This document shows, one piece after another, positions 1-64,000 of a stretch of 64,000 nt of DNA. The translations under genes and the position numbers were made by a program. The stretch lies in contig CBDFLQ010000006.1 of assembly GCA_965249275.1 (NCBI GenBank), positions 768,001 to 832,000 of the forward strand, in the 5' to 3' direction. Under the pieces are notes generated by a model. The model was not told the origin of the DNA and did not search any database. It saw nothing but the letters and a program-made list of their open reading frames with translations. Source of the stretch: Dehalococcoidia bacterium. GTDB taxonomy: Bacteria > Chloroflexota > Dehalococcoidia > Plut-88900. Each line of letters opens with the position of its first letter. Position 1 is the first letter of the stretch.

Positions 1-143
1 GCCTTAGCTTTTTCCACCGGACCCATTAATCCTTGAAGACAATTTTGAACCTATCCACAATAGGATTATATCCCCTTGTACCCACAGTCGACCAATTGGT
101 CTACTAATCCTCTAGGACAAAGTAGGTTTTTGGGTCCTCCTCT

Positions 144-172
144 TTGACACCCCGGCACGGTGGGAATATCAT
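144..172 (+). promoter_or_regulatory. sigma70-type promoter (TTGACA-17-TATCAT), duplicate of the RidA promoter at 3237
   Basis: TTGACA 144-149, 17-nt spacer, TATCAT 167-172. Confidence 0.7.
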
Positions 173-225
173 CCTTCCCGGAATTCGGGGCGGGTCCCGC
201 GAACTAGAGCAAGAGAGGAATAGAG

Positions 226-261
226 ACGCATCATTGGGAAGAGATCAACGTAGAGGGCATC
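226..261 (+). pseudogene. 5' remnant of a RidA-family gene (start ATG>ACG)
   Basis: Translates (T)HHWEEINVEGI versus MHHWQEFNVDGI at 3321; preceded by a similar promoter and RBS. Confidence 0.7.
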
Positions 262-434
262 ACGGTATACATATCGGAGATCCACAAGTTGCAGACGTAA
301 GTCAAGCCTCAATCTTTTGTTCGATGAGCTTAAGAGCCATAGATAGACTCCATAGTGATTAGGATAGTGGCAATGCCCTGCGAGACAACGATACTATTCA
401 CCACCCAGATAAAGAGGTGTAGCGAGGTGGGCGT

Positions 435-3098
435 ATGAACCCTGGCAAGGCACTGCCGATCTTGCTCCGGGCACTGGTGTGTTTGCTGCCCATCTTCACA
501 GTCAGCGGGCTAGTCTGGGGCACCGTCTCCTGTGCCCCACCTCCGACGACTACCTCGAGCCCATCTCCTGCGGCCAGCCTGGCCCCTACTCTGACGCTAA
601 CACCGATCATTCCGTCCGAGAGGGATGCCATTGCGTCCGACAATAGGGCTGCTAAGCCCATGGGTAGCCCAGCGCCTATGGGTACTCCAACCTCCGCGGC
701 CGTCCCAGCACCTATGGACACTCCAACGCCTACGAACACTCCGATACCAATCCCAACACAGATACCTACAGTGGCTGCTGCCACAGAGTTGTCTCGAACC
801 ATTCCCTGGTTTTCGTCCCCACCTGACGTCAGTCACAACAAGGCTGCGGGGGCGCTTACAACAATTTGGGCAGAAAACTCAAATCTCGGTGCTTGGGTTG
901 CCCAGATGTCGTGGGTCGGCAACGGAATTACCGGACTTGATGACCGAGTTCTCCTCTTACTGCGGGACATCGTCTTGGCAAACCCAGACCTTGCGGAGAC
1001 CATTGCCGGATACCATTGGTTTGCCGATGGTGTGACTCCCTGGGAATGGGAGACACTCGAAACTCTCGGCACATCGCCAGGAGAGAATGTCGAGAAGGCG
1101 CTTCAAATAGCACGCTTGGTGTGGATAGCTGACGGGGTCACTAATCGAGAAGAGAAGGCCATAAGCAACTTGCAGCGGATTGCCAGGCATCCCAAAATAG
1201 CGGAAAGGGTACTGCACTTTGACTGGGTGATAGAAGGCATTGCATATCAAGAGCAACAGGGCCTAGAGAACTTAGCAGACCTGGCAAACAATCATCCGGG
1301 TCTCGCTGCAATGGTGGCAGAGCAACCATGGTTGGCCGATGGTATGACGTATCATGAGCAGATCGCCATCCGGTACCTGTCCTACATCGCAGGCAGCGAC
1401 AGGTCGCTAGCGGAGAACGTCGTTCACTCCATCCCCGGCGGCCTGAGCAACGCGTATCTGGTCATATCTCTTGGCAGTTTGGCCGTCGAGGACCCGTCAG
1501 GATTCCAGATGGTCCGGGAGCAGCCGTGGATTTCCGACGGACTGGATGTCGAGGAGAAAGCCTTCATGATCACCCTGAGAGATACGAAAAGCATCTCGAT
1601 GGAGTTATTTGCAAGCGTTCTGAAATCCCGTTTCACGCGGTCGACAACCGTTTCGCTACCGGAGAGTGGTGAAGTGCGTCTTTGGGCATTCCAGAGCGAT
1701 CCGTTCCCTGCCAACGACAACAGCATAGAAACAATGGAGAGGGCAGTCCGCAGTATAGAAGAGTTGTTAGGTCTGCCCTTCAACACCAACGACATCATAG
1801 TTTTGATCACACCGGCAGGCATAGGAGAAACGCGCGAGCCACACCCTGCAGTGCATGTAGGGAGTCACATACGCATAGTCAGAGATGGTGGCCAACCAAT
1901 ACCCAAGTCTTACATCTACCACGAGACGGGTCATTACTTCTTTAAGTTCTTCCCCAAATGGATCATCGAAGGCGGCCCCGAGTTGCTAAATTCCTATATA
2001 CGGGACAAAACGGGTGTCGAATCCATCAACGACAGGCTCCTTGCGCTGGAGGAGCATGTCAAGTGGGCCTGTTACGACCACGGAATCCCGAATCTCTTAG
2101 AACTGGATGAGCGCGAGGGATTCTACGTGGACCAGAGCCCTATCTTTTGCACGTATGCGTTTGGAGAATACTTTTTCCTCCGGTTGCATCAGCTGCTAGG
2201 ACAGGAAGCGGTATCGGCCGCATTGAGGGATATGCATCTTCGGTTCACATTGACGGACCTCGACGTGAGGTTGAGAGGCAAAGACATTTACCTGATATTT
2301 CTGGAGCATACACCCCCTGAGAAGATAGAGGATTACCGCGACTTGTTCAGGAAATTGCACGGCGGGCCGTGGCCCGACGCCAACGTCAATGTCGTAGACG
2401 ATCACGGAGACAGTGCAACGGGTGCAACCCGGATACAGGCCGGACAAGTTGTGAAGGGAGCGCTGGACCACGAATTCGACGCAGACTATTTCCATTTTGA
2501 GACCGCGGCCTCACAGGAGTATCAGATTGCAGTCAACAACAATTCAATGGAGGACATACGCCTTAAGCTCTACTCTACTGACGGTGCAACTCTCCTTGCG
2601 GTTCGCGAATCGGAAGTGCAAGGCGCAGGCATACTTTTGTCCTGGTCAGCACCGGACTCCGGAGGACAATACATCGCCGTGGACAGTCCTGAGGGGAGCA
2701 TAGACTCCTATACAGTACGCATTGCACCGCTTGTTGTTGGCGCTGACGACCATGGAGACGAGGCCACAACAGCGACTCACGTCGAGGTAGGAATTAGAGT
2801 ACACGGCACATTGGACCATAGTGTGGACCGGGACTACTTCCAGTTCCGAGCCGAAGCAGGGCGAGGGTATAAGGCCATTGTATCCAACGGCGCTCTGGTG
2901 TATTCAGACGTTATCTTCTATCACCCTGACGGCGTTACTCCGACAAAGAGATATGCGGGAGGATGGGGGATCAAGGGGGCCAGGCAATGTGTATACATTC
3001 CGAGAGACGGTGAGTATTACGCCGTAGTCGGGAGTCCCGAGGGGAACAGCGGCGACTATACACTAGAGGTCATGCCCACCGAAGAATGTGAACTATGA
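435..3098 (+). CDS. Predicted lipoprotein/exported zinc metallopeptidase with Pro/Thr linker, xWxxDG helical repeats, HExxH domain and two C-terminal DDHGD/PPC-like domains
   Basis: 887-aa ORF with GAGG RBS; hydrophobic N-terminus ending TVSC; repeats HWFADG, VWIADG, PWLADG, PWISDG; HETGH followed by WIIEGGPE; DDHGD twice. Confidence 0.75.
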   Translation: MNPGKALPILLRALVCLLPIFTVSGLVWGTVSCAPPPTTTSSPSPAASLAPTLTLTPIIPSERDAIASDNRAAKPMGSPAPMGTPTSAAVPAPMDTPTPTNTPIPIPTQIPTVAAATELSRTIPWFSSPPDVSHNKAAGALTTIWAENSNLGAWVAQMSWVGNGITGLDDRVLLLLRDIVLANPDLAETIAGYHWFADGVTPWEWETLETLGTSPGENVEKALQIARLVWIADGVTNREEKAISNLQRIARHPKIAERVLHFDWVIEGIAYQEQQGLENLADLANNHPGLAAMVAEQPWLADGMTYHEQIAIRYLSYIAGSDRSLAENVVHSIPGGLSNAYLVISLGSLAVEDPSGFQMVREQPWISDGLDVEEKAFMITLRDTKSISMELFASVLKSRFTRSTTVSLPESGEVRLWAFQSDPFPANDNSIETMERAVRSIEELLGLPFNTNDIIVLITPAGIGETREPHPAVHVGSHIRIVRDGGQPIPKSYIYHETGHYFFKFFPKWIIEGGPELLNSYIRDKTGVESINDRLLALEEHVKWACYDHGIPNLLELDEREGFYVDQSPIFCTYAFGEYFFLRLHQLLGQEAVSAALRDMHLRFTLTDLDVRLRGKDIYLIFLEHTPPEKIEDYRDLFRKLHGGPWPDANVNVVDDHGDSATGATRIQAGQVVKGALDHEFDADYFHFETAASQEYQIAVNNNSMEDIRLKLYSTDGATLLAVRESEVQGAGILLSWSAPDSGGQYIAVDSPEGSIDSYTVRIAPLVVGADDHGDEATTATHVEVGIRVHGTLDHSVDRDYFQFRAEAGRGYKAIVSNGALVYSDVIFYHPDGVTPTKRYAGGWGIKGARQCVYIPRDGEYYAVVGSPEGNSGDYTLEVMPTEECEL

Positions 3099-3236
3099 CT
3101 GAGCATATGCTTTAATCTCACGAACCTGTGTAGGACATCCAGAGCCTTGCCCATACGCATATCCCTCGTTCTATCCAGCAAACAGCCGATTTACTATTTG
3201 GCCGATCAGTACTGAGAGTCTATTCAATTCCGGGCT

Positions 3237-3265
3237 TTGACACCCACGCGCGGCGGGCATATCAT
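3237..3265 (+). promoter_or_regulatory. sigma70-type promoter of the RidA pair
   Basis: TTGACA 3237-3242, 17 nt, TATCAT 3260-3265. Confidence 0.7.
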
Positions 3266-3320
3266 CCCCACTGGACATCAGGGCTCGGGCCTCGTAACCG
3301 AGAAGGAAAGAGGACCAAAG

Positions 3321-3722
3321 ATGCATCACTGGCAAGAGTTCAACGTCGACGGCATATTTTCGTACAAAGACAACTTGAAGATTGCTCACGCGGTGAGGAC
3401 GGGCAATACTGTGTACATATCAGGGCAGGTAGCGCTGGATGTTGACGGGAATGTGGTGGGCGAGGGAGACGTAGAGGCACAGGGAGACCTGATCTGGGAG
3501 AACATTGGTAAGGTGCTGGAGGCGGCCGGGGCGTCGATGGACGACGTAGTTAAGGTGTTCCAGTTCGTGGTCGGAGCGGAGAATTTCGCTGGGATGTCCA
3601 GGTCACGGCGCAAAGTATTAGGAGAGGCGCCCTTGAGGGCCATCACGGCGATTGTGGTCTCGGGGCTGGTAAAACCCGAGCTTCTGCTGGAAGTGGACGT
3701 GATTGCGGAGATAGGCCAATGA
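3321..3722 (+). CDS. RidA/YjgF/UK114 family protein
   Basis: HAVRTGNTVYISGQ...VLEAAGASMDDVVKV...PELLLEVDVIA; ATG 3321 with GAGG RBS. Confidence 0.9.
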   Translation: MHHWQEFNVDGIFSYKDNLKIAHAVRTGNTVYISGQVALDVDGNVVGEGDVEAQGDLIWENIGKVLEAAGASMDDVVKVFQFVVGAENFAGMSRSRRKVLGEAPLRAITAIVVSGLVKPELLLEVDVIAEIGQ

Positions 3723-4141
3723 GCTCGGTAGAGACAGGGTCAAAACACTGGACCAGCTATACGGTACCCGGCATCTGGTCCTTTCCTGAACACCAGAAGA
3801 TCACCCACGCCCTGAGAGTAGGCAACACGGTCTACATCTCGGGACAGACTGCCCGTGGGGTGAACGGGGAGGCAGAGGGCGGAAGCGGAGTCGAGGCGCA
3901 GGGCATGGCGATATGGAGACACATCGAGACGGTGCTGGCCGCGGCCGGGGCCACGCTGGATGACGTAGTAAAGGTCTTCCAGTTCGTGGTGGGAGAGAAG
4001 AACTTTGCGGGGATGGGCCGGGCACGGAGGGCTGCGTTAGGGGAAACTAAGCTTCGAGCTATAACTTCAGTGGTTGTGGCCGGGCTTGCGAGGCCGGACC
4101 TACTTCTGGAGGTCGACGTGATTGCCGTGGTCCCGGACTAG
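3719..4141 (+). CDS. RidA/YjgF/UK114 family protein (tandem paralog)
   Basis: Same motifs as the upstream gene; ATGA overlap. Confidence 0.9.
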   Translation: MSSVETGSKHWTSYTVPGIWSFPEHQKITHALRVGNTVYISGQTARGVNGEAEGGSGVEAQGMAIWRHIETVLAAAGATLDDVVKVFQFVVGEKNFAGMGRARRAALGETKLRAITSVVVAGLARPDLLLEVDVIAVVPD

Positions 4142-4446
4142 CTCGGCCGCAGGGCATAGCCCTGGAGGTCAAAGGTGCGGTTCAGACGCGCATCTTCGGA
4201 TAGGGCCTCAATGCGCCTTGATAGTGGGGAAGCCTCGGGGGAGGATTCTGCGGTGTCGGCTGCCTCAGGGGACTCCCAGACGAATATGCGGCCCATCTCG
4301 TTAGAGCCGGCCCGGCTCGTGAATCGCAGCCCGAGCACGTAGCCCTGCTGGAGAGAGAAGGCCGTGTCCAGGGCTTCGAGGAGGTTTGCGATGCGCTCCT
4401 CATTGCCGGGCTTCGGGGTGAACGTGGATAGCCTCATCACGACCAT
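4138..4446 (-). CDS. Small dimeric alpha-beta barrel (ABM-like) protein
   Basis: 102 aa; KPG.E, QQGYV, VWESPEAA pattern; 6 nt downstream of the DsbA-like gene. Confidence 0.6.
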   Translation of the reverse strand: MVVMRLSTFTPKPGNEERIANLLEALDTAFSLQQGYVLGLRFTSRAGSNEMGRIFVWESPEAADTAESSPEASPLSRRIEALSEDARLNRTFDLQGYALRPS

Positions 4447-4452
4447 GACCGG

Positions 4453-5082
4453 TTACCCCACCCCTCGCTTCTCAATGGCTCGCTCCAATATCCTGCGGTA
4501 AAGGTCGGTGGGCGCGGCCCCGACTATCGGCTCCCGACCTTCGATGAGCACCAGCGGCAGTCCCGATGGCGCTTCTCCGTATTCCATAACCATCTCAAGA
4601 TGCTCGCCGATGACCGCCACTTTCTGTTGACCGCCTTCCAACTCTCTTTTGAATCTCTCAGCGTCCAGGCCCTCCCGGGTGGCGAGGGTCGTAAGCTGCG
4701 AGTAGTCGCTGACATCAATGCTCTCGACGAAGATTGCCCGGAACAGGGCACGGTGGTAGGACTCGAAAGCTTGGGGCCCTTGGGCGGCGGCGCACTTGGC
4801 GGCTTCCAGTGCGGGAAGACTTGAGGAGATGTAGGGCTTGTCAGCGGCCCAAGGCTCGAACCGGGCCCCTGGTTCAGCCTCTGCCGCCGCGGCCCGGGAG
4901 GTCCTGCCGTGGGGTGTGACAAGCCGAGAGTCGGCGCGGCCCATGAGGAGAGCGTAGCTCTTCCATTGGAACTCCACCCGGGGCCCGAGCGCCTCTTTGA
5001 CCTTGTCCAGCCGCACCGACGTGATGTAGCACCAGGGTCATATGTAGTCGGAGTAGATGGTGACTGACAGGTCTGGGGCCAT
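4453..5082 (-). CDS. FrnE/DsbA-like thioredoxin-fold selenoprotein (UxxC), TGA at 5038-5040 read as Sec
   Basis: ATG 5082 gives MAPDLSVTIYSDYI-U-PWCYITSVRLDK, in frame with ORF 4453..5016; matches the FrnE SDxxCPWC motif; cis-Pro GLP. Confidence 0.88.
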
Positions 5083-5370
5083 GTGATCTTCCAAGGTGTT
5101 ATGTCTAGTCTGAGAGAGGGGCGATTATAGCATGAGGTACGCGTGTTTTATCGCTCGCATGCAGACCCGGTAAGTCCAAGTTTTTGATTGAACTCCATAT
5201 TCAGGCGTGGCCTCTAATTGTTCTCGATAGAATGGAGTTGTGGGAGCAGGTGAGAAAACCAGGTGACTGCGGCACCGGATTTGGTCATGGGTAAAGAATA
5301 GGGATGGCGGGTCGGTAGCACAAGGGGCCCGCGTCACTTTGGTGAGGAGTGTGGGGGTTGATACGGGTAT

Positions 5371-5405
5371 CCGCTCGACCCTTCGACGGGGCTCAGGATG
5401 AGCGG
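5371..5405. repeat. Palindromic repeat family B (CGCTC...CTTCGAC..GCTCAG...GAGCG)
   Basis: Similar copies at 7529, 11905, 15849 and 17250. Confidence 0.7.
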
Positions 5406-5464
5406 GAGTGGGGGGATGGTCATAGAATCTAGCATCAAAGCAGGATGCCTCAGTTATCGTGACC

Positions 5465-7096
5465 TCAAACCGTAAACATCACCAATTCCAGTATTTCATG
5501 GCTTGCAACAGTGCCGATGAACTCACCTGTATTTTTGTCCAGTACCGGTAGCACTGTTAGCGAATTTTCGGTCATTCGCTGGAGAGCATCTTCCACCAAT
5601 TCCTCCGAATTAGCATTGGGCGTAAGTCGGCGCAGCACTCGGCCAAGGTGAGTGTGCCTCCACTCGCTGCGCGGAAGGTAGCGCAACATGCTCAACGACA
5701 CTATGCCAGCGAATTTCCCCTTATCTACAACCACGTAGTCGTTCTGTTGCGGCAGAATCCAACTGTCAACGAACGCTTTTACCGTAAGTGATTGCTCTGG
5801 GTAGCTTCGAGAACGGTCCAGGATATCCTTTATCGTGATGCCCTCCAGGGCAAAGCGATCCAACGAGGGAGGCATTTGTCCCCGGGGGATAACAGTTTCG
5901 GAATGTTTGAGTCTTCCAATTGCAAAACTGATTCCCATGGGGGTCAGAAGGATATATCCGAACATGACTAGTACCAGCAAAGAAAAGACTCCCTTGTCAA
6001 TGGTACCGGTCTGTAGGAGCAAGAGAAGAAGGGCGATTTCGGCCACTCCCTTGGCCATCAGGCCCATGGCAGTGGCGAAGGGAGCATGAAGGCGGGTAAT
6101 GTATACGCTGATAAACGCTGCAACGAATTTGCCGGCTAGAGGCACAAGCGTTAGTGCGAGTACAGTCTCCAAGGGCAGCTCCAGGAAATCCAGGCTCAAA
6201 TGTAGTCCTGCGGAGGCGAAGAACAGGGGAACGAACAACCCTTCGGAGGTACCTTTCATACCCGGCATGATGTCGCGCCGAACCTGGTACGGCAACATGG
6301 AGAGAGCGGCACCAAAAAGCAGAGCACCAAGGGATCCGTGAAGTCCGACCTGCTCGGCCAAGGCCACTACCAAGAAAAGCCCGCCCAGCAACAGCCCAAA
6401 AGAAAGTTGCGGCACTCTTAAGAATCGATGCAACAGAACGATCACCCTGGGCAGCAACTTGGTGGAGACGAACCATGTAGCAACTGCAAATCCGAGAATT
6501 TGCCCCACCAGGGTCAGCACACTGATCCAGTCCAGACCGTGACCGCGTCCCCCAGGGTCAAAGTGTTCGCTTATAGTGAATCCCACAACAAACAAAGCGA
6601 TTAGCTCGGCGATTATTGCAGCGGTGAAGATTTGGACTCCCACAGGCTCTCTCAGTCGGCCTTCATCAATCAACACCCTGGCCACGAGGCCGAGGCTGGA
6701 CAGTGACAGCACGCCAGCCAATCCCAAAGCTTCGGTAAAGTCAAGCCCTAAATGGAGATCAAAAAGGTGATCGCTGGTAACTGCCAGGGACACCAATAGC
6801 GATATGGTCACAGACAATACGGAGGCAAGGAAGAGACGGCCACGAATGGCCGCAAAAAATCCCCTAATGTCCAGCTCCTCCAAGCCTATAAGGAAAAAGA
6901 AGACAAATATACCGATGCCTAAAAAAACTTCGAGACCTGGGCTGGTTTTAACGACTCCGCTTAGGGGACCAAGGACAACTCCAGTAGTTGCATAGGCGAT
7001 GATTGAATTTAGGTTGAACCGTTTGAATAAGCCCTCGAGCAGCTTGGCAGTTACAATGAGGAGCCCAACTGACAAGACGGCATTCTGGAGATCCAA
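5465..7096 (-). CDS. Cation:proton antiporter (CPA2-like) with C-terminal CBS domain pair
   Basis: Many TM segments; FFLIGLEE, FVPLFFASAGL, GLMAKG motifs; CBS-like C-terminus. Confidence 0.88.
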   Translation of the reverse strand: MDLQNAVLSVGLLIVTAKLLEGLFKRFNLNSIIAYATTGVVLGPLSGVVKTSPGLEVFLGIGIFVFFFLIGLEELDIRGFFAAIRGRLFLASVLSVTISLLVSLAVTSDHLFDLHLGLDFTEALGLAGVLSLSSLGLVARVLIDEGRLREPVGVQIFTAAIIAELIALFVVGFTISEHFDPGGRGHGLDWISVLTLVGQILGFAVATWFVSTKLLPRVIVLLHRFLRVPQLSFGLLLGGLFLVVALAEQVGLHGSLGALLFGAALSMLPYQVRRDIMPGMKGTSEGLFVPLFFASAGLHLSLDFLELPLETVLALTLVPLAGKFVAAFISVYITRLHAPFATAMGLMAKGVAEIALLLLLLQTGTIDKGVFSLLVLVMFGYILLTPMGISFAIGRLKHSETVIPRGQMPPSLDRFALEGITIKDILDRSRSYPEQSLTVKAFVDSWILPQQNDYVVVDKGKFAGIVSLSMLRYLPRSEWRHTHLGRVLRRLTPNANSEELVEDALQRMTENSLTVLPVLDKNTGEFIGTVASHEILELVMFTV

Positions 7097-7528
7097 ATTG
7101 AAGGGCCCTTTCTAGCAGCTGTTCCTCTTGGTGGCAGCAGCTAAAACGAAAATGGGAATAGTGAACCTGAGGGTAAAGTCACTAAAGAATAGCATCTTGT
7201 TTTCGTAGTCCCGCGGCAATGAGGGTTCATTCTGCGGTCGACGTATAGTGCGCTTGTGTTAGGGGTATTGTGCAAAAGGGCCTCGGCAGTGTCAATGAGC
7301 TAAAACTTGGTGCATTTGACCGACTCGGGCACAGACTACCAGACAATTCCTAATGAGTTAGGGGCAAAGTTGGCCATGCCGACGGTAGGAGGAAACTCAT
7401 GCTTCTTTGCCCTTAACATTTGATTTTCTGGTTGAGCTTGTGCTTGGGAGACGCTTCTTCATTAATCGTTTCTCATAAGACAAGGATGCGTGCCATAGAT
7501 AGAGCAGGTGCTAGGCAGATGTTTGCAT

Positions 7529-7561
7529 CCGCTCGACCCTTAGATAAGCTCAGTATGAGCG
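7529..7561. repeat. Palindromic repeat family B copy
   Basis: ccgctcgacccttagataagctcagtatgagcg. Confidence 0.6.
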
Positions 7562-7621
7562 AGGCGGGGCGTGGGTGCTTGGGGATGACGAGGGTATGGA
7601 GTGTGAGTGGGCAAATCCTAG

Positions 7622-8817
7622 GAAACCTCTGAACAAGTCTAAGGGCATAGGTAATAGGTAAGATAGGGAGAGTAAGGCCAAAGCTGAGGTGAGATTTGAT
7701 GGAGCAGCCGACATTTGCAGACTTGGAATACGAGGGCAAGAAGCGAAAGACCCGCCGGGAGATATTTCTGGAGCGGATGGAGGACCTGGTTCCATGGGGA
7801 AAGTTAGAGGAGCGAATCCGGCCCTACTATTCCAGGGCGGGCCGTGGACGGAGGCCCTACGAGTTGTCGGTGATGCTGCGGATACACTGCGTGCAGCTGT
7901 TCTACAACCTGAGCGATCCGGGCATGGAGGACATGCTCTACGAGGTGGAGTCGGTGAGGCGGTTCGCAGGTCTGAGGCTGTCCGGCCCCTTGCCTGACGA
8001 GACTACGATACTGAACTTCCGCCATCTGCTGGAAGAGCAGGAGTTGGGTCGGGGGCTGTTCGAGGAGATCAACCGTCATCTGGAGTCTCGGGGACTGAGG
8101 CTCAGGGAGGGTACGATTGTGGATGCGAGCATCATCGAGGCGCCGGCGTCTACGAAGAACCGTGCTGGAGAGCGAGACCCCGATATGCACCAAGTGAAGA
8201 AGGGGAAGGAGTGGCACTTCGGTATGAAAGTGCACATTGGTGCAGACGCTGACACGGGGGTGGTGCACAGTATGAGTACGACAGCTGCGAACGTGCATGA
8301 CGTGACGGAGGCGCACCGGCTGCTGCATGGAGGGGAGAGGCGAGTGTGGGGAGATGCGGGATATCAGGGAGTGGAGAAGCGGGCGGAGAATCGGGATATG
8401 GATGTGGAGTGGCGGGTGGCGATGAGACCTGGACGGCGTCGGAAACTGAGGGCGGGGAGCTGCGAGGCCTTAGCGGAGAAGAGCAAATCATCCATCAGGG
8501 CTAAGGTGGAGCATCCGTTCCTGTACGTGAAACGGCACTTCGGCTACGCCAAGGTCCGCTACAGGGGCTTGTACAAGAACACGCAACGGGTGGCGATGCT
8601 GCTGGGGCTGGCCAACTTGGTAAGGGCCGAGCGCCACTTAGCGGTGTGACGGAGGAGCAGTGTGGTCAAATCCGGGTCGATGGTGACTGGATGCCCTGAC
8701 AGGCCAGAACATAGGATGCAAATAAGCCACCGAGACGCAACATTACGACCCAACCTCTCCCCAAAACTCCATGCAAGACAACCTAAGCTGGTTTACAGTG
8801 AGTTGTTCAGAGCTTCC
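7622..8817 (+). mobile_element. IS5-family (IS5 group) insertion sequence, 1196 bp
   Basis: Terminal IRs GAAACCTCTGAACAAGT / revcomp GGAAGCTCTGAACAACT (14/17); CTAG duplication at 7618-7621 and 8818-8821. Confidence 0.93.
7699..8649 (+). CDS. IS5-family DDE transposase
   Basis: KTRREIFL, PDETTILNFRHLLE, IVDAS, WHFGMKVHIG, GDAGYQG, RAKVEHPF. Confidence 0.95.
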   Translation: MEQPTFADLEYEGKKRKTRREIFLERMEDLVPWGKLEERIRPYYSRAGRGRRPYELSVMLRIHCVQLFYNLSDPGMEDMLYEVESVRRFAGLRLSGPLPDETTILNFRHLLEEQELGRGLFEEINRHLESRGLRLREGTIVDASIIEAPASTKNRAGERDPDMHQVKKGKEWHFGMKVHIGADADTGVVHSMSTTAANVHDVTEAHRLLHGGERRVWGDAGYQGVEKRAENRDMDVEWRVAMRPGRRRKLRAGSCEALAEKSKSSIRAKVEHPFLYVKRHFGYAKVRYRGLYKNTQRVAMLLGLANLVRAERHLAV

Positions 8818-9056
8818 CTAGATCTCTCGCGGAGCCTCGGGATGACATGCCAGAGGCGGGATGGGGGGCGAGCACAGTAGGCGCTCCTGCGGAGGAATCG
8901 TGGGAGTCTGGATTCCCGTCCTCCAAAGGCGGATTTTCAATGTCTGGGCACGAGAATGACGGAAGGGATGGGATGGGTTGTGATATATTGTTCCCTGGTG
9001 GAGACCATATGTACCCGCGCACATAAGGCTCGACGCCATTCGCCCATGGCAGGTGA

Positions 9057-10571
9057 ATGGTGAGACTCCCGGCGTCCCTCTCCGTTCTGCTGGCAACGAA
9101 ACGACGCCGTCAGGTGTTGCTCGCGCTTGCCGCCGGCCACATTCTGACCCAGATGTCCAGCCTTCCTGTGGCCCTCTCCGTAGGCACCTTGGCCAAGGAG
9201 TTCTCCGTAGGCATCGACGAGGCGGCCTGGATCGTCATCGTCTACCTACTAGCCCTCGGCAGTGGCGCACTCCTCGGGGCCCGGCTCGGTGACAGGTACG
9301 GACACAGTCGCGTTTACGTCCTTGGCGTCGTCGCCTCGACCCTTGGTGCGGGACTGATAGTTGTCGCGCAAAGCCTTTGGGAGGTCATGGCGTTCAGGGC
9401 GGTTTCGGGCGTCGGGGCGGCGCTGATGATTGGAAACGCCAACGCCATACTGGCCTCAGCCTTTCCAATCAATGAGAGAGGCCGCGCATTTGCGGTTCCA
9501 ATCATGGGCTCCCGCCTGGGCACCCTGCTGGGCCTAGCCAGCTTCGGCCTTTCCCTACAATTCGCCACCTGGCGCATCGCCTTCGCCACTTTCCTACCCA
9601 TCGGCATTCTCGCTGTTGTCGCCTCACTTGGCCTCATCCGGGGTTCCCAGACCGAAGTCGAAGACAAAGAGAAGCGCGATACGGGCCCTATCGACTTCAT
9701 TGGCGCCGGATTTATCGTTGCGAGCGCGTCCGTCCTGATTCTCTCCACGAACCACCTGCACGGGGGCGAGGAGTCGTTCACTTCTTCCGAGGCTCTCACC
9801 TACCACCTCCCCATGCAATTCCTGTTCCTGGGTCTCGTTGTCATATTCGCCTTCGTCGAGCACAAGGTCCGAAACCCGATCGTCGATTTCCGCCACTTCC
9901 AGCAAAAGTACTTCACACTTTCCCTAGTCTCCAACACGGCTTTCCACTTCTCCATGCTCGCCGCCATGACCCTCGTCCCGATACTCATGGAGCAGGGTTT
10001 CGGCCTCTCACCCATCTTCGTGATGATCGTCCTCATACCGAACCAGGGGGTCGGGCTGTTCATGCCCATGGTCGCCGGCTGGCTCTACGATAAGCACGGG
10101 TCCCGACTCTTCCGCCCCGCGGCCATGGCAACCATAGCCTTAGGGTTCCTTGCATTGGGACTGCTGGCCCCCAACATCACCTGGTGGATCGTGCCCTTCC
10201 TCATGCTGCCAATCACCATGGGCACAGCCATATTCAACCCGATCAACAATGCGACGGTTATGAGCGCCCTGCCCCTGGAGCACAGGGGTATAGCATCCGG
10301 CCTGCTGGAGACCACCCGCGAGATCGGCCATGCCCTTGGGGCGACGGCCTCCGCGACTGCCCTGTCGATGTTCATACCCGCCCTGGTCAACGACCTCACC
10401 GAGGCTCAGGCCCAGGCCCATTACTTCGACGGCTTCCGGGTCGCCACCCTCATGGTCATGGGCGTCCTCTTCTTCGGAGCAGTAGTCGCCACCTTCCACA
10501 AGACGAGGCGCCAGCCGGGGGTGCTTACGCCTTCGCAGGCGCCGTCGCCATCGGCGTCGCCTACGTCTTAA
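9057..10571 (+). CDS. MFS transporter (DHA2-like, about 14 TM)
   Basis: GARLGDRYG motif A; ERGRA; multiple TM helices. Confidence 0.88.
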   Translation: MVRLPASLSVLLATKRRRQVLLALAAGHILTQMSSLPVALSVGTLAKEFSVGIDEAAWIVIVYLLALGSGALLGARLGDRYGHSRVYVLGVVASTLGAGLIVVAQSLWEVMAFRAVSGVGAALMIGNANAILASAFPINERGRAFAVPIMGSRLGTLLGLASFGLSLQFATWRIAFATFLPIGILAVVASLGLIRGSQTEVEDKEKRDTGPIDFIGAGFIVASASVLILSTNHLHGGEESFTSSEALTYHLPMQFLFLGLVVIFAFVEHKVRNPIVDFRHFQQKYFTLSLVSNTAFHFSMLAAMTLVPILMEQGFGLSPIFVMIVLIPNQGVGLFMPMVAGWLYDKHGSRLFRPAAMATIALGFLALGLLAPNITWWIVPFLMLPITMGTAIFNPINNATVMSALPLEHRGIASGLLETTREIGHALGATASATALSMFIPALVNDLTEAQAQAHYFDGFRVATLMVMGVLFFGAVVATFHKTRRQPGVLTPSQAPSPSASPTS

Positions 10572-10659
10572 CGGGAGGTCGATTCTCGTAAAGCCACGTC
10601 CATTCGATGTATAATCTGCTAGTCACGAGAAGCAGCCGAAGCCGGCAGGGAGCACTATC

Positions 10660-11781
10660 ATGCGAGAGATATTCGAGGAAGTCGGCGGCCTGATTAAGAA
10701 GAGCAAGCCCTTTGCGCTGGCCACGGTAGTCAGAACCAAGGGGTCCACGCCCCAGAAGCCCGGGGCCAAGATGCTGGTGCGGGAGGACGGGTCCTTCGCG
10801 GGGACCCTCGGGGGCGGCTGCATAGAGGCGGACGCATACACCGCATCCAAGTTGGCCATGGTCGAGAACACCCCCGCAGATGTTCAGGGTTTCACCCTGA
10901 ACGACGACCTAGCGGCACAGGACGGCCTGGTCTGCGGCGGCACCATGTACATCATGATCGACCAGCCCCAGAAGGACCCTTTGTTCGACGCCTACACGCG
11001 TGAGATAAACGCGGCTTATCGGGGCGAGGGTGGGGTCGCACTGGCGACCGTCACGCAGAAGGGCGCGCTCTCGGGGCCGGTGGGGACGAAGCTGCTCATC
11101 CGGGAGGACGGGTCCAGGGTAGGCTCCCTGGGAGAAACCTCGCTGGACGACGCAGCGTCGGAAGTCGGCAACAAGGCCATGGACTTCGGTCGGCAGGAAT
11201 TCATCTCGTCAAAGGACGGGACGGAGATATACGTGGAAGCTTTCACCAGTCCTGCCACCGTTGTGCTGGTCGGGGGTGGTCACGTCTCAAATTCCATCTA
11301 TAAACTTGCGACGTTCCTCGGGTATCGGACCCGGATAGTCGACGACCGGCAAGAGTTCGCCAATCCCGAACGGTTCCCGGACGCCGACGCCCTGGTCGTA
11401 GACGACTACGACTCCGGGATCAGGCGTATCGGCATAACGGCCAACTCCTTCGTGGTGGTGGCGACTCGAGGGCACAAGTACGACGACATGGCCCTGCTGG
11501 AGGCGGCTAGGTCTCAGGCCAAGTTCATCGGGCTGCTGGGCAGCAGGCGAAAGGCGCTCCTGATTTTCCCGACTTTGCTCTCATCCGGCGTGCCGCTGGA
11601 GAGGGTAAGCGAAATCCGCACACCCGTTGGTCTAAACCTCGGGGGGCGGACGCCGGAGTCGATAGCCCTGAGCGTCATGGCGGAGATCGAGATGGTGAGG
11701 CACGGCGGGGACGGCTCTTCGATGAAGATGGAGGAGAAGCTGGTACTCAAGGCACGGGAGAAGGCCGGGGTTCCGGCGTAG
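10660..11781 (+). CDS. xdhC: XdhC/CoxI family molybdoenzyme maturation factor
   Basis: GSTPQKPGAKM, GTLGGGC, GLVCGG, ATRGHKYD, GLLGSRRK, PVGLNLGGRTPE. Confidence 0.92.
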   Translation: MREIFEEVGGLIKKSKPFALATVVRTKGSTPQKPGAKMLVREDGSFAGTLGGGCIEADAYTASKLAMVENTPADVQGFTLNDDLAAQDGLVCGGTMYIMIDQPQKDPLFDAYTREINAAYRGEGGVALATVTQKGALSGPVGTKLLIREDGSRVGSLGETSLDDAASEVGNKAMDFGRQEFISSKDGTEIYVEAFTSPATVVLVGGGHVSNSIYKLATFLGYRTRIVDDRQEFANPERFPDADALVVDDYDSGIRRIGITANSFVVVATRGHKYDDMALLEAARSQAKFIGLLGSRRKALLIFPTLLSSGVPLERVSEIRTPVGLNLGGRTPESIALSVMAEIEMVRHGGDGSSMKMEEKLVLKAREKAGVPA

Positions 11782-11851
11782 AGCGCTTGCCGGGGCCATG
11801 TTAGTCGGGCCTGACTCGACTTTCTAGTGACTGAGCGTGCAGGACAGTGTT

Positions 11852-11890
11852 CACCCTCACCCTAGCCCTCTCCCATCGAGGGAGAGGGGA
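11852..11890. repeat. Palindromic repeat family A (CACCCTCACCCTAGCCCTCTCCC-loop-GGGAGAGGGG)
   Basis: Copies at 17138, 19916, 23718, 25705 and 33640. Confidence 0.85.
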
Positions 11891-11904
11891 CAGGACGCCG
11901 CCCC

Positions 11905-11937
11905 CCGCTCATACTTCGACGGGCTCAGCACGAGCGG
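11905..11937. repeat. Palindromic repeat family B copy
   Basis: ccgctcatacttcgacgggctcagcacgagcgg. Confidence 0.75.
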
Positions 11938-12010
11938 CCCAAACCCCTCCAGCATAGGTAATACAACAGCCATGTCGAGGGAGAGGGAATAGGACTCCAG
12001 ACGCGGGCGA

Positions 12011-12637
12011 ATGTCCACAAACTCACCTCCTGACACCGGTGTCACAGCAATTCTTTTGGCCGCGGGACTTTCCACGCGAATGGGTCAGCCCAAGGCCTTG
12101 CTCCCTTGGATGGGGACGACGTTAGTCGAATATCAGTTGGAGCAGATGGCGGCGAGCCGCGTGTCCTGTGTGGTACTGGTTGTCGGGCATGAGGCGGAGG
12201 CTGTCAGGGTACGGGTGGCGGGGAGAAGGGGCGTTAGAGTTGTGGAGAACCGAGACTACCGGCAGGGGCGGGCTTCGTCGGTGGTGGCTGGAGTGAGGGA
12301 AGCCGCAATCAACTCCAAGGCACTACTGTTACTGAACGTGGACCAGCCTCGGCCCTCGTGGTTAATTGATGAGGTAGTCAATGCACATCTTCGCGGAGGA
12401 GCAAAGATCACGATACCCGTGCACAAGGGCCGCAGGGGCCACCCAACGGTCTTCGACGGCAGCTTAAGGCACGAGATGCTGGGGATCATTGAGGAAGGGT
12501 TGGGGCTGAAGCAGGTAGTGAGGCAGGACGGGGGTCGGGTGGGGAACGTGGAGGTGTCGTCATCGCTCATCTACCTGGATATGAACACCCGGGAACAGTA
12601 TGAGATGGCGTTGGGGAGGGAGGCGGAGTTTCGATGA
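12011..12637 (+). CDS. mocA: Molybdenum cofactor cytidylyltransferase-like nucleotidyltransferase
   Basis: ILLAAGLSTRMGQPKALL, DQP, GRRGHP, DMNT; next to xdhC. Confidence 0.8.
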   Translation: MSTNSPPDTGVTAILLAAGLSTRMGQPKALLPWMGTTLVEYQLEQMAASRVSCVVLVVGHEAEAVRVRVAGRRGVRVVENRDYRQGRASSVVAGVREAAINSKALLLLNVDQPRPSWLIDEVVNAHLRGGAKITIPVHKGRRGHPTVFDGSLRHEMLGIIEEGLGLKQVVRQDGGRVGNVEVSSSLIYLDMNTREQYEMALGREAEFR

Positions 12638-12648
12638 CTCGGGTCTGC

Positions 12649-12677
12649 TTGACAACCTATGAGTGCGAGCCTATGTT
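12649..12677 (+). promoter_or_regulatory. Putative sigma70 promoter
   Basis: TTGACA-17-TATGTT upstream of the AGGAGG RBS of the CoA-transferase. Confidence 0.5.
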
Positions 12678-12721
12678 AGCCGCGTTCCCGTACGGCGGCT
12701 TTTTCAGGAGGTAAACGGCCC

Positions 12722-13924
12722 ATGATGGCATTAGAAGGCCTACTAATAATCGACATGACCATATGGCAGCACGGGCCGGTGTCCACGGCGATGCTGGCAG
12801 ACATGGGCGCCGAGGTGATAAAGGTGGAAGAGAGGGTGTCGGGTGACCCGGGGCGGTACCTGTCGACCTGGAATTTCGGGAAGAACTCGGGGACCGATCT
12901 GAATTACTACTTCGAGAACAACAACCGGAATAAGAAGAGCCTGGCCATCGACCTGAAGACCCCCGAAGGCAAAGAGGTGATGATCCGGCTGATCAAGAAG
13001 GCCGATGCATTCGTGTCCAACTTCCGAGAGCCCTCTCTAAAGAGGTTGGGGTTCGATTACGAGTCGGTGCATGCAATCAATCCGAAGCTAGTGTACTCGG
13101 CGGGGTACGGATTCGGGCCAAAGGGGCCGGACTCGGCGAGGCCGTCGGCGGACCTGGCGGCGCAGGCCCGGGGCGGAATCATGAGCCAGATCCAGACCTC
13201 GGCGCCTATGCAAGTGTGGGGAGGCATGGCCGACCAGACCGGAGCATTCATGCTGTGCCTGGGCACTACTATGGGCCTGCTTACCCGGGAGCGCACGGGC
13301 ATCGGGCAGAAGGTAGAGGAGTCGTTGTTCGGGACCCAGCTGGCAGTGGGTGCATTGATGGCCCAGGGAACGCTGTTCTCAGGGAATGTGCCCAGCGAAT
13401 ACCGGCGTCGGGCGCTGAGCCCCTTCTGGAACGTCTACAAGACGAAGGATGAAAAATGGCTGTGCCTCTCCGTGCTGGACATGGAACGGGACTGGGAAGC
13501 CACGTGTCGGGCCCTGGACCTGGAATGGATGATGGAGGATCCGCGGTTTATATCGGGGCAGGACAGGGTCTTTGGCCACAGCGATACGTTAATAGGCATA
13601 CTGGAAGAGACCTTCGCCAAGAAGACCCGGGAAGAGTGGCGGGAAATCCTGGACGCCACCGACGTCATCTGGGCCCCGGTACAGGACTACATGGAGGCCC
13701 TTTCGGACGAACAGGCAATCGCCAATGACTACGTGGTGGAGATAGACCACCCGAACGCCGGAAAGGTCAAAATGCTGGGTCTGCCCATTCAGTTCAGTGA
13801 GACTCCCGGCAAGGTGAGGAGTGGCGCCCCGGAGCTGGGGCAGCACACCGAGGAGTTGCTGACGGAGCTACTGGACTACTCGTGGGACGAGGTCATCGGC
13901 CTGAAGGACAAGCAGGTCATCTAG
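12722..13924 (+). CDS. Family III CoA-transferase (CaiB/BaiF)
   Basis: LADMGAEVIKVE, NRNKKS, GFGPKGP, APELGQHT. Confidence 0.93.
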   Translation: MMALEGLLIIDMTIWQHGPVSTAMLADMGAEVIKVEERVSGDPGRYLSTWNFGKNSGTDLNYYFENNNRNKKSLAIDLKTPEGKEVMIRLIKKADAFVSNFREPSLKRLGFDYESVHAINPKLVYSAGYGFGPKGPDSARPSADLAAQARGGIMSQIQTSAPMQVWGGMADQTGAFMLCLGTTMGLLTRERTGIGQKVEESLFGTQLAVGALMAQGTLFSGNVPSEYRRRALSPFWNVYKTKDEKWLCLSVLDMERDWEATCRALDLEWMMEDPRFISGQDRVFGHSDTLIGILEETFAKKTREEWREILDATDVIWAPVQDYMEALSDEQAIANDYVVEIDHPNAGKVKMLGLPIQFSETPGKVRSGAPELGQHTEELLTELLDYSWDEVIGLKDKQVI

Positions 13925-13938
13925 GGCCGGGTGGCGTT

Positions 13939-14589
13939 TTGAGCAGCGAGGGCGGCGACACCGTGCCCAACATGCGTCTGTATGAGGTGTACGCGTCTCG
14001 GGACATCGGGGAGGTGGGGCGGAAGTACGATGCGTGGGCAGAAGACTACGATAACGACATCACGGGGGATTACGGATGGCCGGCCCCAGGTCACATGGCC
14101 GATGTCTGCAGCCGCTACGCAACCCGTGATTCTCTGCTCCTAGACGCGGGCGCAGGGACCGGACTTACAGGCGCAACACTTCGGCGGGCAGGGTTTCAGA
14201 ACATCGTTGGGATAGACCTGTCGGCGGGGATGCTGGAAGTAGCGAAGGGCAAGTCTGTTTACAGCGGGCTTTACAAGATGAAACTCGGAGATCCGTTGGC
14301 CTTCGAAGATGGGGCATTCGACGCCGTGGTCAGTGTGGGCGCATTGACCATTAGCCACGCCTCCGCCGACTCCCTGGACGAACTGGTCCGGGTCACGAGA
14401 TCCGGAGGACATCTAATGTACACCCTGCGGCCCGACTACTATCGGGACTCGGACTTCCCGCAGAAGCATGCCGAGTTAGAGCAGGCGGGACGATGGCGGT
14501 TTGTGGAGGTGACTGAGCCTTTTGCGGCCATCCCTTTGCGGGAGCCTGACGTAGATTTTCAGATATGGGTATTCGAGGCATTGGGTTGA
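13939..14589 (+). CDS. Class I SAM-dependent methyltransferase (start uncertain, 13939-13972)
   Basis: YDAWAEDYD, LLDAGAGTGLTG, GIDLSAGML. Confidence 0.85.
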   Translation: MSSEGGDTVPNMRLYEVYASRDIGEVGRKYDAWAEDYDNDITGDYGWPAPGHMADVCSRYATRDSLLLDAGAGTGLTGATLRRAGFQNIVGIDLSAGMLEVAKGKSVYSGLYKMKLGDPLAFEDGAFDAVVSVGALTISHASADSLDELVRVTRSGGHLMYTLRPDYYRDSDFPQKHAELEQAGRWRFVEVTEPFAAIPLREPDVDFQIWVFEALG

Positions 14590-15798
14590 GTGGCAGACGC
14601 TAGCTACAAATACATAGTCATAGGAAAAGGGATGATCGGGTCGGCGGCGGCGCGGCACCTGGCGGAGCGGACGGAAGGGGTGGCGCTGATAGGCCCCGAC
14701 GAGCCTCGGGACCCGTCAAGTCACGACGGTGTGTTCGGGGACCACTACGACGAGGGTCGGATAACACGGATTCTAGATCCGCATCTTGTTTGGGCAAAGC
14801 TGGCCCGGGAGTCGATCAGGCGGTATCGAGACATGGAATCTCGATCTGGCATACCGTTCTACCACGAGGTCGGGCAGCTGTCCGTGGGGCCGCTTGACCG
14901 GGCAGTCTCCGAATACGTGCCCAATTCCGAGCAGGTAATGCTCGACCTTAACGAAGGGTTTGAGAAACTGGGGCCGGAGACCCTAGAGTCACGGTTTCCG
15001 AAGCTCAGTTTCGAGTCACAATGCTCGGGGTTGTACCAGTCATCCGATGCCGGACACATAAGTGCCCGCGGCATCGTGGAGGCGGAGACGGCCCTGGCCA
15101 AGGGGCACGGCGCCGACGTTATCAGCGAGGAGGCGGTCTCGGCGGAGAGTGGGGCGGGCGGGGTTGAGGTGAGGACGTCGGGGGGCGGGGTATACCGGTC
15201 GGACAGGGTTTTGGTGGCAGCGGGGGGATTCACGAGGGACTCGGGGCTGGTGCCACGGACGCTGGATGTAGACGTGCTGGCAGTCAACGTGGTCTACATC
15301 GAGCTTACGGAGTCGGAGGCGGGAGACCTGTCGGACCTGCCCAGCATGATCTACATGACCGGCCGACCCAACGATAGCAGCTACATCGTCCCACCCGTGC
15401 AGTACAGGGACGGTAAGTACCGGATGAAGATCGGGGGGTCAGAAGGGCACGGGAGCCTGGGGAGCATGGAGGCGATCAAGGCGTGGTTCAGGGGGTCGGG
15501 CACACCTGCCGAGAGAGACCGCTTGTGGGACAAGATTCAGGCCACGATCCCACGGCTACAGTCCGTGCCAGACGAGCGCGTGACTCTGGGTACGTGCGCC
15601 GTGAGCAAGACGCCTACGGAGCTGCCCTACATAGATATGGTAGACGAGCGCATAGGCGTGGCAACGGGCGGCAACGGACTTGCGGCGAAGTCGGGGGACG
15701 AGATCGGGAGGCTGGGTGCGCTGACGCTGCTCGAGGCGACGTGGGACTCGGACCTGGACCCGGGCCTGTTCGGGGCCAAGGTGAGGACTCGGGCGTAG
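14590..15798 (+). CDS. FAD-dependent oxidoreductase (DAO/sarcosine oxidase-like)
   Basis: VIGKGMIGSAAA Rossmann motif, HYDEGRITR, GGNGLAAKSGDEIG. Confidence 0.85.
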   Translation: MADASYKYIVIGKGMIGSAAARHLAERTEGVALIGPDEPRDPSSHDGVFGDHYDEGRITRILDPHLVWAKLARESIRRYRDMESRSGIPFYHEVGQLSVGPLDRAVSEYVPNSEQVMLDLNEGFEKLGPETLESRFPKLSFESQCSGLYQSSDAGHISARGIVEAETALAKGHGADVISEEAVSAESGAGGVEVRTSGGGVYRSDRVLVAAGGFTRDSGLVPRTLDVDVLAVNVVYIELTESEAGDLSDLPSMIYMTGRPNDSSYIVPPVQYRDGKYRMKIGGSEGHGSLGSMEAIKAWFRGSGTPAERDRLWDKIQATIPRLQSVPDERVTLGTCAVSKTPTELPYIDMVDERIGVATGGNGLAAKSGDEIGRLGALTLLEATWDSDLDPGLFGAKVRTRA

Positions 15799-15848
15799 GA
15801 GTCCAGCCTGGGACCATCCTGCCGTTTGCTCCGCCGTGGGCCGCCCCT

Positions 15849-15878
15849 CGCTCATACTTCGAGAGCCTCAGCACGAGC
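15849..15878. repeat. Palindromic repeat family B copy within a repeat-rich intergenic region
   Basis: cgctcatacttcgagagcctcagcacgagc. Confidence 0.7.
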
Positions 15879-16163
15879 CGCCCTACCCAGAGGAGCCACC
15901 GAGATTTAACCCTACAGGGAGTACCCCTACCTCGCACTACCCCTGGATTCACGCGATGGCGCACCTTCGGCCTGCCTCCGCAGGAAAGACGGTCATACGG
16001 GGTTATTTGAATGGGACAAGGGATTCAGAGCCCTACCGCACTCCTTCAGCCTGCACAGGGCTGGCTCCAGTCTTCTCCCTTGACGGGAAAGGGGACAAGA
16101 CGCCCATCGCTCATACTTTGAGGACCTCCCGCCAGGGGCGGACCTTCGACAGGAATGGCGGAG

Positions 16164-17081
16164 TCAACGGGCAGCAGTTACGGCACGAGCGCGGTTGATG
16201 GACTGTTCGACGATATCAAACCCGGCCAGCTCTGAGAAGGCTGCCATGAGTTGCTGGGTGACAGGGCCCGGAACCTCTTCGCCGACGGTTCGGGTGTCTA
16301 CTCTTCCCACAGGTACGACGCAGTAGGGTGTTGTGGCAAGGAAGGCTTCGTCGGCGGTGTAGGCGTCGTAGGGCTGGATTTCCTCTTCGATGAATGGGAT
16401 GCCCAACCGCTCCGCCAACTCACCGATGACCTTTCGGGTGACGCCCTGGAGTATGGCCGAGTCCCCGGCAGTCCTTATCTTGCCGTCGGTGACGATGAAG
16501 AAGTTGGAGCCTATGCTTTCGGTGAGGTTGCCGCGAGCATCGGTGAGGACGGGGAAGGCCTCAGGATCGATGTCCGTGGCCTCCAATTCAGCAAGTACGA
16601 AGTTGAGCCGGCTGTAGTGCTTGATCTTCGGGTCCAGGGCGTCGGAGGGATAGCTCCTGATCTTGGGTATGACCACATGGGCGCCGTCACTGTAGAGGGG
16701 CGCCATTCGGGCGTGATCCAGCGGATCTATCCATATGGCGATGTTGGGCTTCAGAGCCAAGGCGGAGCGACCGCCTTCGCCGCGGGTCACGAACTGGGTG
16801 ACCATGTAGTCGTCCCCCCGCTCCCGGATTGACTCGTTGCGCTGGACAACGTCTAGGGTGATGTCGGTCATCTCCTCCTTGGTCATGCCGGGGTCGATAC
16901 GCACGTAGGTGAGGGAGCGGTAGAGGCGGTCGATGTGGTCTTCGAGGCGGAATACCTTGCCGTTGAAGGTACGTGAGGTATCGAAGACCACATCCCCGAG
17001 CCTCATACCCCTATCGTTAAGGCCGAGCTTGGCCTCGCTTCTGGGCATGAACTCGCCGTTTAGCCAGACTTGGTATTCCAT
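16164..17081 (-). CDS. Aminotransferase class IV (branched-chain/D-amino acid aminotransferase-like)
   Basis: VWLNGEF, FRLEDHIDRL, IKHYSRL, TESIGSNFF, ILQGVTR, ADEAFL; GAGGAGG RBS. Confidence 0.9.
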   Translation of the reverse strand: MEYQVWLNGEFMPRSEAKLGLNDRGMRLGDVVFDTSRTFNGKVFRLEDHIDRLYRSLTYVRIDPGMTKEEMTDITLDVVQRNESIRERGDDYMVTQFVTRGEGGRSALALKPNIAIWIDPLDHARMAPLYSDGAHVVIPKIRSYPSDALDPKIKHYSRLNFVLAELEATDIDPEAFPVLTDARGNLTESIGSNFFIVTDGKIRTAGDSAILQGVTRKVIGELAERLGIPFIEEEIQPYDAYTADEAFLATTPYCVVPVGRVDTRTVGEEVPGPVTQQLMAAFSELAGFDIVEQSINRARAVTAAR

Positions 17082-17137
17082 GATTTCCTCCTCTTAATTC
17101 CGAGTCCTGAACAACTATTTTGTAGTCTTTGGGACAT

Positions 17138-17335
17138 CACCCTCACTCTCTTCAGCGAGTCTCCGACCCTAGCCCTGTCCCGTCAAGAGACCTTTGTGTA
17201 GCCGCAGGGCAAGCTATTCTTTGCTATTCTAATCGCCATTCCCCTCCCACCGCTCATACTTCGACGGGGCTCAGCACGAGCGGCCCCGGCCCCTCCGATA
17301 TGGGTTATGCAAAGGTCACGTCAAGGGAGAGGGGA
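17138..17335. repeat. Family A repeat interrupted by a MITE
   Basis: Left arm ...ccctgtccc and right arm gggagagggga lie on either side of the insertion. Confidence 0.8.
17187..17319. mobile_element. 133-bp MITE with GAGACCTTTG-type IRs, containing a family B repeat
   Basis: GAGACCTTTGTGTAGCC ... GGTTATGCAAAGGTCAC; GTCAA duplicated at 17182-17186 and 17320-17324. Confidence 0.8.
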
Positions 17336-17347
17336 CGGAACTGTCCT

Positions 17348-18306
17348 TTAGAAAACATCGATTTCCTGGCCGAGGTTTTGTTCGCGGGCCAATTCGTAGA
17401 TTCTCATGGCAGTTGCAACGTCCTGGAGGCGAGGCCCTGGGACTCGAAGAGGGTGATCTGGGCCTCGGAGGTGCGGCCAGGGGCCCGGCCCGACACCACG
17501 TCGCCGAGTTCCGTCATGGTATCCCAATTTACTACGCCGCGCTCGGCGGCGACGAGGAGGTCCCCGCATTCGAGTTGGGCCTGCACACGGGAGTCGACGG
17601 TGATGATGTCGCTCTTGCGGATGGCGTCGTTGTCGAGCTCCTTGCGGACAAGGGAGTTGCTGCCTGCGGCGTTAATATGGGCACCTTCGGCGATCCATTC
17701 ACCCTTGACCACCGGGTCCCGAGCGTTGGTTATGGTGACAACAACGTCTGCGGCAGTGATTGCGTCCTCGGGGGTGGAGGCGGGAGATACATCGATGCCG
17801 AGCTTTTTGGACATGCTGTCGCAGAACTCGGCGAGGGGCTCGGGGCGGCGGCTGTAGACCTTGGCGGTCTCAATATTTCGAACCGCGCATACAGCCTCAA
17901 GCTGTGTTACAGCCTGGCCCCCGGAGCCGATCATACCCACCACATTGGCATTTTCTTTGGCAAGGTACTTGGTGGCTACACCGGAAGCCGCTCCCGTGCG
18001 CATTCTGCCAAGGTTGTCGGCCTGGACGATGGCGAGAAGGTCACCGGTCTCGGCGCTGAAGAGGAGGACCATGAATCGGGTGCCGGAGCGGAAGGATGTG
18101 TATACCTTCAGGCCCATCGCCTCTCGGTAGTAGCAGACACCGGACATGAGCTGCATATTGCCCTTGCCGGGGATGTGGAAGCGTCGCCGGGGGCGGTTTA
18201 TCGAAGTGCCCTCACCCTGACTTCGGAACGCTCCTTCGACCGCGTCAAGGGTCTCCTCCATTGTCAGGAGTTGCATTACCTCTTCTTCGCGGATGATTAG
18301 GGTCAC
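17348..18306 (-). CDS. Ornithine cyclodeaminase/mu-crystallin family protein with an apparent 1-nt frameshift near the C-terminus
   Basis: RTGAASGVA, GSGGQA, HINAAGSN; adding one C at about 17428 restores SQGLALQDVATAMRIYELAR...; GTG start 8 nt after AAGGAG. Confidence 0.85.
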
Positions 18307-18308
18307 GC

Positions 18309-19163
18309 TCAAAACTCCTTGGCGGGGCCCCTGGGCGCCAGGCCCTTGAGATATTGCACGCTTCTGCCTATGACCTCGGCGTCTTCGGCATCGGGGCGGA
18401 AGTTGAGGTAAGTCTCCAGGTCTACGAGGGCCGTGGAGTAGTCCTTGAGCTGGAGACGCACTTTGCCCCGGTCTCGGACCTCATCGAGGTCCCAGGGCGA
18501 TACATCGATCATCATTTCTATGACCGTCAAGGCCTTTTCGTAGTCGCGTCGGGAGGCGTGGATGCCCTTGAGGTTGTTCAGCATCCGGGTGACTAACTGG
18601 GCCTCGGTACAGGCGGCCAAGTGATGCTCCCGGAAGGGCATGAATCCGCCGCCCGTGAGGCGGAGCCTCTGGGCAAGGTGCTCCGTGTCGAGTATCAGGC
18701 CCTTATAGAAGGGATCGACGTAGATTGGACCGTCCTCACTTTCGTGCTTGACGATGAAGTGGCCCGGAAACCCGACCCCCTTGATCTCGATCCCCGCGTA
18801 CCTGGCCACCTCGATGTATACGACCGACAGGGTAATGGGAATGCCGATCCTCCGGTCCATCACCTCGTTGAGGTAGCTGTTGCGGGGGTCGTAGTACTCT
18901 TCCTCGTTGCCCCGGAAGTCTTCCTCTTCGAAGAGGACGCGGTTGAGGGCTTCGATGGCGGCCTTTGGTGAAGCATCCGTGGAGCGGGACCGCACCCTCC
19001 GGCCGAGGCGCTCCAGAATATGCACATAGTAGGGGATGTCCAGATCAGGGTATTCGCCCTGGGCGATAAGAAGGGCAGCACGGGACAGGTCGATATCCCG
19101 GTGGGGCGGGGCCATCAACTCTGCGAATGCGCTTTGGGAAGTGCCGGGGTGGGAGTCTTCCAT
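18309..19163 (-). CDS. SirB1/YchA family transglutaminase-like TPR protein
   Basis: FRGNEEEYYDPRNSYLNEV, GIPITLSVVY, GVGFPGHF, RMLNNLK, RDRG; upstream Pro-rich ORF extension judged non-coding. Confidence 0.88.
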   Translation of the reverse strand: MEDSHPGTSQSAFAELMAPPHRDIDLSRAALLIAQGEYPDLDIPYYVHILERLGRRVRSRSTDASPKAAIEALNRVLFEEEDFRGNEEEYYDPRNSYLNEVMDRRIGIPITLSVVYIEVARYAGIEIKGVGFPGHFIVKHESEDGPIYVDPFYKGLILDTEHLAQRLRLTGGGFMPFREHHLAACTEAQLVTRMLNNLKGIHASRRDYEKALTVIEMMIDVSPWDLDEVRDRGKVRLQLKDYSTALVDLETYLNFRPDAEDAEVIGRSVQYLKGLAPRGPAKEF

Positions 19164-19854
19164 CAGGGCCTCGGGGGTGGGGGACTGGGTCACGGGAAGT
19201 GTATCATGCAAGCGGGGGGGCATGTCTGCCAGCGTCCAGGGACATTGAGTTGTAGTGAGGGTTTGTGGGTTTATGTCTGTTTTGGAGGGGCAGGCGATGG
19301 AAGGTCCGGGACTAGAAACCAGGCCGTGGGTTGCTGCCGAGCCGTCGGCACCGGGCTGGATTATCCCCACATGTTGTCGGCTGCGGTCAGGGTTGTGTGG
19401 GGCAGATCCCTCCGGCAGCGGCACTTGACCGGACCGCTGACGGGGAACATAACCGGCGTCCCGGTGCATCGGTCGTAGAGACTGATAGCGGGGACGGCGG
19501 GACAAACAAGGACACGAGGGCCTTGCTAGACCGGGGGTCGGTTGACCTGCCCGGTAAATCGGCTCGCAATGGGCCGGAGTAAACGCATCCGGTAATGGGA
19601 AGCGTTGAATCGGCAGGGGCCCTGGACGGGGCATGCCGAGCATAGTCTGTGGACCTTCCATCGCCTGGGTGGGGGGGAGGGAATAGCCAGGGCCTTGGGC
19701 AAGAGGAGATGGCATCGTTTGCTTGAGCCGGGCACTGCTGACGCAGAGCCACAGGATGGGCTTAGACGTTGAGTCCTCGTGGGCCGGGGCTGGGGTTCCC
19801 CCTGGGTTGTGGTTCCTCCTTGGGTTTAGGTGAGTGACGAGCTAGTCGAGGGTG

Positions 19855-19884
19855 AATATAGTACATGTGTTTTGCTTTAGTCAA
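19855..19884 (-). promoter_or_regulatory. Putative promoter (TTGACT-18-TATATT) with a LexA-box-like AAAC-ACAT-GTAC in the spacer
   Basis: Read on the minus strand; AAGGAGG follows at 19821-19815. Confidence 0.35.
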
Positions 19885-19915
19885 GGGGTTCGTGTCACAT
19901 TTGGCCAAGTGGGAT

Positions 19916-19955
19916 CACCCTCACCCTAGCCCTCTTCCATCAGAGGGAGAGGGGA
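19916..19955. repeat. Family A palindromic repeat
   Basis: caccctcaccctagccctcttccatcagagggagagggga. Confidence 0.8.
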
Positions 19956-20142
19956 CAGGACGCCCCGCCCTCTCCGCCTCCGAGGATGGATTCTGGCTCT
20001 CGGGGGCGGGGAGGGGGAAGGGGAAGGAAGGTGTTGGGCAGGAATACCGAATAGAACATTCAGTTGTTATGTATTCCCCATTCAGATTATTCTTCTAGGC
20101 GCAACAGTGGTAGGTTCAAGGCAATTGAGAGAGATAGTAGCC

Positions 20143-21312
20143 ATGAACAAAATCGATGATATTGAAACGTTGAAATCTTTCATAGATGACAACGAAGACC
20201 TAGAACAATTGGAATCAATTCTCGACCGATTCAACATATTTGAGTCCCTGGGACTTGTCCGCCAAGAGATACGCCATTCCGCTTTCCTTCGCTGGCTCCT
20301 TGATCCAGCTGAGACTCACGGCCTTGGGGATTATTGGCTGCGACGGTTCCTCAAGATGGTCATCAAGGGAGGCGAAGAAAAGCCAGGAAATAGGCTATCG
20401 CTCTTCGATCTAGATGGCTGGGACCTTTCTCAAGCTGAAGTCCGCAAGGAGTGGAACTACATCGACCTGTTGATCGTAGATAACCGCAATATGTTTGTTT
20501 GTGTCATTGAGAACAAGGTCGACTCAAGTGAACACAGTGACCAGTTGAACCGGTATAAGGAGATTGTGGAAAGAGAATTCGAGGACCATAAGAAGGTCTA
20601 TGTATTATTGACAGTATCGGGGGCCGCTCCTTCAAATCCTTCTTATATTTCCGTTGCCTACAAGGACTTGGTATGGGCTATAGAAACTGCCCTAAGGAGA
20701 CGTGCGAGCCAGGTGAATGATGCGATCATGCTTTTTGTGCAACATTATGTTGACATGGTAAGGAGACGAATTGTGGAAGATTCGGAGATTCAGGAAATTT
20801 GCCGCAAACTTTACAAGAACCACGGCAGAGCTCTGGACTTGATATTCGAACATCGGAACGATCGTCAAGCCGAAGTAGGCAGAGTGATACGAGATTACAT
20901 ACTCTCCCTCGGTGATGAAGTTACTTCAATTGTTGATACTACGACCCTTATAAAATTCCTACCAAAACACATGGACCTGCCTCAAATTCAGCACGATGGA
21001 AAACCGATTTTGGCGTGGCAGCTGGTTAACAAAGGTAGGAAAGTTCAGTTCGACTTGCAATTACGTCGTGGGCCGGAGGAAATGCGACAGCGAATATACG
21101 AGGTGGCTCAGAAACACCCTGACATTTTTGGCAGAACTCAGGAACCACTATCCAAGGATTTTCCTATTTTCTTCTCAGAAACTTGGATAGCAAGGGACGA
21201 ATATTACGCGCTCGACGACGAGAAGATAAAACAGAAAATATGCAAAGGCATCGATAATTTGTTGGAAGTCAAGGGCGAGGGGATGACAAATGCGCTAAAG
21301 AAATTGCTGTGA
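20143..21312 (+). CDS. PD-(D/E)XK nuclease family protein (PDDEXK_4-like), AT-richer than its surroundings
   Basis: FNIFE..G..RQEIRHSAFLRWLLDP...HGLG, IDLLI, IENKVDS.EH.DQL.RY. Confidence 0.85.
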   Translation: MNKIDDIETLKSFIDDNEDLEQLESILDRFNIFESLGLVRQEIRHSAFLRWLLDPAETHGLGDYWLRRFLKMVIKGGEEKPGNRLSLFDLDGWDLSQAEVRKEWNYIDLLIVDNRNMFVCVIENKVDSSEHSDQLNRYKEIVEREFEDHKKVYVLLTVSGAAPSNPSYISVAYKDLVWAIETALRRRASQVNDAIMLFVQHYVDMVRRRIVEDSEIQEICRKLYKNHGRALDLIFEHRNDRQAEVGRVIRDYILSLGDEVTSIVDTTTLIKFLPKHMDLPQIQHDGKPILAWQLVNKGRKVQFDLQLRRGPEEMRQRIYEVAQKHPDIFGRTQEPLSKDFPIFFSETWIARDEYYALDDEKIKQKICKGIDNLLEVKGEGMTNALKKLL

Positions 21313-21467
21313 GGTTAGCTTGATTGCCAGCGACAAGAGCGGCACCTCCCGGGGATGGATTCACGCCTAGGCGCATCTTCGACATCTTCGACCGGCTCGG
21401 GGGGTGGAATGATCCGCCTAAGGTGGACAGGCTCCCCTGGGGTGGGTGGGGAGTCGGGCGGTTCGCG

Positions 21468-21597
21468 GAGTGTGTTTCATAAGTCCGTTAAACAAGCCTA
21501 ATTGGCTATTCTTAACCATTGTGATGGGTACTGTAGGCACGGACATAAGTCGCAAAAAGTGAAAAGTGGGCCATGGAGTGACTTTTGAAACAGGCTC
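21468..21597. mobile_element. 130-bp MITE inserted in a REP palindrome
   Basis: IRs GAGTGTGTTTCATAAGTC / revcomp GAGCCTGTTTCAAAAGTC; CGCG duplicated at 21464-21467 and 21598-21601; empty site GGGCGGTTCGCGAACCGCCC(CTAC). Confidence 0.82.
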
Positions 21598-21752
21598 CGC
21601 GAACCGCCCCTACGGGGTAGGTGGGGGATGGGGAGGACAGGCACGAGAGCTGCTCATACGGGGAGATGAGGCGCTGTTTCTAATGGCGGGTGATTGGGGG
21701 GGTGTGATAATATGCGGAGGCTTTTCAATTGATTTCTCGGGGGTTGTCCGAT

Positions 21753-22796
21753 ATGCCACAGGGCCAAATGGCTTCTCAAACTTTCCAAGTCCCGGATACC
21801 GTTGAGGCTATCGAGTTCTATTTCGAGCAGGGGTTGACCGACGGCCTGCCCGTCGTGCCTCCTACGCCCGATATGGTGACGCGATTCCTGGACGCAATCG
21901 GCAAGGCCCCGGGGGACGTGCTCGGCACGATACCGACCCGTAAGCGGGAGATCACCGCCGGAAAGGTGGCCATCAACGCCATCATGGCAGGCTGCAAACC
22001 CGAGTACATGCCCGTCGTCGCAACCGCTATCTCGGCCATGTGCGAAGAGAAGTTCAACCTTCACGGGACCTCGGCGAGCACGGCGGGGACGGGCCACATG
22101 GTCCTGGTACATGGGCCAATCGTGAAGGAACTGGACATCAACTACGCCAATAACCTGTTCGGACCTACCAAGAGGTCGAATGCGACTATCGGGCGGGCTA
22201 TCCGGCTCATCATCATGAACGTATGTGGGTCGGTGCCAGGGATACTGGACAAGTCGACGTTCGGGCATCCCGGCAAGTACAGCTACTGCTTCGCCGAGAA
22301 CGAGGAGCTTAGCCCCTGGGCTCCGCTTCACGTGGAACGGGGGCTGGCGCTGGAGTCGAGCGCGGTAACGGTCTACGCGGGGAACGCGCCCATCCAAGGC
22401 AGCGACCACGGCAGCCACACCGCCGAAGGAATTATGAACTCGCTGGCCGGGGGCATCCTGGCCAACGGAATGCCCAACGGCGGAGAGCTGATGGTAGTAA
22501 TCAGCCCCGAGGTGCTGCTACACATCCGGGAGGAGGGGCTGTCCAAGGATGACGTCAAGAACTACCTGTTCGAGGCGACGAAGCGACCCCGCTCTTTCTG
22601 GAGCAGCATGGACCGGGGCTGGGACCCCGAGGGCGGTACTCACGATGGCAACGAAATGGCCGCAGCCGTTCAAAGCCCCGACGACCTGATGGTGATAGTT
22701 GCGGGTGGCACGGCGGGAGGGTTCTTCTGCACGATCCTGCCCTGGGGCGGGGGCACGGCCACTAAGTCGGTAACCAAGCAAATACCCGGTATGTAG
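21753..22796 (+). CDS. Uncharacterised 'TDGLPVVPPT' protein, UGSC-selenoprotein partner, paralog 1 (start 21753 or 21768)
   Basis: GLTDGLPVVPPT, NAIMAGCKPEY, NATIGRAIRL, DKSTFGHPG, AENEE.SPW.P.H, VAGG. Confidence 0.85.
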   Translation: MPQGQMASQTFQVPDTVEAIEFYFEQGLTDGLPVVPPTPDMVTRFLDAIGKAPGDVLGTIPTRKREITAGKVAINAIMAGCKPEYMPVVATAISAMCEEKFNLHGTSASTAGTGHMVLVHGPIVKELDINYANNLFGPTKRSNATIGRAIRLIIMNVCGSVPGILDKSTFGHPGKYSYCFAENEELSPWAPLHVERGLALESSAVTVYAGNAPIQGSDHGSHTAEGIMNSLAGGILANGMPNGGELMVVISPEVLLHIREEGLSKDDVKNYLFEATKRPRSFWSSMDRGWDPEGGTHDGNEMAAAVQSPDDLMVIVAGGTAGGFFCTILPWGGGTATKSVTKQIPGM

Positions 22797-22825
22797 AGTC
22801 CCAACACACGGGAAAGGAGCGCGCC

Positions 22826-23374
22826 ATGACAACCGAGACCAAGAACGGGGGCATCACAGTGATGGACCCCAGGGCCCAGTCCCTCCACGCCGAGGCGGAG
22901 ATGGCCCCGAGGCCCGGCAAGCTTGAAGGAAAGGTCCTCGGGCTGCTATCCAACAGCAAGCATAACGCAACCGAGCTTCTGGAAATGGTCGGAGACCTGC
23001 TGGGTGAGCAGTTCGAGTTGAAGAACGTGAAGGCTTCCAGTAAGGCTGACGCGTCTCGACCGGCGCCGGTTAACACGGTGGCCGAGCTGGCAAAGGAGAG
23101 CGATTTCGCCGTAGTAGCGATCGGGGACTGAGGCTCCTGCTCTCAGTGCAGTTTGCACGACGGAATTGAGCTCGAAAAGCTGGGCGTACCCTCTGCGGTG
23201 CTCATCACGGACGAGTTTGTCAACCAAGCTAAGGCCATCGCCGAGATACAGGGCATCCCCGATTATCCATTCGTCATAATTCACCACCCGATCGGACGGC
23301 TGACGCCTACGGACCTGAAAGCTCGGGCGCAGGCGGCCCTTCCCCAGATTCTGAAGATTCTGGAAGTCGAATAG
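22826..23374 (+). CDS. UGSC family selenoprotein, TGA at 23129-23131 read as Sec
   Basis: Two ORF-track fragments are in frame: AIGD-U-GSCSQCSLHDGIELEKLGVP...HPIG; AAGGAG RBS. Confidence 0.92.
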
Positions 23375-23393
23375 TCCGGTCGGGGCCCGCGTG

Positions 23394-23894
23394 ATGGACT
23401 CGGCGGACTGCGAGGTTGTGCGGCGTCTGGTCGAAGAGGTCGCTAATCGCGGCCGAATGACTCTCGTCGACGATCTGGTCGCCGCCGATTTCCAAGAGCA
23501 TGTGGGCCCTCCAGGCCTCCCCTCCGACCGAGAGGTGCTGAAGCAGGCCCTCGCCTCCCGACGTCTGTTCGGGAGCGGATCGGACTACGCAATATCGGAG
23601 TTGCGGGCCCGGGAAGGCCTTGTAGCCTTGACTCTAGAGGAGCGCAACGGCAAATCCCGCTCCGATCAACTGAGACCTTCGGACAGCTGTGTCTCAAGCC
23701 CCACCATCCCTCGGAATCACCCTCACCCTAGCCCTCTCCCATCAAGGGAGAGGGTACAAGAGGCCCACCCTTCCCCGCCAAATATTGGCTTAAGCGAAGG
23801 CACCAAAGTGGAGAGACATACAATTCGCGTGGAGCAGGGCAAGATTGCCGAGCATTGGGGCGCCGCGCCCCTGTTCGCCACTCCCACTTTATGA
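23394..23894 (+). CDS. SnoaL/ester-cyclase-like protein carrying an in-frame repeat/MITE insertion
   Basis: EVVRRLVEEV.NRG..VDDLVAADF.EH at the N-terminus and RVEQGKIAEHW at the C-terminus; insert encodes NHPHPSPLPSRER. Confidence 0.6.
   Translation: MDSADCEVVRRLVEEVANRGRMTLVDDLVAADFQEHVGPPGLPSDREVLKQALASRRLFGSGSDYAISELRAREGLVALTLEERNGKSRSDQLRPSDSCVSSPTIPRNHPHPSPLPSRERVQEAHPSPPNIGLSEGTKVERHTIRVEQGKIAEHWGAAPLFATPTL
23718..23754. repeat. Family A palindromic repeat inside a CDS
   Basis: caccctcaccctagccctctcccatcaagggagaggg. Confidence 0.85.
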
Positions 23895-24580
23895 CCACTT
23901 CGACAAAAAGCTGGAAGCTCAGCCCCTCGGACTTTGCTTTTCTATGGGAGGAGTGCAAGCGCTGCTTCTACCTTAAGGTCGCCCGAGGCTTCTACCGACC
24001 CCGGACTCCCTTCCCCGGTATCTTCAGCGTCATCGACCGGTTGATGAACGAATATTTCAACGGCAGGCCGAATGCGGAGATTTCGGACACGCTGCCACCG
24101 GGGGTGGTGAAGTACGGAGAGAGTTGGGTCGAGTCCAAGCCCCTGTCTGTTCCCGGCCACGCTTCCACGTGCTTTATCCGCGGGCGCTTTGACTCGGTGC
24201 TAGAGTTCGAAGACGGTTCCTATGCCGTAATCGACTTCAAGACCACGTCTACACAGAGCGGTCACCTGCCTCTCTACACACGGCAGCTCCACGCCTATGC
24301 GTATGCGCTGGAACGCGCTGCCCCCGGCAATCTGGCCCTCTCTCCCATCACCCGGCTGGGTCTCGTCTGCGTGGAACCCGACGCGCTTGTTAGGGACGCA
24401 CAAGGCCGGATATCCTATAGCGGCAATGTGGAGTGGAAAGAGATGCCCCGTGACGACACTGCATTCGACGCCTTTCTCGGCGAAGTCGTCACCTTGCTTG
24501 ACCTCCCCGAGCCTCCGCCCTCGGCCCGCAGGTGCGAATTCTGTCGATACCGTAAAGCTGCAAGAAACATGCCCTACTAG
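23891..24580 (+). CDS. PD-(D/E)XK (RecB/Cas4-like) nuclease family protein
   Basis: LSPSD..CKRCFY, RGRFD, VIDFKT, QLHAYA, CEFC; ATGA overlap with the upstream gene. Confidence 0.8.
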   Translation: MTTSTKSWKLSPSDFAFLWEECKRCFYLKVARGFYRPRTPFPGIFSVIDRLMNEYFNGRPNAEISDTLPPGVVKYGESWVESKPLSVPGHASTCFIRGRFDSVLEFEDGSYAVIDFKTTSTQSGHLPLYTRQLHAYAYALERAAPGNLALSPITRLGLVCVEPDALVRDAQGRISYSGNVEWKEMPRDDTAFDAFLGEVVTLLDLPEPPPSARRCEFCRYRKAARNMPY

Positions 24581-24613
24581 CCTTTCATTTGTGATTCACA
24601 GGAGACGCCAAGC

Positions 24614-25648
24614 ATGAAGATGAATTTCACCGTCGGGATGGGGCGAAATATACCTGCCTACGACATCCCGGCCCATGCCAGGGCAGCCGAGGAGTGTGGT
24701 TTTTCCATGATGGGGTGGGTGGACCAACCGAACCTGTCCCGGGACATGTATTCCAGCCTGACCATCGCGGCGCTGAGCACTAAACGTATCGGGTTGATGT
24801 CCGCGGTCACGGACCCGATAACCTACCACCCGTCGGTCACTGCGACAGGGCATGCGACGTTGAATGAGGTGTCGGGGGGGAGGGCGATTCTGGGGCTGGG
24901 GGCGGGGGGGCGGTTCGGTAAATCGATGCGGCCCCGTTCGACAAAAGAGATAGAGAAAGCCATCAATTTTCTGCGTGGGTACATGGCCGGGGAGGAAGTC
25001 GAGTGGCAGGGCGCCAAGATGCACTCGGAGTGGTCCAAGGCCAAAATCCCCATCTACCTGGCAGTGGACGGGCCGAAGCTTTGCAAGCTAGCCGGCAAGA
25101 TCGCAGACGGCGCGATTTTCATAGGCGTACATCCTGAGATGGCAAAGTGGCGGGTGGAGCTGATACACCAGGGGGCAGAAGAGGCGGGTCGGGACCCGGC
25201 TGAGATCGATATCTGGGCCCGCAACATGGCCTACATCGCCGACACAAAGGAGGAGGCCCGCAAAGAGGTAACCTCCTACCCGACGATGTATATAAAGATG
25301 CACCAGTTTTTCAGCCGGGACGTACCTGAAATACACGACCTACGACGGCGGATGGAGCATCGGGAGCCTGGGATAGTCGAAGAGCTGATGAGTGATTCGG
25401 CGAACGCGGCCAAGGCATACAACGAGTATTTCCACGAGCACGTGGACGCTCCACACGCGAAGCTCGTGACTCAGAGGATGATCGACGCCTTCCATCTGAC
25501 AGGTCCGTCGGAGGAGATCAGGCAGCAGATCGAGGAATTGGGCAACATGGGCGTTACCACCATCTCCACCGTCCTCTTCACCATCTTCGACAAGATAGGC
25601 ATGATGCGTAAGTTCAGTGAAGAAATCATGCCTCATTTCCGGAATTAG
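24614..25648 (+). CDS. LLM class flavin/F420-dependent oxidoreductase (Mer-like)
   Basis: AEECGF, AVTDPIT.HP, SGGRAILGLGAG, IPIYLAVDGPK, ADG. Confidence 0.88.
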   Translation: MKMNFTVGMGRNIPAYDIPAHARAAEECGFSMMGWVDQPNLSRDMYSSLTIAALSTKRIGLMSAVTDPITYHPSVTATGHATLNEVSGGRAILGLGAGGRFGKSMRPRSTKEIEKAINFLRGYMAGEEVEWQGAKMHSEWSKAKIPIYLAVDGPKLCKLAGKIADGAIFIGVHPEMAKWRVELIHQGAEEAGRDPAEIDIWARNMAYIADTKEEARKEVTSYPTMYIKMHQFFSRDVPEIHDLRRRMEHREPGIVEELMSDSANAAKAYNEYFHEHVDAPHAKLVTQRMIDAFHLTGPSEEIRQQIEELGNMGVTTISTVLFTIFDKIGMMRKFSEEIMPHFRN

Positions 25649-25704
25649 GCTGTACTGAAGAGGCGGATGACACGCATGCATAACTGCCTTGGTGAGAACC
25701 GGAT

Positions 25705-25764
25705 CACCCTCACTCGCCTCAGCGAGCCTACGGCCCTAACCCTCTCCCATCAAGGGAGAAGGGA
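25705..25764. repeat. Family A repeat, long variant with extra CTCGC..GCGAG hairpin
   Basis: Near-identical to 33640-33699. Confidence 0.8.
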
Positions 25765-25797
25765 CAGGACAGCAGCCCCGGAGAAAGGGAGAGCATC

Positions 25798-26838
25798 TTG
25801 AGCGAATCTGCCGGAATTCAATTACCGGATACCGTCGAGGCGATTGAGTATTTCTACGAGCAGGGAATGACAGACGGCCTCCCTGTCGTGCCTCCTACGG
25901 CGGAAACCGTGGGCGCGTTTTTGGAGGCTGGGGGTACGGAGCCCGGGGAGGTGATAGGGACTCGGGCGAGCCGTAACTGGGTCGTGACCGCTCAGAAAGT
26001 GGCGGTCAACGCTGTGATGGCGGGCTGCAAGGCTGAATATGCGCCCGTTGTACTAGCGTCCATACGGGCGCTCTTGAAACCCGAGTTCAACGCATCCGCC
26101 ATCGCGGAGACGGCGGGTACTTCTGCACCATTGATCGTGGTGAACGGCCCTATTCGCAAGGAACTAAACGTCAACGGGGGATGGAACCTGTTCGGGCCCG
26201 GGTGGCGGGCCAACGCCACCATCGGCCGTACTCTCAGGCTCGTCCTCATGAACGTTTGCAGGGAAATTCCGGGTGTAACCGATAAGTCGACTTTCGGGCA
26301 CCCGGGACGCTACACCTTCTGCATAGCCGAGAACGAGGAAGCAAGCCCCTGGGAGCCGTACCACGTCGAGCAGGGGATGGCGCTGGAGTCGAGTGCGGTG
26401 GGCCTTTTCCCTGTCTGTCATCCGATGGAGGTGTTCAACCAGTCTGACCCGATCCCGGAGCAGATTCTCGACACGCTGAGCCATGCCATCGCTGCGAACC
26501 TGGTCTGCCACGGGCCGGTAATGCTCATAATGAGTCCCGAGCACGCGCAGAACATAGGGCCGGCGGGATGGAGCAAGCAGGACGTCAAGGAATACCTGGC
26601 CAAGCGGGCCAACGAGTTTCAGCCTCAGTTCGCCTACGAGCGGGAGCGGATCGGGGCGCTGGGCGGGACCTGGTACCCGGGCACCGATGACCCGGACGAC
26701 TCGGGCATTCCTACCACTCCTGAAGGCATTACCCTGCTGGTCGCAGGTGGAGAGGGCGGCGGACATTCCACGATTATTCCGTTGTGGGGACAGGGCGTTC
26801 TGAGTAAAAGCGTACTTGAACCCGTATCCGCGGCCTAG
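25798..26838 (+). CDS. 'TDGLPVVPPT' protein paralog 2
   Basis: Same motifs as 21753..22796. Confidence 0.85.
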   Translation: MSESAGIQLPDTVEAIEYFYEQGMTDGLPVVPPTAETVGAFLEAGGTEPGEVIGTRASRNWVVTAQKVAVNAVMAGCKAEYAPVVLASIRALLKPEFNASAIAETAGTSAPLIVVNGPIRKELNVNGGWNLFGPGWRANATIGRTLRLVLMNVCREIPGVTDKSTFGHPGRYTFCIAENEEASPWEPYHVEQGMALESSAVGLFPVCHPMEVFNQSDPIPEQILDTLSHAIAANLVCHGPVMLIMSPEHAQNIGPAGWSKQDVKEYLAKRANEFQPQFAYERERIGALGGTWYPGTDDPDDSGIPTTPEGITLLVAGGEGGGHSTIIPLWGQGVLSKSVLEPVSAA

Positions 26839-26847
26839 AAAGAGATC

Positions 26848-27888
26848 ATGACGACCAAAGGCACCGAGCTTCCCGACACTATCCAGGCAATCGAGTATTT
26901 CTTCGAACAAGGCTTGACTGACGGCCTGCCCGTCGTGCCCCCCACCGCGGAGGCCGTGCAGGCTTTCCTCGAAGCCGGGGGGATCGCGCCTGACGAGGTG
27001 CTCGGGACACGGGAGAGCCGGAACTGGATCGTCACCGCTCAGAAGGTTGCCGTCAACGCCATAATGGCTGGCTGCAAGGCTGAGTACGCTCCGGTAGTTG
27101 CGGCCGCTGTGAGGGCGATGCTAAAGCCCGAGTTCAACCTCTCAGGCATTAGCGAGACGACGTCCGGGATGTCGGCGCCGATGATCGTGGTGAATGGGCC
27201 CATACGGAAAAAGCTGGACATCAACTCGGGGTGGAACCTGTTCGGGCCCGGGTGGCGGGCCAACTCCACCATCGGGCGGACGCTAAGGCTGATATTGATG
27301 AACGTTTGCGGTGAGATACCGGGCGTGACGGACAAGTCGGCGTTCGGGAGCCCGGCCCGTTACACCTGCTGCATCGCAGAGGACGAGGAGATCAGCATCT
27401 GGGAACCGTATCATGTCGAGAAGGGGTTCGATCCATCCTCCAGCACCGTCTCTCTTTTTCCAGCTCTGCCCCCAATCCCGGTATTCAACTACGCTGACAA
27501 CTCGCCCAAGGCGATCCTGGACACTATCAGCCATGCCATAGCTGCGAACATCAATTGCCACGGCGAGTTGGTGCTAATCATCAGCGGCGAGCACCTGTTC
27601 AACATCGAGCCGGCGGGCATGACGAAAGCCGAGATCAAGGAATATATATCAGAGCGCGTAAACGAAATGAGCCCGGGGCTGGTATTCGACGCCGAGCGAG
27701 CATATGAGCTGGGCGGCGTCACCCCGTTCAAGGACCCGGTCAGCGAGGAGCGCTCCGTCCCCACGTTACCCGAGCAATTGCACCTGTTCGTGGCGGGGGG
27801 TACGGGGGGTGCGGTCTCGGCGATGGTGCCCATTTTCTCTCATGGACATTCGAGTACGTCGGTTATCGAGCAGATCATAGAGCCATAG
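26848..27888 (+). CDS. 'TDGLPVVPPT' protein paralog 3
   Basis: Tandem paralog sharing near-identical blocks (WNLFGPGWRAN) with paralog 2. Confidence 0.85.
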   Translation: MTTKGTELPDTIQAIEYFFEQGLTDGLPVVPPTAEAVQAFLEAGGIAPDEVLGTRESRNWIVTAQKVAVNAIMAGCKAEYAPVVAAAVRAMLKPEFNLSGISETTSGMSAPMIVVNGPIRKKLDINSGWNLFGPGWRANSTIGRTLRLILMNVCGEIPGVTDKSAFGSPARYTCCIAEDEEISIWEPYHVEKGFDPSSSTVSLFPALPPIPVFNYADNSPKAILDTISHAIAANINCHGELVLIISGEHLFNIEPAGMTKAEIKEYISERVNEMSPGLVFDAERAYELGGVTPFKDPVSEERSVPTLPEQLHLFVAGGTGGAVSAMVPIFSHGHSSTSVIEQIIEP

Positions 27889-27940
27889 GTCCTTTTCGAA
27901 AGGCCACAAACAAAACTAATCCAGTTCCGGAGGTCAACCG

Positions 27941-28948
27941 ATGGCAGGCAAGCTGTACACGTCATACACAGGTTTCCCCTCTTTCTTCAGCGGCAAGATC
28001 GCGGGCGTGGAGGACGTTGAGGAAGGAACGTTGGTCGTGGCGGGAGTGCCGATTGACCAGGGGGTAGTCACAGGGCGGCCCGGGGCTCGGTACGGCCCCC
28101 GCGGCATCCGTGAGGCCTCCATGCAGCATCGGGGGGCTTACGAGGTTTCAGCAGAGAACACCCTTATGGACGTGGAAACCGGCATCTGGCGAAAGCCCGT
28201 AGCCTCTCCACCCCTCATCGACATTGGTGATTTCGACATCAACCCCACGGACATGCGGGACACGACCGAAATCGTTATCAAGGGCGTCGCCGATGTAGTG
28301 AGGAGGGGCGGGATTCCGGTCCTGTTGGGGGGAGACCACTACGTTGCGTATCCGGGATTTGCGGGCTTCTCAAAGGGGATGACGGAGCGGGGCGGGGCCC
28401 CGAGGCTCGGGTATCTGCATATCGACAGCCACCCCGACTTCCGGGACGTCCACGGTGTCGGGGGGAAGTACACTCACGGGACCCAGGCACGGCGGCTCAG
28501 CGAGGACACCCACATCTCCTATAACAACATGGCGTGGGTCGGGCTCAACGGCTCGGTAATCGACCCGGCGCAGCACCGCATTTTCCGGTCGGGCGGAATG
28601 CAGGTGACCACGGCCAAGATGATCCGGGAGCAGGGGCCGGCGGAAATTGTAAGGAGCGCTATGGAGGTGGTGGGGCACAGCGTGGACGCTGTCTACGTGA
28701 CGATAGATATCGACGTAGTAGACGGGTCGGAGTCTCCCGGGACGGGGGCCCCGATATTCACGGGAATCACCGCCGTGGAGTTCCTGGAAATGATGGAAGC
28801 CCTTTCCAGCTACGACATAATCAAGGCGATAGACATCTGTGAAGTTGCGCCGCCTCTCGACCCGACGGGTCGGACAGTGCACCTGGCCGCGAGCGGGCTG
28901 CTGGGGATTCTCGGGCCGAAGATTTTTGAGACCGTTGAGATAGACTAG
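27941..28948 (+). CDS. Ureohydrolase (agmatinase/arginase family)
   Basis: RPGARYGP, GGDH, DSHPD, HGT, DIDVVD..PGTG, EVAP. Confidence 0.92.
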   Translation: MAGKLYTSYTGFPSFFSGKIAGVEDVEEGTLVVAGVPIDQGVVTGRPGARYGPRGIREASMQHRGAYEVSAENTLMDVETGIWRKPVASPPLIDIGDFDINPTDMRDTTEIVIKGVADVVRRGGIPVLLGGDHYVAYPGFAGFSKGMTERGGAPRLGYLHIDSHPDFRDVHGVGGKYTHGTQARRLSEDTHISYNNMAWVGLNGSVIDPAQHRIFRSGGMQVTTAKMIREQGPAEIVRSAMEVVGHSVDAVYVTIDIDVVDGSESPGTGAPIFTGITAVEFLEMMEALSSYDIIKAIDICEVAPPLDPTGRTVHLAASGLLGILGPKIFETVEID

Positions 28949-28974
28949 CCGACTCTGTCAGGAGAGGCCCCATT

Positions 28975-29790
28975 ATGCCGAATGCAGGCGGCAGACTTGA
29001 AGGAAAGACAGCCCTAATAACGGGGGCCGGGTCCAGCGGGCCGGGCATGGGGAATGGGAAGGCCACGGCTATTCTTTTCGCTCGGGAGGGCGCCAAAGTA
29101 CTCTTGGCGGACCTGCACGAAGACCGTGCCCGCGAGACCCTCGTGACGATAGAGGCGGAGGGAGGAGTGGCATCCACCATCGAGGTTGATGTCACTGTCG
29201 AAGAAGACGCCAGCCGTCTCGCTGAGACGGCCATCGAGCGCTACGGCCGCATCGACGTGCTGGTCAACAACGTGGGCATTTCGAAGCGGGGGTCGGTGCT
29301 GGACGTTACGCCTGAGGAGTGGGACCGGGTAATGGCCGTCAACGTGAAGAGCATGATGTTGTGCAGCCGTCACGTCGTGCCCCGCATGAAAGAGGGCGGC
29401 GGTGGATCGATAATAAACATTGCCTCCACCGCGGGCCTCAGGGCTCACCACAGCACACCCTATACCACCTCCAAGGCGGCGGTTATCGGGCTGACGTTTT
29501 CGATGGCCGCCGACCACGGCCCCGACAACATTCGGGTGAATGCAATAGCTCCAGGTTTGGTCTACACGCCGATGGTCGCTCCTCGGATGGAAGAGGGGAT
29601 GCGGGAGAGGCGGATGGCGGCGGCGCCCCTCGGGACGGAGGGGACGGGATGGGATGTGGGGTGGGCGGCGGTGTTCCTGGCGAGCGACGAGGCTCGGTGG
29701 ATAACTGGCGTCACCCTACCCGTTGATGCGGGTCTGAGTGTGACGACGGGGATTACTTATCAGCCGCTGTTGCAACAGAATTGGAAGTAG
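28975..29790 (+). CDS. SDR family oxidoreductase
   Basis: TGAG..GNG, NNVG, YTTSK, IRVNAIAPG. Confidence 0.93.
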   Translation: MPNAGGRLEGKTALITGAGSSGPGMGNGKATAILFAREGAKVLLADLHEDRARETLVTIEAEGGVASTIEVDVTVEEDASRLAETAIERYGRIDVLVNNVGISKRGSVLDVTPEEWDRVMAVNVKSMMLCSRHVVPRMKEGGGGSIINIASTAGLRAHHSTPYTTSKAAVIGLTFSMAADHGPDNIRVNAIAPGLVYTPMVAPRMEEGMRERRMAAAPLGTEGTGWDVGWAAVFLASDEARWITGVTLPVDAGLSVTTGITYQPLLQQNWK

Positions 29791-29923
29791 GCCCGCCCAA
29801 CCACTTCTAATCACAAAGTCATCCGCATCTATAAGGTACACATCGCACGCTGCGATGTGAGAATAATCTCCCTGCAGCCACGCTTCCTTCCGAGTGATAC
29901 ACCCTCGCAAGAACAGCCGTACG

Positions 29924-30652
29924 CTACCGCAAGTGCTGGGCTGACAGGCCGGCGACAACTCCGAAATGGTCTGAGAGTTTTCTCCCTTCGTGGATGTTGC
30001 TGATCACATCCAGGGAGCCAACTTCTAAATCATTACTCAGAGCAATGTGGTCGATGCTCTTGCGTCCCTGGAAGGCAAGATCTGATGTAGCGATTTTCCT
30101 GCTCGATGGGAACGCCTTTTGAAGCGCCAGCCGCAGGTCGGGACGTGCGCGGCTGCCTGTTCCTATAGCTTGATTGAAGTCCCCCATCACTATCAGACGC
30201 TTCGCAGTCGCCTGTCCGAGAACTTCGGTGAGAGCACCTAGATACTTTTCATGGTCTTCCCAGCGCATCTTGCGTTCCAATTTGCGTCTGGCCTCGGTCC
30301 GTGATCCGAACCAGGGAATGCAGACTCCAATGACTGTTACCTTGCCCAAGGAAGTACGTGTGACTCCAGCCACGAACCGGCCCGGTGGCATCGAATCGAG
30401 CCCCAGATCATCAACTTCGTCCCAAGGTTCTCTCGACCAGAGTATGACCTTACGCCGGCTCATCTTGATTCCGTACCCCGCGTCGGGCTGTGAGCAGATG
30501 GTGTACCCGCGTTGAGACAGCAACCTTACATCCGTCTCGGTGAGACAGACGACCTCGGGGACATGACCTTCAATACGGCTCAGTATTTCAGTGGTGCGCC
30601 GTGATCTAGGGGTCGCCCACTCGACATTCCATGTAACCGCTTTCAATGACAT
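29924..30652 (-). CDS. Endonuclease/exonuclease/phosphatase family protein
   Basis: TWNVE, CLTE, MGDFN, IDHI, SDH. Confidence 0.88.
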   Translation of the reverse strand: MSLKAVTWNVEWATPRSRRTTEILSRIEGHVPEVVCLTETDVRLLSQRGYTICSQPDAGYGIKMSRRKVILWSREPWDEVDDLGLDSMPPGRFVAGVTRTSLGKVTVIGVCIPWFGSRTEARRKLERKMRWEDHEKYLGALTEVLGQATAKRLIVMGDFNQAIGTGSRARPDLRLALQKAFPSSRKIATSDLAFQGRKSIDHIALSNDLEVGSLDVISNIHEGRKLSDHFGVVAGLSAQHLR

Positions 30653-30856
30653 ATCCTGCTTTCTTCGCCTACCCTTGGGATGGTCGCCTACAAGGTCACT
30701 AGAAGCCAACTCTGAATATCGCTGCCTCAGACCACTCTCTACCTTTAGTTTAAGGTACGCCATATCAAGCGCCTACAAGTTCAGTTTGGAATGCCAGTCT
30801 GAAATGACACGCTGCGTGGTATACTGTTCCCACTCACGTAGGCAAAGGAGGCACCC

Positions 30857-31414
30857 ATGGTCAGTGAAATGCTGAAAACTATGATCGCCCTAGACCCGAG
30901 GGGCGACGAGAATCTCGAAGAGCACATCGATATGGCCCCAAAGATCGACAGCCTCAACGGCAAGCGCATCGGGCTCTTGCACGACCGCAGGCTCAACGGC
31001 GACAAGCTCCTCTGGATGGTCACCGATCTCATCAAGTCAGAGTACGAGATCTCCGACGTCACCTTCGTCGCCAGGCCAAACGTCTCCGACGTATCACCCC
31101 CAGAGCTCCTCGACGAGTTGGCGGAGAAGGCGGACGCCACCCTGATTGCGATCGGGGACTGAGGCTCCTGCAGTACGTGCTGTATGCACGACGCGATCTC
31201 CCTCGAAGACCGGGGCGTACCCACCGCCGTCATAATCAGTGACCAGTTCATACCCGGAGTGCAGGCCATAGCCCGTACCCGCGGCCTCCCCGACTACCCG
31301 TTCGTGGTGGTCAAGCACCCCATCGGCAGCCTAGCGGATGACGACCTGAAGGCACGGGCCAAGGACGCCCTGCCCCAGATTGTGGACATCCTCACGAACG
31401 GCAGGAGGTCCTAA
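30857..31414 (+). CDS. UGSC family selenoprotein paralog, TGA at 31160-31162 read as Sec
   Basis: AIGD-U-GSCSTCCMHDAISLEDRGVP...HPIG; AAGGAGG RBS; TGnTATACT extended -10 at 30817-30825. Confidence 0.92.
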
Positions 31415-31456
31415 CTCCTGCCGAGCTAGACGATTTCATAAGAAACCAGGCTCGGT

Positions 31457-31491
31457 GGAAAAGCCGACGGGATAATCCCGTCGGCTTTTCC
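31457..31491. terminator. Perfect 16-bp inverted repeat, likely intrinsic terminator
   Basis: GGAAAAGCCGACGGGA-TAA-TCCCGTCGGCTTTTCC. Confidence 0.7.
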
Positions 31492-31586
31492 CGTTTCAAT
31501 GAACACCGAGTCTCATGCCTCCAAGACCAAAAGTGATATACTTCACGACGCCTGTCCAGGGAGGATCGACGCACGGAAAGGCAGCA

Positions 31587-32807
31587 ATGAAAGGCTCTAT
31601 AGAACGGATTGAAGGCGGCACCGTTACCAGTCCCAAAGGGTTCAGCGCCGGCGGTGTCTACTGCGGAGTCAAACCCTACGGCGACGACAAACTGGACCTC
31701 GGCCTTATCTACTCGAAGGCCCGCGCCGCTGCTGCCGCCGTCTTCACCAAGAACCGAGTAACGGCACCCGCAATTCTGATCAACAGGGACTACCTGAAAG
31801 ACCCGTATGCTCAAGCCGTTGTGGTAAACAGCGGGATCGCTAACGTGTCCGTCGGGGAGCAGGGGCGGATCGATGCGGTGGAGATGTCAGTGTTGGCGGG
31901 GAATAAGCTCGGGGTTGCGGCGGAGGACGTGCTGGTCGCCAGTACAGGCGTCATAGGCGTCGAACTGCCGATGGCCCGAATACGGGCGGGTATAGAGGAA
32001 ATCGAGGTCACCGAGGCCGGAGGGCCGCTCATGGCGCGGGCCATCATGACCACCGACACCCACCCCAAGGAGATAGCCGTCTCCTTCGACGCGGGGGGCG
32101 GGAGTCGGGCGGTTGTGGGTGGGATAGCCAAGGGCGCGGGGATGGTGCACCCAGACATGGCGACTATGCTCTCCTTCATTGCGACAGATGCCGCGGTCGA
32201 ACCTGCATTCCTCCAGCAGTGCCTGCAAAATGCTGTAGACGACTCCTTCAATATGATAAGCATCGACGGAGACACCAGTACCAGCGACACCGTCGCCATC
32301 CTGGCCAACGGGCTGGCAGGGAATGCGCCTATCTCGGGAGACGGGGCCGGGGGGGAGGCCTTTTCGAAGGCGCTGAAACAGATCTGCACCTTCCTAGCCA
32401 AGCAGATAGCTCGGGACGGTGAGGGTGCCACTAAGCTAATCGAAATCATCATCGAAAAGGCACGCTCGCAGGAGGAGGCTCGGAACGCGGCCCGAATCAT
32501 ATCGACCTCCATGCTGGTGAAGAGCGCAATACACGGGAACGACCCCAACTGGGGTCGGCTCATGGCGGCGCTGGGACGAACGGGCGCCTATATCGAAGAG
32601 TCCAAGACAGACCTCTTCATCAATGATATTTTCATGCTCAACAACGGCACCCCCGTCCCCTATTACGAAGACGCGGTCTCCCGTTCACTGGACCAGGAAG
32701 AGGTCTCGATCAAGCTGGTCCTGAATGTTGGGGAAGCGTCGGCGACGGCGTGGACGTGCGATCTCTCCGAGGAATACGTCACCTTCAACAGCGAGTACAC
32801 GACCTAG
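31587..32807 (+). CDS. argJ: Ornithine acetyltransferase/N-acetylglutamate synthase
   Basis: NSGIAN, STGVIG, TTDT, AKGAGM.HPDMATML, DGEGATK, DPNWGR. Confidence 0.96.
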   Translation: MKGSIERIEGGTVTSPKGFSAGGVYCGVKPYGDDKLDLGLIYSKARAAAAAVFTKNRVTAPAILINRDYLKDPYAQAVVVNSGIANVSVGEQGRIDAVEMSVLAGNKLGVAAEDVLVASTGVIGVELPMARIRAGIEEIEVTEAGGPLMARAIMTTDTHPKEIAVSFDAGGGSRAVVGGIAKGAGMVHPDMATMLSFIATDAAVEPAFLQQCLQNAVDDSFNMISIDGDTSTSDTVAILANGLAGNAPISGDGAGGEAFSKALKQICTFLAKQIARDGEGATKLIEIIIEKARSQEEARNAARIISTSMLVKSAIHGNDPNWGRLMAALGRTGAYIEESKTDLFINDIFMLNNGTPVPYYEDAVSRSLDQEEVSIKLVLNVGEASATAWTCDLSEEYVTFNSEYTT

Positions 32808-32819
32808 GCCCGGGACAAG

Positions 32820-33611
32820 GTGAAGGGGATGCGTCAGGCAGTAGTCAAGATAGGGGGAGGGGCCCTCGGCGCGTCCGACACCCTATTCTCAGACCTGGCT
32901 GCCCTACAGCGCGACGGAGCTGAGATTATCGTCGTTCACGGCGGCGGTAACGTTGTGTCAGACTGGCAGCGGCGTCATGGGGTCGAGGCGCGATTCGTTC
33001 GCGGTCTGCGGGTCACCGACGGTCCAGCACTTGAAGTCGCCACGGCCGTCCTCGCAGGTCTTGTAAACAAGGAACTGGTCGCCTCGATAGCCGGGTGCGG
33101 GGGTCGAGCCGTGGGTCTGAGTGGCGTGGACGGAGGAATAATCCAGGCGGAGGTGCAGGACTCGGAGCTGGGGTATGTGGGTCGGGTCACGGGGGTGGAC
33201 CCCATGCCCTTAGAGGCCCTTGTTAAGAGCGGTTTTCTCCCAGTCCTGTCGCCCATAGCCTCCCAACGGCGAAACGGCAGCGCAGACTGGAGGGGCATCC
33301 TGAACGTCAACGCCGACACCGTGGCCGGCGCCCTCGCCTCCGAAATCCATGCCTCCACCCTTGTCTTTCTTACCGACGTGGAAGGGATTTTGGACGAGAC
33401 CGGCACCTGTGCATCCTCCCTTTCGAGAGACGATGTCCAGAACATGATCGAATCCGGAGTCATCAACTCGGGTATGATTCCCAAAGCCGAGGCGTGCCTA
33501 AAGGCGTCAAAAGCGTCGGTAAGGGCGGTGATAACTGACGGGCGCAGACCGCACGCCCTATTGGACGCAGTGGAAGGTCGGGGGCCGGGGACGTGGTTTG
33601 GTGGAGGATAG
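32820..33611 (+). CDS. argB: Acetylglutamate kinase
   Basis: VVKIGG, VHGGG, GLRVTD, NVNAD, GMIPK. Confidence 0.95.
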   Translation: MKGMRQAVVKIGGGALGASDTLFSDLAALQRDGAEIIVVHGGGNVVSDWQRRHGVEARFVRGLRVTDGPALEVATAVLAGLVNKELVASIAGCGGRAVGLSGVDGGIIQAEVQDSELGYVGRVTGVDPMPLEALVKSGFLPVLSPIASQRRNGSADWRGILNVNADTVAGALASEIHASTLVFLTDVEGILDETGTCASSLSRDDVQNMIESGVINSGMIPKAEACLKASKASVRAVITDGRRPHALLDAVEGRGPGTWFGGG

Positions 33612-33639
33612 TTAGCTGACATTAGTAAGGAAAAAGGAA

Positions 33640-33699
33640 CACCCTCACTCGCCTCAGCGAGTCTTCGACCCTAGCCCTCTCCCATCAAGGGAGAGGGGA
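33640..33699. repeat. Family A repeat, long variant
   Basis: Between argB and argD. Confidence 0.8.
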
Positions 33700-33835
33700 T
33701 AGGAAACCTCCACCCACGGGGCCCATTGGCAATATCGTGGAAAGCGAAGCATAAGCGGGCCGCCTGCATGCGCCTTAGATCCCTCGCGTGGCCTCGGGAT
33801 GACAATGCTATCGGGTCTTTAGAAAGGAAAACAAT

Positions 33836-35026
33836 ATGGTGAACTGGCAAGAGCTGGAAGCCAAGTATTTTATGAGCACGGGCCGCCGACAGCCCTTGAC
33901 CCTGGTCAGGGGCGAGGGCGTCAGGGTCTGGGATGAAGACGAGAAGGAGTACCTGGACTTCGTGGGCGGGATCGCGGTCACGGGGCTGGGGCACTGCCAC
34001 CCTGTACTGGTCGAGGCGCTGCAGAAGCAGAGCCAGACTCTCTGGCACGTCTCCAACCTTTATTACACGGTGCCCCAGGTAAAGTTGGCCCAGCTCCTGG
34101 TCGAAAACTCCTGCTGCGACGAAGTGTTCTTCCAAAACAGCGGAGCGGAAGCCAACGAAGCGGCCATAAAACTCGCCCGAAAGCACGGCAAGGTCAACCT
34201 GAACGGGGCCTACGAGGTCATTTCGGCGATGAACTCGTTCCACGGGCGCACGTTCGCCATGGTCGCAGCCACGGGCCAGCCCGACCACCAGGCCACCTTC
34301 ACCCCCCTCCCCCAGGGCTTCAGCAACGTCCCATTTGACGACATTGAGGCCATCATATCCGCCACATCCGAGAGCACGTGCGCAGTGATGCTGGAACCCA
34401 TCCAAGGCGAGGGCGGCGTTAATGTCCCCTCCCGCGAGTATCTCCAGCAGGTCCGGGACTGGTGCGACCAGCGGAACCTGCTCCTTATCTTCGACGAGGT
34501 CCAGACGGGTATCGGGAGGACGGGCAACCTGTTCGCCTACGAGCATTTCGGCGTAGAGCCCGACGTGATTACCCTGGCCAAGGCCCTCGGCGGGGGGTTC
34601 CCCATAGGCGCAGTCATGGCCAAGAAGGCGGCGTCCGTATTTGAACCCGGCGACCACGGCTCCACCTTCAGCGGAAACCCCTTGGGCACCGCCGTCGGCG
34701 CAGCAAACATGCGCTACATCCTGGAGAACGACGTTGTTGGCAATGCCCAAAGGGTCGGAGAGCGGCTACGGGCCGGCCTTGAAGGACTGACCGGCAAGCA
34801 CGACCTGGCCGTCGGGGTGCGGGGCGTCGGGCTGCTCCTGGCTCTTGCCCTGAGCGAAAATGTCTCGGGCGCCCTGGTCAATGAGTGCCGCGAACGCGGC
34901 CTGTTAGTGAACCCCGTAAAGCCCAATGCGCTCCGACTCATCCCGCCCCTGATTCTCTCCGATGATGAGGCGGACAAGGCAATCGAAATACTGGATGCGG
35001 CCCTCGGGGCCGTGGCTCAAGCCTAG
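33836..35026 (+). CDS. argD: Acetylornithine aminotransferase
   Basis: NSGAEANE, FHGRT, EPIQGEGG, DEVQTG, LAKALGGG, HGSTF. Confidence 0.95.
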   Translation: MVNWQELEAKYFMSTGRRQPLTLVRGEGVRVWDEDEKEYLDFVGGIAVTGLGHCHPVLVEALQKQSQTLWHVSNLYYTVPQVKLAQLLVENSCCDEVFFQNSGAEANEAAIKLARKHGKVNLNGAYEVISAMNSFHGRTFAMVAATGQPDHQATFTPLPQGFSNVPFDDIEAIISATSESTCAVMLEPIQGEGGVNVPSREYLQQVRDWCDQRNLLLIFDEVQTGIGRTGNLFAYEHFGVEPDVITLAKALGGGFPIGAVMAKKAASVFEPGDHGSTFSGNPLGTAVGAANMRYILENDVVGNAQRVGERLRAGLEGLTGKHDLAVGVRGVGLLLALALSENVSGALVNECRERGLLVNPVKPNALRLIPPLILSDDEADKAIEILDAALGAVAQA

Positions 35027-35043
35027 ACTTACAGAGGAATAAC

Positions 35044-36282
35044 GTGACCCAAAAGATCGTCCTTGCATATAGCGGAGGGCTCGATACCTCCGTAGCCATC
35101 AAATGGCTTTCCGACCGCTACAACGCCGAGATCGTGACCCTTACCGTAGACGTGGGCGGCGAGATAGACCTGGAAAAGGTGCGTCAGCGGGCCTTGGGCA
35201 CGGGGGCCGTCCAGGCCGAGGTACTCAACGCCCGGGAAGACTTCGTAAAGTTCTTCGTTTGGCCCGCCCTGCAGGCTGGCGCCGTTTACGAAGGCAAATA
35301 CCCCCTGGCCACCGCCCTCGCCCGACCTCTCATGGCCAAACTCCTCGTGGACGTGGCCCTGGAGACGGGCGCGTATGCCGTCGCCCACGGCTGTACCGGC
35401 AAAGGGAACGACCAAGTCCGGTTCGACGTGAGCGTCGGGGCCCTTGCGCCTGGGTTGGAGATTATTGCACCCGCCCGCGAGTGGGGCATGACCCGGGAGC
35501 AGGAGATCGACTACGCAAAGGAGCACAGCATCCCCGTGCCCCTCACCAAGGCCAATCCCTACTCCATCGATGAGAACTTGTGGGGTCGGAGCATCGAGAC
35601 AGGGGTGTTGGAAGACCCGTGGGTCGAACCACCGGAGGACGTTTACCAGTGGACCGTATCCTCAGCTAACGCACCTGACGAACCGGAATACCACGAGATC
35701 GAATTCGAGACGGGTATTCCAGTTCGGCTGGATGGTCGGGACATCGGTGGTGTGGAGCTGATCGACATACTGAACAAGGCCGCCGGGGCCCACGGGGTGG
35801 GTCGAATAGACCACGTGGAGAACCGGTTGGTCGGCATTAAGTCTCGGGAGATATATGAGGCACCCGCGGGCATAGTCCTCACCGCCGCGCACCGGGCCCT
35901 TGAAGACATGACCCTCAGCAAGGAGCAGGCCCGGTTCAAGGAGAGGGTGGCCCAGGAATACGCCGACCTGATCTACAACGGCCTCTGGTTCACCGCCCAC
36001 CACCAGGACCTAGCCTCCTACGTGCAGAGCACCCAGCGCCACGTCACCGGCACGATAAGGGTGAAGTTGCACAAGGGCCAGTGCACGGTGGTCGGGCGTA
36101 AGGCTCCGCAGGCACTTTACCAGTTCGAGCTAGCGACCTACGACCAGGGAGACACCTTCGACCAGAGCGCGTCAAAGGGATTCATAGACATCTTTGGACT
36201 GCCGGTCAGGACCCAGGCCCGAATCCAGCTGCTGGAACAGCCGGGCGGGGCCCTCGGGATCACAGGGCCGGCCGCCGACTAG
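35044..36282 (+). CDS. argG: Argininosuccinate synthase
   Basis: LAYSGGLDTS, HGCTGKGNDQVRF, ENRLVGIKSRE. Confidence 0.97.
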   Translation: MTQKIVLAYSGGLDTSVAIKWLSDRYNAEIVTLTVDVGGEIDLEKVRQRALGTGAVQAEVLNAREDFVKFFVWPALQAGAVYEGKYPLATALARPLMAKLLVDVALETGAYAVAHGCTGKGNDQVRFDVSVGALAPGLEIIAPAREWGMTREQEIDYAKEHSIPVPLTKANPYSIDENLWGRSIETGVLEDPWVEPPEDVYQWTVSSANAPDEPEYHEIEFETGIPVRLDGRDIGGVELIDILNKAAGAHGVGRIDHVENRLVGIKSREIYEAPAGIVLTAAHRALEDMTLSKEQARFKERVAQEYADLIYNGLWFTAHHQDLASYVQSTQRHVTGTIRVKLHKGQCTVVGRKAPQALYQFELATYDQGDTFDQSASKGFIDIFGLPVRTQARIQLLEQPGGALGITGPAAD

Positions 36283-36326
36283 CCGACAATCGAAGCCACG
36301 ACCACATAGACCTCAGGGAGGACCGG

Positions 36327-37484
36327 ATGAGCATTGTCCTAACGGAAGAGCAGAAGCAGATGGTCTCGACCATCCGGGAGTTCGTCAATCGGGACGTGAA
36401 GCCCTACGTCTCCGAGCTTGAGCACGCCGACGAGTATCCCCACGAGATGGTGGAGAAGATGAAGGAGATGGGCCTGTTCGGGGCCGTGGTTCCGAGGGAG
36501 TATGGGGGCCTGGGGCTCGACAATGTCACCTTCGCCCTCATCATCGAAGAGCTTTGCAAGGGTTGGATGAGTCTCAGCGGCACCATCGGCAGCCACTCCA
36601 TAATGACCTACGCCATCGTCAAGTTCGGTACGGAGGAGCAGAAGCAGCGCTTTCTGCCCCAAATCGTCACGGGCGAAAAGCGCGGAGGCATCGGGCTCAC
36701 CGAGCCGGGCGGCGGCAGCGACCTCCAGTCAATCCAGACCATGGCTGTGAAAGATGGCGATGATTATGTTATCAACGGCTCCAAGATGTTCGTCACCAAC
36801 GGCATCCAAGGCAACACCTTCGCTCTGCTGACCAAGACGGACCCCGAAGCCAACCCGACCTACCGAGGCATAAGCCTCTTCATCATCGAAAAAGGCGGCG
36901 AAGGCTTCACTGTCGGCAAGAAGATCAAGAAGCTCGGGTATCGGGGCATCGACACTACGGAGTTCGCCTTCGACGACTTCCGCGTGCCGATAACCAACCT
37001 CCTGGGCGAGGTGGAGGGGCAGGGGTTCAAACACATCATGTCGGGGTTGGAGGGTGGTAGGGTGAACATCGCGGCCCGGGCCGTGGGTGTCGCCCAAGCC
37101 GCGTTCGACGCCGCCATAACTTACGCCCAGCAGAGGGTGACCTTTGGGAAGCCTATCGCCGAGCACCAGGCCATCCAGCTAAAACTCGCCGATATGGCTA
37201 CAAAGATAGAGGCAGCCCGCCTCCTAACCCTGTCCGCCGCAGCCAAGAAGGACCGGGGCGAGAGGTCGGACCTGGAGGCCGGCATGGCCAAGCTATTCGC
37301 CAGCGAGACCGCCCACGAGGTCACCATGGAGGCCATGCGTATTCACGGCGGCTATGGCTACACAGAGGAATTCCCTGTCGAGCGCTACTTCCGGGACGCG
37401 CCCCTCATGATGATCGGCGAGGGAACCAACGAAATCCAGAAGCTGGTTATCGCACGTAACCTGCTCAAGAAGCACCAGATATAA
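36327..37484 (+). CDS. Acyl-CoA dehydrogenase
   Basis: LTEPGGGSD, NGSKMFVTNG, IHGGYGY, IGEGTNEIQ. Confidence 0.95.
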   Translation: MSIVLTEEQKQMVSTIREFVNRDVKPYVSELEHADEYPHEMVEKMKEMGLFGAVVPREYGGLGLDNVTFALIIEELCKGWMSLSGTIGSHSIMTYAIVKFGTEEQKQRFLPQIVTGEKRGGIGLTEPGGGSDLQSIQTMAVKDGDDYVINGSKMFVTNGIQGNTFALLTKTDPEANPTYRGISLFIIEKGGEGFTVGKKIKKLGYRGIDTTEFAFDDFRVPITNLLGEVEGQGFKHIMSGLEGGRVNIAARAVGVAQAAFDAAITYAQQRVTFGKPIAEHQAIQLKLADMATKIEAARLLTLSAAAKKDRGERSDLEAGMAKLFASETAHEVTMEAMRIHGGYGYTEEFPVERYFRDAPLMMIGEGTNEIQKLVIARNLLKKHQI

Positions 37485-37515
37485 CGAACCGAGACCCTAC
37501 CAACAGGAGCGAATT

Positions 37516-37995
37516 ATGGACCACGACGGACGAGAAGCCTTCGGGAGCTGGTACGACGACTACACGGTCGGGGACATCTACAAGCACTGGCCCGGCCGCA
37601 CAGTCAACGAGTACGACGACACCCTTTTCAGCATGATCACGATGAACCATGCTCCCCTTCACATCGACGAACACTACATGAGTGGGAGCCAGTTCGGGCA
37701 GAGGCTGGTGAACGGGCTATTCGTCATCAGCCTGGTCGTTGGCATGACGGTCAGGGAGATCAGCGGCAAGGCCATCGCAAACCTCGAATATGAGACCATC
37801 AAGCACCTGGGCCCGACCTTCCACGGCGACACCATCTACGCCGAGACTGAGATCCTGGAGAAGCGGGAGTCGAAGAGCAAGAATGATCGCGGCATCTTGT
37901 ACGTCGAGACCCGGGCGTGGAATCAAAGAGATGAGACGATTCTCACGCTGCGGCGTCGGGTGATGATTCCGAAGCGGGGGAACGGGGCGGGATAG
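37516..37995 (+). CDS. MaoC family dehydratase
   Basis: GRTV, MNHAPLHID, LVNG, PTFHGDT. Confidence 0.9.
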   Translation: MDHDGREAFGSWYDDYTVGDIYKHWPGRTVNEYDDTLFSMITMNHAPLHIDEHYMSGSQFGQRLVNGLFVISLVVGMTVREISGKAIANLEYETIKHLGPTFHGDTIYAETEILEKRESKSKNDRGILYVETRAWNQRDETILTLRRRVMIPKRGNGAG

Positions 37996-38048
37996 CGGGA
38001 GATGTTAAACTTGGTTGTGGACCAAGAAAGCCGACTGGGAGGAGTAAT

Positions 38049-38171
38049 ATGGCAGAAGAAAAGAAGAAACCTACTATAGCTCCTCAGCGCAGGGCTTTCG
38101 AGCCAACGTTGCCTGATCCAGGAATGGCCGTCAGGGATGCCAAGATTCCGAAAAAGGGACGCGGTAAATGA
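38049..38171 (+). CDS. Small 40-aa basic protein (below the ORF-track cutoff)
   Basis: GGGAGGAG RBS then MAEEKKKPTIAPQRRAFEPTLPDPGMAVRDAKIPKKGRGK*. Confidence 0.45.
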   Translation: MAEEKKKPTIAPQRRAFEPTLPDPGMAVRDAKIPKKGRGK

Positions 38172-38204
38172 CTATCGGATCATGTGCGTAGTCCCGTCCC
38201 GTAT

Positions 38205-38717
38205 TCAACCCAATACGAACAGCAACGTAGCCCACACACCTATCAAAAGTATCTCGGTTGCTGCTGAGAAGATCGTGATTCTTAGCCACCTGGCCTTGGC
38301 ATAGTAGGTGTCCATGTTTTCGATCCACCACTCCCCCATCCAATACAAAAGATTTTCATTGGCCTCGATAACATCCCTATCTACGTAGAACTCCGATATA
38401 GACGTCGGACTGGGGCCCACCTTATATGATGCCGGATCGAAGGCAATAACGAATGCGACGGTGGTTATCAAGAAGCTAGCGCTCGCCAAACTGAGTAGAA
38501 CGGTCAATGGAACGGTCCAAGCTTCCAGCGAGCTTGCCATGTTGGTAGCCCCGAGGGGAATGGCAATCCCGATTGCGAGTGCAGATACAGTAAAGACCCC
38601 CAGAGCCTTAGTGCCTATGGCCTCTATCCGCGTAATCACAAAATCGTTGCTGTCCTTGGCCATTCCAACCCAGGGTCGAATAGGGTCTTCCTGAGAATAA
38701 TTCAACTGAGTCACCAC
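38205..38717 (-). CDS. Hypothetical membrane protein (about 3 TM), AT-richer
   Basis: 170-aa ORF with three hydrophobic segments. Confidence 0.6.
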   Translation of the reverse strand: MVTQLNYSQEDPIRPWVGMAKDSNDFVITRIEAIGTKALGVFTVSALAIGIAIPLGATNMASSLEAWTVPLTVLLSLASASFLITTVAFVIAFDPASYKVGPSPTSISEFYVDRDVIEANENLLYWMGEWWIENMDTYYAKARWLRITIFSAATEILLIGVWATLLFVLG

Positions 38718-38795
38718 CTATTTGTCCTATATCATCGCACGCTGTCAATGTAGTGTTTAATTGTAGGTCTTTCAAGCATTCCACTCCTTATTAAC

Positions 38796-40148
38796 GTGTC
38801 CACTCCTCATCCATATACCACATCCATATCATTTGACAGACGGCTTTATAAGCACGATATCGCCGGGTCAAAGGCGCATGCGCGGATGCTTGGGCGGCAG
38901 GGGATTGTTCCTGAGTCGGAGGTCGAGGCTATATGCAAGGGTCTCGACGTCATTGAGCGGGAGATCGAGGCCGGGGCTTTTCCATTTCGGGAAGAGCTGG
39001 AAGACATTCACATGAACGTCGAGACCCGTCTCGCCGAGCTCATCGGGGAACCGGCTGGAAGGCTTCACACTGCACGTTCCCGTAACGACCAAGTTGCACT
39101 GGACGTACGCCTGTTTCTGAGGGAAGCCATCGAAGACGCCATAGTGGGTCTTCGCTCGTTTCAGAACGCTCTTCTTTCGCAAGCAGAGGCCAACGCCGAC
39201 GCGATCATGCCCGGCTACACGCACCTGCAGCGCGCCCAGCCCGTTCTTGTTGCTCATCACCTGCTCGCCTACTTTGAGATGGCGCAGCGAGACATTGCAC
39301 GATTCAAGGACTGCCGCCGACGCGCGAACGTACTGCCCCTGGGGGCAGGGGCGCTGGCGGGCGTCACGTACCCGATCGACCGTGAGTTCGTGGCAGAGGA
39401 GTTGGGGTTCGATGGGGTGGCACGAAACAGCATGGACGCCGTCTCCGACCGGGACTTCCTCGTGGAGTTCCATGCATCGGCGGCCATTGCTATGATGCAC
39501 CTCTCCCGCCTGGCCGAGGAGATGATAATCTGGACCTCCGAAGAGTTCGGGTTCGCCTCGCTTGCCCCCGAATACACGACGGGCAGCAGCATAATGCCCC
39601 AGAAGCGCAACCCGGACGTGGCCGAGCTTGGCCGGGGAAAGACAGGTCGGGTCTACGGCAACCTGGTGGCCCTGCTCACTACCCTCAAGGCCCTGCCGCT
39701 CGCCTACAATAAGGACATGCAAGAGGACAAGGAGGGCCTGTTCGACACCGTGGATACCCTCAACGCTACCCTCGCCGCATTCGCAGGAATGGTGGAGACC
39801 ATGACCATCAACCGAGAGAGGACGCTGAGGGCTGCGGAGGCCGGTGTTTATTCAGGCATACTAGCCACGGACCTTGCGGACTACCTCGTGGCAAAGGGGT
39901 TGCCTTTCCGGGAGGCACACGGAGCTACCAAATCTCTTGTCATCTATGCCGCCGAGAAGAGCACGGCCCTCAACGAGCTGAGCCTGGAGGAATACCGGCG
40001 TTTCTCTTCACTATTCGATAAGGATGTCTTCGCCATTACCGTGGAATCGTCCCTAGCGGCTCGGGCCAGCCAGGGGGGCACAGCGCCCGAGAGGGTTAAG
40101 GAAGCGTTATCACAAGCCCGAGAGATGTTGAGGTCTGAAAGTGCCTGA
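38796..40148 (+). CDS. argH: Argininosuccinate lyase
   Basis: [35 protein letters not shown]. Confidence 0.97.
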
Positions 40149-40818
40149 TTCCTCCGAGATAAAAATCTCACCTTCGATTCTATCTGCAGATTTTGGGCGT
40201 CTCGGTGAGCAGGTTGCCGAGGCCTCGGAGTCGGGGGCCGACTACATCCACGTCGACATCATGGACGGCCACTTCGTCCCCAATCTCACGATTGGGCCGA
40301 TCATCGTATCGGGGATTCGGCCATGGACCGAACTGCCCCTGGACGTTCATCTGATGATAGAGGAACCGGACAGGCTGATTCCAGACTTCGCCAAGGCGGG
40401 CGCAAACATACTTACCGTCCATCCGGAGGCGTGTCGACACCTCCACCGGGTTATCTACCAGATCAAGGACCTGGGCGTGAAGGCAGGGATATCGCTCAAT
40501 CCCGGGACTCCCGCTTCCGTGCTTGAACCCGTGATATCCGACGTTGACCTAGTTTTGGTGATGACTGTAAACCCGGGATTCGGGGGGCAGAAGTACATTC
40601 ACAGCGTGACGAGCAAGATCGCCAAGGTGCGGCAGATGCTGGATGAGGCGGGGTCGGGGGCGGAGTTGGAGGTGGACGGGGGAATTAATGCAGAGACGGC
40701 GTCGAAAGCCGTGGAGGCAGGGGCGAGGGTACTGGTGGCCGGGTCGGCGGTGTTCAACGATCGGGACACGGTGGCCGGGTCAATTGCCAGAATTCGGGAG
40801 AGCCTCGGGCAGGCTTAG
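40141..40818 (+). CDS. rpe: Ribulose-phosphate 3-epimerase
   Basis: [34 protein letters not shown]. Confidence 0.97.
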
Positions 40819-40823
40819 GCTGC

Positions 40824-42335
40824 CTAGTTTAGCAATTCGTCGATTATCGGACCGAGCTGTCCAGCGGTCAGCGATCCAATCCGCTTGATTGACTGTCCAC
40901 CACTACTAATGATGAAGGCGGGCTGAGTGAAGATGCCGTTGGCTTGCGCGGCGGCTCGGTCTTCTTCCAAGAATTTCTGGTACCTCTGCTCTTCCATGCA
41001 AGCGGTAAATTGGGGCACGTTCAGACCCAGAGTCTGTGCCAAGCTGATCTGGCCTTGGACGCTCCCGGAGCCGCTTCGAATTCGGGCGTCATGAAACTCC
41101 CAGAACTTATCTTGCTCACCGGCGCACTCCGTTCCCAGAGACATGATTCTCGAGGCGGGACCGAAAGTGGTCCGGTGGCGGAGCACCAGCTTTACCTGAC
41201 CTTGGTCTATGTATTGTCGCTTTATCTCCTGGGCCGGTCCAAGGGCCCAATTCCTGCAAACGCCTCATTGAAAGTCGCTGAATTCCTCCAGCGTTACGGG
41301 TGCGTCCAGGGACCCGAGAATGTTCCATGGCCGTCCGGAGGGTAAAGGCTCAGGGGTGGGAATTGGGGTTGGGATAGGAGTTGGCGTAGCAGTTGGGACG
41401 GGGGTTGGAGAGGGAGTCGGGACTGGAGTTGATGAGGCGGAGGGGACTGAGGTAGGAGTTGGGGCGGGTGACGTAGCGATGGGCGTAGGCACAGGCATGG
41501 GGGCGGGGGTCGATGTCGGGACAGGGATTGCAGTAGGTGTTGGGGTTGGTGCAGGAGTCGGTACAGGCGTAGCCAGCAACTCATCAATTACTGCGGATAT
41601 TTCTTCGAAGGAGGGTGATCCGTCGTATTTTGTTCCAGTTTGGTTGGGGTCGGTGGACAGGACGAAGATGGTGGGTGTGACCGAGACTTCGTTCCGCAGG
41701 GCCAGATTTATGTCTCTTTGAATGACGCCGTCGTAGGTTCTGGCTTCCATGCAAGCCGAGAATCGGCCCGTGTCCAGGCCAAGGTCTTCGGCGAACCCTT
41801 CGAGTCTTTCCACCCCTCTGCCGCCCTCGCCCTGTTTTTCGTAAAGAGTGTCATGGTACTGCCAGAAAGAGCCCTGTTCTCCCGCACACTCGGTGGCGTG
41901 GGCCGCCAAGTATGAATCATCGTTGATGTGAGGGAAATGGAAGTAGTTCAGGTTCACCAGCCCGGTTTCGACGTATACCTTCTTTACTTCGAGGGCCGCA
42001 CCACGGGCCCAATGCTTGCAACCGGGTCAGAGGAAGTCGCCGAAATCGGCTATGGACACGGAGGCATCCGACGAGCCAAGGACATTCCAGTCCCGGGTCG
42101 TTGGGGGTGCGTCCTGCGTGGAGTCGGGTGGAGGGGTGTCGGTGGGAGGAGCGTCGGAGGAGGCCGAAGTCGATGGAGGGACGAGGGTGTTAGTGGGGAC
42201 CGGCGCGCCGGTAGATGTAGGATCAACTATCTCAGGGTCTGACGAACAGGCCCATGAAACTATAGCAAGGGTAGTTATACAAAATAGGAGGATGCCGAGT
42301 CGGGTGAATGTCAGGCGTCGGGGGAGAATGGACAT
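40824..42335 (-). CDS. Predicted lipoprotein with two tandem DsbA-like thioredoxin domains, each with Sec (TGA at 42027-42029 and 41265-41267); 503 aa
   Basis: Three ORF-track fragments join in frame: SWAC lipobox, P/T linker, FGDFL-U-PGC, TP cis-Pro, P/T linker, FSDFQ-U-GVC, QP cis-Pro. Confidence 0.88.
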
Positions 42336-42373
42336 TTGAGAAGACCCGTGTCCCAGCATTGGCGCTCGGGCCA

Positions 42374-43132
42374 CTAGTACGCGGAGCCCAGATATTCGTC
42401 TATGACTGCGGAAACCACGTCGAAGGCGCGTGCCCCGACGAACTTGGTCATCTGATCGCTGCTCAGGATGAAGATAGTTGGCTGCGTGGTTACGCCATCC
42501 TCTCGAGCCTGAGCCAAGTCCCCGTCGACAATGTGCTCATAGGTCTCGTTTTCCATGCAGGCGGTGAACTTGGGAATGTCCAAGCCGATGGTATTGGCAC
42601 GAGCTATTTGCCCCTGGACGCCTATCTCCCTGGTCCGCTCCTGGAATATCGCGTCGTGATATTTCCAGAATTCACCCTGCTCACCCGCACACTCGGTGCC
42701 TTGAGCCATCAGGCGCGATTCGGGACCCAGGACGGCGTAATGGCGGTATTCCACCTTGACCCTGCCGTCGTCCACGTAGGTCGATTTGATCTCCTGGGCC
42801 GTTCCAAGGGCCCAGCGCCTACAGCCGGGTCATTGGAAGTCACTATAGTCCAAGACGGTGACCGACGCGTCCGCCGAGCCGAGGACATTCCATCCCCTGC
42901 CATCAGGGTCAAGGGTGATCACCGATAAGGCAGTCGGTGTGGCAGCGGGCTGGGCCGTGGGGTCAGGGTCGGCATCCGGTGCGGTAGTAGCAGACGGGGC
43001 CTGGGTGGCAGTGGGGTCGGGAGAATCGGTTGATCCGCCACAGGCCCAAGCAGCCCCAGCGACAAGCGCGCAGAGGAGCAACACCACAGCGGGCGCAACC
43101 GTGCGTCGGCGGAGGAGGGCAGACAAAGTCAA
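42374..43132 (-). CDS. Predicted DsbA-like lipoprotein selenoprotein (TGA at 42830-42832); 252 aa
   Basis: AWAC lipobox, P/T linker, LGSADASVTVLDYSDFQ-U-PGC, ECAGEQG.FW, TQPT; TTG start overlaps the rpmB stop. Confidence 0.88.
42794..42815 (-). promoter_or_regulatory. Candidate bacterial SECIS hairpin
   Basis: CUGGGCC-CUUGGAAC-GGCCCAG begins 14 nt after the UGA; equivalent hairpins at 41229-41250 and 41993-42010. Confidence 0.6.
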
Positions 43133-43314
43133 GATGCTTGCTTGTACTGGGTCCTGAGGCAGCGGGTGCAGACCTTCATCCGCTGCCGCTTGCCATTTAT
43201 CATCAGCCGCACGGGGTGAACGTTCGGCCTGTACATCCGGGGCGTGTGCCTTTTGGAGTGGCTTACGTTCCTGCCGAAGCGGGGAATCTTGTTACATATT
43301 TCGCACTTCGCCAA
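43129..43314 (-). CDS. rpmB: 50S ribosomal protein L28 (zinc-binding type)
   Basis: AKCEIC.K.P.FGRNVSHS..R...PN...KVCTRCLR. Confidence 0.95.
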   Translation of the reverse strand: MAKCEICNKIPRFGRNVSHSKRHTPRMYRPNVHPVRLMINGKRQRMKVCTRCLRTQYKQAS

Positions 43315-43402
43315 TTTAATCGCCTTTAGTGTAGAATCAGTATCCAAGACGTTAGCATAAATGCCCCAACTTTACAATCTGAAACCCCTTGCCCGAGCAC
43401 AG

Positions 43403-45052
43403 ATGACCTCCTCCAAGAAGACCAAGAGCGCCCGCCGAGACTCCTGCGTAGATGACGCATCCCCACTCCTCAGGATGTTTGATGCCGCAACCCGCTGGCT
43501 TGAGGCTAACGCGCCTTACGTCGACTCCCTGAACGTCTTTCCAGTCCCCGACGGCGATACAGGCATCAACATGCTCTTTACCCTTCGCGCAGCCTACAAG
43601 GCCGCCAAGGAATGCCCCGACCCCACCCTCGGCCCTCAGGCCCGCGCCCTAGCCTGGGGCGCCCTTATGGAGGCCCGGGGCAACAGCGGGGTTATATTGT
43701 CACAGATTCTCCGAGGATTCGCCGATGGGGTCGACGGGGCCAGTGAGCTGGACGGGCCGACTCTTGCCCGCAGCTTGGCGTTGGCAACCGAGTCCGCGTA
43801 CAAGGGTGTCGAGAGCCCGGTCGAGGGGACGATGTTGACGGTTATCAAGGATACGGCTCGGGCAGCGGAGACCGCGGCCAACGCGGGCAGTAATCTCGAA
43901 GACGTGCTAGGCGACGCAGTCCGGGAGGCCGAGGCATCCGTTCTGCGCACCCCCGACCTCCTTCCCGTACTCAAGGAGGCGGATGTCGTCGATGCCGGCG
44001 GCCAAGGCGTGTTCCTCATCCTGGAAGGAGCATTGAAAGGCCTCACCAACCAACCCCTGGGGGAAGCACCCGCTGCACTGGATGGAGATGCAATTGCCAG
44101 GGTGTCTGTGGTGGGGAGCAGTGAATCCACTGACCAAGTCTACGGCAACTGCACACAGTTCATTATCCGGGGCCAGGGGCTGGACTCGGCGCAAATCAGG
44201 GCGGCGGTCGGCAGGGCCGGCCAGTCGACCGTGGTGGTGGGAGAAAAGGAGCTGGTCCGCGTCCACACACACAGCTTCGCCCCAGATGAGGTTGTAGAGC
44301 TGTGCATGGCCTTCGGGGAGGTGTCCCAGGTCAGCGTTCAGGACATGGACGAGCAGCACGCCGATTGGCTTCGGGCCCCTTCAAGGGAGAGGGCCCCGGC
44401 CATTGGAATCGTTGCCGTAGTGCCTGGGCCCGGGATTGAGGAAGTATTTTCCAGCCTGGGCGTTGGGGCCTTTGTGCCAGGCGGGCAATCGATGAACCCG
44501 AGTGTCGGGCAGATCCTTGAGGCAGTCGAGTCTCTATCTGCTGAGTCGGTCATAGTGCTGCCCAACAACAAGAATGTAGTCCTCACCGCCCGCAAGGCCG
44601 CAGAGGTGTCCTCCAAGCAGGTTAAGGTAGTACCCACAACCAACGTGCCTCAGGGAGTCGCGGGGGTCCTAGCGTTCAACCTGACCGAGCCTTTGGATAA
44701 CAACGTGGAGTCGATGCAGCAGGCGCTGGACGGTGTATACTCGCTGGAGATCTCCAGTGCCGTAAGGTCCACCTCCGTAGACGGAATCCCCGTCCGCAAG
44801 GGAGACGCAATCGGCATCCTTGACGGGGAACTGACCGCAGCGTGCCCCGAACCGGAAGACGTGGTCCGCAAGCTTGCGCCGAGGTTAGAGTCGAGGGAAC
44901 TTTCCCTGGCCACCGTATACTACGGTGAAGGCGTTACGGAAGACCAACAGACGCGGCTAATTAAGGCCTTCGAAGAGGCCGCATCTTTCCTGGAAGTGGA
45001 AATGATCCATGGGGGGCAACCCCACTACCAATTCATTGTTTCGCTGGAATAG
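43403..45052 (+). CDS. fakA: DAK2 domain protein (fatty acid kinase subunit A, YloV-like)
   Basis: LNVFPVPDGDTG.NM, ARGNSGVILSQ, GGQSMNPS, LPNNKN, GGQPHY. Confidence 0.92.
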   Translation: MTSSKKTKSARRDSCVDDASPLLRMFDAATRWLEANAPYVDSLNVFPVPDGDTGINMLFTLRAAYKAAKECPDPTLGPQARALAWGALMEARGNSGVILSQILRGFADGVDGASELDGPTLARSLALATESAYKGVESPVEGTMLTVIKDTARAAETAANAGSNLEDVLGDAVREAEASVLRTPDLLPVLKEADVVDAGGQGVFLILEGALKGLTNQPLGEAPAALDGDAIARVSVVGSSESTDQVYGNCTQFIIRGQGLDSAQIRAAVGRAGQSTVVVGEKELVRVHTHSFAPDEVVELCMAFGEVSQVSVQDMDEQHADWLRAPSRERAPAIGIVAVVPGPGIEEVFSSLGVGAFVPGGQSMNPSVGQILEAVESLSAESVIVLPNNKNVVLTARKAAEVSSKQVKVVPTTNVPQGVAGVLAFNLTEPLDNNVESMQQALDGVYSLEISSAVRSTSVDGIPVRKGDAIGILDGELTAACPEPEDVVRKLAPRLESRELSLATVYYGEGVTEDQQTRLIKAFEEAASFLEVEMIHGGQPHYQFIVSLE

Positions 45053-45105
45053 CAGGGGAAGCGAGGCTTTCCCTTGGTTCCAATAAATCAAGGGCAGGGT
45101 AGAAA

Positions 45106-45960
45106 ATGAGCGTAAGAGTCGTTACCGACAGCACCTCCGACCTCCCGCCCGAGATCTGCCGGGAATTGGACATCACCGTCGTGCCCCTGACCGTTAATTT
45201 CGGCGATACGGGGTACAGGGACGGAGTCGACCTGAGCACTGACGAGTTCTACAAAAAGCTCATAGCATCAGACAAGCTGCCAACTACTTCCCAGCCCTCC
45301 GCAGGCGCTTTCGCCGAGGCCTACAAGGAAGTGGCGAAAGACACCGATGAGATACTCTCGATCCATATCTCCGGCAAGCTGAGCCAGACCTACAACTCGG
45401 CCCGGTTGGCTGCGTCTGAGATGGATGGGAGTTGCAATATTCAGGTTGTGGACTCTCTACAGGTGTCCATGGGCCTGGGATGCATAGCCATGGCAGCCGC
45501 CCGGGCCGCGAGGGACGGCGCTTCCATGGAAGACCTGCAACAGCTGGTGTCCAAGATGATGCCGGAGACCCGTACCTTCGCCCTTCTTGAGACTTTAGAG
45601 TACTTGGCGAAGGGTGGCAGGATCGGCAAGGTGCAGGCTTATCTCGGAAACTCTCTCCGACCCCTCGCCATCTTCAAAGTCATACCCATCGTAGAGGTCA
45701 GAGGCGGAGAGGTCCACCCACTCACCCGCGTCCGCACCCGGCAAAAGGGGCTCGACCGGCTCATCACTGAAGCCAGTAGTGCGTCCGACATTACAATGGC
45801 GGGAGTTGCCTACAGCACCAACCGCCAGGAAGCCGAGTCCGTATTGGAGAGCCTGCGACCTCTCGTAAGCCCCGACAACCTCGTTCTCTCCCGATTCGGC
45901 CCGGTCCTCGGCACTCACATTGGGCCCGGTGCGCTGGGCCTGGTATTCACCACGGGCTAG
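45106..45960 (+). CDS. degV: DegV family fatty acid-binding protein
   Basis: VTDSTSDL, PTTSQPS, LAKGGRIG, THIGPG. Confidence 0.93.
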   Translation: MSVRVVTDSTSDLPPEICRELDITVVPLTVNFGDTGYRDGVDLSTDEFYKKLIASDKLPTTSQPSAGAFAEAYKEVAKDTDEILSIHISGKLSQTYNSARLAASEMDGSCNIQVVDSLQVSMGLGCIAMAAARAARDGASMEDLQQLVSKMMPETRTFALLETLEYLAKGGRIGKVQAYLGNSLRPLAIFKVIPIVEVRGGEVHPLTRVRTRQKGLDRLITEASSASDITMAGVAYSTNRQEAESVLESLRPLVSPDNLVLSRFGPVLGTHIGPGALGLVFTTG

Positions 45961-45990
45961 AGAGGTCCTTGACGGCGCAATAGCCGGACC

Positions 45991-48426
45991 ATGCAGCAAG
46001 GACTGGAGACCCTGAAGAAGGTATTGGCATTGGAGCGCCAACGCGGCTTCACCGATAAAGCCGTTGTCGGTGGGCTGGACGCCTTCCTGGACAAGTGGCG
46101 GGTAGACAGTCCGGAGGAATTCTCTCTACCCAACAGCTACGAGCACCTGGAACCGTCGGAGCGCAAGCGTTGGATAGAGGCGACCCTGGCAAAATTATCG
46201 GGATCCCCCACACCGCCCCCGGAACGGCCACCAATCAAGACCAGGGCTAAAACTCCTGCAGCCAAAGCCAAGTCCAGTCAACCAAAGCCAGCTCTCAAAG
46301 AGGAGTCTCCGCAACTCGGCTCTCCGATAACCGCACTCAAGGGAGTCCAGGACGCGACCGCCAAGAGGTTCGCGAAGCTGGGAGTGACGACGGTCAGGGA
46401 CCTTATCTACCACTTCCCCAACCGGCACCTGGACTTCCGCACCACCAGCCCCATTGCCAACCTGGTCCCGGGCGAAGACCAGACGGCCACGGGATTCATT
46501 TGGGAGGCTTCTCTGGTCAGGCTCGGGCCCCGGGCCCAGGGAACCGAGGTGATCATCGGGGACGACACCGGCAACATCAAGGCCGTCTGGTTCAACAACA
46601 CCTGGTTGGCCCGATCCCTGAAACCGAACCAGCGCATCGCAGTTGGGGGCAAGGTGAAGGTATTCCGAGGCCGGAAGGTCTTCGAGAACCCTGAGCATGA
46701 AATAATTTCGGAGAATAACCGCACTCATACGGGCCGCATGGTGCCCATCTACCCGCTCACCGACGGCCTTTACCAAAGGTCCGTCCGAAACCTTGTCCGC
46801 CGAGCCCTCGATTTTACCCTGCGCAAGGCGTCCGAAGTCCTGCATGAGGACCTCATACGCCGCCGAGACTTACTCGGCATTCGAGAGGCGATAGCCCAGG
46901 CCCACTACCCCGACGACGAAGAGTCAAAGGAGACGGCGCGTACACGCCTCGCCTTCGACGAGCTCTTCCTCATTCAGCTGCGCGTCCTGGCAAAAAAGCG
47001 AGATTGGCAACTCGGCCAAGAGGCCAGACCGATTCCCATAAACTCCGCCCTTACCCAAAGCTTCGTGGATTCCCTGCCATTCCCTCTGACCAAGGCCCAG
47101 TCAAGCGCCCTGGAGCAGGTCACCGGGGACATGCAAGGCCCCCGGCCCATGGCCCGTCTTCTGCAGGGTGACGTCGGGAGCGGGAAGACCGTTGTAGCTA
47201 CGGGCGCATTGCTACAGGCCGTGGCCAACGGGGCCCAGGGTGCGATCATGGTCCCCACGGAGATACTCGCAGAGCAGCACTTCCGCACCATTTGCGGGCT
47301 GCTGGGTAAGGAGCCGGGTCTCGGGTGGGGAAACGAAGTGGTCCAGTCCTTTGACTCGTTTTTCGATAGGCCAATCAGAGTCGGGCTTCTCATCGGGGAC
47401 ATCAGGCAAGGAGCCAAGCGGGAAGTGCACAGGATGATCGAGGAGGGCCACATAGACATAGTGGTCGGGACTCAGGCCCTGATCCAGAAGAGGGTCGAGT
47501 TTAGGGACCTGGCCCTCATCGTCGTCGACGAGCAGCACCGATTCGGGGTAATGCAACGCGCCGCCCTCCGACAGAAGGGCGCGAGCCCTCACCTCCTGGT
47601 CATGACTGCCACTCCCATCCCCCGCACCCTCGCGCTAACCCTATACGGCGATCTCGACCTGACTATACTCGACGAGATGCCCCCCGGCAGGCTCCCGATA
47701 GAGACCAAATGGGTCAAGCCCCACCAGAGGAACCTAGCTTACGACTTTGTGAGGCAGCAGGTGCAGAAGGGACGGCAGGCGTTTGTCATCTGTCCATTGG
47801 TCGAGGAGTCGGAGGCGCTCCAGACCCGCGCCGCGACCAAGGAGTACGAGTGGCTGTCCGAGGACGTATTTCGGGAACTTCGCCTTGGATTGCTTCACGG
47901 CCGCATGAACCCAGCCGACAAGGACGAGGTCATGGATTCTTTTCGTCGGGGTGAACTGGACATACTTGTCTCGACTGCCGTTGTAGAGGTCGGGATCGAC
48001 GTGCCGAATGCCTCGGTGATGATGATAGAGGGCGCTGAACGTTTCGGATTGTCCCAGTTGCACCAGTTCCGGGGCCGCGTAGGTCGGGGCCCCGACCAGA
48101 GCTATTGCCTGCTCCTGTCCGATCAGCCTTCTGAAGAGGCCCGAGAGCGTCTCGATCTTATGACCAGGACCCTCGATGGCTTCGTGCTTGCCGAGGAGGA
48201 CCTCCGCCTGCGGGGCCCAGGCGAGTTCTTCGGCACGCGTCAAAGCGGCCTCCCCGATCTCCGCATGGCCCGCTTGAGCGACACCGCTCTACTGGAGATG
48301 GCCAGGCTGGAAGCCGAGCAGGCTATGGGTCGGGACCCGTACCTGGAGCTGCCCGAGCACAAGACGCTGGCGGCCGAACTGGAGCGGCTCGGGCCTACGT
48401 GGGCCATTGGCGGGACCGAGGCTTAG
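45991..48426 (+). CDS. recG: ATP-dependent DNA helicase RecG
   Basis: RLLQGDVGSGKT, DEQHRFG, MTATPIPRTL, QFRGRVGR. Confidence 0.97.
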   Translation: MQQGLETLKKVLALERQRGFTDKAVVGGLDAFLDKWRVDSPEEFSLPNSYEHLEPSERKRWIEATLAKLSGSPTPPPERPPIKTRAKTPAAKAKSSQPKPALKEESPQLGSPITALKGVQDATAKRFAKLGVTTVRDLIYHFPNRHLDFRTTSPIANLVPGEDQTATGFIWEASLVRLGPRAQGTEVIIGDDTGNIKAVWFNNTWLARSLKPNQRIAVGGKVKVFRGRKVFENPEHEIISENNRTHTGRMVPIYPLTDGLYQRSVRNLVRRALDFTLRKASEVLHEDLIRRRDLLGIREAIAQAHYPDDEESKETARTRLAFDELFLIQLRVLAKKRDWQLGQEARPIPINSALTQSFVDSLPFPLTKAQSSALEQVTGDMQGPRPMARLLQGDVGSGKTVVATGALLQAVANGAQGAIMVPTEILAEQHFRTICGLLGKEPGLGWGNEVVQSFDSFFDRPIRVGLLIGDIRQGAKREVHRMIEEGHIDIVVGTQALIQKRVEFRDLALIVVDEQHRFGVMQRAALRQKGASPHLLVMTATPIPRTLALTLYGDLDLTILDEMPPGRLPIETKWVKPHQRNLAYDFVRQQVQKGRQAFVICPLVEESEALQTRAATKEYEWLSEDVFRELRLGLLHGRMNPADKDEVMDSFRRGELDILVSTAVVEVGIDVPNASVMMIEGAERFGLSQLHQFRGRVGRGPDQSYCLLLSDQPSEEARERLDLMTRTLDGFVLAEEDLRLRGPGEFFGTRQSGLPDLRMARLSDTALLEMARLEAEQAMGRDPYLELPEHKTLAAELERLGPTWAIGGTEA

Positions 48427-48464
48427 GGTATAATCTCGGTTTCCTAGCAGCAGAGGCGGCTCGA

Positions 48465-50126
48465 ATGACTATCAGAGACAAAATAGACGCGATGATCAGA
48501 AAGGCCTCCCAGAAGGCCCAGGACAAGGGTGTCCTGCCCCAGATCATACTCCCGGAAACTGTCGTTGAAAGACCCCAAAAGCCAGAGCACGGCGACTATG
48601 CCGTCACTGCTCCACTGAAGCTGGCACGGGGTGCGGGCATGAGCCCGCTGGTTATCGCACAGCACCTCCTAGACAATCTCGATTCCTCGGAGGAGATAGA
48701 GAGCGTGACCCTGGCCCGGCCGGGATTCATCAACTTTCTGCTGAAAGCAAACTGGCTGAAGGCCCAGATCGACGCCATAGTCGAAGCTGGGGACTCATAC
48801 GGGAACATTGACGCAGGGCGAGGGGCCCGGGTGCAGGTGGAGTACGTCAGCGTCAATCCCACGGGACCGCTTCACGTGGGGCACGGGCGGGGGGCGGTGC
48901 TCGGGAGTGCGCTTGCCCGAATACTGCAGGCCGCCGGCAGCTCTGTCGAGCAGGAATACTACATCAACGACGCCGGCACCCAGATGACCCTCTTCTACCG
49001 CTCCCTCTATGCCCGCTACCTCCAGGAGTTCGGCCTTGAAGCAGAAATGCCCTCGGGCGGATACGTTGGCGCATACGTCATAGATCTCGCCAAGGAATTG
49101 ATTTCCGAAGAAGGCGACAAGTTCCGCAACATGGACGAGGCGGACGCCGTACGGGAGTTGGGAGTGCTGGGCCTGCGGAAGATGCTGGACTCCATACGGA
49201 CGGACCTTGAAGAAGTCGGGGTCCACCACGACGTCTGGTTTAGCGAGCAGAGCCTCTTCGACTCGGGGCGGTACGGAGAAACGATGGAAAAGCTCGCCTC
49301 CGCAGGCCATACCCGGGACAAGGATGGCGCAACGTGGTTCGTCTCCACCGCTCTCGGCGAGGACAAGGACAACGTTCTCGTCCGGGGAAGCGGCAACCCG
49401 ACCTACTTCGCCTCCGACATCGCCTACCACTACGACAAGTTTGTCACCAGGGGTTTCGACCGTGTGATAAACGTCTGGGGCGCTGACCACCAGGGCCATA
49501 TCTCTCGGATGAAGGCTGCCGTCGGGGCCTTGGGGGTCGACCCTTCGCATCTGGACATTCTCGTGTCTCAGATGGTCAGCCTGAAACGCGGCGGCCAAGT
49601 CGACAAGGTGTCCAAGCGCGGGGGTAATATCGTCACGCTGCGAGAGGTGGTGGAGGAAGTCGGTGCAGACCCATGCCGATTCTTCTTCCTCTCCCGCTCC
49701 CCCGACAGCCAGATGGAGTTCGATCTGGAACTTGCGAAAAGCCAGTCGATCGATAATCCTGCCTACTACCTTCAGTACGCCCACGCCCGTATGTGCAGCA
49801 TCCTTCGCATTGCCGATGAGCGGGGCATCAACTTTTCGGAAGCGGATGTCACGCTGCTGGGCGAAGATTCGGAGATGATGCTGATCAGGCAGATGCTCAA
49901 GCTCCCCGAAACGGTGGAGCTAATAGCCAAGACGCTGGAGCCCCAGCACCTGCCTCACTACTCCCAGGACCTGGCTGCCCTATTCCATTCCTTCTACGAA
50001 AAGTGCCGTGTCCTCGGCGAGGATCTCCCGCTTTCTCAGGCTCGGCTCAAGCTGGTTTCCGCCTCCCGGACCGTTCTGGCTCGGTGCCTGGACCTGATGG
50101 GAATGTCGGCGCCCGAGCAGATGTAG
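48465..50126 (+). CDS. argS: Arginine--tRNA ligase
   Basis: SVNPTGPLHVGHGRGA, INDAG.Q, WGADH, YLQYAHAR, MSAPEQM. Confidence 0.97.
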   Translation: MTIRDKIDAMIRKASQKAQDKGVLPQIILPETVVERPQKPEHGDYAVTAPLKLARGAGMSPLVIAQHLLDNLDSSEEIESVTLARPGFINFLLKANWLKAQIDAIVEAGDSYGNIDAGRGARVQVEYVSVNPTGPLHVGHGRGAVLGSALARILQAAGSSVEQEYYINDAGTQMTLFYRSLYARYLQEFGLEAEMPSGGYVGAYVIDLAKELISEEGDKFRNMDEADAVRELGVLGLRKMLDSIRTDLEEVGVHHDVWFSEQSLFDSGRYGETMEKLASAGHTRDKDGATWFVSTALGEDKDNVLVRGSGNPTYFASDIAYHYDKFVTRGFDRVINVWGADHQGHISRMKAAVGALGVDPSHLDILVSQMVSLKRGGQVDKVSKRGGNIVTLREVVEEVGADPCRFFFLSRSPDSQMEFDLELAKSQSIDNPAYYLQYAHARMCSILRIADERGINFSEADVTLLGEDSEMMLIRQMLKLPETVELIAKTLEPQHLPHYSQDLAALFHSFYEKCRVLGEDLPLSQARLKLVSASRTVLARCLDLMGMSAPEQM

Positions 50127-50202
50127 TTCCGAGGGAGTGGGGGAGTTGGGGGCAAGGACTCCATAGACCTGTAGGCAGGCAAGCGGTTGCCGGAAAGACG
50201 AG

Positions 50203-52997
50203 ATGATGGAGAGTGGAAGGTTGGGATTCTGGCCCCGCATTGTATGGAGTGGATCGGCAGTTTTGCTTGTCTTGGCTTTGATATGGGCTTGCGCTCCATC
50301 GCAAGGCACGCCAACCCCGGACTCAACTCCAACGGCGACTACAGTAGCACCGCCAGCTACTGAGATAGTGCCACCGACCGAAGACCCAACGCCGACATCG
50401 GAAGCCAGCCTGACACCTGAGGCGTCTCCGGTGTTGGAGGTTACGCCTGTGCCGATTCCCACAAGCACCGCTGTTCCTACTCCTGCCCCAACAGCTACTC
50501 CGGCGCCAATACCTACACCTACCCCCATTCCTACACCTGTCCCACCTTGCAACCCGGCACAGGTAACAATAGCAGACCCGCATCCGTATAAAGAAATCGG
50601 CCTAGCCTCATTATGGGATCGATTTCCCTGGGCATATTGTGAACTTGTCAAAAGGCCATGGATATCGGAAGGGGGAGACGACCCAAATCACGTTGAACTC
50701 TCAGTATTGCGTTACCTGAGCCAGATGAGGATACCGGATGAGACTACTGCATTTGCATTAATACGCCTCCCGTTTCTGGACACCATTGAGTGGGTGATCA
50801 TGAAACCATGCAGTTCATGGCCGACCTCTCCCATACCGACCCGGATGGCTTAGCGCAACTCCTAACGCACGAATCACTTACATCCGGCGATAACAGCCCG
50901 ATACAGCTAATATATTTGGATGCAAAGCACCCAGATGCCGCAGCGGAAATCGCTGCCCAAGGCTGGGTCAAAGATGGGCTCTATAAGCATGAGTACGAGA
51001 CCCTGACACTTCTACAAGAAGCGGCCATTGGGTCAAACAAGTTCTTCAGATACCTGATGGACAGCGGTCCAAGCTGGATACCTCTGGGAACAGGGGTTGA
51101 TCAGTCAGCGCTTGAGACATTGGTGGCCTGGAGTCTTTGGGATGAAGATACGGTGATTCGCCTGGCTTCCATGCCTTTCTTGGAGACCATTGAATTTGTG
51201 GACGCAGAGGCTGTGCACCGCCTACGGGAGCTAGCGGAGAACAATCCTGATGGTCTACGGAACGTCCTGTCTCACCCAATCTTTGCTGATGGCATCAGAG
51301 ATGAGCTTGCGGTCCAAGTATCACTACTGTACCTGGAACAGACCAACCACGAATTAGCTGCCGCCATAAATGAGCTCCCGTGGATCCAAGACGGCATCAC
51401 TTATGTCCCGCCTCGGGACTGGAGCAACATCAATCCAGATCCGACAGAACATGAAACTACAAATATTCTTGATTTTATCGAAATGGGCATTCAGACCCCG
51501 GATTTCCTCCTAGATCTAACATCCAAGTCCTGGGTTAGAGACGGGCTGAGCGGTGCGGATACAAGCGTAATCAGCCCATTGTTCAATCTCGCAATTAGCG
51601 ATCCCCAAGTAGCAGCTGAGCTGCTGAGAATGCCGTTTCTGGATAGGATAAATCCACAGGACTCAGAAGTGCTATGGACACTGGCCATGCTGACAGAGAA
51701 TAGCTGGGTCCCTCTACAGGAGTTTCTGTCAAATCCGTTACTGGCGGGAGGAATTTCAAACGACAATATTTCCATAGTACAGCTACTTGAAGTAGAGATC
51801 CGGGAGCCCGAGAGATACGCCTCAATAGAAGGTCTGTCCTGGATTCAGGACGGTATTGACGTGTCGGAGGCATACGCGGTTACCGTATTGACCGAGCTGG
51901 CCCTGGATACGGATGCCGTATTCACGGCAGTAATGGAGAAAAACTGGGTAAGGAACGGGCTTACCCGAGAAGAGGCAACAGCGATTTTCCACCTGATAAC
52001 CATGTCAGGGCTATCATGGGGCGAACAGGACGTAGACACCACGCTGAGAATCATAGCCATGCCGTTTCTGAATACCTTTGAACCGGTGGATGCTGCAGCC
52101 GTGGATGGGTTAGCAAGGCTACACCACAATGGTGACGGGGATTATTTACACCAGGTATTGAACCACCCTTCTTTGAGAGACGGCATTGATGATGCAGACA
52201 CTCTGATAGTTGCGGTCCTACCTCATGTTGTAGAAAGAGTGCCAAAAAAGCTGAATATACTGCTGGACCCCGGACAGATTTATCGGCAAGAACGCAAGAT
52301 AATGCTTCCGCTAGCCGGTGAAATAACCGTCGCAACTATCCACACAGTTCCCGGAACATTCAGCACAATGGACATACTGGAAGAAATCGTCCGCCAATAT
52401 GAGGTTTTCATGAACGTGGCCTACCCCAGCAACGTGGCGGCTATAGTTGTTGTAGATTTGGGGGGCCCGAGGGGTGGAGGTGGCCCTAGCGGTATCATTA
52501 CTCTCCACCCGGGTTCTGAAGAGGACGTGGAGCTTATTGCCCATGAGGCTACCCGTACCTATTGGAACTTTTATCCGCCCTGGATTCGAGAAGGCGCAGC
52601 CGAGTTCATGGCGAAAATAGTGATTGGGCAGCTTGACGAAGCACCAGCTTCACCGAGTGAGACGGGATGTAGCCTGGCCAAAACTCTGGGAGAACTAGAC
52701 CAATTAACGTACGGACCAGGCCTTGATGAAGATGCGGTTTGGTGGTCGGGGTGCAGTTACACGATGGGCTTGGGGTTGTATGCGGACTTGTACAACAGCC
52801 TGGGCGATGAAGAGTTCCGGAGAGGATTCGGCGGGCTGTACCTAAAGATGCGGAATGAAGAACACAATGATGAGTGCTTCGGAGTCGAAAGAGGTCTTTG
52901 CTATGCGCGAAAGGCCTTCGTTGAGGATGCCTCACCCGGGTTTGCCGATACCGCCGGAGGGGTTATAGATCGGTGGTACTACGGGGAGTCGCAATGA
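50203..52997 (+). pseudogene. Predicted lipoprotein with PWxxDG/PFL repeats and a degenerate metallopeptidase domain; frameshifted at about 50794 (pseudogene or sequencing error)
   Basis: IWAC lipobox; one extra G gives FLDTIEWGDHETMQF, matching the paralog FLDTIDWGDSNTMRF; HEATR instead of HExxH. Confidence 0.7.
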
Positions 52998-53118
52998 CCC
53001 CATCCCTGTCCCCAGGCACATGTGCTCTCACCCCGTCTCTGTGACCTTTGGTTAGTTGGCGTTTACGAAGAATTGCATAGAAACTTAGGCGATAGGCAAT
53101 TGCCTGAAAGGTTGGTCG

Positions 53119-54597
53119 TTGGAGAGCGAGGGGCCGGGACTAGTAGGCAGAAGGCTAAGGTTAGCCGTTTTGTCCGTATCAACTCTAGCCTTGGTTTGGG
53201 CCTGTGGATTGGCACCAGTGACCCCCGCCCCCGACCCAACGCCGGCCAATGTAGGCCTGTCGCCCATACCCACCGGCACCCCGATACCGACTGTGCCGGT
53301 GGCGTCCACCCAGATTGTAATTGCAGCGACGCCAATGGCCACGGGTACCAGCGTGCCAGTTCCTGACCTTGAGTTCCCATGCGCTTTGGATGAAGCCTCC
53401 ATGAATGACCCGCATAAAGGTCACTCTCTAATGAGGCTAGCCGAGTCTCACCCCGATATCTACTGCGAGGTGGCCAAGAGACCGTGGCTCCGGGACCCGG
53501 ACAACGATCCTCATCAAGTAGAGCCGGTTGTCTTGCACTTACTTGCCGAGCTGGCCACCAAGAACCCGGCTTCCACCTTGAAAGTAGCTAAATTGCCGTT
53601 TCTGGATACCATCGACTGGGGCGATTCAAATACGATGCGTTTCCTAACCGAGTTGTATGAAAGCGACCGGGAAGGATTTCATCTACTGATATCCAACAAG
53701 TCTGCTACGACCGGGAATCCTGAGAAGCCATTTCCGCTCATATATCTGGAGCTGGGTGATCCAGACTCAGCCGCCGAAATTGCCGCGCTGGACTGGGTTC
53801 AAGACGGCCTGCACTTTCAAGAACACAGGGCCGTGACGATACTTCAAGAATTGGCAGGCGTTTCCAGGAAAACATTCAGGCTCCTGCTGGAGTCGAATTG
53901 GCCTCGGCAGCCCGTGAAGGGGGGCGTAGAAATCCTAGCCTTTGAAGTCCTGGTAGATATGGCCCCCATAGATGAAGATGCCGTAATCCAAATTGCCGAT
54001 ATGCCTTTCCTGGGTACCGTCGAGTACATTGACTGGCAAGTGGTGACTCGTTTGCACGAGCTAGGCCTGGAGAATCCCGACGCGCTGGACCGTATTCTGC
54101 GAGATTCCACTACCAGAGGCGGAATAACCGATGAGCAAGTCTTCGACATCTTGTTCCTGTACCTGGAACAGGACGCCCCGGCTGCCGCGGAAACGATTCG
54201 GAGCCTCCCATGGGTGCAGGACGGCATAACCTACGTGCCTCCACAAGATATTGTCAACCCGGACGCACCTCCAAGGGAGTTGGAACCATATTTCGTCATG
54301 AATATGGTCAATTTCGCCGCCGCCAGTCCTGACTTCCTCTTCGAGTTCGCCGAGAAACCCTGGGTGCAAGACGGGCCTGATCGAATCGAAAGAAGCATCG
54401 TGTATAACTTTCGCTACTTCGTGCCCAGGGACCCCCAAAAAGCGCTACGCGTGCTGCAATTGCCGCTTCTGGAAACCATAGAGGAAGGCGACGCATTTTA
54501 CGTGGAATCGTTGGCTGATCTGGCAAGAAAGAACAAGGCAGGTTTCGAAGAGGCTATGGCCAGGCTGGCTGAAAGTGGCAGCGCTTCAGACAACTAG
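53119..54597 (+). CDS. Predicted lipoprotein with PWxxDG/PFL repeats, tandem paralog without the peptidase domain
   Basis: VWAC lipobox, P/T linker, collinear with the N-terminal half of the upstream gene (DGITYVPP). Confidence 0.75.
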   Translation: MESEGPGLVGRRLRLAVLSVSTLALVWACGLAPVTPAPDPTPANVGLSPIPTGTPIPTVPVASTQIVIAATPMATGTSVPVPDLEFPCALDEASMNDPHKGHSLMRLAESHPDIYCEVAKRPWLRDPDNDPHQVEPVVLHLLAELATKNPASTLKVAKLPFLDTIDWGDSNTMRFLTELYESDREGFHLLISNKSATTGNPEKPFPLIYLELGDPDSAAEIAALDWVQDGLHFQEHRAVTILQELAGVSRKTFRLLLESNWPRQPVKGGVEILAFEVLVDMAPIDEDAVIQIADMPFLGTVEYIDWQVVTRLHELGLENPDALDRILRDSTTRGGITDEQVFDILFLYLEQDAPAAAETIRSLPWVQDGITYVPPQDIVNPDAPPRELEPYFVMNMVNFAAASPDFLFEFAEKPWVQDGPDRIERSIVYNFRYFVPRDPQKALRVLQLPLLETIEEGDAFYVESLADLARKNKAGFEEAMARLAESGSASDN

Positions 54598-54626
54598 AGA
54601 GCCGTTATACCAGGCATCGCTGCTTC

Positions 54627-55130
54627 CTACCCCAATCCCGACTTATATCTCGGGATCATGCAGGTGTAGAGCTGGCTGGCGGTTTTTAGGTGGTCGGCGA
54701 GCTCTTTTTTAAGGGGCCTGACCTGGGCCGGGACTCCGGCTACGAAGGAGTAGGGAGGGACACGGGCGCCTTCTTTCACCACCGCCCCCGCAGCGACCAG
54801 GCAGAACTCTCCGATCTCGGAGTCGGCGAGAAGGGTGGCGTTGATGCCTATCAGGGAATGGTGGCCGATCTTTCTCGCTTCAACAACCGCCGCGTGCCCG
54901 ATGGTTACGTCCTCCCCGATATCGACTCCCCCGGTGTGGATGACCACGTTATCCTGCACGTTGCTGCGGTTGCCTATTCTGGTTGTGCCATGGTCGGCGC
55001 GGATGACTGCGCCCGGTAGGATCATGCACTCCTCGCCCACCTCCACGTCGCCTATGAGGACCGCATCCTGGTCAACGTAGGCGGAGGGGTGGATGCGGGG
55101 CGTCTTGCCCTCGAATGAGCGGATTGACAT
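54627..55130 (-). CDS. Gamma carbonic anhydrase family (hexapeptide repeat) protein
   Basis: PRIHPSAYV, IGDV, IRAD, NVQDN..IH, TIGH, GVPA. Confidence 0.9.
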   Translation of the reverse strand: MSIRSFEGKTPRIHPSAYVDQDAVLIGDVEVGEECMILPGAVIRADHGTTRIGNRSNVQDNVVIHTGGVDIGEDVTIGHAAVVEARKIGHHSLIGINATLLADSEIGEFCLVAAGAVVKEGARVPPYSFVAGVPAQVRPLKKELADHLKTASQLYTCMIPRYKSGLG

Positions 55131-55255
55131 CTTGTTTCACTCCTAAAGACGCGGAACGGGGATGAGTTGGCGGCCGGGGGACAACCGTGTGAAATTTACC
55201 ACAGGTATGCTAAACTGCAACCGCTCCCAACCCCCCGACTCCACCCACGAAACTC

Positions 55256-56254
55256 ATGCTCAACGGCAAAAAAGGCAGAGTATTTTCCGGTGCCCGACCC
55301 ACGGGTCGGCAGCACCTCGGCAACTACCTCGGCGCAATCCAGAACTACGTCGCCCTTCAGGACGACTACGACTGTATTTACTGCGCCGTCGACATTCACG
55401 CCCTCACTACCCTGGAGAACACCTCCCAGATGCAGGACAACATCAAGGAGATGCTCCTGGACTGGCTGGCCGCAGGCCTCGACCCCGACAAGTCCATCCT
55501 CTTCGTCCAGTCCCACGTCCCGGAAGTCCTCGTCCTGCACACCCTCCTCAGCATGGTCACGCCCCACGGGTGGCTGACCCGGGTCCCGACCTTCAAGGAG
55601 ATGGCCCGCAATCAGCCGGACAACGTTAACTATGGCCTTGTCGGCTATCCCGTCTTGATGACCGCCGACATCGTGATGTACAAGGCCGACACCGTCCCCG
55701 TCGGGGAGGACCAAGTCGCTCATTTAGAGCTCGCCCGCGAGATAGTGAGGCGGTTCAACAATATTTTTGGTCCCACCTTCCCGGAACCCCAGCCAAAGTT
55801 CACCGAGGCCCCCCTCATTGTCGGGCTGGACGGCAGTCACAAGATGAGCAAGAGCCTCGGGAACCACGTCGAGCTCGCCGCGTCGCCGGACGAAACCCGG
55901 AAGAAGGTCATGGGCGCTGTAACCGACCCCCAACGCATGCGCAAGACCGACCCTGGACGCCCAGAGGTCTGCAATGTCTTCTCTCTACACAAGCAGTTCA
56001 ACCCCGACAAAATCGAAGATATAGCCGAGCAGTGCCGCACCGCCCAGCGCGGCTGCGTCGACTGCAAGCGTATGCTGGCCGATGGCATAAACGATGCCCT
56101 GAAACCGTTCCGAGAGCGCAGACGTCAGCTTGCTGAGAAGCCCGCCTACCTTAGAGAGGTCCTTGATGATGGCGCCCGCAGGGCAAGCGTCATTGCCCGC
56201 GAGACCCTGGAAGAGGTCAAGGAAAAGATGGGCCTCAAGGCCAAGGCCTGGTGA
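55256..56254 (+). CDS. trpS: Tryptophan--tRNA ligase
   Basis: RPTG.HLGNY, YPVLMTADI, VPVGEDQ, KMSKS. Confidence 0.97.
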   Translation: MLNGKKGRVFSGARPTGRQHLGNYLGAIQNYVALQDDYDCIYCAVDIHALTTLENTSQMQDNIKEMLLDWLAAGLDPDKSILFVQSHVPEVLVLHTLLSMVTPHGWLTRVPTFKEMARNQPDNVNYGLVGYPVLMTADIVMYKADTVPVGEDQVAHLELAREIVRRFNNIFGPTFPEPQPKFTEAPLIVGLDGSHKMSKSLGNHVELAASPDETRKKVMGAVTDPQRMRKTDPGRPEVCNVFSLHKQFNPDKIEDIAEQCRTAQRGCVDCKRMLADGINDALKPFRERRRQLAEKPAYLREVLDDGARRASVIARETLEEVKEKMGLKAKAW

Positions 56255-57072
56255 GCGAAGTCCCCATATCCGCAACCGGCAAGACCGCCGAGCAGGTAGC
56301 CCGAGAAGCGGTCGCCCTCGCAAGCCGCATCCTCGTCAGAGGCTTCCGAAGGCAGAAGAAGGTCTACTTCAAGGGCCGCGGCAATGTGGTAACCGACACC
56401 GACTATCGCGCTGAGGCACGTGTCATATACCACCTCCAACGGGAGTTCCCCGACTTCTCCATCCTATCCGAAGAAAAGGGCGCTATCGAGGGAACTGGAG
56501 GCTACACCTGGATAATAGATCCCCTGGACGGCAGCCGTAACTTCGCCTCGGAGAACCCACACTTTGCCGTAAACCTCGGCCTAGCCTACGAGGGTGACAT
56601 GCTCCTAGCCTTCACGTTAGATCCACTGCGTAAGGAGCTTTTTCACGCCATCAAGGGCGGCGGTGCATTCCTGAACAGGGCACCCATATCCGTGTCCCGA
56701 CAAGAGAACATCGCCGCCTCAATACTCGCCACCGACATGGGTTACGACGAGGAGATGGCCCGCCGAGGCCTTGAGATGCTAGCTAATCTCTGGCCCGGGA
56801 TGCAGACCGTTCGGATAATGGGGTCGGCGGCGCTGGGTTTGGCTTGGGCCGCTTGCGGCAGGGTGGACCTCTACTTTCATCATGCCCTGGCCCCCTGGGA
56901 CGTGATGTGCGGCCTGCTCCTGGTACGGGAGGCCGGGGGAGTCATCACCTCGGGATCAGGCGGGCATGCAGACTTTCACAAGCCGAGCATCATAGCCACC
57001 AACGCTCAGATCCATGCCGAGTTTCTGGAACGGACTGAAGGCTCGGCGTGGCGGGCCCACGTCACGGGCTAG
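56251..57072 (+). CDS. suhB: Inositol monophosphatase family protein
   Basis: SEE, WIIDPLDGS.NF, GSAAL, PWD. Confidence 0.88.
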   Translation: MSEVPISATGKTAEQVAREAVALASRILVRGFRRQKKVYFKGRGNVVTDTDYRAEARVIYHLQREFPDFSILSEEKGAIEGTGGYTWIIDPLDGSRNFASENPHFAVNLGLAYEGDMLLAFTLDPLRKELFHAIKGGGAFLNRAPISVSRQENIAASILATDMGYDEEMARRGLEMLANLWPGMQTVRIMGSAALGLAWAACGRVDLYFHHALAPWDVMCGLLLVREAGGVITSGSGGHADFHKPSIIATNAQIHAEFLERTEGSAWRAHVTG

Positions 57073-57171
57073 ACCCCGAGCAGCGCAAAGTCCCCACCGC
57101 GGGAGCCTCCTCCTCTTGTGTCGGCCAAAGAGCTCGGGATACCATTTGCCCCGACCTGACGGGAGCAACCT

Positions 57172-57876
57172 TTGAAGATAGCAGTTGTCCTGACACTAGC
57201 AGCGGTCTTCCTTGCCTTGGTGTCGGCCTGCACATCCACCTCCTCCACACCATTGACGGCTTCCTCGGTCCCGACTCCTGAGCCTACGCATCTCCCCGCC
57301 TCCCCTACGCAAACCGCACCACTCCAGCCATCGCCCACCCTTCCGCCCACTTCCGCCACTCCCTTCATAACGCCTACATCTCCCCCAACTCCCACACCTT
57401 TGCCCCCCAGAGTCCCGACTGCCACGCCTCAAACGACCCCTACACAGCCGGCCCCAACCCCAACTCCTCTCTACACAACGCCGACCGTGGTCATAGGTCC
57501 CGTGGCGTTCCCGGTGGAAGTGGCCGTGACCCCTGAGCAGCGCCGACAGGGGCTCTCGGGCAGGCCTGCTCTGACCTCACGGACTGGGATGCTCTTCGTA
57601 TTCGAATCGCCGATGCCACTGCAGTTCTGGATGAAGCGGATGCAATTCCCGCTGGATTTCGTGTGGATCGGGGCAGATTGCACGATAGGTGAAATCACCC
57701 GAGACGTCCCGCCCCCTCCCCCTGGCACCGAGGACTCAGACCTTGCGCGCATAAGCCCTCAAGATGACATGCAATACGTGCTGGAAATCAACGCCGGCGA
57801 GGCGTCAGGACAAGGCCTCGAGCCTGGCCAGTCGGTGGTTTTCGCGGGGTCTATTGCCGGGCGGTTCGAGTGCTAG
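57172..57876 (+). CDS. DUF192 domain lipoprotein with a long Pro/Thr linker
   Basis: VSAC lipobox; EVA.TP..GL, GMLFVF, FWMK.M.FPLD, VLEINAG. Confidence 0.85.
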   Translation: MKIAVVLTLAAVFLALVSACTSTSSTPLTASSVPTPEPTHLPASPTQTAPLQPSPTLPPTSATPFITPTSPPTPTPLPPRVPTATPQTTPTQPAPTPTPLYTTPTVVIGPVAFPVEVAVTPEQRRQGLSGRPALTSRTGMLFVFESPMPLQFWMKRMQFPLDFVWIGADCTIGEITRDVPPPPPGTEDSDLARISPQDDMQYVLEINAGEASGQGLEPGQSVVFAGSIAGRFEC

Positions 57877-58039
57877 GCGACTCGAACTACTGAGCAACCG
57901 CGCCATGTTGCCAAAGGTGAAAGCGCTAAGTTAGGATAATCATCGCCTTTGGGGGAGAAGGCGACCACCGTTTGACTCGTCAGGCTCCGAAGCGCACTCT
58001 TGGGCCCGGTGCATCCGGCCCACACAACTGAGGTAGCAA

Positions 58040-59488
58040 ATGGGACTACGTACAGGTGAAGAATACCGGGAATCGATAAGGGACGGGCGCGAGGTCTACT
58101 ACGACGGCGAGTTGGTAAAGGACATAACTGTCCACCCCGCTTTCAAGCCTATCATCGACGTCCGCTCGCGGATGTACGACATGCAGAACGAGGCGGCCTT
58201 CGAGGAGGCCACCACTTTCGATTTCAACGGCGAGCCGGCAGCCCGTTCATTGAAACCACCCACTTCCGTCGACGACCTGGCCGCCCAGAGACGCTACGTA
58301 GAGACTGTCCTCACCGAGATTGGCGGGATAGTCGAGCGAGTCGGGGACGACACTGCGGGTGAGCTTTGGTCGATGTACGATGCCCGGGAGACGCTGCGCA
58401 AGTTCAACCCCATGTTCGCAGAGAACGTTGAGCGGCACGTTAACCGGCTCCAGGAACTGGACCTGTTCCACGTGAGCGGCAACACCGACCCCAAGGGAGA
58501 CCGCAGCCGTCCACCGCAGGAACAGGACCCCGACATGCTCCTGCATGTCGTCGATGAGACCGACAAGGGGATAATCGTGCGGGGCGCGAAGTACGAAACC
58601 GCCGCCTGCTATGCGAACCAGGGTTTCGTAAAACCGACCATCGCTCAATGGGGGGAAGGGCTGAAGGACTACGCTGTCGGTTTCATCACGGATATGAACA
58701 GCCCGGGGCTCAAGCTGATATGCCGCACGGGGTTTGCGGTCGGCAAGGACCCCAAGGACTATCCGATATCAACCCGTTTCGACGAGATCGACACGCTGCT
58801 AATATTCGACAACGTTCTCGTGCCTTGGGAGAACGTGCTGTTTTGCCGGGAACCCCAGGCCGCCGCCTACATCCGGGGCACGTTACACCGGTACGTAGTT
58901 TTTCCATTCGTCCTAAGGACGCTGTTCAGGGCTGACTACCTGCTGGGAACAGCCTTTCTCAACATCGAGCAGACCGGTCTGCAAAACGTACCCCAGGTGC
59001 GGGAAAAGCTGACGCAATTAATGTGCTACCGGGAGACCATCAACGCCCACCTTCACGCTGCAGTCCACTGCGCGGAGCCGAGCCCCGGCGGTCTTACCAT
59101 GCCCAACCAGGCCATCATCTACGCAGGCCGTATCTACGCATCCAGCAACCTGCCGGCCATGGTGGGCATAGTAAGGGAGCTGGCAGGAGGTCAGCTGGAG
59201 CTCACTCCCGACACAGCCGCATGGAAGAATCCCGAGATCCGCAAATACCTCGAAAAATACTATTCTGTCGGAGACTGGAGCATGGAGGACCGCATAAAAC
59301 TCCTCCACTTCACCCGTGACATGGTCGACTCCTCGATGGCAGGGCACAAGCTGGCCTTCCAACTATTCGCACAGAGTCCTCCCTACGCCAACCTCCTCGC
59401 CCTTTATTTCAACTTCGATCCAACGCCGATGAAAAAGCTGGTCAGGAAGGCCGCCGACCTCTCCCATGAGGTAATGAAGGAGAAGTAG
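58040..59488 (+). CDS. 4-hydroxyphenylacetate 3-hydroxylase (HpaB) family flavin-dependent monooxygenase
   Basis: RTGEEYRESIRDGREVY, TDPKGDRS, GIIVRGAK, RFDEID..FDNVLVPWE. Confidence 0.88.
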   Translation: MGLRTGEEYRESIRDGREVYYDGELVKDITVHPAFKPIIDVRSRMYDMQNEAAFEEATTFDFNGEPAARSLKPPTSVDDLAAQRRYVETVLTEIGGIVERVGDDTAGELWSMYDARETLRKFNPMFAENVERHVNRLQELDLFHVSGNTDPKGDRSRPPQEQDPDMLLHVVDETDKGIIVRGAKYETAACYANQGFVKPTIAQWGEGLKDYAVGFITDMNSPGLKLICRTGFAVGKDPKDYPISTRFDEIDTLLIFDNVLVPWENVLFCREPQAAAYIRGTLHRYVVFPFVLRTLFRADYLLGTAFLNIEQTGLQNVPQVREKLTQLMCYRETINAHLHAAVHCAEPSPGGLTMPNQAIIYAGRIYASSNLPAMVGIVRELAGGQLELTPDTAAWKNPEIRKYLEKYYSVGDWSMEDRIKLLHFTRDMVDSSMAGHKLAFQLFAQSPPYANLLALYFNFDPTPMKKLVRKAADLSHEVMKEK

Positions 59489-59522
59489 GCCCGGACCCTT
59501 ACCGCAACAAAAGGAGAACACG

Positions 59523-60194
59523 ATGACTTTCTCATTAGTGGGACACTGCAAGAGGACCGGTATGGTCGGGATGGCCGTATCCACCAGCAGCATCTGCGTC
59601 GGGGCCCGCTGCGTATGGGTTGAGACGGGAGTCGGAGCGGTGGCATCGCAGAACCTCACTGACCCGCGGCTCGGGAAGCTGGGTCTGGACCTGCTCCGCC
59701 GAGGCTACTCCGCCAAGGCTGTAGTGGACGAGCTGATCAAGGCTGGGGCCTACCCTCAGTACCGGCAGATCGGCGTCGTAGACATCGTCGGGGGCACGGC
59801 TGCGCACACGGGCAGTCAAGTCTATATGGAGAACAACGAATATCTGGGAGACGGTGTGGTTGCAGTCGGGAACCTGCTTTTCTCTGAGGCCGTGGCCGTT
59901 GCTATTGGGAAGGGATTTGAGGCCGATCCGGACCTCCACCTGGCGGAACGGCTGGTGAGGGCGTTGGAGGCGGGCAAGGCTGCTGGCGGGGAGGTTGGGA
60001 AGAATGAGCACTCCGCGGCACTGGTCGTACATCATAGGTATCCGTTCCCTGTCATTGATCTCCGAGTCGACTGGCATGATGCGCCCATCACGGAACTGCG
60101 TCGGCTCTGGGGCCTTTACGAGCCACAGATGAACGATTTCATCGACAGGGCTATCAACCCCGATGTTGCCGCCCCCCACCTCACAGGCCCCTAA
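59523..60194 (+). CDS. DUF1028 family (Ntn-hydrolase-like) protein
   Basis: MTFSLV, GVGAVASQ, RQ, GN.L, SAAL, DLRVD...P..EL. Confidence 0.88.
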   Translation: MTFSLVGHCKRTGMVGMAVSTSSICVGARCVWVETGVGAVASQNLTDPRLGKLGLDLLRRGYSAKAVVDELIKAGAYPQYRQIGVVDIVGGTAAHTGSQVYMENNEYLGDGVVAVGNLLFSEAVAVAIGKGFEADPDLHLAERLVRALEAGKAAGGEVGKNEHSAALVVHHRYPFPVIDLRVDWHDAPITELRRLWGLYEPQMNDFIDRAINPDVAAPHLTGP

Positions 60195-60216
60195 GCCTTA
60201 GAGGAGGCATTCTCAC

Positions 60217-61458
60217 GTGGACGATATGCAGAAAGACCAAATCCTGACTCATGTAGACCGGGCGGCGATGCTCGACCTGGCCAAGCGGCTGATCAGCATA
60301 CCCAGCTTCAAGCCGAACGAAACCCCCGTAGCCCACTTCCTCGATGACTATTTCCGGGAAAGGGGCTACGAGGTCGAGCTTCAGGAGGTTGAGCCGGGTC
60401 GGCTCCAGGCCATAGCCACCCTCAAGGGCAGCGGCGGCGGCAAGAGCCTAATGCTCAACGGCCACACCGACATCAACTCCCTGCGCCGAGGCGCGACGCG
60501 GGACCCGACATTCCCCATCGTTGAAGGAGACCGGCTATACGGGCAGGGTGTCGAGAACATGAAGGGCGGTCTCGCCAGCATGATAGCCGCCGCGGAGGCA
60601 GTCCGCCTTTCGCCCGTGGAGCTTAGAGGCGACCTGGTCCTTGCCTGTGTGGTCGGGGAGACGCAGGGCGGCGAGGGCACCAACTTTCTTATGGAAAGCG
60701 GACTGAGAACAGACTTGGCCGTTTCACCGGAACCGACGGGTGTCGGCAACATAGCCACGGTCCACGCGGGGATAGCCCACCTGGCCATTCACACCTACGG
60801 CGTCACGGGCCACATCAGCGTCCAGGAGCATACGGTTAACGCCGTAAGCAAGATGACCAATGTCATCGACGCGCTGGAGAGCATGAAGTTCACCCACACC
60901 CCGAGCGCGAAGCTGCCGGCCATGCCTCGCATCAACGTGGGGAGCATTATCGGGGGGCGGGGTGAGAGCTATGTTCTCATAGAGCCTCCCTACGTCCCCG
61001 ACTTATGCACCATTCTCATCGACGTCCACTTCGTTCCAGGCCAGACCCTGGACACGATAATCGCCGACATCCACAACGTCCTCGATCCCCTGGCCGCGCA
61101 GGACTCGGAACTGAGATACGAGATAGAAGTGCCACCGCCCGCCTCTTTCGAGGGACGGCGGAGGCTCGTTATGGAGCCCTTCGACTTGCCCGACGGTCAG
61201 GAGATCGTCGATATCGTGACCCGGAGCCATGAGGCAGTAACTGGGACGCCGCCTCGGGCGGTGGGCCCCATATATCCCTTCTCTTACTCCGCGGGCGACG
61301 TTACCTGGCTGTGGAAGGCTGGAATCCCCTGCCTGGAATACGGGCCTTCAGGCGGGTTCAACTCCGCCGAGGGAGAGGACAACTTCTGGACCTCCATCAG
61401 CGAGATGGAGACCTGCGCCAAGGTGATGGCTCTCATCGCGCTGGACGTCTGCGGGTAG
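60217..61458 (+). CDS. M20/ArgE-like metallohydrolase with atypical metal ligands
   Basis: LMLNGHTD, LYGQGVENMKGG, VGETQGG, YGP. Confidence 0.82.
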   Translation: MDDMQKDQILTHVDRAAMLDLAKRLISIPSFKPNETPVAHFLDDYFRERGYEVELQEVEPGRLQAIATLKGSGGGKSLMLNGHTDINSLRRGATRDPTFPIVEGDRLYGQGVENMKGGLASMIAAAEAVRLSPVELRGDLVLACVVGETQGGEGTNFLMESGLRTDLAVSPEPTGVGNIATVHAGIAHLAIHTYGVTGHISVQEHTVNAVSKMTNVIDALESMKFTHTPSAKLPAMPRINVGSIIGGRGESYVLIEPPYVPDLCTILIDVHFVPGQTLDTIIADIHNVLDPLAAQDSELRYEIEVPPPASFEGRRRLVMEPFDLPDGQEIVDIVTRSHEAVTGTPPRAVGPIYPFSYSAGDVTWLWKAGIPCLEYGPSGGFNSAEGEDNFWTSISEMETCAKVMALIALDVCG

Positions 61459-61558
61459 GGCCTTCGAGCCCAAAACAGAATTTAGACACGCGTCTAATAC
61501 CAGCTCGATGCCCTGCCTTGGTGGGGGAGTGGCGGGGTCCCTGTAAGCCTCCTTTTTC

Positions 61559-61587
61559 TTGACACCTCTACGCCGACTCCCTATCAT
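61559..61587 (+). promoter_or_regulatory. sigma70-type promoter of rny
   Basis: TTGACA-17-TATCAT. Confidence 0.65.
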
Positions 61588-61655
61588 AAATTGTTAAATG
61601 GCCCCCCATTTCTTAAGGGCACTTAACACATAAGCACAATGAAAGTGAGGTAGGG

Positions 61656-63182
61656 ATGGCTATTCTAGTGGCCATCTTGTGCGCCGTTGGGGGCATTCTT
61701 CTAGGTGGGTTAATAGGTTTCTTCGCTCGTCACTTGATACTGGCCAAACAAAAGAGACAGGCAGAGGCACAAGCGGCAGCTCTTCTTACTGAAGCCGAAG
61801 GCAAGCAGAAGGCGCTACTTCTCGAAGCAAGAGAGGAAGTGCATCAGATCCGCAGGTCGGCAGAGAACGAGTACAAGGAAAGAAGAAACGAAGTCAGACG
61901 TCAGGAAAAACGCTTAACCCAAAAAGAGGAAACTCTCGACCGCAAGGTGGAATCCGTTGACCGCAGGCTCCAGAACCTTAGTGACAAAGAGGAGGCGTTA
62001 GAGCGAAAGGTAGCCGAAGCAGAAGAACTGAAGGAGCTCCAGCTCCAGAAGCTGGAGACCATCTCCAGCCTCACCGTAGAGGAGGCCCGCGACAAGGTCA
62101 TCGGCGAGGCCATAGAAGCCGCGCAAGGCGAGATTGACCGCCGCACATACGAGCTTGAGCTTCGGATGAAGGAAGATGCGGACATGAAGGCCCGCAAGGC
62201 CATCGCACTTTCCATTCAACGCCTGACCTCCGACGTAGTTTCCGAGACTACATCCGCCGTCATACCTCTCCCCAGCGATGACATGAAGGGGAGGCTAATC
62301 GGGCGTGAGGGCCGCAACATCAGGGCCCTCGAAAGGGCCACGGGCGTCGACCTCATAATCGACGACACCCCCGAGGCCGTCACCGTCTCCACATTCGATC
62401 CCGTGCGCCGTGAGGTTGCAAAGGTCGCCGTGACCAAGCTGGTCGGCGACGGCCGAATTCACCCCGCCCGGATCGAGGACATAGTCCAGAAGACCCAGGC
62501 AGAGGTCGAAGAAGGCATGAGGACCTCAGGCAAGGAAGCCCTGTACGAGCTGGGCATCACCGGCTTCCACCCGGATCTCGTCAAGCTGGTCGGCCAGCTC
62601 AAGTTCAGGTACAGCTACGGCCACAACATCCTGAAACACTCTGTGGAAGTGGCTCACCTGGCGGGTATGATAGCCGCTGAGATCGGCGCCAACGTGGATA
62701 TCGCCAAGAAGGCCGGACTTCTCCACGACATCGGCAAGGCCCTGACTCACGAGGTGCAGGGCGGCCACGCCGAGATCGGGGCGGACATCGCTCGCAAGTA
62801 CCACATCCGCGCCGAGGTTGTTAAGGCCGTCGAGGAGCACCACGAAGAAGACCGGGTCAACGTCGAGGCTTTCATAGTCGCTGCAGCCGACGCCATAAGC
62901 GGCGCCAGGCCCGGGGCACGGCGCGATAGCGTAGAGCACTACATCAAACGCCTCCGCGCCCTCGAAGAGGTGGCCAACAGCTTCAACGGTGTGCAGAAGT
63001 CCTTCGCCATTCAGGCAGGCCGTGAGATCCGCATCATGGTCAAGCCCGAAATTATCGACGACATCGGGGCATCCCGGCTGGCCCGAGAGGTCTCGAAGAA
63101 GATCGAGGCTGAGCTGGTCTATCCCGGCGAGATCAAAGTAACCATCATCCGGGAGACCAGGGCCTTGGGGACCGCGCGCTGA
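61656..63182 (+). CDS. rny: Ribonuclease Y
   Basis: N-terminal TM, coiled coil, KGRLIGREGRNIR (KH), LLHDIGK (HD), AIQAGREIR. Confidence 0.97.
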   Translation: MAILVAILCAVGGILLGGLIGFFARHLILAKQKRQAEAQAAALLTEAEGKQKALLLEAREEVHQIRRSAENEYKERRNEVRRQEKRLTQKEETLDRKVESVDRRLQNLSDKEEALERKVAEAEELKELQLQKLETISSLTVEEARDKVIGEAIEAAQGEIDRRTYELELRMKEDADMKARKAIALSIQRLTSDVVSETTSAVIPLPSDDMKGRLIGREGRNIRALERATGVDLIIDDTPEAVTVSTFDPVRREVAKVAVTKLVGDGRIHPARIEDIVQKTQAEVEEGMRTSGKEALYELGITGFHPDLVKLVGQLKFRYSYGHNILKHSVEVAHLAGMIAAEIGANVDIAKKAGLLHDIGKALTHEVQGGHAEIGADIARKYHIRAEVVKAVEEHHEEDRVNVEAFIVAAADAISGARPGARRDSVEHYIKRLRALEEVANSFNGVQKSFAIQAGREIRIMVKPEIIDDIGASRLAREVSKKIEAELVYPGEIKVTIIRETRALGTAR

Positions 63183-63286
63183 TTTCCATTACCACACGTA
63201 CCCATCTCTCTTCCCGGCCCAGCTCGGAAACTTGGGCGCATTACCTCGCCGGACGTTCGGACACGGACGACTGCGGGAGCGCCTAA

Positions 63287-64000
63287 GTGCGAGTACTGAT
63301 GATCGGCGACATAGTCGGCAAGCCGGGTAGGCGCGCCGTGCGTACCCTGCTTCCGCGCATTAAAAACGAGTTCGGGGTTGACCTGGTTGTAGCCAACGCC
63401 GAGAACAGTGCCGGGGGATTCGGCCTTACCCCCAGCACATCGGATGAGCTACTGGATGCGGGAGTGGACGTGATCACCACCGGGAACCACGTCTGGGACC
63501 AGCAGGAGATCATTGAGTACCTGGACTCGGAGGCCCCCGTCCTGCGGCCCCTCAACTTCCCACCCGGCCTGCCGGGCCGCGGCTACCTCATTTTCCAGGA
63601 CGTCCTGGTAGTCAATATCATCGGGCGCGTGTTCATGAAGGACTACGATTGTCCGTTCAGGGCTATGGACGGTCTGCTGAAAGGCACCCGAGATCGGCCC
63701 CGGGTCACTTTGGTAGACTTCCACGGCGAGGCCACTTCCGAGAAAGGCGCTATGGGCTGGTACCTGAACGGCCGAGTCAGCGCCGTAGTTGGGACTCACA
63801 CCCATGTCGGCACCATCGACACCATGGTACTACCCGGTGGCACGGCCTACGTCACCGACCTCGGCATGGTCGGCCCTTCCCAGTCAATTATCGGCGACGA
63901 TCCCGAGCCAATCATCGAGCGCTTCCTTACCCAGATGAACCACCGCATGTCGGTGGCCAAGGGTCCTGTGCGCTTCAGCTCGGCGCTAATCGATATCGAC
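63287..64000 (+). CDS. ymdB: YmdB/TIGR00282 family metallophosphoesterase, truncated by the window end (not in ORF track)
   Basis: GTG start: MRVLMIGDIVGKPGR, ANAEN, TGNHVWD, DFHGEATSEK, GTHTH, TDLGM; follows rny. Confidence 0.92.
   Translation, partial: MRVLMIGDIVGKPGRRAVRTLLPRIKNEFGVDLVVANAENSAGGFGLTPSTSDELLDAGVDVITTGNHVWDQQEIIEYLDSEAPVLRPLNFPPGLPGRGYLIFQDVLVVNIIGRVFMKDYDCPFRAMDGLLKGTRDRPRVTLVDFHGEATSEKGAMGWYLNGRVSAVVGTHTHVGTIDTMVLPGGTAYVTDLGMVGPSQSIIGDDPEPIIERFLTQMNHRMSVAKGPVRFSSALIDID

Follow-up and report, generated by a model that had tools for sequence, protein, structure and literature searches.

The window, the 64,000-nucleotide stretch of DNA analyzed here, very likely contains a gene for an exported, probably lipid-anchored thiol-disulfide enzyme of the DsbA class in which two domains stand in tandem, each with a selenocysteine (Sec) whose UGA codon would be decoded through a hairpin of its own. 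Under translation table 11 this gene (gene AB, 40824..42335, minus strand) is split into three open reading frames (ORFs; 42027..42374, 41265..41957, and 40824..41186). Once TGA is read through, it forms a single continuous frame from 42335 to 40824 with 503 codons and a TAG stop. Residues were numbered from the ATG at 42335, which is common to all nine orthologs as an invariant Met. The two in-frame UGA codons correspond to Sec103 (codon 42029-42027), in the motif DFL-U-PGC of domain A, and Sec357 (codon 41267-41265), in the motif DFQ-U-GVC of domain B, and each is TGA in 9/9 orthologs. A preliminary description of the locus had joined the three ORFs into one frame and proposed an exported double-Sec oxidoreductase. 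The single frame is borne out by the alignment, in which both TGAs occupy identical columns in all nine genomes of the genus (g1), and the proposed oxidoreductase is supported by the presence of Sec machinery, the conservation in nine of nine genomes, purifying selection, and the hairpin after each UGA.

From its N-terminus, the predicted protein consists of a signal peptide (residues 1-29; IVSWA-C-SS across its end) followed by Cys30 as the putative lipidation site (42246..42335), a Pro/Thr-rich stalk of 50 aa (42096..42245; dN/dS 0.15-0.34), domain A (41577..42095), a Pro/Thr linker (41337..41573; dN/dS 0.10-0.36), and domain B (40827..41336), all encoded on the minus strand. The signal peptide with its SWAC and the stalk are both present as described earlier; the linker, too, is present, and its length, given before as about 70 aa, is 79 aa. 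Across the orthologs the linker ranges from 24 to 88 aa, and the frame is open in every one. The earlier account overlooked an adjacent single-domain paralog upstream (gene C, 43132..42374, minus strand). Gene C encodes a putative lipoprotein signal (AAWA-C-GGS), a Pro/Thr stalk, and the motif DFQ-U-PGC, which makes it the third UxxC paralog of the locus; its UGA codon lies at 42830..42832 (minus strand; residue 101 counted from the TTG start), and its orthologs, each with one TGA, are found in 9/9 genomes of the genus. The TTG start of gene C overlaps the TGA stop of the gene adjoining it upstream (43129..43347, minus strand), which we take, from its sequence pattern, to be rpmB (ribosomal protein L28), and gene C is probably co-transcribed with gene AB.

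Both domains were assigned to the BdbD/DsbA class of thioredoxin folds, domain A from Pfam and alignments and domain B from Pfam and an AlphaFold2 model. The Pfam Thioredoxin_4 model (PF13462) matched gene AB over two stretches (E-value 1.8e-46; 158.8 bits, cut-off 23.2). For domain B, the AlphaFold2 model has a pLDDT of 97.4, and Foldseek aligned it with TM-scores of 0.83-0.86 to Wolbachia alpha-DsbA1, BdbD, and Corynebacterium diphtheriae DsbA/TsdA; its structural neighbors also include the copper-related reductases/isomerases ScsC and BcfH. A full-length AlphaFold2 model of gene AB, built with nine orthologs, reached a pLDDT of 46.7 and was unusable, and a homolog search with the whole protein returned only eight matches, with Pro/Thr-rich words dominating. 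The cis-Pro position (T-P / Q-P) and the ECAGEQ...ACM cysteine pair are kept in both domains, as had been noticed before, and the cis-Pro is at least 90% conserved in the alignment. A DsbC/DsbG isomerase proper was rejected, as the N-terminus is a Pro/Thr stalk rather than a dimerization domain and gene AB scores 22 bits against the DsbG model NF008657 (cut-off 124); TM-scores to DsbG were 0.62-0.65, for the thioredoxin part only.

The gene AB product is predicted to leave the cytoplasm through the Sec pathway, and Cys30 probably carries its lipid anchor. In 18/18 orthologs of genes AB and C, the hydrophobic signal peptide is immediately followed by a Cys, and WACSS is invariant in the nine AB orthologs. 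Around the cleavage site, AB orthologs read S/A-W-A-C, with a Trp at -2 that is atypical for a lipobox, and sequences in gene C orthologs include LAIAC, VTVAC, and FGIAC. Export by the Tat pathway, whose signal motif is a twin arginine, is unlikely, with twin arginines in only three of the nine orthologous signal peptides. The Pro/Thr stalk would hold the protein off the membrane, and the flexible Pro/Thr linker would join the two domains.

In both domains Sec would stand first in the redox motif, as its nucleophile (U-P-G-C and U-G-V-C), and the enzyme would be expected to catalyze thiol-disulfide (selenylsulfide) exchange on exported proteins. Gene AB somewhat more probably encodes a folding catalyst that forms or shuffles disulfides at two tethered active sites; a reductase or isomerase fed by a reductant is a less probable candidate role, and a function other than these (folding catalyst, reductase, or isomerase) is unlikely. 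The competing view, possible though clearly second in standing, holds that the two-Sec protein is reduced by CcdA and acts as an extracytoplasmic reductase/isomerase, or that it binds or scavenges metals, peroxides, or other electrophiles at the cell surface. It draws on the absence of both membrane re-oxidases, DsbB (PF02600) and VKOR (PF07884), from 9/9 genus genomes in searches for which the control genomes were positive, and on a CcdA/DsbD-type membrane protein encoded in the genome. ScsC and BcfH among the structural neighbors also fit it, as does the greater stability of selenylsulfides relative to disulfides, which makes net oxidation less favored than exchange or reduction. Against it, the nearest relatives in sequence and structure are oxidases (BdbD, C. 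diphtheriae DsbA/TsdA, and alpha-DsbA1), which work with BdbC, DsbB, or VKOR. Homologs from the same class, moreover, usually adjoin VKOR, Sec forms included (G038:C62, G045:C29, and G018:C216), and the CcdA gene is unlinked to the gene AB locus; at the CcdA locus itself (L114), no thioredoxin-like gene is linked among the ORFs listed.

VKOR or DsbB was found in 5/25 class genomes with Sec forms versus 43/56 with Cys forms only, counts that are not independent because most VKOR-less Sec genomes come from two families. The genus is aerobic, with COX1 present in 8/8 relatives. We mention, as a speculation with rather low odds, that the two-Sec fusion protein, together with its Sec paralog, constitutes a selenium-based surface system for oxidative folding that operates with neither DsbB nor VKOR. 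In such a system, oxygen or some other small oxidant would re-oxidize the selenolate without an intermediary, and the two tethered UxxC domains might, by analogy with protein disulfide isomerase, act as a two-site catalyst. If true, this would explain the absence of VKOR from lineages that multiplied Sec forms.

The evidence that the UGAs encode Sec begins with the RNA that follows them. In bacteria, each Sec codon requires its own local SECIS element. A SECIS-like GGGCC-N8-GGCCC hairpin stands at a fixed offset after the UGA at 27/27 sites, with all five base pairs of the core paired in each. In domain A it spans 41993..42010 (GGGCC - CGUGGUGC - GGCCC; minus strand), at +19 to +36 from the U of the UGA, and its stem has 5 bp only. 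In domain B it spans 41229..41250 (UUGGGCC - CUUGGACC - GGCCCAG; minus strand), at +17 to +38, and in gene C 42794..42815 (CUGGGCC - CUUGGAAC - GGCCCAG; minus strand). The loops read C(U/G)UGGxxC at 26 of the 27 sites, and guanosines are likewise described as conserved in the SECIS apical loop in the part of an earlier survey drawn on here (PMC1088965).

The hairpin coincides with a conserved peptide, W-A-x-G-x-A, a point that counts against reading it as a SECIS. The two Ala codons of the stem are GCC in 53/54 cases, the remaining one being GCU with the G-U pair kept, and GCC accounts for only 47% of Ala codons genome-wide. The codon preceding the second stem Ala ends in G at every one of the 27 sites, and the Leu codon is CUU in 18/18. 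By this comparison, the hairpin is maintained by synonymous-site conservation. There is little true covariation, because the stem is almost invariant within the genus; in other lineages the hairpin at this offset is a different one, with compensatory variants. A Cys paralog, with WAERTG, lacks the hairpin, and the mean folding energy is -13.1 kcal/mol at 54 distinct Sec sites versus -5.7 kcal/mol at 33 Cys sites. We infer that each UGA would be decoded by SelB and tRNA-Sec on its own hairpin within the coding sequence, 17-19 nt downstream. Inefficient read-through of the second UGA had been suggested to yield a one-domain isoform as a selenium-dependent switch; failure at the first UGA, however, would yield the stalk fragment only, and therefore selenium shortage would not cleanly give a one-domain form.

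The machinery for this decoding is largely in place. The genome contains selB (369 bits), selA (541 bits), and selD (389 bits), all over their curated cut-offs, and selD itself carries an in-frame TGA. Of the four genes whose presence had been proposed as a check, selA, selB, and selD were thus confirmed, and the fourth, for tRNA-Sec, was not found in the source assembly (G000), which is 87% complete. There, a search with Rfam RF01852 returned tRNA-Ser only, ARAGORN listed 44 tRNAs with none for SeC, and a scan for the anticodon stem gave five matches, none of them tRNA-like. A tRNA-SeC(tca) gene is present in all five closed genomes of the same genus. Nothing in G000 matches the 3-kb tRNA-Sec locus of the closest relative, and COX1, which lies about 60 kb from tRNA-Sec in the relatives, is likewise absent from G000 only. 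It must be assumed that the tRNA-Sec locus of G000 falls in an assembly gap.

That the UGAs are instead read as Cys or Trp, by near-cognate suppression, a Cys-loaded tRNA-Sec, or a reassigned code, is very improbable. A Cys could do the chemistry at these positions, and a Cys paralog exists. Yet the in-frame TGAs stand precisely at redox-Cys positions and are followed by a dedicated hairpin that is absent from Cys forms, and the genome encodes selA, selB, and a selD with its own TGA. Because TGA is the normal, ordinary stop of rpmB, a reassigned genetic code was rejected.

Comparison among homologs further indicates that the frame is translated throughout. Gene AB with both TGAs and gene C with one are kept in 9/9 genomes of the genus, and the TGAs of gene AB are conserved down to 56-68% protein identity. 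Over all 76 aligned sequences, the Sec position is U or C without exception, and UGA codon 1 falls in the column where Cys homologs have the leading Cys of CxxC. Using the Nei-Gojobori method with G000 as the reference against eight orthologs, dN/dS was 0.05-0.14 past the first UGA (domain A) and 0.00-0.25 past the second (domain B). By these ratios, the coding sequence past each UGA is under purifying selection, whose absence the preliminary description had named as a refutation. Hence, although table 11 splits the frame and tRNA-Sec is missing from the incomplete source assembly, we regard it as scarcely credible that the TGAs are real stops, marking three small genes or a decaying pseudogene of which nothing beyond the N-terminal stalk fragment would be produced, given that both TGAs are retained and the sequence beyond them is constrained, that each downstream piece lacks its own start and signal peptide, that the complete DsbA fold arises only if the frame is read through, and that Sec machinery is present.

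The assumption of the preliminary description that the DsbA/BdbD family uses only CxxC is wrong, as catalogs have included UxxC selenoproteins of the DsbA-like and DsbG-like types since 2005 (PMC1088965) and the whole gene AB protein scores above the cut-off for one such family, NF041057. This NCBIfam model, named Rcas_1661 family thioredoxin-like (seleno)lipoprotein, corresponds to the DsbG-like selenoprotein as far as the sources drawn on describe it (PMC1088965, PMC1794560, and Table 1 of PMC13188914). Over its full length the gene AB protein reaches 249.9 bits (cut-off 190), but only when the scores of its two domains are added together; taken one at a time, domains obtain 139, 131, and 108 bits, and across 201 class genomes not one individual match attains the cut-off. 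In the entries available from these sources, the family shares with gene AB a UxxC motif with Sec first, a DsbA fold of the COG1651/Thioredoxin_4 type, an N-terminal signal that in gene AB is putatively of the lipoprotein type, occurrence in Chloroflexota, and a hairpin of SECIS type just 3' of the UGA. It is listed there with one Sec, whereas gene AB has two complete Sec domains, each with a hairpin. The UxxC DsbG-like family is thus already known, and the novelty appears to lie in two Sec domains being fused in frame, each having a hairpin of its own. The literature search returned no mention of "Rcas_1661", and the papers listed on bacterial SECIS elements and two selenocysteine residues did not concern the DsbG-like family. 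BSepDB, in the part used here, handles proteins with at least two Sec residues and lists selenoprotein-rich Dehalococcoidia (PMC13326102).

Other known systems resemble gene AB in part. Tandem arrays of Sec DsbA-like genes in other Dehalococcoidia (loci L069-L076) share its family, UxxC motif, hairpin offset, and side-by-side paralogs, but there each paralog is a gene of its own with its own lipoprotein signal; gene AB has lost the second signal peptide, and its two domains are fused in frame through a Pro/Thr linker. The two-Sec fusion was found in genus g1 only (9/9) and at none of 12 loci inspected outside it. BdbD, C. diphtheriae DsbA/TsdA, and alpha-DsbA1 (PDB 3eu3, 4pwp, 7unn, and 3f4r) likewise combine a thioredoxin fold with a helical insertion and a cis-Pro loop and are extracytoplasmic, and the gene AB family profile matches these structures with E-values of 1.9e-40 to 9e-29 (4pwp at 1.9e-40, BdbD at 4.7e-38). 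These proteins, however, have CxxC and one domain where gene AB has UxxC and two, and the ECAGEQ...ACM cysteine pair of its domains is missing from BdbD and 4pwp. P0003, a protein of 640 aa with three tandem CPxC DsbA-like domains, a lipobox, and Pro/Thr linkers, shows the same beads-on-a-string arrangement on a lipid anchor. Every active site of P0003 is Cys, unlike those of gene AB, and its identity of only 27% marks it as a fusion that arose independently. The protein disulfide isomerase of eukaryotes, with two redox-active thioredoxin-fold domains in one chain, is an analog not homologous in architecture; gene AB has no b/b' domains, is of the DsbA class, and contains Sec and a flexible Pro/Thr tether.

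The two-Sec protein could have arisen by duplication and fusion of a whole domain including its hairpin. As every bacterial Sec codon needs a local SECIS, copying and joining the entire domain would carry the signal along; with the SECIS inside the coding sequence, the added domain supplies a functional recoding signal, the second in the gene. Gene AB thereby offers a clean natural example of how a bacterial multi-Sec protein can be built. It is also relevant to annotation, as gene callers split the gene into three fragments and databases hold only the pieces. Two questions become testable, namely how selenium benefits an extracellular disulfide catalyst and whether it can replace a missing quinone-linked re-oxidase. 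The step forward is modest, since the protein family was already known.

Sequencing data from 20 runs in 11 studies cover parts of the window, all as contigs. Contigs from RNA libraries extend over 42679-42883 (X16), a span that includes the gene C UGA, and over 41809-41973 (X19), with DNA carry-over possible; such cover is lacking over most of gene AB and gives no evidence for or against its expression. Among the 40 of 180 read variants listed, none falls on a TGA codon, and a contig of run X1 spans UGA codon 2 of gene AB (41265..41267) without differences.

Gene AB (minus strand, 42335..40824) is one reading frame with two conserved UGA codons at the nucleophilic position of DsbA-class domains, a hairpin behind each UGA, and an export-type N-terminus, and it lies in a genome that encodes selenocysteine (Sec) machinery. 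Under translation table 11, the region is divided into three minus-strand ORFs (42027..42374, 41265..41957, and 40824..41186). The preliminary description had joined these into a single frame with Sec at positions 103 and 357; once TGA was read as a residue, the single frame and both codon positions were confirmed. Counted from the ATG at 42335, the start common to all gene AB orthologues, the TGAs fall at codon 103 in domain A (42029-42027, minus strand, DFL-U-PGC) and codon 357 in domain B (41267-41265, minus strand, DFQ-U-GVC). The product matched the Pfam Thioredoxin_4 model twice (E 1.8e-46). Immediately upstream lies a third paralog that had been overlooked, the single-domain gene C (43132..42374, minus strand), with a TGA at 42832-42830 (minus strand, DFQ-U-PGC); identity to domain A across the three domains was 37–47%. 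The region recurs in contigs of independent public runs, one of which spans the second TGA without differences.

All nine genomes of the genus retain gene AB with the TGAs in the same two alignment columns, as well as gene C with its TGA. When the eight orthologues were compared with the window's copy as reference (Nei-Gojobori), dN/dS was 0.05–0.14 in domain A downstream of the UGA, 0.00–0.25 in domain B downstream of the UGA, and 0.10–0.36 in the Pro/Thr linker. The purifying selection that a two-Sec reading had called for past both UGAs was thereby borne out. Against the closest relative (locus L029), synonymous divergence in domain B (40827-41336) was 0.05 past the UGA but 0.63–0.65 at the domain's start and in the linker, a mosaic that suggests recombination inside gene AB. 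TGA is otherwise an ordinary stop, as it terminates rpmB (ribosomal protein L28; 43129..43347, minus strand). This stop overlaps the TTG start of gene C as TTGA (43129-43132), and because of the overlap the Sec paralogs may be translationally coupled to the ribosomal protein gene.

Of selA, selB, selC, and selD, for which the preliminary description asked confirmation elsewhere in the genome, all but selC were found in the incomplete assembly. In the window's assembly (2.9 Mb, seven contigs, 87% complete), selA (541 bits), selB (369 bits), and selD (389 bits, with one in-frame TGA of its own) scored above curated cut-offs; tRNA-Sec was not found there with Rfam, ARAGORN, or our own scan. Closed genomes of the same genus encode it in 5/5 cases (66–67 bits, ARAGORN call SeC(tca)). 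The 3-kb locus around the closest relative's tRNA-Sec gave zero blastn matches in the window's assembly, and COX1, an aa3-type oxidase gene ~60 kb from tRNA-Sec in relatives, was found in 8/8 relatives and is missing from this assembly only. Because all five relatives have the tRNA and both its locus and COX1 are missing here, the gene most likely lies in an unassembled stretch. The stretch carrying tRNA-Sec and COX1 in relatives is absent from the assembly. Two equally scoring hits to CcdA in the assembly, at C7:583838-584344 and at C4:8584-9090, suggest a duplicated contig end. SelB-dependent Sec insertion would occur at both UGAs, and selenium shortage would hit codon 103 first; since termination there would leave just a stalk fragment, such shortage would not be expected to produce cleanly the one-domain isoform proposed in the preliminary description.

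The hairpin core, GGGCC-N8-GGCCC, lies at +19..+36 after each UGA; the stem is short in domain A, and those of B and C extend to 7 bp. Among 27 sites (nine genomes by three domains; 21 distinct 45-nt sequences), the five core pairs were formed at every one. The two Ala codons of the stem are GCC in 53/54 instances, the sole exception being a GCU that retains a wobble pair, and GCC accounts for only 47% of Ala codons genome-wide. The codon preceding the second Ala has G as its third base in 27/27, whether the residue is Ala, Pro, Thr, or Met, and the loop Leu codon is CUU in 18/18. Because the stem codons are fixed while synonymous divergence elsewhere in the genes of distant orthologues is near saturation (pS 0.6–0.7), codon choice indicates an RNA constrained beyond the encoded peptide W-A-x-G-x-A. 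Within the genus, this SECIS-like stem displays little covariation. As a control, the Cys paralog of the same genome has WAERTG at the site and no hairpin. Mean folding energy over +12..+46 was -13.1 kcal/mol for 54 distinct Sec sites versus -5.7 for 33 Cys sites, taking all family sites collected, which are not independent and differ in GC content (0.65 vs 0.57). In the class's other families, the hairpin of Sec forms is a different one, GCGGCUC-AGGUU-GAGCCGC, which occurs at the same offset and has compensatory variants.

The gene AB signal peptide has a positively charged start, a hydrophobic core, and the end ..SWA-C-SS, of which WACSS is invariant in 9/9 orthologues; signals of gene C orthologues end in AAWAC, LAIAC, VTVAC, or FGIAC, followed by GGS. 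The Trp of gene AB at -2 is atypical for a lipobox. The invariant Cys, a putative lipidation site, fits the '(seleno)lipoprotein' name of model NF041057, and the product would carry a lipid anchor. Because twin arginine occurs in only 3/9 signal peptides, export would more likely use the Sec pathway than Tat. The signal is followed by a 50-aa Pro/Thr stalk, domain A, a Pro/Thr linker (79 aa here, 24–88 aa in orthologues, always in frame, ~60% Pro and Thr), and domain B. The structure predicted for domain B from a 76-sequence family alignment (pLDDT 97.4) most closely resembles Wolbachia alpha-DsbA1 (TM 0.85), B. subtilis BdbD (0.83–0.85), and C. diphtheriae DsbA/TsdA (0.84–0.86), and profile matches included 4pwp (1.9e-40) and BdbD (4.7e-38). 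Across that alignment, the two redox positions of the motif (U/C and C) never vary, and conservation is at least 90% for the cis-Pro and for each cysteine of the ECAGEQ...ACM pair, which BdbD and 4pwp lack.

Family members (E <= 1e-10) were found in 81 of 201 sampled genomes of the class, with Sec and Cys forms mixed; the nearest public loci are labelled as Dehalococcoidia MAGs (89% and 86% identity). In a maximum likelihood tree of 50 domains, the genus's A, C, and B domains and a Cys paralog (C5:155718-156464, minus strand, CPAC) form one clade, outside which the sister genus's single Sec gene falls (support 98/96), and the Cys paralog is sister to domain B (95/91). This Cys paralog has a canonical lipobox (..ATLAC) and a Pro/Thr stalk of ~125 aa. 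Duplications from a Sec ancestor, with one reversion to Cys and loss of the hairpin, are a tentative reading because the tree is midpoint-rooted. At the 11 loci with Sec forms from 10 genomes of other genera (a twelfth locus had none), every Sec paralog is a gene of its own that carries a lipoprotein signal, and three to six often stand in a row. Among the loci compared, in-frame fusion of two Sec domains was seen only in the window's genus; P0003, a 640-aa homologue outside it, is fused but Cys-only, with three CPxC domains. Descriptions of UxxC selenoproteins of the DsbA-like and DsbG-like kinds date from 2005 for the Sargasso Sea (PMC1088965) and from 2006 for genomes (PMC1794560). Of 119 selenoprotein families, most contain a single Sec, and a small number contain two or three (PMC13188914). 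The gene AB product reached 249.9 bits against NF041057 only as a two-domain sum, and the two-Sec fused form may already be in BSepDB.

The product would catalyze thiol-disulfide (selenylsulfide) exchange on exported proteins. Two considerations, an ancestral setting in which a DsbA-like gene is paired with VKOR and the closest relatives of solved structure, modestly favour disulfide formation or shuffling as its role. VKOR usually adjoins the DsbA-like gene elsewhere in the class, and it stands beside Sec forms too (G038:C62, G045:C29, and G018:C216). A reductase or isomerase fed by reductant is a less probable role. A CcdA/DsbD-type membrane protein is present in the genome, and VKOR and DsbB were found in 0/9 genomes of the genus, six of them single-contig assemblies, in searches that gave matches in control genomes. 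Replacing Cys with Sec lowers redox potential and accelerates exchange, and in a DsbA it would shift behaviour towards that of an isomerase and ease re-oxidation by O2. Among the matches listed for the 81 genomes (28 further matches lie beyond them), VKOR or DsbB occurred in 5/25 genomes with at least one in-frame-TGA match, the TGA lying only putatively at the active site in seven of these 25, versus 43/56 Cys-only genomes, and the genomes are not independent because most VKOR-less Sec genomes fall in families f1 and f22. Other roles share the small probability left by disulfide formation or shuffling and the reductant-fed role.

At one locus of another genome of the class (L045, G018:C216:23540-26162), the VKOR gene (locus 2085-2473) adjoining a Sec DsbA-like gene has an in-frame TGA of its own at about 2409, in the membrane CxxC site (..AI-U-PW-C..), followed by a strong hairpin (-23.8 kcal/mol over 60 nt), making it a candidate selenocysteine VKOR; the terms 'VKOR' and 'vitamin K' are absent from the 2026 selenoproteome review (PMC13188914). 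Unusual long tRNA-like genes also cluster in the window's genome (C5:381500-386500; locus 1824-1909 and 3922-4012, and C5:382659-382747). ARAGORN called 89-nt tRNAs with anticodons Gly(gcc) and Ala(tgc) and long variable arms, and a 91-nt element with anticodon GCC, a 6-bp D stem, and the end ..CCGCCA scored 34.6 bits with the tRNA-Sec model. These genes resemble the published 'allo-tRNA' type.
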